Positions 1 to 64,000 of a stretch of 64,000 bases of DNA are shown here, piece after piece (position 1 is the stretch's first letter; every line of letters starts with the position of its first letter). Source of the stretch: Neocallimastix sp. 'constans' (taxonomy: Eukaryota); contig JBODTK010000107.1 of the NCBI GenBank assembly GCA_050613775.1, forward strand, positions 248,001 through 312,000, in the 5' to 3' direction. The position numbers and the translations under genes are program-made. Below the pieces are notes generated by a model, which was not told the DNA's origin, did no database searches, and was given only the letters and a program-made list of their open reading frames with translations.

Positions 1-255
1 ATTGAAGTTATATTATAAGACTATGACCTTATTCCATTTTAGATATTCATTTTATATAACAATTGATTTAAACATTTGTTAACCTATCATATGGTATGTG
101 TTAAAATATACATAAACAAAAAATATCATAAAAGTTCAAATTAAATTATTTTTATAAAATTTATACGCATTAAATATATGAAAAATATTAAATATATATT
201 TGTTATGTAAGTAATTAAAAAAAAATCGTTTATATAAAAAAAATCATTAATTAAA

Positions 256-361
<106 letters not shown>

Positions 362-717
362 TTTAATATAAAAAATAAAAATATTTTTTATTATTATTTA
401 AATATGTATATATAATGTATAAATATATATATATATTTTTTTTAATATTTAAAATATATATATATATAATATATATTTAATTTTATTTTTTATTTACTAT
501 TTTTTATATAAATTTATTAATTTTTTTTATAAAATAATAAAATTGTAAAATTTTCATATATATATTTAATTTTATAAATATAGAATTATGATATAATGAA
601 GTTTAAAAATTGATTTAGAAATCATAAGAAAATATAAAATTAATTAAATAAAATGTCAAAAATTTAATACTGCTTATAGTTTACAATTTAATTATTTACA
701 TGTTACACTAAGAATAA

Positions 718-873
718 TTTTTTTTTTTTTTTTTTATAGACTGAAGACTTTGGTCTTCCCCATATAGTAATATGGGTGTATGATTAACTGCCATACCAGT
801 ACGGCGTCGGCGCTCTCAACTCCCCATAAGCAAAGAAACTCCATATAGAAGCACCCTACGCGATCCTCGAGGG
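718..873 (-). mobile_element. Short retroposed insertion (5'-truncated LINE 3' end or SINE-like) with poly(A) tail and 14-bp TSD
   Basis: TACACTAAGAATAA occurs at 704-717 and again at 874-887. It flanks a GC-rich 156-bp insert that starts with a T run (718-735, poly(A) on minus). Hairpins GAAGAC-tttg-GTCTTC and CCCATAT-agta-ATATGGG lie next to the tail. Confidence 0.9.
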
Positions 874-1143
874 TACACTAAGAATAAACATATAAATATA
901 TATATTTATTTAATAATTAAAATTCGTACTTCATTTATATTGATAATTAATATCATGTTTCATTTTTAATTTTCATTTATTAATTTATTATTAAATTAAA
1001 CTGAAAATAAGAAACTGAAAATAAGAACTATTCTATAATAAATATTATGATAGAATAAGATTTTAAAAATTGAAATGATATTAATAAAAATAATAACAAT
1101 AATAAAAAGGAATAGAATATAGGATACATAGGATACTATCACA

Positions 1144-1220
<77 letters not shown>

Positions 1221-1410
1221 TAAAATATAAATACTTATATAGTAGATAGGATGATAAATCATTTTTTTTTTTTTAGAGGGATAAATGGAATATTAGATAA
1301 CCGAATCCGAATAATAATTATGTTATAAAAAGGTGATTATATAACATTATACAGAAATTTTTAATTATAATTTTAATTTTAATTCTTATTTTTTTTTTTT
1401 TTTTTTTTTT

Positions 1411-2190
1411 TAATTTTTTTATTATTATTTCACATTTAACTAATAGTATTTATAAAATTAAATAGTAATATATTGTAAAGATTTATAGGTTTAATATAGA
1501 CATTTATTTTTATTTATATTTTTTATTTTAATTTTAATTTTAATTCTTTTTTTTCTAATAAATAATTTAGCTTTTGTTGACAATTTTTTTTTTAAATTTT
1601 ATTGTAATATTAATTTTAATTTTTTTTCTAAATAATTTAACTTTTATTGATAATTTTTTTTTTTTTTTTAATTTTTTTATTATTATTTCACATTAACTAA
1701 TAGTATTTATAAAATTAAATAGTAATATATTGTAAAGATTTATAGGTTTAATATAGACATTTATTTTTATTTATATTTTTTATTTTAATTTTAATTTTAA
1801 TTCTTTTTTTTCTAATAAATAATTTAGCTTTTGTTGATAATTTTTTTTTAAATTTATTGTAATATTAATTTTAATTTTTTTTCTAAATAATTTAACTTTT
1901 ATTGATAATTTTTTTTTTTTTTTTTTAATTTTTTTATTATTATTTCACATTAACTAATAGTATTTATAAAATTAAATAGTAATATATTGTAAAGATTTAT
2001 AGGTTTAATATAGACATTTGTTTTTATTTATATTTTTTATTTTAATTTTAATTTTAATTCTTTTTTTTCAAATAAATAATTTAGCTTTTGTTGATAATTT
2101 TTTTTTAAATTTTATTGTAATATTAATTTTAATTTTTTTTCTAAATAATTTAACTTTTATTGATAATTTTTTTTTTTTTTTTAATTTTTT
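1411..2190. repeat. Tandem triplication, 257-bp period, immediately downstream of the hydrolase stop codon
   Basis: AAAGATTTATAGGTTTAATATAGACAT recurs at 1477, 1734 and 1991. The units are nearly identical apart from homopolymer lengths. Confidence 0.9.
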
Positions 2191-2195
2191 AAATT

Positions 2196-3860
2196 TTATA
2201 TACTAAGATTTTTTGGAATAAAATTTTTTGCCTTTAACCAAGAGAGGCATTGACGACTCCAGGTTTCGGTTGTAGTTTCACCTGTTTCTTGCATTAAAGT
2301 GTAAGGTCCACTACCATCTCCAAACAAGTGTAATTCAGCATTGGCACCGGCCTTCTTCCATTCCATGAATAAGGCGACGAGACCGGCAGCAACATTAGGA
2401 TGTTCAACACGAGACATAATCAATAATGGTGGAGCATTGGCTGGTACAGTGACTGGCATTAAAGAGGGTCCAAAGTTTGTAATAATGAAGTTAGGACGTT
2501 CTGAATCATCGGATGCAGTCATAGAAGCTTGAATGGCGACACCACCACCAGCAGAGAAACCAAGATAACCAATCTTTTTGGAATCAATATTCCATTCATT
2601 AGCATGCTCTCTAATCATACGAAGAGCTGCTCTACCATCCTTGCCAGCCATTTCAATCACGGCATCACCATGTTCATCATGTAATGGATTTGCATCAGCT
2701 TTAGGGAAATTGTCAGGATGAGTAACATCTACCGTTGGGGGCATTTGTCCTTGAGCTCCGGCCTTATTTAAATGATAACGTAATCCAATGGCAGCAATAC
2801 CATGGGCATTTAAAAAGGATGCCATCTCTTTGACATCACTATCCCATGAAAGTACTCTCATACCACCTCCTGGACATAATACTACAGCACAGCCATTGGC
2901 AATATCTTTATTGGGAAGATAAACTTCGATGGCTGGCTTATCCATATCACTAAGTTGTTGACTATCGCTAGAAGGAAGAAAAAATTGCATTGGTGTTGAT
3001 TGTACTGGTTGTGAATTTTGTGTTGGTTGAGTTGGTTTAATAGTTTGTGTTGGTTTTTCAGGTTGCTGAATTACTTCTTTTGGTTTTTTCTCTATACCAC
3101 ACCATTGTTCATTTTCAACACCCCATTCAAAACCATCGTCATCTGTAAAAACAACCGTATTACCATCACAACATGGATAATCTAATTTATTTAATTTCAT
3201 AATAATATATTAAAACGTTAATATAATTTTCACAAAAAAAAATTTTTTTCAAAAATTATAATTTATATACCTGGAAGAGACCAGCACGAAGATTCAGTAC
3301 ACTTTTCTTCATTTATACCACACCAATTATCATTTTCAATACCCCATTTTCCTTTTTCTTTTTTTTTTTTTTTTAAATTTATTAGTATATAAAAATATTA
3401 TTAACATTTTATATTAAAATTATTATTTTTTAAAAGTATTTTTTATATTATCACTCCTCATATATATTATTTAATATTTTAATTATATATAATTTTTACT
3501 ATTTTTTATTTTCTAATATTTTTATTTATATTTTCTATTTTTTTTTTTTTTTTATAATTTAATATTTGTCATTATATTTACATTTATTACTTTTATATTT
3601 ATATTTTTTTTATTACATTACATTTTATTAATTTATTTATATTTATTTTTTTTATTTTGTTTTTTAAATATTAATTAAAAAAAAAAAAGTATGAATTAGT
3701 ACAATAAGTAAAAAACTTAATTATACATACCATCTGTAGTAGTAGGACTACAAGTATCTTCACAACATGGATAACCATAACTAGTTGACCAACAAGTATT
3801 AGCTGATTTAGTAAAGCCAACTAAACCTGACACAAAAGCAATAATTAAAAACTTTTTCAT
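2196..3860 (-). CDS. Secreted cellulosomal alpha/beta-hydrolase (esterase-like): signal peptide, two fungal dockerin (CBM10-like) domains, Pro/Gln/Thr linker, hydrolase domain; ~400 aa
   Basis: Exons complement(3731-3860, 3271-3357, 2196-3181) join in frame with GT-AG introns. Signal peptide [19 protein letters not shown]. Dockerins [11 protein letters not shown]...[12 protein letters not shown] and CWSLPDYPCC...[12 protein letters not shown]. Hydrolase motifs CPGGG (oxyanion) and GFSAGG (nucleophile elbow). Confidence 0.9.
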
Positions 3861-4468
3861 TTTGATAATTTAATTCTTTATTTATTTATTTATTTTTTAT
3901 TTTTTTTTTTTTTTTTATTATTATTATCACTATTTTATTAAAGAGAATTTTTTATTATTATTGTAATTTAAGATATTTTTTCTTAAATTATATTTTATTT
4001 TTAAAATGAATTTATTTTTATTAATAATTAGGGAAATTTGGTAACTTTTATATTATTCTCCTTTTCTTTTTCAATATTAAAATGCTTTTAACCCAATTAC
4101 AATTATAATATTTTTGTATCTTTTTTTTTATAAAAATAAATTTGATTTTTATCCTTAATAATTTACATAATAATTAATCTTTTTTTGATTTTCAAGGAAA
4201 AACAAATTATTAATATAAATTAATAAACTTTAATTATTATTATTTTTGATTATTATTTAAAATATTTATAAACAAATAATAATAAAGTTTTTAAAAAGAT
4301 TATATGATATATTTAATATTATTAAGCAAGGTTTCACAAACTTCAATTATAGGTTAATATCATTTTATTCATTTTTCAAATGATATGGATACATAAATCA
4401 TGTGATAATATTATTGATAGGTGAAAATTTATGTAAATGTGTATGTAATCATAAATTTATTTACTTAC

Positions 4469-4607
4469 TGTTACATTAAAAGAATTTAGGAATTTAATAA
4501 ATAGAAAAAGAGGCTTTAAATATTGATATAAAACAAATGTTACATTAAAAGAATTTAGGAATTTAATAAATAGAAAAAGAGGCTTTAAATATTGATATAA
4601 AACAAAT
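4469..4607. repeat. 69-bp direct tandem duplication
   Basis: TGTTACATTAAAAGAATTTAGG...GATATAAAACAAA starts at 4469 and 4538. Confidence 0.85.
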
Positions 4608-5490
4608 ATGTGTAGTAACATATTTGTATATTTAATAATAATTATTAAATATTAAATTTATATCTTTTTGATAATAATTATTTTATTTTATTTTATTTCA
4701 ATATGTATTATTATAATTATAATAATTATAATACTTTATTTCATATAAAATTTATATAGTTCTATATATTAGAATATATAATTAATATATTACCTATTTC
4801 TTATAAATTAAATTATTTATATTAGAAATAGAGGACTCGCTTGTAAACTTTTAGGAATTAGAATTATTATTTCAATGGTACGAATTTATAATTTTATTAA
4901 TAAAATTTACTAAACTACCATTATTTAAAACCCACTGCTTATAAATTATTGCACATAAAAGTCCCGCATATCAATATTATGGTCATGTGTATAAACATAA
5001 ATTCTATAAAAAAATATTATAAATTTTATTGTTTGTTTTTTACCTAATAAAATTAAAAAAAAAAAAAAACTTTTTTTAATGGATGCAAGTATTAAAAAAG
5101 TATTTAAAAAAGAGATCTTTTTTGAATGAAATTTTAATTTAAAAAAATATATATAGTATTTTATAACAAAGATAAAATATATAAGAAATAAAATAAAATA
5201 ACAATAACACAAAAAAAAGAAAAAAAATAACAAGAATAAAGTAAATAAAAATGGAAATAAAATGAGAAATAAAAAAGTAAATAAATTAAAAAAATTTTAT
5301 ATAAACGAAAAGAAATGAAATAAATGATATAAAAACAAAATAAATAAAGAGATGAAATAAAAAAAAAAAAATGAAAATATATTATATATATATTAATATA
5401 ATTAAAGATTAATAAAATAAAAATTTTTATTTATGATATTTGAAATAAAATTGTATTCAAATAATATTTATATTATAAAGAATATATATA

Positions 5491-5524
<34 letters not shown>

Positions 5525-6240
5525 AATACATTAATTTACAAATTTTTTTTTTTTAACCTGTATTTCTTCTTTAAATAAAAAGGAAGATATCAAGTTTTAT
5601 TTATATAAATTGTTTTTATTAATAAAAGTAACATAGATAAGAGAAAATATAATAAACAATAATAAATTTAGAGATATTTAAAATAGAAAATAAAATTATT
5701 ATATAAAAAATGCAAAAAATAATAAATTTGAAAAACATTCTAAAGTTTTTAGTCTTAAAATACAAAATAATAAGAATAAGAAGTATAAGAATAAGAATAA
5801 GAATAATAATTAATAGTATAGTGTATTATTAACTGGATTTGCTTTTATATACTTACTAAAAATATACAAAATAAATGTATATATTAAAAAAAAAAAAAAA
5901 AAAAGGAAATTGAAGATTGATTATAAAAATGAATATCTTTACAATAAAAATGGTTATATAAAATCAAGTTCAATTAATTATTATTTTTATTTCATTTATT
6001 TTTTCCTAATTTTTTTATTACTAGTATTACGTAAATTGTATATGGTTTTTTGTTATATATAGTAGATTTGAGGAAACTTATTTTTATTTTTGATTTATTA
6101 TTACTTATCGTTAATGAATACAAATGTATAAATATAACCATCATCATTTTGATATTTAAATTATAAATACTTTTTAATTTAAAGTAAAAAAATAAAAATA
6201 ATATTAACATATATATCATGTAATATGATGTTTTTTTACT

Positions 6241-6304
6241 TAGTTATTTCAGGAAATGATAATGATAAAATGTAGTTATTTCAGGAAATGATAATGATAA
6301 AATG
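6241..6304. repeat. ~32-bp direct tandem duplication
   Basis: TAGTTATTTCAGGAAATGATAATGATAAAATG occurs twice, the second copy with an extra T in the T run. Confidence 0.8.
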
Positions 6305-7061
6305 TGAAAATGATGATGATGAAATGTGCAAAATATGATGTATATGATGTATTTTTTCTCTTTGTCATGTTATATTCATCGCTTGTTCATTCGTTCTGCA
6401 TGTATTAATATCGCCATATATAAATACGTAAATCGCATATAGCATATGTGCATATATATACAATTGCAATATAACTAAAAATAATATTAACAGAAATAGT
6501 AATAATTATTATAATAATTAAGTGTAAAAATTCGACATTTATATTAACCACAACAAGGTGATATATATATATATTTTTTTATATAAAATCTTAAATAATA
6601 CATTTAAAATAGGTAATTTAAATATATGAAATGAACAAAGTAGATTCTAATAAACAACATTAATAAATTTTTCTTTGGATATGTAAAATTATTCTTTAAA
6701 ATTTCTAAAAAAAAAAAAAAAAAAAAAAATTAAATTAAATGAAATTTAATATATTTATTTATAAATAATAAACAAATATAATCACTACTAATAATTATTG
6801 TATTAATATTCATTTTATGTAAGTATTTTATATATAAATATTTGTTATTAATAATGAATTTCAACTATTATCAATACATTTAAAAAATTATGAATAATCA
6901 TATAATATATATTTAAATAATTCTGTAAATTATAGAATGTTATTTATAAAAATAAAAATAAAAAAAATAAATAAATAAATATAAAAATAAATAAATAAAA
7001 ATATATATTATTAATTTTGTCTAAATTTAGTAAAATTGTATATTTAATTAAAATTAAAATT

Positions 7062-7098
<37 letters not shown>

Positions 7099-7641
7099 TT
7101 TTCGAGGTTTATATTTTTTATACTTTAAAATTTATATATCAAAAAGTATCAATGAAATTATTATTACAAATGTAATAAACCTTTAAAATATATGAAAAAT
7201 GACATCAATTATTATTATTAATTATTTATTTATACTAAAGTATATTATTTTTTCTTTTTATTGTTTTTATTATTATTATTATTATTATTTTATTACTATT
7301 TTCCTTTTTGTTGTATATATCATTATTATTATCATTATTTATTTAATATTTAATATCTTTTAAAATTATTTTATTATTTTTATTACTACAAATTTAATAA
7401 TATATGGCCTGACTAGTTTATTATTGATTATATTTAATGATTATGATTGAATTATATTATTTTATAATTATAAATAATTATTTTATTTAGTATCATTTTA
7501 TTATAATGAGTAAAATTGAAATAAAAGGCTTTCAATTTCAATTTTTATTCTTCTTTTAATATTATTATTTTTATTATATTTATTTTATTATATTATAGCA
7601 TAATAAAAGCTATAAAAAATTTTTGTACTACATTTTCTTAT

Positions 7642-7677
<36 letters not shown>

Positions 7678-8898
7678 GATATATTTTTTTTTATTACAAT
7701 GATTATTTGATAATATTTATTATCAACTAATAATTGATAATAAATAGTAATTAATTGTTAATAATTAATGATTTAATTTAAACTGTGATATAAATATTAA
7801 TAAATAAATATTAAATATATTTATTAATGGTAATGATTTACCTTAATATCAATAATATATTCGTTTGATGTTATTAAACAATAAAAGGAAATAATAATAA
7901 TATTATTATTATATATTTTTATAAAAAATCCTAAGATTATATTTATTTAATTATATATTTTAAGTATTTACTATTTAAATTATTTTTATTTTATTTATTC
8001 CAGTTGATAGATATTGTATCATCATTTTAAAATGCATTGAAGTAAATATATATTCACTTTAATTAATTTTTCAAAATAATAAATTAAAAAGAACAATATA
8101 TTATATTATAGTTGAATATATAGTAAACCCATAATTTAATTAATTTTTCTTGTTTTTAAAGTTTAATAATACTTATATTTAAAAAAAAAAAAAATTTTAA
8201 TGTTAATTTTAATTAAATAATATTTAAAAATTTAATTATATGTTATCTTTTTTCCTTCATTAATTTTTATACTTTCTCAAAAAAAAAAAAAAAAATTAAT
8301 TATTGGAAATAATTAAAATTATACTTTAATGTAACATATTTTATTAATTTTTTATTTTATTACTCATAAGCTATTATTTATTAAATAAAAAAAAAAAAAA
8401 AAAAAAAAAAAAATAGGTAGAAAAGAAAGTTTTAAAATTAAATAAAGTATTTTTTTCTACTAAAAAAAAAAAAAAAAAAAAAGATAATTATAATTATTAA
8501 TGAATATTATAATTATAGAAAAAAAAAATAATGTTTAATAAATAAAAATATATTTAATAATATGAAATATAAAATAACTATATTGTAAAATATTTCAATA
8601 ATGTTTTAAATTATTTTTTCTAAAAGAGAAAATAAAAAAAAAAAAAAAGTTTATTTTTTGAACTATTAAACTATAATTTATTATTAAATTATTGTAATAT
8701 GAACTAAAGAGTTTCCTTCTATTTGCTTAATTATAATATTTTAGTGGTAAGTCATTTTCTTATTATTATAAATGAATTTTCTAAATAATGACTAATAAAT
8801 TTTAAATAGAATTCTATTTGTATAGAATTTTTTTCTTTCAATAATTATTTTTTTTTCTTTAAAATATTTTACTAATACTCTTTTTTTTAAAACTTTAT

Positions 8899-8934
<36 letters not shown>

Positions 8935-9602
8935 CCATTATTATCATTATTATTATAATTTTCATTATTATTGTTATTATTATTATTATTATTATTATAT
9001 TTTTATAAAATTTGAATTTTGCAATTTATTAATCTAAAAAGGTTTAAAAAATAAATCCATAAAAGTAAAAAATACAAAATTATTAATTATCAAATCTTTT
9101 AAATTTTTTCTGTCTTTCAGAATCTTATTATTTATAAATAGAATTAACCAACATAGGAAATCTGGATTTCAAATAAATAAAATAAAATTTCATAATATAA
9201 TAAAATATATTAAAAAGTTTAAAGTATTCTTTTTAATATAATTTTGTGAATAATAATAAATATATTGTACTTCAACAGTTTTACTTTTTTTTTTTTTAAA
9301 AAAAAAAAAAAAATACACATATATACATATATATATGTATATACTATATTTTTTCTTTTTTTAAAAAAATTCTAAGTTTTCTAATTCTAACAATAGCTAT
9401 AAATAGTTTATTTAATTGATTGTATATACATATTTATAATTAATTATATAATTATAATACATTTATGTATATTATGTATATTAAAGTATTTACTTTTTTT
9501 TCTAATATTATTTAATAAAAGTAATTAAATTATATGTTATAAAAATAATAGTATAATAAAGTTAAAATAATATAAAATTTAATAAAAGTAATCCAGTAAA
9601 AA

Positions 9603-12600
9603 ATGAGTAATTCAGAATCATTGAATGATTTATTATATAAAGAATGTTTAGAATTATCAAATATTATTTCAAGAGAAATAAAGGATATAATCAATCAGGT
9701 AAGAAACCCAAACTTATATCAAATTAATAAAAATATACGCAAAATCGAAAATGTAGACTCAATAAGAAATGACAAAGATAAAAATCATAAAAATTCATTA
9801 GCCACCAAAGAATACAAAATTTTCAAAAAGGAACAGAATATTTCATCTGATGATGTTAATAAAGTAATTAAAAAATATAATGATTCTAATCAAAATAATA
9901 CCGATTATGACACTAAAATTACAAACAAAAGGTATGGAATATATAATGCTGACAATAAATCAAAATTAGACTATACATCAAGTCCATGTGTAAATCCAAT
10001 TCTTCCTTATCCTACCACTGATAGTAATGCCAATAATAATAATTCAAAAAATTCAAGTATTTCTAGTGATGATGGAGCAATTAATGAAAGTAATACGGAA
10101 TATCATTACATTGAAGATGTTGATATTGCTGAAAAGGAGATAAAGAATGAACCTATTACTGATAGTGATAGTTTACCTCCAAAACTTCCAGATGATTATT
10201 CATCATCTTTATCATCTGCTTCTACAATGTCATTAACTTTTTCTGTTTCTTCTTCCGGTTTATCCTATAGTTCCAAGTATAATAATCATCGAAAAAGAAT
10301 TAATAAATATTCAAGTAGTAAAAAAATTTTATCTTCTCCCAATTCACCAGAAACTTCATTTATAATTAGAACAAATTCTGATTATCTCTTAAAAAATACT
10401 GAAAATAATATGTTAGGTAGTATTAATGAAAATGAAATTAAAAAAGAATTTTCAAAAAGTCAAAGTAATAATAACCTTAAAAAAAATTTTATTACCATCA
10501 GTCCAATTGAAAAGATAGATAAAAATTTTAAAAGTCGTGATATAAATGATCAAATAATTAATCATGCAATTGAAAAACTTGAAAACTCCTTTCATGAAAT
10601 TAATTCCAATTCCAATACTGAAAATCATAGAAATAATTTTATAAATAGTTCTATGGTGTCAAAAAGTATAAATCAGAGATCATTAGATAGTTTGGAATCC
10701 TCAAATAAGCATGAAATTGGAACTGAAAAAGAACGAAATAATATGAAAGAAAATAGAATTGAGTACTCAATTAATAAATGCATAACTGAAAATACAAATG
10801 AAAGTGTTGAAGAAGTTTCCATTAAAAATAATAACGAAAAGCAAAACAAAAATGATAATGAAGTTGAAGATAAAAATGTCAATGAAAATGAATATAAGGA
10901 TAGAACAATTGAAAATTTATTGGAATATCATAAAAATAAAACTGTCATTAAAAATAGAATTAAAAATAATGATTATGGAAGTAATGACGAAAATAAAAAT
11001 AAAAATAAAAATAAAGAAAAAAAGAAGATTAAAAATAAAACTGAAGCTAAAAATGAAGATAAAAATGAAAATGAAAATATGAATAAAAATAAAAGTGCAA
11101 ATAAAGATAAAAATAAAAAAGAATTTTTATCTAGTGATAGTGATAATCAAAATGGAAACTTAAAATTAATTAAAAATAAATATAATGGTGATTTTACATC
11201 AAAAATAATTAATAATAATGATGATAATAATCAGAAAGATGCTAACATAGCTGATAAAATTATAGTATATGGAAAGCAGAAATTATATAAAGATTATAAT
11301 AACAATATTAATTTGATTGAAAGAGAAAATTATATTAATGAAGGTAAGAATAAATGTAGTAGCGATAATGAAAAAGAAATTAATCTTAAAATTGATAATA
11401 AATCTGATAATAATGATAATATTAAATCAAAAGATATGATTTCAACCAAAATATTTGATATGGATGAAAAAATACCAGTAGAAGAAATCAAATTATCAGA
11501 AAATAATAAAGATAATAATTATGATCAAAGAAGTATTAATTCTAATAGTACTAATAGTTCTTACAGTACATATGAAATTGATGATATCAAAGAAATTAAG
11601 GATAATAATGAAAATAACAGTAAAACTAGAGATCCAACGAATATTCCAATTTCATATGAAAGTAAAATTCCAACAACACCTTTGTTAAGAGCAATTCCTT
11701 CACCATCACTCATACCAAAATTATCTAATTCACCTTCACTTTATGGTAACTCAAGTAAAACTTCAATTTCAAATTTCTCGTTACATTCTAGAAGACCATC
11801 CTCTTCTCTTTCTATTCATTCTAATACTAATTCACCATCCTTATTACCAGTATACGTTTCAACTCAAAAATTAAATCATAAAGTTTCAAATTCATCAAAT
11901 AGAACCTATAATAGTTCTTTATCTATTGATTCATCTCCAAAAATCACTGCAAATAAAAAACTTCATTGTGTGTCTGTAGATTCTATTCCATCACCAAAAA
12001 TTCATCCGCCATCCAATAATAGTAAATTATGTCGTTTATCTGTAAGTTCTATTCCTTCCCCAAAAATTACGCCATCATTGAGTAATAGTAAACTTCATCG
12101 TTTATCAGTTGACTCTATTCCATCACCAAAATCTACTCCATCGTCAAATAATAGTAAACTTCATCGTTTATCAGTTGAGTCTATTCCGTCACCAAAAACT
12201 ACTACATCATCAAATAAAAATAAACTTCATCGTATGTCTGTTGATTCTATATTAACTATGTCAAGATATTCACCAGCTAAAATGGTTGCAAAATATCCAC
12301 CACCTGCACCTTCTAGCTATGTCTCTTGTCGTCATACAAGGTATCAATCTATGAATGAAAATGATTTAAATTCATTTAATCAAAATGCTTTATTTGAAAA
12401 TAATGAAAAAGGAAATGGTTGTGATTCTCCTCAAATTTCAAATCAAAAATTTTCATTTAGTAATTCAATGATTCCATTATCACCACGAATCTTAAGTAAG
12501 CGTCATTCCAGAACATTATCAAATTCCTCTAATTCTTCTATTGCTTCACTTCCACTTCCTCCTTCATCTCTTCCAATTGAACCTCCAAAAAAATCTAATA

Positions 12601-13637
12601 TCATCATTAATCATAATCGAAAAAATTCAACCTCTTCAATCCCTATTCCATCACCTAAATTAACATGTGTTTCCTCAAACGCATCCTCTCCATCGCAGTT
12701 TTGCAGTAATAATTCGGTATCCTCTTCTCCAAAATTATCTTATTCATTATCAAAAACAAGGTAAATATTAAAATAAAACCATAGCATTATAAAATAAAAT
12801 AAATTTATATATATATACATATATATTAAAAAAAAAAAAAAAAAGCAAATGAACAAACAAACAAACAAAAATTTCTCTCAAATTATATTAAATTAAGTTA
12901 AACAAATAATTTATTATAATAATTTATATTTATATATGATCATTATAGATTTTATAATAATAAAAATTATTCAACTACGGATATTTCTGATTCAAATAGT
13001 AGAATTAAATCATACTCCTTTACAAACAATACAAATAATTATAAAACCAATTCAGTTACCTATGAGGTAATTTAATACAATAAAATTATTTTTAGATTGG
13101 TTGATAAAATTTAACTAATATTTAATGGTAATAATAATATTAATATTAATAAATAGGATCAATTTAATGCAAGTACATTACTTCAATATAAAGATGAAAT
13201 TTCAAAAAAGGTAATATATTTCTTCTTTTTTTATTTTTAATATATTATAAACATTTATTAAATAAATTAAGAAAAAAATAATAAAATATTAACATATATA
13301 TAAAATATATTTTTTATTTTTCTATTCATAATAGAATTATCATCATGCACCATCAATATCAAGTATTAGTTCCTTTGGTTCTAAAAAAAACTTAGATGTT
13401 GATGAATTGGTACTTTTTTAGTTTTTTTTCTTCTGTTTTTTTTTCTTATAAATTTCTATTTGATATAATAATAAAAATATTAACAATAATAAAAAAAATT
13501 ATATTTTATAATAATTATAAATTTAGTTGAAAAAATACGAAAAAAAAAAAATACGTGAAAAAGAAAAGGTAAATAATTATTAAATGATATTAAATAAAAT
13601 AAGAATAATTTTTAATAATATTTATTGTATATATTAC

Positions 13638-13729
<92 letters not shown>

Positions 13730-13732
13730 TTA

Positions 13733-13830
<98 letters not shown>

Positions 13831-14441
13831 GCACTATTTAGAATGGATAAAAGAATGTCTTGAAGAATATGGTGAGGATGACATTTACATTGATGTAGAA
13901 AATGATCATTTAAGTAATATTTTATCAGATGGTATTATACTGGCTTATTTAGTTGAGGTAAATTACTATATATGTTCATAATATTTTTATTTATTTATCT
14001 ATTTATTATTACTATTATTAATTTGTTTTTATGTCAAAACAATAAATAATAATTAAATTGTTATCATTTTTCTTATTTCCTTTTGTTTATAATATATATA
14101 TATAATTATAAACATATATATAGTATTTATCAAATCGCAGTGTTGGTAATATCTATCTTCATCCAAAAATTAGACAAGACAAATATTATAATTTGAAAAA
14201 AGTATTTTATTTAATCAAAGACGAACTTTTTGTACCAGCAAAAGCTACTGAATATGGTAAAATAATAAAAATAATATTTAAGAAAATTAAAGAGATTATT
14301 AATAAAGTTTTAATAAATATATATATTTAATTTTTAACTTTTTAAAAAGATATTGAGTGTGGTGATTTATCTGCTATTTTCTCATTATTAGGACAACTAA
14401 AGGATCATTATCATCGCATGGATTTGAAAGAACCTGTTTAA
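9603..14441 (+). CDS. Large Asn/Lys/Ser/Pro-rich protein with a C-terminal calponin-homology (CH) domain
   Basis: Exons 9603-12760, 12949-13066, 13157-13210, 13335-13409, 13527-13568, 13832-13957, 14124-14256 and 14350-14441 splice in frame (GT-AG). The last exons give YLEWIKECL...LSNILSDGIILAYLVEYLS...NLKKVFYLI...DIECGDLSAIFSLLGQLKDHY, a CH-domain pattern. Confidence 0.8.
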
Positions 14442-14607
14442 TTAAAAGAAAAGAGTAAAAAATAAAAAAAATGAAACAGCAAATGAAGAAGGAAATGATA
14501 ATATAAAAATGACAAGAAAATATACATATATCTTTTTTATTTTTTCATAGTAGTATATAAATTTAATTAACGTAATTTAATACATTTATATTATTTTAAT
14601 ATATATA

Positions 14608-14664
<57 letters not shown>

Positions 14665-14802
14665 CACAATAATTTATATTTAATTCATTTTATTAAATAT
14701 ATATTCAATTCAAATATTTAAAATAGTACATTCAAAATTTTCCTATAAATTGACATCATCAAAAGCCAATATTAAGACTTTTTTAATAAAATAAAATAAA
14801 AA

Positions 14803-14851
<49 letters not shown>

Positions 14852-15350
14852 TAAAAATAAAAAAAATAAAAATAAAAATAAAAATAAAAACAATAAAAAC
14901 TAACATTAATTAAAATGAAATTAAAATTAAATATATAAAAAAAATTTTTTGTTTTTTTTTAATTTTAGTTTTTATTAGTTTTTTTCAATAGTTTAAATAA
15001 TATCATATAATATAGCCTATAATAATTAATAATTTATTTTTAATATAAAACAAAAATATATATGTAAATATATATATATTTGTTTTTAAGTGATTTTTTA
15101 AATTTTTTTTTTTTTAACTCCTTTTTATTTTTTATTTTTAATTTTTTTATTTAGTATTTTAATTATATATGTAATTGTATTTTGATTTAATTTTTCATTT
15201 TAAAATTTACATAAAATAAATAAATAAATATTAAATAAAAAAATAAAGATAAAAAATAAAAAATTATAATATACGTATAAAAATTAATATATCATTTATT
15301 CTGCATTTTTTTTTTATTTAATTCTATACTCTTCCTTTTAACATTATTAA

Positions 15351-16430
15351 GAAATAGTTGAAAAGAAAATTATTCAAGCTTAGCCTTGAGATTATGATAA
15401 TAGTATTTATTATTTTATATTGAGTGCTCTTCTTGGCGGGAGTTCAACATATGAAAAAATTAAATTTAATGATGGGAAACAAAGACAATTAGTTGACAAT
15501 ATTTTTAAAAAAAGTTCAACTTCGTTGACTGTTTTGTATTTGGTGGGAATTACGGAGTTTCTAACAAACGTAATACTGTTAATTTGTCGATCTTTTAGAT
15601 TGATGATGAAATGGTATTCCGTTGAATCTACAGTTGCTAAGAGTGTCGACGTCGATTTGATAAGGCATGGATTTTCACCTCCCGGTGAAAGATTTGATAC
15701 AGATTCCTTTGATAACACTAATACTAAAATTATTACTCGCAATAATGAACGTGGTGTTATCATCGATGAATGGGAAAAGTTAGAAACTATTGCTTCTAAC
15801 GCACTTTTAAAATTATATAATATATAATATTTTTATTTCATATATTTTATTCTATATTTAAATCATGTAATTTTATTATTTTTATAAATTAAATTAGGTT
15901 ATTCCCTTAGTCTTAAAAAAAAAAAAAAACTTAGCCTTGAATATCCCAATTTAATTTAGGTTTTAACTGGATTTTAAGATCAAGATCTGGTTTCAAAGAC
16001 TATCAGAAATGGTAGAATTTTTGACAATCGTCCGAAAGTCTACCCATGTTGTGGAGAAGGTGAACAATCGTTCATCCATTGGATATTCGAATGTTCTTCC
16101 TTTTCATTATATGGATGTGATTCTTTAGATTTCATCAATGATCTTTTTTATAATATTCAGTGATAAAATAACGACTCTTTTTTCCTTATTACCTTCCTAT
16201 TCTATTATATTAGAATATAGATATTTTATCAATAAATATATTTACATATTACACCTAGGTGGAATTTCAGCTTTAAATGACCTACAAGTCGATACTGGGG
16301 AATGGAGACATTTAAGTTAGGAATAATAGTATTAGTAACCCTATTATATATATTTCATAACACAAATACTGAACAGTTTAATTAGTTCCGTTTAAAAAAT
16401 CTATAGAGAGTAATTCTTTTAATAAGACCT
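15351..16430 (+). mobile_element. Degenerate LINE ORF2 C-terminal region, interrupted by a younger LINE insertion
   Basis: Removing 15390-15940 rejoins KLSLEYPNL...FNWILRSRSGFK. Downstream YPCCGEGEQSFIHWIFECSS (16041-16100) is a CCHC zinc-knuckle remnant, followed by LHLGGISALNDLQVDTG. Stops and frameshifts are present. Confidence 0.7.
15390..15929 (+). mobile_element. 5'-truncated LINE 3' end with poly(A) tail and 11-bp TSD, nested in an older LINE
   Basis: CTTAGCCTTGA occurs at 15379-15389 and 15930-15940, with an A run at 15915-15929. ORF 15420-15827 (LLGGSS...VGITEFLTNVI...KSVDVDLIRH) resembles the C-termini of the other LINE remnants in the window. Confidence 0.85.
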
Positions 16431-16799
16431 GTATTTTTTATATTATTTTATTTTCCTTTTTTTTATTTTTCATATATACATATTTTTTATATCTTTTTTT
16501 TTTTTTTTTTAATTTATTTCTATGTCTTTGTTTATTAATATAACCATCTTCTTTGCTATATTATTTATTTTAGCTATTTTAATTTCTTTTTTCTTTTTAG
16601 TTATGTCGGCATTACAATTTTTATTTTGTAAAATAAAAATAAAATAAATAAATACAAATATATGTATATACATATATATTATAACTATTTCTAATTGATT
16701 CATTCACTATTTCATTCAGATATTTTGTTCATATAACTTGTTCTAAAAAAATTTTTTTATTATCTTTTAACTACTGCTTACAATCAAGAATAAAAACAC

Positions 16800-18006
16800 A
16801 AGTCAGACGATTTTATTATATTGTCACAACAAACTTGTTATTAACTTATTATCAATTACATTCAGTGATTTTAAATACTTTATTAATCAATTATCAAAAA
16901 TTGCAACAGATACTATTGGTCATAGTTTAATTAGTAATTATTGGGCTATGAGTTTTAGACATAATAATAGATTTTTTCAGTCATGGAATATATCCTATAT
17001 ACCATTTCTGAAATTAAAATACTATTCTATTGATAAAAAAGAATAATAAAACTCCAAGTCTTGATGATATTCTTATTTGAATTTACAAAGCAATGTTTTA
17101 CAGTATAGAATTAGATGAAAAGTATCCCAATGCTGTAAAATATCTTGAAATTTTATTCAATAAAATTTGGGATGTTTCCTTTCTTTAAAAATGAAATACT
17201 GATTCCATTTTTTCTATTCCAAAAAAAAAAAAAGGTTGACCTTTCTAATTGTAATAATTATGGTGGAATTTCATTAATTAATGTAGGTTTTTAAAAAAAA
17301 AATTAATTCAAAGGTAATTGAAGATTAAATCTTAAAATATGCATTTAAAAATGAATTTATCAGACCTGAACAATTTGGTTTTAGTAATCATAAAGAATGT
17401 ATTAGTCTTTATATTTCTATCAGAAAAATCTGTTTAAGCGCTTTCAGACGAATTTGACATTCATCGTGGAGTGCGCCAAGGGTACCCCCTTTCTCTTATT
17501 TTACTTAATTTATTTATTGATAACTTTTTTTTGGTAAATGTAATGAATTTGGTATCAGTATTTGAAATAAAAAAAAAGGAAAAAGGAAAAAAAAAGTTAT
17601 GGAGGTTTATCTGCAGATGATATTGTTTTAATTGCTCCCAGTAAGGAGAATATGACTTCACTTCTTTATCATATCTTTAAATAGGCTGACAAGAACGAAA
17701 TGACATTTGGAATAAATATATGTGTAACTATGGTAATAAAATCTCATAACTTTGTTCAAACTTATTCTTTTGAAGATCCTACTTTTCTTCCTTAGTATAT
17801 GTACTCTCTTCCTTAATGTTTCATGTTTTCCATTCATCGATGATTTATTACTTCAACCTGTTAATATACAATCTAAAATCAGGAAGTCTTTATTTCCATT
17901 TTCTAATTTTCTAATAAACAATAAATGTACCTTTAACTTTTTAAAATACATGTTTTACAATCTATTATTATTATCAGTAAAAGACTTTTATTATGCTTCT
18001 TTACTT
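16800..18006 (+). pseudogene. Decayed non-LTR retrotransposon reverse transcriptase (left part)
   Basis: Motifs in the expected order, across frameshifts: NKTPSLDDI (K-PG-DG), LEILFNKIWD, PKK.DLSNCNNYGGISLINVG, IRPEQFGF, HRGVRQGYPLSLILLNLFI, GGLSADDIVL (Y/FADD), NEMTFGIN, ending YYASLL at 18006. Confidence 0.9.
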
Positions 18007-18855
18007 TTTAATTCTGTCACTGATATCAACATACCGCTTAGACATAAATACCGACTGATAATGATGATATAACTTGATCATGAATGGCTTATCAACACTT
18101 TTGTTATTTTCAAGCATCATCGCTATATCAAGATTGATCAAGATTTCGAAAATAATCCCATTGATGTAATCACTAACCAAATTCTTACAATCACAGTTAA
18201 TCAACAAATTCTTCTTCAAATCCTTTTTCTTCTTTTGATCTTCTTTATCATCATCATCATCATCATTTCTCTTTTGATCATCATCATCGTTATCATTATT
18301 ATCATTACTTTTTTGATCATCTTTATCATTACTTTTTTAATCATCATCATCGTTGTTATCATTATCATTACTTTTTTGATCATCGTTGTTATCATCATCA
18401 TTTCCTTTTTGATCATTATCATCATCATTTCTTTGTTCAAAGTCATCATTATCATCAACATTATTATCAAAATCATTACCAACAACATTTCTTTGATCAA
18501 AAACATTATCAACATTTGGAGATTTTTGTTCAACAATTTTGTGAGATTTTTGTTCAACAATTTTTTGAGACTTTTGTTCAACATTATCACTACCATTATC
18601 AACATTGTTATCATCATCAAAATGATGTTTGTGATGATTGTTATCATTATCAACTTTGTTATCATTGTTATCATCATTGTTCTTGTCAAAAAAATAACGT
18701 TTGTGATTTTTGTACGATGTGATACGATTCTTGCAGCGATAATACCTTAATCCGATGTCTTTGTAGAATCGGTTTGAGTCACATACCATCGATTGATCAC
18801 ATTTACCACAAACTAATACTGACGACAAATAATTCTCGGTTCTAGTTTGATGATG

Positions 18856-18891
<36 letters not shown>

Positions 18892-19320
18892 GCTACTGAT
18901 TGTTGTGTACAATAGCTTTTTATTATACCCGTTTGAGATCAGTCTTTGAACAATCAACCATTTGTTAGAACTGAGTTTGTTCCGATCGTTGATAATCAAA
19001 TCTTGATCCATCGTTAAGATCTTCTGGATAATGTTGGTGGTGATAATTCCATTGGATTGATCAAGATGATCATTATCATCATCAATCAGTTGTTCAATCA
19101 GATTATTATCATCATTGTTGTTTGAAGATTTCTTCTTCCAAATATCTCTTCTCACAATCGAAGTACAACGTTCATCACTTTGAAGATACTCGCATACTGT
19201 TTTGTACGATCCTTTTGCAATGTACTGATCGTAGATCAGATTGACTACGTAACGATTGTTAATCAGAATATCAACAATCTTACTCGGTTTAGGTTTGTTC
19301 TGACAACAATTCTTGTTCAT
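18001..19320 (-). pseudogene. Large serine recombinase-like C-terminal module (recombinase domain plus zinc ribbon), with one internal nonsense codon and no catalytic domain visible
   Basis: ORFs 18337-19320 and 18001-18219 are in the same frame, separated by a single TAA (18337-18339) in a DQKSND repeat. Recombinase-domain pattern: VVNLIYDQY...SYKTVCEYL, TNIIQKILT, LSSNKWLIVQRLI. Zinc-ribbon pattern: YLSSVLVCGKCDQSM...RYYRC...CDCKNLVSDYINGIIFEIL. Confidence 0.75.
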
Positions 19321-19438
19321 TGTTCAAGAAAAGTAATTGTTCAAGAAAAGTAATTGTTCAAAAAAATCACAAATCCAATCCAAAGTATTGTTCAAAAAAA
19401 ACTCAAAATCCAATCCCAAAAAAAGTAATTAAAGCAAT
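18007..19438 (-). mobile_element. ~1.43-kb foreign insert inside the LINE RT pseudogene
   Basis: The LINE frame breaks after TAT GCT TCT TTA CTT (18006) and resumes at GT TCC AAT AAA (19439). The insert has different codon and oligonucleotide usage (many GATC, AAC, ATC, TTG). Confidence 0.7.
19313..19416. repeat. Array of TTGTTCA heptamers and duplicated AAATCCAATCC upstream of the recombinase-like ORF
   Basis: TTGTTCA at 19313, 19320, 19337, 19354 and 19388. The 17-bp unit TTGTTCAAGAAAAGTAA is tandemly repeated. AAATCCAATCC at 19371 and 19406. Confidence 0.8.
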
Positions 19439-19560
19439 GTTCCAATAAAGTAAGTACAAGAAGTATTCAATCTTTAATTAATATTGGTATGTTATGGTGC
19501 CTTGGCTCATCTCATACTAATCAATAATTAAATTAATAAAGTAAAGAATGGTTTATCTTG
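19439..19560 (+). pseudogene. Continuation of the LINE ORF2 pseudogene (right part)
   Basis: Reads SNKVSTRSIQSLINIGMLWCLGSS, the natural continuation of ...YYASLL(G) that ends at 18006. Confidence 0.65.
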
Positions 19561-20164
19561 TAAAGTTTACATTAAAAGAAATTTTTTTTTTAAAAAAAAA
19601 AAAAAAGAAAAAAAAAATGTTTTGGAATAGATATAGAACTTATTTAAATACGTTATTAATAATTTAAATTTTTATATTTTTATTACATAATATTACATAA
19701 ATTGTACAGAAGACAAATAATAAAACAATAATCAATAATTTTCTTTTCATTATTTATCACTTAATATTTTATCTTTATTATTTATATAAATAAATATTTA
19801 TATCACATTAATTCTATTTTATAAAAAATATATATATCAATAAAGAAATATGAATGATAAATAATAAATTATGAATGGACGATATAACTTATTGCAAAAA
19901 AAAAAAAAAGGTTTTAGTTTAATAATAATAAAAATGGGTATAAGCCTAAAACAAGGATTAAGCAATTAAATATAAATATTAATGCCCAATTTAAAGTATT
20001 TTGTAGAGATAAAGGATAAAAATATTTATTTAATATTTATTCATAAAAATAATAATAATAATAATAAAAAAAGATAAAAAAAAAAAAAAAAAGTCTGCAA
20101 TTACCAATTTAATATATTTATTTATTATTAATAATAATTAAGAATTGTCGATTTTACATTAAAG

Positions 20165-20209
<45 letters not shown>

Positions 20210-20485
20210 AAAATAAAATAAAATAAAATAAATAATAAACCATTTCATTTTTATAATAATAAATTTTTAAAATACATTTAATTATAAATGAATTGTATAA
20301 TATTTAAAATGTGATTGGTTTATTTAGATATTTATCATCATTTTTAATTATTTTTTTTAATAAATTTTTATATGAATTTTTAATCAAAAAAAAAATAATA
20401 TAATATTTTTTTAAAATTATTAGTATATTGAATATTAATTGTTACTTTTCAAAAAGGTTTACTATAATATATATATAATATAAAT

Positions 20486-21254
20486 ATGGCATCAATTCCA
20501 CCAAATAAAACATTATATGTTAACCATTTGAATGAAAAAATACAGAAAGAAGGTTATTAAAATTTCCATCATATATTAAATTTTTAAATGTTTTAAATTT
20601 AATAATAATCGAATATGAATTGTTTAATAATAAATGAATACATATACATAAAACTTTATTTTCAAAGACAAAAAAAAAGTTATGATAATCTAAAAAATCA
20701 AATTCTATAAATTATAAAATACAAAATGTCTAGTAATACATTATTTATTTACTAATGTTGTACACATATCAAAAGTTATTTGAAATACTTGTTTTTTTTT
20801 TTTTTTTTTTTATTAAATATATATATATATATACACATTCTAATTTTTTTTTTTTTTTTTTTAAAAAAAAATTAAATTTAATATATATATATTTTCTTTA
20901 ATTTTTATTATCATTATTATAATATTTATAATATATGATATTATAAATAGAACTACGGAAAGCATTATATTATTTATTTTCACAATATGGAAGAGTAGTT
21001 GATGTTGTAGCCCTAAAGACAATGAAAATGCGTGGACAAGCATTTATTGTATATAGAGAAATCACAGAAGCAACAAAAGCAATGAGATCATTACAAGGAT
21101 TTCCATTATTTGATAAGCCCATAGTATATGTTATATCTTTTTTACTTATTTATTATATTATTTAATAATGAAGAAATTTCAGAAATAAAATGAAATTAAA
21201 ATTAAAAATAAAATCCAAAAGAAAAAAATTCAGATAGATATTTTATATATAATC

Positions 21255-21306
<52 letters not shown>

Positions 21307-21925
21307 TAGAAATTATTATATATATATAAATTTTTTGATAGATGAAATAATTTAAAAATTAATATAATAATAATTTTAAAAATATAAAAAAAAAAAAATC
21401 TTTTTACTTATTATTAAAAAGAAGATAATATTAACATAAATATAATTTTTGATTTTATATTTTTTTTAATAAAATATTATATATTAATAAAAGAAAATAA
21501 ATTATGCTAAAACAAGATCAAATAAATTAAATGTATTAGATGGAGAATACAAATTGGATGAATCTAACACTAAATCAATATATTCACAAATGTTTTCCGA
21601 ATCTGCATTCTCAACAGGAGTTACAACTGTATCTAGAAAAAGAGAACATGAAGATGATGATCAAGATAATAAAAAGATAGCTCTTGAGAAATCTAAAGGT
21701 AAAGACTTATTAATTATAGTTACATATTGAATTAATAAATAATAATGATAATAATAATAAATGAAAAACGAAAAATAAAGAAAAATAAAAGAAAATAAAT
21801 GTATATCAATATATATTAATTTCATTTTAATTCTTTTATTTTTTATTTTAAATATAAATTTATAAATCATTTATTTAAAATATATATACATATAAAATTA
21901 TATATATTTTTATTATAAATTAAAA

Positions 21926-21976
<51 letters not shown>

Positions 21977-22273
21977 TAATAAAAATTATCAAAAGATACT
22001 AATGAAGATAAAGGAGAAGAAGAAGAAGAAAATGTTATTCCAAATCGTATTCTCTTTTTACAAAATTTACCGATGGATATTACCGACAAAATGTTATCAT
22101 ATCTTTTTGTTCAATATCCAGGTTTTAAGGAAATTAGACTTGTACCTGGTAAACCAGATATTGCCTTTGCTGAATATGAAAATGAATTACAAGCCCAAAC
22201 TGCATTAAAAGTTTTAGATGGTTTTAACATCACTCCAACTAATGCCATGAAAGTTGAATTTGCTAAGATTTAA
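20486..22273 (+). CDS. SNRPB2: U2 snRNP B''/U1A-family two-RRM spliceosomal protein
   Basis: Exons 20486-20552, 20951-21123, 21494-21698 and 21996-22273. [39 protein letters not shown] (U2B''-type loop), [11 protein letters not shown]...[18 protein letters not shown]...MKVEFAK. Confidence 0.92.
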
Positions 22274-22559
22274 AAAAAAAAAAAACAAGAAAAAAAAAAT
22301 CAATAAGGATAATAATAGCATAAAACTAGTAATATATATAATTCAAAAATTCAAATACTAATTATGTTTGAAAAAACGAAAACTAATAATATTAATATTA
22401 TTATGTTTTTTATATATATATATATATTTTTTCTATATACATATATTAATAATAGTTTATCATAATTTCATTATTAATATGTTATTGTTATTATTACTAT
22501 ATATATACATATTATATTTAAGCAAATAAATTATTAAAATTAATAAAATTATTAATAAA

Positions 22560-22591
<32 letters not shown>

Positions 22592-22951
22592 GTATATATA
22601 TATATATATATTTTCAATCGTTATATAAATATCAAATTTTAAGTATTATAAATAATGATAATAAGAAATAAAAAAAAAATTAAAAAAATTTAAAGATAAA
22701 ATATATTTTAGTTGTACAAATTTATAATTTTAATTTCAAGATAGTAAATATTTAAATATTAATTATTAATAATGATTACTAATTATATATTATAAATTAA
22801 AAAATAACAAATTATAATTTTTTTTTTTTTTTTTAAAATTATTTAAAATATTATATTTTATTTTATTCAAACGTTAGCAAAATGATATAAGGTGGACGAT
22901 AGGTCCATATTCATTATAATTTTGAAATAATCAGAATTAAAGTAGTGGGAT

Positions 22952-22982
<31 letters not shown>

Positions 22983-23093
22983 CAATCTCTTTAATTTATA
23001 ATGTATTTATAATGTATAGTAACATAATAATAATTGAATAAATTAAAGTTGAATTAATTCAATAATTATTATTTCTTTTTTTTTTTTTTTTTT

Positions 23094-23148
<55 letters not shown>

Positions 23149-23439
23149 TTTGTACATATATTATATATATATTTTTTTTTTCATTTTTTTTTTTTTTTTT
23201 TAGACAAAGAACGCTTTTTTTGTTAATTCTTTAAATATTAATATATTGTATAAATTGTATGTGAAAAATACATCATAAATGTATTAAAGTAAAATATATA
23301 TATATATATATATAATGTATCAAATAAAAAATAAAATATAATAAAAAATAAAGTTAATGTAATATATTGAAAATAATAATTTCAAGTAAAAATATTTAAT
23401 AAAGTAAAACAAAACAAAACAAAAAACAAAAAACAGAAA

Positions 23440-23469
<30 letters not shown>

Positions 23470-23471
<2 letters not shown>

Positions 23472-23883
23472 ACATCTGTACAGTAGATAATGTTGTTTTC
23501 ACTAAACTCTCCCTCGAACCAAAAGAAATATAATCGGATGTTTCATTTTCCAAAGATTCATTGTGGGAAAAATCATTACTACTATTTGGGAAAGATATAC
23601 TCTAAGAACTAGTAATTGAGTTTCTCTTATGTCATATCAGTTTGTCGTTGACTCTCTCTTGGTTGTGAAGGATTTTAATCAAAAAGTAAATCAAGAGAGC
23701 TACTAATAATTGGTATAGTGTCGGTAAGGAAATCCCAGAAGGCTAATTATATACGGAAAATTAGATTTCTTTAGTAGAAATTCTTTCAAATGTATTGAAC
23801 TGTAGATCATCTAAGAGCTGAAATTCCACTAAGAAAGAACATAAAAAATATATTCATTAATTTGCTTTTAACAATCTAACAAA

Positions 23884-23927
<44 letters not shown>

Positions 23928-24285
23928 GAGAAGAAGAAAATAAAAGCAATTTCCTTATTTTACTTCCAAATAAAATAAAAAAGGTCATTGATGAAATCTA
24001 ATTACTTCGATTTAACCATTAAAAAAAGTGGAACATTTATATATCTAGTGAATAAATGACTATTTTTACCACAGCATGAACGCATGGATAGCATTGGGAC
24101 ATTTTTCTGTAGTTCTTATTTTGTTTCAATACCAGACCAATATACTTCAATAACATCACTAAAATTTTTAATATTTCTTTTCTTGATTTTATATAAAGAG
24201 CACGAGATTATTCTTTAGCCCAAGAATATATTTATACATAGTAGGAATATCTTTATTAAGATCTTCAGTAATGCAATTGGGAAAA
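23470..24285 (-). mobile_element. Degenerate LINE ORF2 3' region
   Basis: The minus strand gives NCITEDLNKDIPTM..YSWAKE, CSCCGK, FLSGISAL.DDLQFNT and FLTDTIPIISSSLDLLFD, plus the shared 30-nt 3' motif at 23629-23658. This is collinear with the remnants at 15.4-16.3 kb. Confidence 0.7.
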
Positions 24286-24764
24286 TAATAATTATAAAAG
24301 AGAAGAATTTTCTTTTTCTTTTTAATATTCGTAAAAAAATATAAATAAATCATTTGAATATTATTATAATAGTATTTACTTAATCAGAAGTCTTTCATTT
24401 TATTTGATAATTATATTAAATTTTAATTTAAAATACCAAAAAAAAAAAAATAAAAAATAAAAATAAAATAAAAATAAAAACAAGAAGAAAATACCAAAAT
24501 TTAAAAGAAATAATAGAAGTTATATTTGTATATATTATTTATATTAATATCTAATATTTATATCTAATATTTGTATCTAATATTTATAATTAATATTTAT
24601 ATTTATATTTATATTTATATTTAAATAAATTTTCTTTTTTGAATTTCTTCAAAATAATATTTTTAATTATTTAAAATAAAAATATATAAATTAAAATTTA
24701 GAATCATAGGATTTATATAATTTATATTTAATTTAAAATTAAAATGAAATAGAAGAAAAAGAGT

Positions 24765-24799
<35 letters not shown>

Positions 24800-27609
24800 A
24801 CTACTTATATATATGATTATCTATTATATCTATTATAATATAGTTACTATTTTTTTTTAGTCATTTAAAAGAAATATTAATTTATAAATTATTGTTTATT
24901 TATTCAATAATAATTAAAATAAACGTTTTGCTATAAAGATTTTAAATAAAACTTTTATTAATATTATTGAAATATATATAGTAATGAAACTAATTTATCA
25001 AATCATATATTTAAGAAATGGCAATAATATAATGAAAGAGTTATGAGGAAGAACAAAAAATAAGCTTACGAATTAAAAAGAATTAAATAATAATTTTATA
25101 TTCATAATATTTTATTTGTCATTTTAAAAAAGTTCATTTTTTTTAAAATTTATATAATATTTAATAATCTAAAAGATAATTTGTATTAATTTTATTTTAT
25201 TTTTTTTATATTTACATATAAAAATTTGGTTTTCTATATTTTTTGTTTTTTTATATCAATACTTTTTCCATAATTTTTTACTTTCCTATTTCCTATATTT
25301 TTACTTTTCTATCGTTCTTATTTCTATTTGTATTTATAAAGTTTTTTTTCCTTAATATTAAATAATTTATAATTTAACCCTACTTTTAGATCCTATTAAA
25401 ATAAATTTAATAGGATTTAAAATTACTATAATTTAGTAAAAAGCAAAAAAAATTTAAATAAAGTTTTATTATTTGGATATATAAAGTATTTAATATATTA
25501 CTATATTATTTGTAATATAAATATAAATATATTAAATTATTATGTTACTATATATACTATAATCAATAAAGAATTTTTTTTTTGTCAATTTGAAATTATA
25601 AATTATATAAAATAAAATTGTGATAGATTGAATTAATATATTAAAACATACAGAAATATTAATATTATATACGAACAATATATAAATAAATAATAATCTA
25701 TTTATTCTCAATATATAAATTTAAAAAAATATTATTTATAATGTAATATATATAATACTTTTTACTATAGAATTTATATAAATAATATATTTAATATAAA
25801 GAATCAATCAAAATAATATATATTATTAAATTTATAATGAATTAAGCCAATAAATATATATTATTAAATAGGTTAATAGTATATGAAAACTTTAATTTAT
25901 AATATTTTCATATGTAATAATTAAATTTAGTTTTATAATAATAATTGATAAATATTACATACATAAATACGTAATACAATACATAATAAAAAAAGATATA
26001 ATAAATAGTAATAATAAATAAATGATAATTATTTATTATTAAATTAACAAAAATAATTATATAGTAATTATAATAATAAATAATAAATAATAAATAATAA
26101 ATAATAAATAATATATAATCAATAATCAATAATCAATAATCAATAATCAATAATCAATAATCAATAATCAATAATCAATAATTAATAATAAATAATAAAT
26201 TATAAATAATAAATATTAAATACTAAATATTAAATAATCAATAATAATCAATAATAGATAATAATAGTTAATATATTTTATATCTATATAAATAAAATTT
26301 TAAAAATGTACAAATAATAAGTTAATATATATAATTAAAATTTCATTTTTTAAAAAATTTTTTTTTTCTTTATTTTAAAACAATAGTAATAATATAAAGA
26401 AAAATAATTAGTAATAAAATAAAACAAAAAAACATAATACAAAAAAAAAAAAAAAAAGACGAAGTAATTAACTTTTTTTTTTTTTTTTTTATTATTATTA
26501 TTATTATAATTATATAAAATAATTTGAAAATTAAAATATAGTATTAATAATAATAATAAAAAAATAAGAAATAATACGGTATAAAATATTAAATAAAAAA
26601 TAACAAAAGATTACTTCATATCTTTCATCTAAAAATAAATCTAAAAAATAATCATTCAAACTTATTTTTTATATATATATATTTTTTTTGAAAGAACTTA
26701 AATTATTTAAAACAATATTGTTATTTTTTTATTTTTTTTTTTTTTTTAATTATAATTAATTTTAAATTGAAATACACAAAATTAACGTTAAGAAATAATA
26801 ATCACAATTTTTTTATTTTTTTTAAAAAAAAAAAAAAAAAAAACGATTCATATTTAAAGCGTACTCTAAATTTTGTATATAAGATTATATTTTAATTTAG
26901 TACATTAAATTATTTAATAAAATAATAATAGCTTAATTCTTTTTATTAATAAAATATTAGTGAAAAATTCATATATAAAATAATCACTTTTTTTATATAT
27001 ATATTTTAATAAATGATAAATATTACATAATTATTCATAACATAAAATTAATGCAATACAGTGAATATAATAAATTATCTTTTCAAAAAATTAATATTAA
27101 ATTTAGTTAAAATATATTAATATTTCAAAGTATTTTAAAAATCATAAAGTTATTTTCAAAGAAAATATCAGAAAAAATTTATTTAAAATAAAGTAATAAT
27201 TATAATTTATATAATTTTTATATATATATTTTTTAAAAAAAAAGTAATAAGAAGTAAAACTCAAAATAAAAAACATTAATTTAATATTCATAATTATTTA
27301 CATTTTCTTGATAAATAAAAAAGATAAAAAAAAAGATAATTCTTTTTAAAGGTAAATTAATATTATTTATATAGAATAAAGAAATTTAAATTGTATATTA
27401 AACTCTTTATATATATATTATTAATATAAAAATATAAATTATATAAAACGAAACAAATTTTGGGAAACAGAGTAGAAGTGAAATAATGAAAATTATTAAA
27501 TACTAAATTCAAAAAAAAGTCTTTATTTAAATTACATATTTCAAATTTTTTTTTTTTTTCAAAGAATTTTTTACGCGTTATATATATTTTTTATTTTAAT
27601 TATAATAAT

Positions 27610-30054
27610 ATGAACTTTTCACATAAGCAACAGCATGAAGTGGTAAATAATTATTACCATCAAAAAAAACAACAGCAAAAATCATATAAGAAAAAACAGA
27701 ATAAAACTGGAAACTTAAATTCAAAAATTGATAATGAAATAATGAATTCAAAATATAATTCAAAACAAATTTATATTTTACAAAAATCAGAAAATCAGAA
27801 AGGAAAAGAAGGAAAATCAGTATCAAACATTGTTAATAATGAAAAAAATAATGAAAAAGTTAATAATAGCAACACAGAAAATGAGGATTTAATTAACAAA
27901 ATTAATACCGACAATAATAGTCAAAGCGATGATTCCAAAAAGAAACGCCAAGATAGACACTATCAGAATAATTCAAAAACTAGAAATAATTCATCTAATA
28001 ATCCTTTAGGAATAATAACTAATAATAATGTTTTAAACACATCATCTGCTCCTGTAACGCCAACTACAACTAATTCAAATAATAATTATAAAAAACAGGA
28101 TAACTCACGTCGTAATAAGAATAGTAATAACAACAATAATTCCAACAATGCTAATAATAGAAGATATTCTAAACGTGATACTTACAATAGTGAAGATAAT
28201 GGCATTTCAAAGTCCAATTCTAGAAAATCAGATGATATGACAAAATCTAACTCAAGAAATGGTTATAATAAATCTGATGAAATGTCAAGAACATCCTCAA
28301 AGAATGGTTATTCTAAGAAAGAAGATAAATCTAACCAAAGAAATAATAATTCTTCTAAATCAAATAATAAATCTGATAATCGTGGAAATAATCGTAATAA
28401 TTATCATCAAAGAAATGATTATAATAGTAAGAACAATCAAAGTTCAAACACAAAACGTGAGGATGGTCCAGGATTTGCAGAAAAAGAATATGGCTTAACT
28501 TATGAAAAATTAAAGGATAATTCATCTAATGATTTAGATATCTCTGTAACTAAGAAACATAGTTATAGTAATACTATCAATATGAACATAAGTGCTAATG
28601 CATCACCAAATCCACCGAATTTACAGAGACGTCGTTCAAGTGCACCAGAATTACCATACATTTTTGAACAATTGCAATCTACTGACACTGGAATTATTGG
28701 TAATACTAATTCAATCAATACTTCCATTTCAAATACACCATCTATTACTACAAATTCTGCTAATTTAAATTTCAATATAATTAATGCAGCAACTTCATCT
28801 AATACTACCACTCCAAACTTAGTTAACTATCCAATACAAATTAATAATATAAATGGATTAAATAGTATTAATTTATTGAATAGAATTAATTTAACATTAA
28901 ATGGATTAAATGGGTTAAATAGTTTTGCATCATCAACTGCCACACCATCTTCAACTACTAGTACTACCGGAAATAACAATAATATTTCATTAAACAATAC
29001 TTCAAACAGTAATTCTAACACAAATAATAATAACAATAATATTAACAACAATAATAATAATAGCAGTAACTCTAATAACAGTACTATCAATGGTCATGGA
29101 GGTAGATTTAATCATTTGTATGCTGGTCCAACATTTAATAATTCTCCAGCAGCAAGTAGTTTACCAATGCCAAACTTTATTAAAAATAATCATGAAATCA
29201 GTAATCATGACGCAGCATCATCTAGTAGATTATCAAGAAGTTTTGCTGAAGAATTAATGAAACTTCCTTCACAGTTATATAGTTCTGCCGAAATTAATTA
29301 TGATTTAAGTAAAAATTATGTAAATGATGATTTAGCATTAACTAGAAATTTTATGAGCAAAAAAGAAAATTATTTCTTAAATCAAAATAATAATAGTTTC
29401 ACAAATTTTAATAATGAAGACTTATTTATGAGACGTGATATTTCTGCAATTAATACAAGTAATGTTGTTAGTGGATTGAGTGGACTTCGTAGTTCCAATA
29501 TTTCTACAAATAATAATAGAAATAGTTTTCAAAGTGATTTATTAAGTAATGGAAATGGTAATGATCAAGAAGTTTTTTCAATGGATGATGAATATAATAG
29601 TTCTCCAACTAAAACTAAATTTAAGTCTCATGAAGATGAAAATCTTAAAAGAAAATCTATGGAACTTTTACAATATTTACAGCAGTCATCATCAACTACA
29701 TCAAATACTAATAATAATCCTAGTGATGAAAATCAAAATACACCAAATATATCTAATATTAATCCATCTTCGGCAGTTTCTTCTATTAAAATAAGAAATT
29801 ATAATAATTCTTCTACATCTTCAACATCTTCTTCTTACACTAATACTAATACCACATTAATTAATAGTAATGAAGATAATTCTATGTTTTCGACTACACC
29901 AAATTCATTTTATACAGCTGCTAATAAAAATGCCTCTTTGGCACCTGTAATTTCGGCTAATACTGATGTATTATCATCAAGTGAAAATTCTAATTCAACA
30001 TTATCACTTGAACAAATTAGTCAAAACCTTAAAAATATATTAAAAATTAATTAA
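27610..30054 (+). CDS. EDC1: Edc1/PNRC-family mRNA decapping activator, Asn/Ser-rich, intronless ORF of 814 aa
   Basis: HLYAGPTFNNSPAASSLPMPNF (~29113-29178) is the YAGxxF activation motif plus LPxP Dcp1-binding motif of Edc1/PNRC proteins. The C-terminal QNLKNILKI resembles the PNRC terminal leucine motif. Confidence 0.75.
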   Translation: MNFSHKQQHEVVNNYYHQKKQQQKSYKKKQNKTGNLNSKIDNEIMNSKYNSKQIYILQKSENQKGKEGKSVSNIVNNEKNNEKVNNSNTENEDLINKINTDNNSQSDDSKKKRQDRHYQNNSKTRNNSSNNPLGIITNNNVLNTSSAPVTPTTTNSNNNYKKQDNSRRNKNSNNNNNSNNANNRRYSKRDTYNSEDNGISKSNSRKSDDMTKSNSRNGYNKSDEMSRTSSKNGYSKKEDKSNQRNNNSSKSNNKSDNRGNNRNNYHQRNDYNSKNNQSSNTKREDGPGFAEKEYGLTYEKLKDNSSNDLDISVTKKHSYSNTINMNISANASPNPPNLQRRRSSAPELPYIFEQLQSTDTGIIGNTNSINTSISNTPSITTNSANLNFNIINAATSSNTTTPNLVNYPIQINNINGLNSINLLNRINLTLNGLNGLNSFASSTATPSSTTSTTGNNNNISLNNTSNSNSNTNNNNNNINNNNNNSSNSNNSTINGHGGRFNHLYAGPTFNNSPAASSLPMPNFIKNNHEISNHDAASSSRLSRSFAEELMKLPSQLYSSAEINYDLSKNYVNDDLALTRNFMSKKENYFLNQNNNSFTNFNNEDLFMRRDISAINTSNVVSGLSGLRSSNISTNNNRNSFQSDLLSNGNGNDQEVFSMDDEYNSSPTKTKFKSHEDENLKRKSMELLQYLQQSSSTTSNTNNNPSDENQNTPNISNINPSSAVSSIKIRNYNNSSTSSTSSSYTNTNTTLINSNEDNSMFSTTPNSFYTAANKNASLAPVISANTDVLSSSENSNSTLSLEQISQNLKNILKIN

Positions 30055-30279
30055 TTTTTTTTAATATTATGTGTTTTATTTATTATTAATTTTTTTTTTT
30101 TTTTAGATTGTCAGTTTTGTATAATTTATTATTAATATTCAAAAATTAAACAAAATGCAACTATTGAAAAAGGAAAGTAATTAATACTCAGAAGAAATGC
30201 ACATAAAAAAAATTAATAAAAAAAAAAAAAAAAACCACCAAAACCAAAATCAATTCAAAAAAATAAAAAAAAAAAAACA

Positions 30280-30630
30280 TTACCATTAAAATAGTATATG
30301 AAAAAATATTTTAATCAAAATACCATATAATCCATCATTTACCATAAAAACAATATTTAAAGCAAATATTTAAATAAAAATAACATCATTTCCATTAAAA
30401 CAATATTAAATTGAATATTTTAATAAAAATACAATTGTAACCATTAAAATAATATATAAACCAAAAATTTTAATAAAAATACCATTATTACCATTAAAAT
30501 TAAATTGAATATTTTAATTAAAATACAATCATAACCATTAAAACCATTTAAATAATATATAAACAAAATATTTTAATAAAAATACCATTATTACCATTAA
30601 AACAATATATAAATTAAATATTTCAATAAA
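30280..30630. repeat. Imperfect ~50-bp minisatellite
   Basis: CCATTAAAA...AATATTTTAATAAAAATAC-like units recur roughly every 45-60 bp. Confidence 0.7.
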
Positions 30631-31367
30631 CCTACACATATTATCTCATATACATTCAAAAAAAAAAAAATTTAGTAAAATTAAATTGTTATATAAAATA
30701 AGAAATATTAATTTATATGTAAATATTAAATTTTTTTATATATAAATTTTTTTTTTAGAGAAAATGTTTATTACATTTTAAATATAACAATTAACAATAA
30801 CAAAAAAAAAATATATATATATAAATATATATATATATAATAATGATATAAAACAATTTCTATCATTATTAAAAAACCTTCGCAATCAGAAAAAATAATA
30901 AAATAAAAATATAATTTATATATATAATTTTTAAAAAAAGTATTTTTTTTTTTTTATAAAAGTAAAAATACTATATATATATAATATTCTTTTTTTTTTT
31001 TTTTTTATTATTTTTTATTACATAGTAAAAAATAATAAAATAATAATAAAATAATTATAGAAAAAAAAAAAAAAAAAAAAAAAAAGAATAAGAAAAAATT
31101 TAATATATAATTAATTTTATATATTAGTAAATTATTACAGCTTAAAGAATATATTATAATATATATTAATACAAATCTACCATAATTATATATTAAATAA
31201 AATATATTCCATATTAAATAAATTTATAAAATTTCACCATAATATCCGTATTCTTAAAGAGAAAGTAATAAAAAGAACAAATACTTAATTGATAATCAAA
31301 AATAATATAAATAAATAAATGAACAAAATTATTTATTTATTATTATAATTGATTAAATATCATGTTG

Positions 31368-31398
<31 letters not shown>

Positions 31399-31861
31399 TA
31401 GAAAACAAGATAGTGTAATTCTATCAGATTAATGGGAAAAAAAAGAGTTTATGAAATTTAAAATTTACTGAATAGAATTATAAATATATAATATTTTTAT
31501 AATATTTATATATATCTAAAAAATGAAAAACGAGATAATAAATTTGATAATAAATAATAATAATAATAATAAAAGAAAAAAAAAAAAAAATAAAATAAAA
31601 TAGAAGAGGAAAAAATAAAATAATCATAATAATAATAAAAAAAAAAAAAGAAACATAAAAAACAAAAATAAAAAAAAATATATATATATATATAATATGA
31701 AAACAAAGAAGAAAACTAGAAAAGTAAAATGGAATAAAAAGAATAAAAATATTAATATAAAATAAAAGTAAATAAGAAGGAAAAAAGAAAAAAAATGACA
31801 ATGAAATAAATAAAAAATTAAATTAAGGAAATAATATTTTTTATTCAAAATATATATATAT

Positions 31862-31946
<85 letters not shown>

Positions 31947-31970
31947 CTTTTTTTTTTTTTCTTTTTTCTT

Positions 31971-32002
<32 letters not shown>

Positions 32003-32124
32003 CTATTTATTTATAATTAATATTTTGTCAAATTATTATTTAATAATTTTAAATTTTAATTTTTTTTCCCATTTTTATTTTTTCTATTTTTTATTTTCTA
32101 TTTAATTATTTATTTATTTTTTTA

Positions 32125-32156
<32 letters not shown>

Positions 32157-32843
32157 TATATAATTTTTTTTTATTTATTTGGAATATTGGAATCTTTTTA
32201 TTATAATTTATGTTAAGATAATTTGAGAAAACAAAAAAATAATTATATATATTATTATATATAAATACATTTTCTATATTAATTATAATAAAAAAATATA
32301 AAAAAATTTTAAATAAATAAAATTAAAAGAAATATAAAACATTAATTATGTATATAATAGAAAATGAATTGTAAAAAAAAAAAAAAAAAAAAAAAAAATT
32401 AAAAACATAAAAAAACTAAATTAGAGTAATTGAAATTTTCTCTGTAAATATTCTTCCAAATAATGAACTTTTTTTTTTTTATTTTTTTAAAAAATATTGT
32501 AATATATATATAATTTTTAATTATATTTTAATTATTTTTATAATAATATATATATATATTACATTTTTTTATACTAAATATATATTAAAAAAAAATAATT
32601 GAAAGTAAATATAAATTATTTAAATAAAATTAAATAATACGCTGATCATATTTTTGTAATATTTTTAATAATTTTGTGCCTTGTTGTTTAAAGCAATTGA
32701 TATAGAATTATTATCTTTTTTTTATTAAATATATATATATATTTAATAAAGTATTTCATAATCAATAATCCAAAAAAAAGTAAATAAGTAAATAATTAAA
32801 ATAAAATAAAAAAAAAAAAAAAGTTAAGGAAAAATTGAACATC

Positions 32844-33206
<363 letters not shown>

Positions 33207-33368
33207 GAAAAAAAGAATTAATAATAAAATAAATTAAATAAAACTTATTAACATATTTATAAATAAGATATACAACTTATGGGATAATAAAACTAAAACA
33301 AAAATAAAAAAGCTAGAGCTTGAAGAATTCAAGTATATTAAAAGAATATGGTAAAATAAATTAAAAAA

Positions 33369-33471
<103 letters not shown>

Positions 33472-33488
33472 GTAAATAAATAAGTAAG

Positions 33489-33528
<40 letters not shown>

Positions 33529-33651
33529 ATAAAATATAATATAATTTAGAAATAAAGATATTTAAATATATATAAATATATATAATAAAAAATATTAAAC
33601 TAAAATGATAAAACTTTAAATAAAAATTTCAAATCGAAATAAAATAATAAT

Positions 33652-33807
<156 letters not shown>

Positions 33808-34117
33808 GAAACTAGAAATATAATGTTAAAAAAGCATATATAAAACAAATATGAAAATTTTTTGTATCATTATATTTATAAATGATTTATAATGAAAATG
33901 TATGTTATGATTAATTTTGTTTATTTTTATTTTAAAATTATACTTATTAAATATTTGATATTCTTGTAATTAGAAAAAAAAAAAAAAAAAAAAGGAAAAA
34001 TAAATAAACAAATAGCAGAAAGTAACTACAACACAACAAATTTACTGAAAAAAAAAGATATGTTTTAGTTTTTAACAAAAAATAATAGATATATATATAT
34101 TTATATATATTTATAAT

Positions 34118-39623
<5,506 letters not shown>

Positions 39624-40638
39624 ATTATGCTACGATTGTATTTTTTTTTTAATCATTCTAAGTTAAAAAAAAAACTATATATTATTTTATATTTAGTTTA
39701 ACTTTATTTATTATATATTGCTTTTTCTTTTTTCTTTTTTCTTTTTTTTTTATTTAATGCTTCTTCATCAAAATAAATTTATTATTAAAAAAAATATCAA
39801 TTTTCATATCTTAATGATTTTTGATTCAGAATTTATTATATTTTTTTACATTTAGAATTAAAAAAATAAACTTTTTAAAAAATATATTATATTACTACTA
39901 TTATTTCATATTTGTAAAGAATAAAGTTTAATATGGTAATAATTAAATTATGGTTATTGATATATTGTATTATGTTTTTAATAAATAAATCAATAAATAA
40001 AAAAAACTAAATCATATAATAATTAAAAATAACTTTTATAAATAAATAAAATTTAAATTATAAAAATAAAACTTAAAAAGAATAAGAGTCTCAATGATTA
40101 AGTTGCTTAATAGAATAGTAAATATCATTTAAAATAATATTATATTTAAACAAAAGACCTGTTAATAATAATTAATTATAGAATATTATTAAAAGATATG
40201 AATTATATATATGAAAGATTTTTTAAAAGCAATAACAAAAATCAGAAATATTAAAGAAAAAAAAAGAGGAAGTATTATTTAAATAATTTTTGATTTTTGA
40301 TTCAGAAATTTAATTGTTAAAAGAATAAACATTTTAATATTTAAATATAATTTTTGTTTTAGATTGATTTTTATAAAGGAAAAATTTATTAGTGAAGTTT
40401 CATATATTAATTATTAAAAATTTATTTTTTTTTTTTTTTTTTGAATTATTTTTTTTTCTTTATTAGTAAATTGAAAAATACATTTTAATTATATATTTTA
40501 TTTAATTATATTATAATAATATTTTCTTATTGCCATTAGTTATGTGAGTAATTTAATTTTCTTTTTATTTTTTTTTTGATATTAATTTTTTTATATATTT
40601 ATTCAAAAATTTGTAAAAAGCCCTAAATATTTTAATTT

Positions 40639-47127
<6,489 letters not shown>

Positions 47128-47199
47128 AATTACTTTTCAGTAGTTTATAATAATAATAAAAAAAAAAAAAGCAAAATTTTTGTTCAATAATTTTTTTAA

Positions 47200-47231
<32 letters not shown>

Positions 47232-47773
47232 ATTTATATTATTATTATTTTATATTTCAATTCTTTTATAATAATAGTAAGTAAAATGAAATTTCAAATA
47301 TTTTACAATATAATATAATGATGATAAAAATTATGATTATAATTATAAAATTATACTTTCAAATATAAATTTTTTTTTATTATCAAAATAATAGTAAAAA
47401 AATTTTCGAAAAATTTTAATTAATGCTTCATTAAAATTTCAAATAAAAAAAAAAAATCGAAGTAATGTGAAATATTAATATTTTTATGATTTTTACATAA
47501 ATTATAATATTGAATAATATATCTATATGTTTACTATAAAAATTTAAATTTTAATACATTGATTTAAATTTTTTTTAACCTTATTAAATATAAAAATTAA
47601 AATTTAAGTAATATTATAAAATTAATTTTTTTTTATTATAATATAGGAAAATTTTTTTATTTTATTTTTTATTATTATTTTAAAATTTTTACAAATATTT
47701 AATATAATTTCATTTAATAAATAAATATTAATACTTTTAATACTTTATATATTATCAAATCATTTAAGTTTTC

Positions 47774-47829
<56 letters not shown>

Positions 47830-47911
47830 ACAATTATGATAATAAAAATAATAATTAAATGCTTATATTATTTTAAATAAATTAATTCTAAATTTCTATT
47901 TATTAAACTGA

Positions 47912-49830
47912 TTACATTCTTCTTTTGATTCTTGGAAGCTTTAATGGTGCCTTCAAAATAGCATATTTATGAATTGCATTATCAGTTAAACCTAATTCTG
48001 CTTTTTGTGCCTTAGTTAATGTTTCCATTGAACAACCAACAGAAGAACATATTGTAGTTAATTTTACAACAGAAATCTTAATATCTTTACTTAATAAAGT
48101 AACATTAATCCTGTAATTATTAACCATTAATAATAAAATAATTGCATATGATAATATTCTATCCTGTTCCTTATCTGGAATCTTATAACTTTAATGATAA
48201 TATATGCATTTTATTAATAACATTTTTAAATTTATTTGTTATTTATTATATTAAGATTTTATAAAAAAAAAAAAAAAAATCATCAGTCAATATCAAATAT
48301 TTAAAGTTGTATATATATGATACTGATTAAATTACTATATCTTAATAATAAAAGTACTTACGTAGTTTTTCCATTGCTCGTTGTTCCTTGATTGTCACAA
48401 TATCTATTTAAAAGACCATCAACAATAGCAATTGAAGAACCAACGAAAGTTTTTTTCATAAATGAACTTTTATTTAATTGATGTTCACGACAAGTTCTTA
48501 AACGAAGTAAATAAGCTACATATATTAATTTACGTAATTGTATAATATCTTTTTTTTCTTGCTTTAAGCAAGAATCAATTAAAGTGTATAGTAAAGAATC
48601 TGTTTTAACTCTAATTTTTAACAAATATATACAGTATTATAATAAAATAATTATAAATATAGTATGATTTAAATAATTTAGTAAATTATAATAATTTTGA
48701 AAATTATATTAATAAGAAATTTCATCTTACCGTAATGGTGATAAATAATTTTCAATATCTTTTTGTGATTTAAATTTAATTAATTCATCGACATTAATAG
48801 TTTTTAATTCAAATGAGGGAACAATATCTTCTACATTATAAATTTCTTCAATATTTAATGTCTCAGCATTAAATGGAGGTATAAGACGATCTTCTTCTTG
48901 TGCCTTTTCAAGTTCATCTAATAACATTTATAATTGTGGTTTTTAATATGAAATTTTATTATTTTTTATTTTATGAATATATTTAAAATATTACCTTTTG
49001 AAGGAATAATAGAAGATTTTTCTTCAATAGTACTATGAATATGTGATACAACATCTGATAATGACTCAACATTAACTCTGTTTCTTTCAATGTTTCTAAT
49101 TTTTTGTTTAATTTTCTTAGTACCAAATGTTTGACCAAGTTCGTTTCTCGCAGCCAAACTCTGTTTAATTATATATATATTCATTATTAAATGATTCAAG
49201 ATATTAACATAATTAAAAAGTAAAATTAATAATAACCTTTTCTAATTTGAATTTTGGTAATTTTAATGTTTCAACTGATTTAACTCTTCTTGTAACATTG
49301 TAAAATGGTGCACTACGTAAAATTACCGTATTATCATCTTTATTAAAAACACCAACTACATATCTTTTTATTATAAAAAATTTAATGTTTATTTCAATAT
49401 AAAAATTATGTTAAGTATATCTATAAATTTTCATGTGTGATATTTATTTAAAATAATAATTACTTGCAAATTTCATTATTGGAATTAAGATTTTCTCCTT
49501 CAAATCTTATAGTTGAATTTTCACCAACTAACAACTTTCTATGTTTATTAGCTTTTTCGGAAGTTGAATAAACACAAAATTCAGTATCTTCTGTTGGTTT
49601 AACACCATGAAATGATGCTTTAATGAATTAATGATTAATTATTCGATAAAGATTAGAAATCATTTTTAAAAAAATGAAATTTAAGAATTAAAACAAATTT
49701 ATAAACTTAACGGTATTGAAAACTATTTAACATTAAAAAACTATAAAGCATAAAAATAATTATTACCAACATAAGGAGCATTTAATTGATTTTTATCCAA
49801 AACTAAAGAAATCTTTCTTTTATTTGACAT
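47912..49830 (-). CDS. RPA49: RNA polymerase I subunit A49 (RPA49/PAF53)
   Basis: Multi-exon, ATG at 49830. ARNELGQTFGTKK, LIPPFNAETLNIEEIYNVEDIVP and C-terminal YAILKAPLKLP are characteristic of A49. Confidence 0.85.
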
Positions 49831-51918
49831 TTTTATGAAATAATACTATTAGCTTTTAAAAAAATCAAAAATGTGTTTTTTTTTTAAAAAAAATATAATA
49901 AAGAAAAATTATAAATTTAAAATCCAATCACATTGAAGTAAATCAACTATTTTTTTCAATATATAAATTAAAATATTTATAAAAATAATAATAATAATAA
50001 TTTTAAAAACTATTTTAATTTTTAAATTTATATAATAATATAATAACATAATATCCAATAATTTCAGCTTATAGTACATTAATGTAATGTATACATATAT
50101 AAATATTAATCTTTAGTGATTTATTTTATTATAATCTTTTTAAAATATAAAAATAATTTGTTAATGTTGAAGATTATTATAAATATTATATTTTTTATAT
50201 TTTTGAATTAATCCACAAACTTTAATTTTATTTTATACACTTTATGACTTTAAAATTACAAAAGGTCTTGGAAAAAGTAAAATATTATACAATTGCAGGT
50301 GTATATATACTTTGGTAGTACAACTTTTTAAAATAATATAATTATAGTTAAGGTTATTATTTTAGTTAATTTACTTAATATTAGTATCGCTTCATTTTCT
50401 TAATTATAATAATAAAGAATATTTGAAATAAATGACAATTAATGGTATATAATCATTAATATATTTTCGTATGAAAATATAATTATTGATATAAAATATT
50501 TCACTTGATATAAATATGTTTAGGAAAATGGCTTATATTAATTATTAATATTATTTTAATTATTAACATATTTATTATAATGATTAATTATTTTATTTAT
50601 TATAAAATTAATATTATATAAAATTTTTTTTATTATTTATTTATTTATTTATTTATTTAATTATTATTATTATTTATTTATTATTAAATGATTTTAAATT
50701 AATTACTTTATTCATTTAATATTTTTATGTTACACCATTTTAATATAATAAAAATTTTCTACATTAATTTTTTTTTTTCAAATTTGTATTATGGAATAAA
50801 AAAAATTTTTAATATTTTAATTAAAAAAATTTTAATAAAAAATGAAATATACGTTTTATATAATTCATTTACTTATTTAATTAGTTATTTATTATTAAAA
50901 TTGGAAAATTTTTATGTCAGCCCTTAAAAAAGAAAATAAAAATATATAATTTCTTTTTTTAATTTTATTGAAATGAGTTACTGCAAAGAGTGCAAAGAGT
51001 TTATTTTATTAGATTTCGATGTTAAGTATAAAATTTTCTTTAACTATTATTATTTTATGTATATTTTAATAATTTTCTGAATTTTAATTACTAAAAAAAT
51101 TTAAAAATGATAATTTCTCTTCAGACACTAACTCATTTAAATATATATATATTATGGAATTAATGATATATATTATTTTAAGGAGTTATAACAATTATTA
51201 ATTTATACAGTAAATAACTTTTTTTTATTCTAATTTATTATAGAATTTATTTAACTTTAATTAAAAAAATTTCTGAAAATATTAATAACTTTATATAAAT
51301 TAATTTTTTTTTTTTTTTATTTTTTATTTTTTTTTAATTTATCTAACTTAATTAAAAAAGTTATAATAAAAATGAAAATGTAATATTTTTTGTATTGTTT
51401 TTTAAATCATTTTATATAAAATATTAATAATAAAAACTAATAAATTATATAATTACAAATTAAAGACCTATATTTTTTTTTTATTATTTTATATTCATTA
51501 TTTAATTATTTATTAAATTTAATTATTAACACTTTAATAATTATTAATTAAAATATCATAATTCCATTTTATATATAATGGAATTAATTTATGCTTAATT
51601 AGAAATTAAACTTTAGACTGTAAAATAAAAAAATTTTTTATTAAATTTATTATTTATTTAGTTAATTGAATTACATATATTTTTCTTTCTTTTTTTTTTT
51701 TTTTTTTTTATATATTTTAATATTTTTTTTTTTCAATTAATATCTTTTCATTTTTTTTTTAAAAAAAAAAAAATTGAAAAAAAGATAAAAGCTATTACAC
51801 AAATTTTAATAACTATAATATGTTTTTAAAAAAAATAATATTTTAATATATATTTTCAATAATACTACTTTTAAAAATATAATATTAATTTTCTTTCCTT
51901 TATATATATGTTATAAGA

Positions 51919-54202
51919 ATGAATTTTACCTCATTCTATCTATCAAAACAATATGCGGATGTTACTCTATCTTTTACACCATTACCTAGTTCAACATCTA
52001 CTCCAAAGGTAATTAAATGTCACAAAATTTTATTAGCTGGATATTCTGGCTTTTTTGATGATTTATTTTCAGGTAAAATAACAATGAATAAAGGTGAATA
52101 TGCTGATTATATTTTACCATTCCCCGATCCTGGAAGAGCATTTGAAGTAATTAAGATTTACATATTTATATTATTATTATAAATATTTCTGTCTATTATA
52201 TTTGTATTTATATATATCAATTCCTATATTAAATTTATAAATGTTTTTCTAGGAATTACTTCAATTTATATATTCTCAAAACATTAATATTACATTACAA
52301 AATTTCCTTTCTTTTATTGAACTTGCTGAATTTTTAAGAATGCCTGAACTCTTAATTAAGTTAAGAAAATTTGTTAGTTCAACAATAATCCCCGAAATAA
52401 TCACACCAAGTCAAATTAAAGGTATATTACATCAAGCATTTGAGTATGCACTTTCAAATGAATGGATAGAAAAGTTATTAAGTTCAGCATGTTTAATTTT
52501 AAAAGAGAGTTTATTAGATATTGATTTAAATATTGTTCAAATTAATCAAGAAAAAGGTTTAGAAAAAAAACATTTCACATTTAATTCTATTAGAGATAGT
52601 ATATTAATTAAAATTCCATTTCCAAATTTTCATTTCCTTTTGACAAAGTTATTAAATGAAAAAAATATTCAAGTTTCAATCAATGGTCTTTATAAATTTA
52701 TACAAAGATATGTAATATTACACACAGAAGGAATAAAGTATATGTCTTCATACATGTATCCCGATACAGAAATAAATTCAAAATTAGAAATTAATCAAGA
52801 ACAAATTGGAATTTTATTTAAGTATATTCGTTTTTCACAACTCTCCATTAAAGAATTAGAAGAAGCAATTTCAGATTCTATTGTACCAAAACACATTATT
52901 ATTGAAGGTATGATGGATAGATTAAGATTACTGGATAATATTTCAAATAATAATTCAACAATAAGTATAAATGATAATTATTCTGATAATGAAAAATACA
53001 GAATGACAAAAAATAATTCAAAATCCACTTCAGACATTATTAATAGTTATCTAGGAAAAGATGATGATGATGAAAGTTATAGAAGTGTATCAAAGGATGA
53101 AATTTTTGATTCTGAATCAAATAGAAATTATGTAATGAATAATATCTCTTATTCTGATAATATTAATAATGGGAAAAATACAAGTTTTCTTATGAAAAAT
53201 GGTAAGTAATATAAGCTAATGAAAAATAAAGGGAAAAAATTGAATTCTTAATGATAATAAATAATAATAAATTAAAATAGATCCTAAAGATAGTGCCATA
53301 TCTATAAATGAAAATATTCCATCATCTTCGAAATATGTTGTATCAAATAATTCAGATATATATTTGAATTCTCCTGAATTTAATCCACCACTACTCCCTC
53401 AAAATTCATCAACGAAGATTCTCAAAAATGGTACAAATTATAGTCAAAGAAGCAATGGAAGTATTATTTATTCAGGTAATTAAATATTATTCATATTATA
53501 TTTTTTTATTTTTATTTAATTTTCAAATACTTAATTGATTATTTTATATTAATCTCAATCAAAGAAAATGAAAATAAAATGAATTTAAAAAATAAAAGAG
53601 ATACATCAAATATGGATTCTTATCCGATTTATGTTAATATTAAAAAAATGAATGGGGAAAAAGATGACATAGATAATAGGATTGATAATGAAGAGATTAA
53701 TGAGGAGTATAGTGAAGAAAATAGCTTTATGAATCCTCAATCCATTCCATTGCAGCCTATTAATGTTTCTAATAGCAATGACAATAATATGAAAATTCCT
53801 CCATTTCCAAAGTCTATTATGAATCACAGTAATAATTCAAATTATTCTATAAATAGTGTAAATCAAACAGCTTCACCTCATGGTAGTTTTTCATCAGTTA
53901 TAAAACCTTATAATGAAAACAAAAAAACTGAATCACCACGTCCTCATGTAAGATTCAAGGATATAAGAAATACTTCAATCGATTCATCAACTATTAGTCA
54001 CGAGGAGTATGATAAAAAATACAATAATTATGATGACTTCAAAAAAAATATCAAGAATCCAGAAGAAAATAGTAATGGCTTTAAAGTACTTAATGTCAGG
54101 CCAGGGTACGAATTTCCAGAATTGTTTAATTCACCGAAGCAAAGTTTTTCTCCGAATGTTGGTAAAAAAAGAAGAGAATCTTTCTTTAAAAAAATGTTTT
54201 AA
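51919..54202 (+). CDS. BTB/POZ(-BACK-like) domain protein with low-complexity C-terminus
   Basis: YADVTL...IKCHKILLAGYSGFFDDLF...FEELLQFIY...LLELAEFL is a BTB pattern, with YIRFSQL further on. Exons 51919-52146, 52253-53201, 53281-53475 and 53565-54202. A possible in-frame upstream exon lies at 50973-51025. Confidence 0.85.
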
Positions 54203-54744
54203 AAACTATGAATGAATTATATAATATTTTTTTGCATTATTTTTTTTTTAATTTCATGCTTATTTTTTAAATAATAAAAATAATTCTAATTCTAATTCTA
54301 ATAATAATAATAATAATAAATAATAATAATAATAATAATAATAAAATTAAAAAATTAAAAAAAATTGATATTATATACTAATAATAATAATAATAATATA
54401 TCGAACATAATATCAATAGTAAAATTATAATATTAATGAAAATAACAATAATAATATATTTTTATTAATAGTTTATTGAAATAAACAAATGAACAAATGA
54501 ACAGCAATAATTTTTCTTTTTATTGTATTAGCTATTAGGAATGTTAATTATATATATATATATATATATATTTAAAATTGAAATCTTTATTTATCTTTAT
54601 TACATGGTATTTGATAGTACTAATAATATAAAAGAATTAAAAAATAAATCTTTTATATATATTATTTAATTATAATAAACTTTTACCTACATATTTATAT
54701 TTCAAATATATGATATTGTTTTTATTTTATCTATGTTTTATATT

Positions 54745-57700
54745 TTATTGTAAGGTAATAGGAATAACTTGATATACTCCATTAATGAATTCTATTTTAA
54801 TTTTTAAATCTGTATTTTTCATTGAATTATATTCTTCATATGATAAATTTTTATCAAGTTTCACTGTAATTATTTTATTTTCATAAGCCTTTAGTTGTAT
54901 AATTGTGTCATTATCAATAATCACGGACTTTCTAATATCATTTTCAATTGAATTATTGCTTATCAAACCATCAATATAAAAATTATTTGTATATCCCAAA
55001 ATAATATTATTATTTGATGGTATCATCTTAAATATATATATCTAATAATGAAAAAATATAAAAACAAAAAATATTTTAATTAATGTAAAATTAATTTGTA
55101 TTTTAATTTAATATATTTCTTACATTTTCTGATGGATTTATAATATTAAATGTCTTTAATGAATTTATATTACTATACTTTAAGTTAATATGATAATAAT
55201 CAAGATTATGTTCAAACTTTATTCTTGGAATTGTTATTATACCAAACAAGTGTAGCTTCGTAATTGATTCATCTTTAATAATATCTCTTATGTCATCATT
55301 AATACATTGATTTTCGGTATTCTCATTATTTTCTAATGACTTACAATAAGATAATCTTGAATATAATAAAGCATCATATATTCCTTCGAATGAGCTTTTC
55401 ATGTTAATTTTAAATGAAACTTTTTCATTTGATTTAATAGTTGCTGTTTTTGGTTCTATATTAAACACGTCATAGGTATTATATTTATAACTTTTTGCAA
55501 ATTTATTCATTTCCTCTATTAATTTCTTCTTTTCAATATCTTCTATAGATTCTACTATATTTTTTTTAATTTCATATGGACTATTTCCATAATCATTCAA
55601 AGATAAAATACTAATTTCCTTTGATTCAAATGTTTTATTTTCTTCACTGCTATTATCATCAATACTTTTATTCATTTCATTAATAGTCGAATTTTGACTT
55701 TTATTTAATGATGTACCATAATTGTTATCAGTAATATTACTATTACTAATTCTTTCAGTATTATCATATACGCAATTAATATTATATATTGAGGTTTGAT
55801 TTTCATCATATAAACTATTTACACTTAATACAGGAATATTTTCTAAACTTGAAGTTGAATTTTCATTATTAATTACACCTTCCTCAAGCGTTTGCTTTAC
55901 TTCTAATACTTCTGGAGATACTTTAGTAATTTTACCTAATAATTCTAATGACATGTTAACTAGATCATTATTTTTACTAATAATTGATTTAAATTCATTA
56001 AATTTATTGACTTTAGTTTTATTAATTAATAATTTCCATGAAAGAGTAACATCTTTTGGTGATTCATTTAATATACATATAGTTTTAGTAACTGAATTTT
56101 GAGCATCTGGAATATCAATACAATTATTTTCATTAAAATCAACATTTGATGATACCAAACGTGTAGAGAAAAACAGATTTTTGATGTCATTATAATCCTT
56201 TGAAGTAGGCATATTAATATATGTAAGTGGAACACCCTTTACTTCCATTCTTATTGGAATAGTTTTCTCAATTCCATTGCTAACCTTAATTGTTAATTTA
56301 TCTTCATATATTCCTGATATATTGCTATATGCTTTAATTTCAATATCAACCACATCATATGGTTTTAAAATACCTGATCTTGAACTAATTTCAAACCCTG
56401 CTCCATATTTATCATAAATAAGTTTTTTAAGATTTTCAATGTTTTCTTTTTTAAATATTTTATTCTTAAGATAACACTGACCATTTTCGGAATAAAAGTA
56501 AAATTTTTTATCGTTTTTTTGTTTAAGAATTAAATTTTCGGAATTATTTTTGATTGTATCATCATTTAATGCGTCATAATTAATATTATATTTATCAAGT
56601 GAAATTTCATATTTTGATTCAACTTGGAATGTATTAATAATTCGTATAATTTTTTTATATGATTTGAATAATTGACATTCATTTCCATAATTTAAACAAC
56701 CACTATTATCAATTAATTTATTATCAAAGTCTTCCTTACTATTATATATTTCAATATCAATATCTAATCCTTTAATATCCAAATTCAATTTTACACTTAA
56801 GTTTCCATAATTTTCAACCATTCCATCAATTACAGCGTTAATTTCAATATCATCAAAATTTCCTATAGTTTTTCCTTTTACATAAAATTTAACATCAATC
56901 TCTTCATTTCCATTAATAATTCCTTCCTCATTATCAAATCTAATTGATATGTCTTTATTACTAATTGAAAATATTTTATAATGAGTTGGTAATAAAGTAA
57001 TATTTTTTAATGTAACATACATTTCTTTTTCTATGTTTAAATAGCATACACAATTTTCCTTTTTATTATTATTTTGAAATATAACTTTTGGTGTTAACAC
57101 ATTTGCAACTAATCTAATACTGTGTGAGAAATATTTTTGTGGAGAGATAACAAATTCTTCATTTTGAATTAAATCTTCTTTGTGTTCGCATTTTTCATTG
57201 ACTAATTCACATATTATTTCTCCTTTGAACTGTTGATACCATAAAGGAATAAATATAATGTCAATTTTTACACTTTCTTTAGATTCTAAATAGCCTCTTT
57301 TTGGTTCAAAAAGTGCTAAATAGTCACATTTTTCCTTATTTTTTGTATATAAATTTATATTCCAATTAATTTTTTTTTCAGAATTATTAGTAAATAACAA
57401 ATATTCCTTAGCGCATGATCCTAACTGAATTATTCCAAAATCTATAATTTTTTTATCAAAAACAAAATCTCTTGATTTAAAATGAAATTCACCATTAATA
57501 TTTATATTAACTGCATTAAATTTATTATTATTAAAGTAAACTTCAATATTTCCATTAAAATTTCCTGAAAAATAACCTTTTACTGAAAATAAAATTTTTG
57601 TACTAGAACCAGGTTCGATAACTCCATTTGATTTACTTATTTTCATTTTAGCAATTTCTGGTGTATTATTTGTAAGTATTGAAGAATATGATATTGATGC

Positions 57701-60397
57701 TTTTCCGTTATTAAAAATACTAATTTCTTTTGTATATTTTTCATCAACGTTTAATTTTTCTGGTATATTTAAAATTGCTGGTACTACTTCTATTTTTAAT
57801 GGCTCTGATTTTCCAATACATCTAATATTAATTAACTCATTACCATTTATATTATCTTCTATAAAATTTAAATTTTTATTATACAATAATTGGGCAATAA
57901 TGTCATAATGTTTATAATTTTTTGGACAAAAAGAAAATTTGAATTCTATTACTTCTCTTGGTTTAAATACTATTTCTTCTGGATATACTTTTAGTACTTT
58001 CTTTCCAACATTATAACATGGTATTTTAATATTTGAATTATTACAAGCATTTTCTTTATCTTTTGATTCTAAATTTTCCATTAATAAATTATTATAATCA
58101 TAATATGAACTCATAATATCTTTAGGCTTATCAATAATATTCCATTTTATTGGAATATTAACATCTGTCATATTTTTTAAACGAATTATTTTGGTTATTT
58201 CTGAATTTATATTACATGTGTCAAACTCTAAAATATTTGAATATATTATTTCTTCATTAGTACAAATATCTCTATATGTTTTTTTTTCTATTAGTTCGTC
58301 ATAATTTTCGATTGAAACGCATGGTTCTTGAGCATTTCCTTTAATAGTTATTTCTTGCTTTTCACAATTATCCCATGCTAAAAATACTTTAAGTTCTTCG
58401 ATATAATTTAATTTTTTATTTTCCTTTTTAAAATTTAAATTATATTTTGGATCAAAATACACTTTTAATTTTAATTTTTCGTTTTCTTTTATCTCACAAT
58501 ACCCAGGAACTATTTTAAATGGTCCATTATTATAAATATATTTACTATAGTCATGATTTAGTTTAATATTATGTAATTCCTCACAAGTTCTTTTATCATC
58601 ATGATCAATTATTATAAATTTTCCCTTTCCTCCACTATTTTTTATTATAACTTCTGTTTCGGACGTTAAATTCACAATGCAAGGATTACAATTTAATATT
58701 GATGGAATATCAATTTTTGGTTCTTTAATTTTTGCTAAAATATTAATTATTAATTTATCTCCATATGAAGATGTAACATTTATTGTTCCATAACATGTTT
58801 TCAGTGATACAGGATTAAAAATAACTTTATAATGAGCACTTAATCCAGGAGAAATAAGACCATTATCTCCTGGTGAATATATTTTACATATTCTAAAATA
58901 TTTTGAATTTTCTTCAGATTCAATTACTACTTGAATTCTTTGAGTTTCGTATGTTGTATTTTTTATTATTAAGATTGATGAATAAGATTTATATGGAACA
59001 AATTTATCAAATCGAATGTTTGATGGAATGGCTACCATACCTTTTTTATTTACAATACTAGATAATGTTCGAAAAGTACTTGATAATGAATTCTTACTTT
59101 CATTCATCCTGTCTCTTTGATTACTATATTTTGGATGATAATTTTGTATTGCTTTATTCATTTTAGTAGAAATAATATTTCTTGTTAATTTACTATTAAT
59201 AGCATTTTTATTTTGTTTAGGTCCATATATATCATTATAATTTTCAAAAATATTATTAGACATTAAACCATTCTCTATATTTGATATGTCAGTATATATC
59301 ATATTTTTAATTTGATCATTTGTCCAATATATTAAGTTCTGTTTTTTTTGCATATTTTCATCAAATTCTGGAATAACATATTCGGTAGGCCAAGATAAAT
59401 TATAATAAATAGGACCATAATAATTAATAATTTTCATTGTATTACTAATATTACACTGTTTTAAAGCATCCCACGAAGCACTAATGAAATTTTCAGTTTC
59501 AATTATTTCTTCTAACTTTTTATTTATTACTAATGAAATATTATTAATTTTATTTTCATATTCTTTTTCAATATCGTCAACATTTACTGATGATGCATTA
59601 TATAAAAATGAAAACATTTCTTCTTGCTTTGGAAAAGGAGGAATTTGTTTTAAAGTATAATTAGATGAATTTTTATTTTTAAGTTTATTATCAATACTGT
59701 TTTTACTCAATTCCTGTGAATTTAATAAAAATAATGATGAAAAAGCAGAGTTTACTGATTCATTTTCTTTTGCATTTTTAACCCAAATATTTGTTTTAAA
59801 ATCACTATGTATATTATTTAAGTTTTCTTCTATTTTTGATAATTTGTTTTTAATATCCCAATGTTGATATAAAGATGTATTATTATTAAAATTTAATTTG
59901 TCAAAATTTTTATTATAATAATGACTATGTACAGTGTAATCAATCAATTCCTGAATAATATCATCAATTAATTTATAAACTCTTCTTTTTTCCCAAAATT
60001 TTAATATTTTATCTTTTTTTTCTTTATCAATATTATCATATAAATCAATATTTCTACTTTTATTGTTTTGGAAAATATTTTTTTTATCTTTAATAGAACC
60101 AATATATTTTCTACAATTATTATTGTATTCTGCATTAATTTTTTCAACGTAATCTTTAGTTCTTTCAAATATGAGTTTTTCCATTTCTTCTTTTTCTCTT
60201 TTTTTTCTTTTCTGAACTTCTTTTATTTTAACAATATTAGTTACTGATTCATTATTAGTATTATTGCTATTTACATTGTTCTTAATAGTTTTTAATTGTT
60301 GTATATCATTGGGTAAATTTTCATTTTCTAAATTATTAATGTTACCATTAGTATAATTTTTAAATGAAATATGATCTTCTTGCAACACGCTTCCCAT
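54745..60397 (-). CDS. DLEC1: DLEC1/CFAP81-like ciliary protein with tandem ASH (Hydin-like) Ig domains, ~1850 aa
   Basis: Exons complement(55124-60397, ~54745-55026). Repeated ASH motifs: IKNTT, GLISPGLSAHYKVIFNP, IKNSGGKGKF, LKNMTDVNIPIKW, IDFGIIQLG, LKNITLLPTHY, GIYEDKL. Confidence 0.7.
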
Positions 60398-60875
60398 ATT
60401 TATATTATATATATATTTTCATATATATATTTAAAAAAATTCTTTACACACCTTTTATAGTAATTAAAAATATATATATTGATTATAAAAAAAATATAAT
60501 TAAAAATCTCTTAAAAAAATATTTTTATAAATATTATTTTCATTAATCTATATATTTTTATTATAATATGTATTATATTTTCCTATTTGAGTTATTATAA
60601 AAATTATATAAATAATTTTAAGTGAAGTTCGATAAAAAAAATATAATCATAATATATTATTATAAAAACTCCGATAGAATATTTTAATAATTTTAAAATT
60701 AAAATTATTAAAATTATAAAAAAAAAATTTGTGTAACACATTAATGAAAAATATATATAATATATATAATAATAATATAATAATTTTTATTTTTATATTA
60801 TAAAAATAGATTCAAATTCTATTTTTGGTAATCTTCTGTTTATTAATATCATCACTATTATATATATAAATTGAA

Positions 60876-61140
60876 TTTTTTTTTTTTTTTTCTTTTCTTT
60901 TGTATATAAAAACTGGGATTAATAAGAGAGGAGGACAATAGGCTTCCGATCTCTCCTTTAAACCTATCAGACTTCATTGGATTCTTTGTCATACCGTTTC
61001 GACGTCGATGCAAACCTATCTCTAAACAAAACTTATATGAAAAGACATTTCTAAAACGCCGCTTCATACGACGGGCTTCTTGTCAGTGAAAAACTGCACT
61101 TATCTTCTCTTACAGATCAAATACTGTATAATTTATAGTT
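60876..61140 (-). mobile_element. Probable retroposed LINE 3' end
   Basis: GC-richer island preceded by a T run (60876-60891, poly(A) on minus), carrying the shared 30-nt motif at 60986-61015. No convincing TSD. Confidence 0.6.
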
Positions 61141-61711
61141 TTGATAAATTCAATAAAACCATTATTATAATATTATTTTTGAACATATTAAATTAATTTT
61201 ATTTATTGGTAGCATTATTATTATTGTTTTTAAAATTCCTATTGTAAATTTTTTTTTATTTTGTTCGAACAAAAACTCCTCATATTTTAATGAAATAAAA
61301 ATTTTATTTACTTATTGTAAATCGTATTTATTCTACCTATTAATAAAATTATTTATAAAATTTTTGAATTTAAAAGAAATTGCATTTTTTTTTTTTTTTA
61401 ATTTCTATATTATTATAATCATTAATATCTTTATATTCATTTTTTATAATGTTAATTATCATATAAATCATAAATGAACGAAATACTTTTTTTCATTACA
61501 GTTGTTATTAGAAGATCAGTTCTGATATTTCCCTACATACAATTTAATTTCATTACAATTTATATATATATATAAAAGAGATTCCTATGATAAAACTTTA
61601 TTGCTTAATAGGATTCAAGGAAATCGCTGACAAATTACCAGGTCATAGGCTTTATTATTATTTTTTTTTTAATGACTCTATGGTTGACTTTTTTACAAAA
61701 AAAAAAAAAAA

Positions 61712-61742
<31 letters not shown>

Positions 61743-63517
61743 TTCATATTGTCATTGTCATCTTAATAATAATAATAAAAAAAAAAAAAAAAAAAAAAAA
61801 CTTCATTTTCTTTTACATTATTAAATTGAAAATTATTAAATTATTTAAATTCATTCAAATTTATTTAACTTCATATTATATATATATTTATATTTATATA
61901 TATATTTTTTGGTTTTGGTTTTGGTTTTGTTTTATTTTATATTTTCTCTAAGTTTAAATTATTTATCTACAATTTTTAATCTTAATTTTGGAGTTTAATT
62001 GTAATAATGATTAAAACATTTGATATAATTATAATTACATTTGTCCTTGAAATTAAAATTTACATCCTTTTTCAAATAAAATTTTATTACTAAAACTTTT
62101 TAAAAATAAAAAATAATAATTATAAATTTATTATAAATCTTTAATAATATATTATATAATAAATATTTTTTTTATAAAATCTTTAGTAACATATTTTATA
62201 ATAAATATTCTTTTATTAATATTTTAAATAATAAGTATTTTTTCTAATTTTTATTTATAAATTCTAGATTGGATATTCCACTTTATAATAATATAGTTTA
62301 TTTTTATTAATATTTATAATAAATATTTATTTATTAACATTTTATAACCTATATTCTATTAATAATTTTATAATAAACTCTATTAATATTCAGTCAACAT
62401 TCACTCTTATCCACATTAAACTTACCTTCCAAAATAAAATTCTAGAAAATACAAAAATATATTTCTTTCTATATAATATAAATATAAAAAAAGAAAACAG
62501 AATAATAAAATAATAATAAATAATAAATAAAATAATATATGAGTTTAAAATAAAAATTAATATATATTATTAAAACTTTCTGTATTAAATTATAAATTTA
62601 TTTTTAATTTAAAATATTAGAATAAATGACAAACAATAATAAAATAGTTGATAATAAAAATAACAATATTAAAATAATAGATGAATAAAAAACGTAATAA
62701 TTAGAATAATAAATTATGTTAATATTAAAATTGAATGATAATTAATTATAATAATATAATAAATAATAATTATTATTAAAATAATAATAAGATAATAATT
62801 AATAATTAAAATTCATGTGATATAAAAGGAGGCCATTTTCTTTCTTTATAAAAACGAACAATGAAATTTGTATTAAAACAATAATTTTGAATTTAAAAAT
62901 AATAATTAAATAAAGAAAAAATTAAAAGAAAATATTATTTATTGTTTTATTGTGTCCATTAAATTAAAAATATTAATAATCATTTAGTTAATAAAATTAA
63001 ATTATTGATTTGAGATACAGGTATTTGCACATCAATTAAATATGTATTAAATACAATAGATAATTTAGCTTGGATGATCTAAACATCAGTCTATAAAATC
63101 CAATCTTTTTAAAATTATTAATTGAAAGCTTATTGATTTATTACGGACAGTAATATATCAATCTAATCACATCAATATGCCAAATCATCATGTATACTTA
63201 TAATATTAAAATGTTTTATTATTATAAATATTTTACTCCTAACAAATTTTACTGTTAGAGTTAGTTATTCACCAGCTGTTGTTGATGATGATAGGTATTA
63301 TGACAATTTACTTGGAATTACTCTGATATATCTTTTAAAACTGTTTAAAATATTAATTTTAATATAATAATTTATTTTTGTTTTAAGTTATTATAAAACA
63401 AATAAAAAAATAAAAAATTATCCAATCATAATCATTTAAAATCAATCAGTAAATTTTTTGAAATAACATTTTTTATAAAATACTATATTAATCATTTTGA
63501 AAGAAATTAATTTAACC

Positions 63518-63630
63518 TTTGTACCTGACGTCCTGTCTATATCCCCGAGTCAATGTTGCTGAAATCTTTGTTTTTTCTAAAGGATTTCGGTGCCAAGGTG
63601 GGACAAGAGTAAAAATCGTGCGGTAGAGAA
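63518..63630. other. Unexplained GC-rich island with a stem-loop
   Basis: About 110 bp that are much richer in GC than the flanks. CTGAAATCTTT(G)...(T)AAAGGATTTCGG can pair. Confidence 0.35.
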
Positions 63631-64000
63631 ATTTATATTGATTTATTTTCATCTATAATTTAAATCATAAAACAGTTTCTCACATGAAAAAGCGATATTT
63701 ATTATTTTAAATGTAAATTAAATTTAAAAATTAATTATTATTTATTATATGATTAAATTATTAAAAAAACATTTAAAAGTTGAAATAATATTGATAATTA
63801 TAAAATTATTATAAATATGCATATCAATATTGTTTTATATTTTTTTATAAAAATTTTAATTGCTATTAAAATTATTTCATTTGGTTTATTCTTTATTTTA
63901 ATTAAATATTAATAAAAAAATTAATTTTATTATTTTAAACTAAATTTATTTTAAAAATGAAAAATGAATATATACTTTTTTATTCTATGTTTTTATTTTT

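What the first reader, a model, noticed from the sequence alone, without database searches (positions are those of the whole stretch)
18001..19320. Large serine recombinase (phage-integrase type) DNA-binding module in a fungal genome
Seen: the minus-strand frame encodes, in order, VVNLIYDQY...SYKTVCEYL, TNIIQKILT, LSSNKWLIVQRLI, YLSSVLVCGKCDQSM, RYYRC and, after a low-complexity insert, CDCKNLVSDYINGIIFEIL. Established: this matches the recombinase domain (PF07508-like) plus four-Cys zinc ribbon (PF13408-like) of large serine recombinases. These enzymes are typical of phages and bacterial integrative elements, not of eukaryotic nuclear genomes. Inference: the Asn/Asp-rich expansions in its loops suggest long evolution in an AT-rich eukaryotic or eukaryotic-virus setting rather than fresh bacterial contamination. 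It could be a relic of an undescribed serine-recombinase mobile element or DNA virus of anaerobic fungi.
Basis: partly seen in the sequence, partly recalled or inferred. Interest (0 to 1): 0.9.

Follow-up and report, generated by a model that had tools for sequence, protein, structure and literature searches.

The report
Integrase DNA-reader from hidden gut-fungal element
A dead, 1.4-kb piece of foreign DNA lodged in a gut-fungus chromosome encodes only the DNA-gripping half of a phage-type integrase, and its intact relatives likely come from a small, undescribed DNA element living in these fungi that has been captured several times.

Summary
In detail: the minus-strand frame 19320→18008 is the C-terminal DNA-binding region (recombinase domain + four-Cys zinc ribbon) of a large serine recombinase (LSR). 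But it is not an enzyme. It belongs to a small, deeply diverged family (20 representatives among 1.84 billion proteins) whose 14 full-length members start where the LSR DNA-binding region starts, lack the catalytic domain and lack ~70 residues of coiled coil. The window copy is a 1,431-bp foreign fragment (18008-19438) that interrupts a LINE relic in frame, has no target-site duplication, ends in mid-gene, carries a stop, and has synonymous GC unlike host genes (39/117 vs 223/1838). Both junctions are bridged by independent contigs. Neocallimastix lanati holds seven such gene models, none whole, from at least three family branches; whole genes occur only on 1.1-3.2-kb unnamed contigs. The one I could read (1,919 bp) has a single ORF, a perfect 50-bp terminal hairpin and a 9-mer repeated 15 times only in the flanks. 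Best reading: repeated nuclear capture from a small extrachromosomal DNA element of gut fungi whose protein likely binds its own flanking repeats. The free element and its host are inferred, not shown.

The parts
18008..19438 (.). Foreign 1,431-bp insert; both ends are breaks inside a longer source sequence; no target-site duplication
   Evidence: LINE frame resumes across it; uninterrupted LINE form in runs X4, X5 (tables 5, 5c); relatives continue past both ends (P0023, P0027/P0049); junction letters
18008..19320 (-). Broken gene for a non-catalytic LSR C-terminal-domain protein; starts at the family's Met, stop at 18337-18339, last ~70-90 residues missing
18934..19287 (-). Recombinase (RD, PF07508-like) helical DNA-binding domain
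18727..18831 (-). Zinc ribbon, first three cysteines (CGKC ... YRC)
   Evidence: PF13408 E 4.1e-5; profile match to bacterial LSRs, probability 92.9
18205..18708 (-). Asp/Asn-rich repeat tract inserted inside the zinc ribbon, holding the in-frame stop
   Evidence: same position expanded in P0003 and intact P0004, absent from compact members
18008..18195 (-). Fourth cysteine and following helices, cut off at the LINE junction
19321..19438 (-). Upstream non-coding flank with TTGAACAA four times (last overlaps the ATG); candidate binding-site array
   Evidence: 9 copies on the insert's minus strand vs 8 in the other 62.5 kb on both strands
16900..18007 (+). Degenerate LINE reverse-transcriptase relic, left of the insert (target)
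   Evidence: six-frame reading; RVT_1 weak, E 0.079; many paralogous contigs
19439..19530 (+). Continuation of the same LINE relic, in frame with the left part

Best explanation
The window holds a dead 1,431-bp foreign fragment, likely captured by DNA-break repair into a LINE relic from a small extrachromosomal DNA element (plasmid or virus segment) that likely lives in anaerobic gut fungi. Shown: the fragment's gene is an LSR C-terminal domain without catalytic domain or coiled coil, it is broken, foreign in codon use, and one of at least seven broken copies from at least three family branches in Neocallimastix. Inferred: the intact ~320-aa protein cannot cut or join DNA; it would be a monomeric, zinc-dependent, sequence-specific DNA-binding protein that reads the short motifs iterated on both sides of its own gene and serves replication, end protection, partition or self-regulation of a gene-sized replicon, much as iteron-binding proteins do. 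The window copy itself has no likely function.
For: Insert interrupts a LINE in frame, no duplication, ends in mid-sequence. GC at two-fold sites 39/117 vs host 223/1838, Fisher p 8e-9. 0 of 7 N. lanati gene models carry all motifs; five named Neocallimastix-locus rows need 3 label changes on the tree and one clade is rejected (p-AU 1.9e-96). 14 of 14 full-length members lie on contigs of 1,091-3,186 bp, four of the six in one cluster at 2.9-3.2 kb. L001: one ORF, perfect 50-bp hairpin from base 1 (z -12; none of 25 bp or more in the 64-kb window), ATCRTAGAT 15 times, all outside the ORF, shuffle mean 0.03, identical 37-nt repeat in both flanks, CpG at codon boundaries 11 vs 3.2 expected, while 2 of 3 host genes are depleted. 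Codon differences window vs L001 concentrate at third positions (79/55/137). Model residues 1-282 align to 4KIS 134-454; fourth Cys to terminal helix 56-62 residues vs 128 in two true LSRs. The isolated LI integrase CTD (133-452) binds a 25-bp half-site (PMC3783163, passages) and is monomeric without the coiled coil (PMC5499577, passages).
Against: Only one intact locus could be read as DNA; its hairpin may be an amplification or assembly foldback. Short contigs are also what AT-rich eukaryote nuclear DNA gives in metagenomes, and L001's two-fold GC (18/169) equals that of host genes (p 0.62). The habitat and host of the intact members are not given by any search. No replication, capsid or other partner gene was seen. 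One of three host genes is not CpG-depleted. pN/pS between the window copy and a paralog was 0.48 but not significant (5 syn, 9 nonsyn; p 0.15). DNA binding to the repeats is untested; the motifs differ between the two flanks examined.
Confidence: 0.5

Rival explanations
1. The gene belongs to a nuclear mobile element of gut fungi whose catalytic partner (a separate serine-recombinase catalytic domain or another transposase) is encoded elsewhere; the protein targets or binds element ends, and the broken copies are decayed insertions.
For: Multiple dispersed copies with conserved upstream flanks (P0023 and P0043 share the same upstream stretch); repeats on both sides of the gene in L001; bacterial clusters of catalytic-less recombinase proteins exist.
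Against: The window insert ends in mid-gene and mid-flank with no duplication or terminal repeat; copies come from deeply diverged branches and not from one burst; foreign codon use; no partner ORF on L001.
Confidence: 0.2
2. An old bacterial gene transfer, domesticated as a nuclear DNA-binding regulator in some gut fungi, with pseudogenised paralogs in Neocallimastix.
For: L001 has host-like GC3 (0.125); purifying pattern between members; gut fungi take up bacterial genes (own knowledge; a dockerin-bearing esterase of that kind is in this window).
Against: Every named record is from Neocallimastix and is broken (0 of 7 whole); no named whole member from any genome in three homology searches and one profile search; the window branch has GC3 0.38, unlike a resident gene; intronless, CpG-rich, hairpin-flanked context.
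Confidence: 0.17
3. The element belongs to another gut microbe (ciliate, parabasalid, amoeba or an AT-rich bacterium) and the fungus only picked up its DNA from the shared habitat.
For: Host of the intact members is unknown; foreign composition of the window copy; nearest Atlas clusters are bacterial.
Against: At least three independent captures in one fungal genus suggest an intracellular source; no relative in 185,579 prokaryote genomes, plasmids or viral contigs.
Confidence: 0.11
4. Assembly chimera or contaminant read joined into the fungal contig.
For: No single listed contig spans the whole stretch.
Against: LINE resumes in frame; both junctions bridged; a slightly different N. lanati sequence on a 1.33-Mb contig has the same truncation.
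Confidence: 0.02

Closest known systems
Large serine recombinases / serine integrases (LI/A118 integrase 4KIS, phiC31, Bxb1, SPbeta)
   Same: Recombinase domain followed by four-Cys zinc domain and the terminal helix-hairpin; fold matches the whole CTD.
   Different: No catalytic domain, ~70 residues of coiled coil missing, extra C-terminal beta-rich tail (residues ~285-327 not tested by fold search), eukaryotic setting, no att-type integration seen.
Bacterial stand-alone Recombinase/Zn-ribbon proteins (Atlas clusters of 176-351 aa)
   Same: Same catalytic-less architecture.
   Different: Not detected by the family profile at E 0.001; may be fragments or parts of multi-recombinase cassettes; no repeat-flanked single-gene context known to me.
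[quoted passage not shown]
   Same: Repeated nuclear capture of genes from a cytoplasmic AT-rich element, found in different stages of decay (PMC4431711, passages).
   Different: Source there is the known linear VLE with polymerase and toxin genes; here the source is unknown and the gene is LSR-derived.
IS607-type serine recombinases in eukaryotes (S. kluyveri six-gene family; Fanzor2 elements)
   Same: Serine-recombinase-related genes of bacterial origin in fungal genomes, multi-copy (PMC2715888, passages; PMC3627910 search listing only).
   Different: Those have an N-terminal DNA-binding domain plus the catalytic domain; this family has neither, only the LSR-type CTD.

Membership tests
Large serine recombinase | N-terminal resolvase-type catalytic domain with serine nucleophile | tested here: not met
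   14 of 14 full-length members begin at the CTD; none of 20 representatives exceeds 352 aa; word search covered 176-853 aa; L001 has no other ORF of 40 aa or more; in-frame stop just upstream of the window ATG.
Large serine recombinase | Recombinase domain (PF07508) | tested here: met
   Fold match, Atlas features and structure; Pfam itself only E 0.13.
Large serine recombinase | Four-Cys zinc ribbon (PF13408) | tested here: met
   Above cut-off in 6 of 11 relatives scanned; four Cys motifs in 13 of 14 full-length members; window copy 24.3 bits vs 25.3.
Large serine recombinase | Coiled coil inserted in the zinc domain | tested here: not met
   56-62 residues from fourth Cys to terminal helix vs 128 in two true LSRs; short helices in the model.
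Large serine recombinase | att-site integration of a defined element | tested here: inconclusive
   The window insert ends in mid-gene, so it was not placed by att recombination; ends of whole elements could not be read beyond L001.
NUPAV-like captured fragment | Broken-ended, decaying, compositionally foreign piece without target duplication | tested here: met
NUPAV-like captured fragment | A free plasmid or virus as source | tested here: inconclusive
   One single-gene 1,919-bp contig with hairpin and repeats; no proof of a free molecule or host.
IS607/Fanzor2 element | N-terminal HTH + serine catalytic domain, with TnpB/Fanzor | tested here: not met
   No such domain or neighbour in the window insert or L001.
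Yeast-type linear VLE or CRESS/segmented DNA virus | Terminal inverted repeats with polymerase B, or Rep/capsid genes | not testable with these tools
   L001 is a single-gene contig; sibling segments could not be searched (record not held).

The most novel reading that the evidence does not exclude
Anaerobic gut fungi carry an undescribed class of gene-sized, hairpin-capped DNA replicons (plasmid or segment of a multipartite virus) whose only protein is a serine-integrase DNA-binding domain recast as an iteron/terminus-binding maintenance factor; Neocallimastix chromosomes record repeated captures of it.
Probability: 0.3. Interest if true: 0.9.

Novelty: new variant of a known kind. Interest (0 to 1): 0.7.

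Why it matters
Serine-recombinase genes reported in eukaryotes in the papers I saw are IS607-type; an LSR-derived family tied to fungi was not found in my searches. It shows the integrase DNA-reading module living on without its enzyme, under apparent selection, in a eukaryote-linked element. If the source is a native replicon of anaerobic gut fungi, it would be a starting point for vectors in a biotechnologically valued group that is hard to transform (own knowledge), and the monomeric 25-bp-type reader is a candidate compact DNA-binding module.

Tried and rejected
No whole genome is held for the window, so other copies are known only through protein records. No relative in viral contigs (3 protein scans; 2 DNA patterns), prokaryote genomes or plasmids; phages gave only two weak zinc-ribbon hits (E 0.01-0.02) that are ordinary full-length LSRs. 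PDB sequence search with the family profile: 0 hits. The unbiased wide fold search did not run, so the C-terminal tail (residues ~285-327) is untested. Rfam on L001: 0. L001 is not circularly overlapping at its ends. No second copy in the window. P0051 is an unrelated kinase-like protein that shares a cluster with a 49-aa fragment and was dropped. Runs labelled RNA hold the stretch, but as contigs only, so transcription is not shown. Depth hints of paralogs in runs X4, X5 are not copy numbers. Earlier findings: 4 look-ups, nothing. Literature: serine recombinase + Neocallimasti 0 papers; endogenous viral/plasmid 0; extrachromosomal 0; some searches listed only papers whose titles and abstract starts do not concern this family. 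Supplements were not read; gene-transfer tables of gut-fungal papers could list these gene models.

Full report
Observation. The minus-strand frame from ATG 19320 runs 327 codons to a TAA at 18337-18339 and continues in frame to 18008. Pfam gives PF13408 at E 4.1e-5 (24.3 bits, cut-off 25.3) and PF07508 at E 0.13; the ESM Atlas gives Recombinase/Zn-ribbon clusters for 30 of 30 hits at 0.93. The window is AT-rich eukaryotic DNA with spliced genes and a dockerin (CBM_10) protein; its closest named relatives are Neocallimastix proteins, so I read it as an anaerobic gut fungus.

The insert. Six-frame reading shows a decayed LINE reverse transcriptase on the plus strand whose frame stops at 18007 and resumes in register at 19439. 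Contigs in runs X4 and X5 show the uninterrupted LINE form, a paralogous copy joining 17971 to 19439. The insert is thus 18008-19438 (1,431 bp). No target-site duplication is visible; at most one base is lost or shared. Both ends are breaks in a longer source: relatives continue the gene past the left end (P0002, P0004, P0027, P0049) and the flank past the right end (P0023, P0043). Counting only pieces with 31 or more letters on each side, the left junction is bridged in 2 of 4 runs (X1, X5) and the right in 1 of 4 (X1), among the listed pieces; 488 were not shown. An N. lanati gene model on a 1.33-Mb contig, differing slightly from the window, stops at the same residue (P0050). The DNA is foreign: GC3 0.38 in the core against 0.11-0.14 in four host ORFs (a fifth, the dockerin esterase, has 0.23), and G/C at two-fold sites 39 of 117 against 223 of 1,838 in three host ORFs (p 8e-9).

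The family. Three word-index searches and one full profile search give a small family: 6, 11 and 5 proteins and 20 representatives at E 0.001 among 1.84 billion, none longer than 352 aa and none recognisable as a bacterial LSR. Fourteen full-length members (320-487 aa, six clusters) start at the same Met region; 13 of 14 keep all four zinc cysteines. The AlphaFold model of P0005 (pLDDT 66.8, pTM 0.68) matches LSR C-terminal domains: 4KIS E 1.4e-4, LSR chains in all of the top 24 listed ranks; VIA Z 11.0, rmsd 6.3, 205 aligned, residues 1-282 onto 134-454 (a re-alignment of Foldseek's hits, not an independent search). The LI integrase CTD is defined as residues 133-452 and binds a 25-bp attP half-site alone (PMC3783163, passages). 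So the protein begins exactly where the CTD begins. The span from the fourth Cys to the terminal helix is 56-62 residues against 128 in two ordinary LSRs: the coiled coil is gone. LI CTD without coiled coil is monomeric (PMC5499577, passages). The window's own core, modelled separately (pLDDT 62.9), ranks LSR structures first to fourth but without significance (E 0.16).

Where members sit. All named records are Neocallimastix. N. lanati has seven gene models (P0011, P0019, P0028, P0032, P0039, P0044, P0050); 0 of 7 carries all motifs; three skip the middle of the zinc ribbon where unnamed near-identical records end early (P0017, P0020, P0041), which suggests gene models bridging breaks. In a 14-row tree (window plus 13 proteins; near-duplicates and other fragments left out; P0019 trimmed to its matching part) the five rows tied to Neocallimastix loci need three label changes and one clade is rejected (p-AU 1.9e-96, or 4e-37 for the three long rows); label shuffles are as low in 68 of 500, and P0025, P0028, P0016, P0019 are long branches. 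This fits at least three captures, or old paralogs. All 14 whole members lie on unnamed contigs of 1,091-3,186 bp; their habitat is not given. Runs holding the window's own stretch are faecal metagenomes or one coded organism (20 of 24 rows).

The one intact locus read. L001 (1,919 bp) has a single intronless ORF at 653-1615, flanks of 11-12% GC, a perfect 50-bp inverted repeat with a 37-nt loop starting at base 1 (z -12; the window has none of 25 bp), ATCRTAGAT 15 times, all in the flanks (shuffle mean 0.03), and an identical 37-nt near-palindromic block in both flanks. CpG across codon boundaries is 11 against 3.2 expected; host genes give 8/14.1, 5/10.7 and 25/20.9. The window's 118-nt upstream flank has its own motif, TTGAACAA, four times. 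Window and L001 differ mostly at third codon positions (79, 55, 137 over 255 codons). Against this: one locus only, the hairpin could be an artefact, and L001's synonymous GC is host-like.

Mechanism. Shown: non-catalytic, coiled-coil-less LSR CTD; broken, foreign, ragged insert; several such relics. Inferred: a monomeric zinc-dependent DNA reader that binds repeats around its own gene and maintains a gene-sized replicon; pieces of that replicon enter chromosomes at DNA breaks, as yeast NUPAVs do (PMC4431711, passages). I give this 0.5; a nuclear bipartite mobile element 0.2; a domesticated gene 0.17; a non-fungal host 0.11; artefact 0.02.

Known kinds. It works like the DNA-binding half of an LSR but is not an LSR: two defining features fail. 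It is not IS607-type, the serine-recombinase class reported in yeast (PMC2715888, passages). No paper in the held library joins serine recombinase with Neocallimastigomycota (related searches); subscription journals and supplements were not covered. Verdict: real, new variant of a known domain, with a fair chance of marking an undescribed element; interest 0.7.

Noticed in passing
window 2196-3200 (-): Intronless CBM_10 dockerin fused to a BD-FAE/alpha-beta hydrolase, 39.5% GC, GC3 0.23: looks like a bacterial-derived cellulosomal esterase.
   Followed up: partly
window 15978-16320 (+): A second decayed LINE piece with a C-terminal zinc-knuckle-like motif, upstream of the LINE relic that hosts the insert.
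   Followed up: no
window 20947-22273 (+): Spliced two-RRM gene resembling U1A/U2B'' (RRM_1 hits; name recalled).
   Followed up: partly
window 55103-60418 (-) and 36073-39629 (-): DLEC1/HYDIN-like Ig-repeat flagellar protein and an M14 carboxypeptidase, fitting a flagellated fungus.
   Followed up: partly
P0019 (N. lanati gene model): A decayed piece of the same family joined to what looks like a copia-type RNase H tail (recalled motif, no Pfam hit): a second case of capture in or beside a retroelement.
   Followed up: no
L001 138, 214, 528: AAACCCTAAA, a telomere-like motif, three times in the 5' flank next to the hairpin.
   Followed up: no
P0025: Most distant full-length member (about 29% identity) lacks the fourth zinc cysteine and has a ~22-residue insert where the coiled coil would be.
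   Followed up: no
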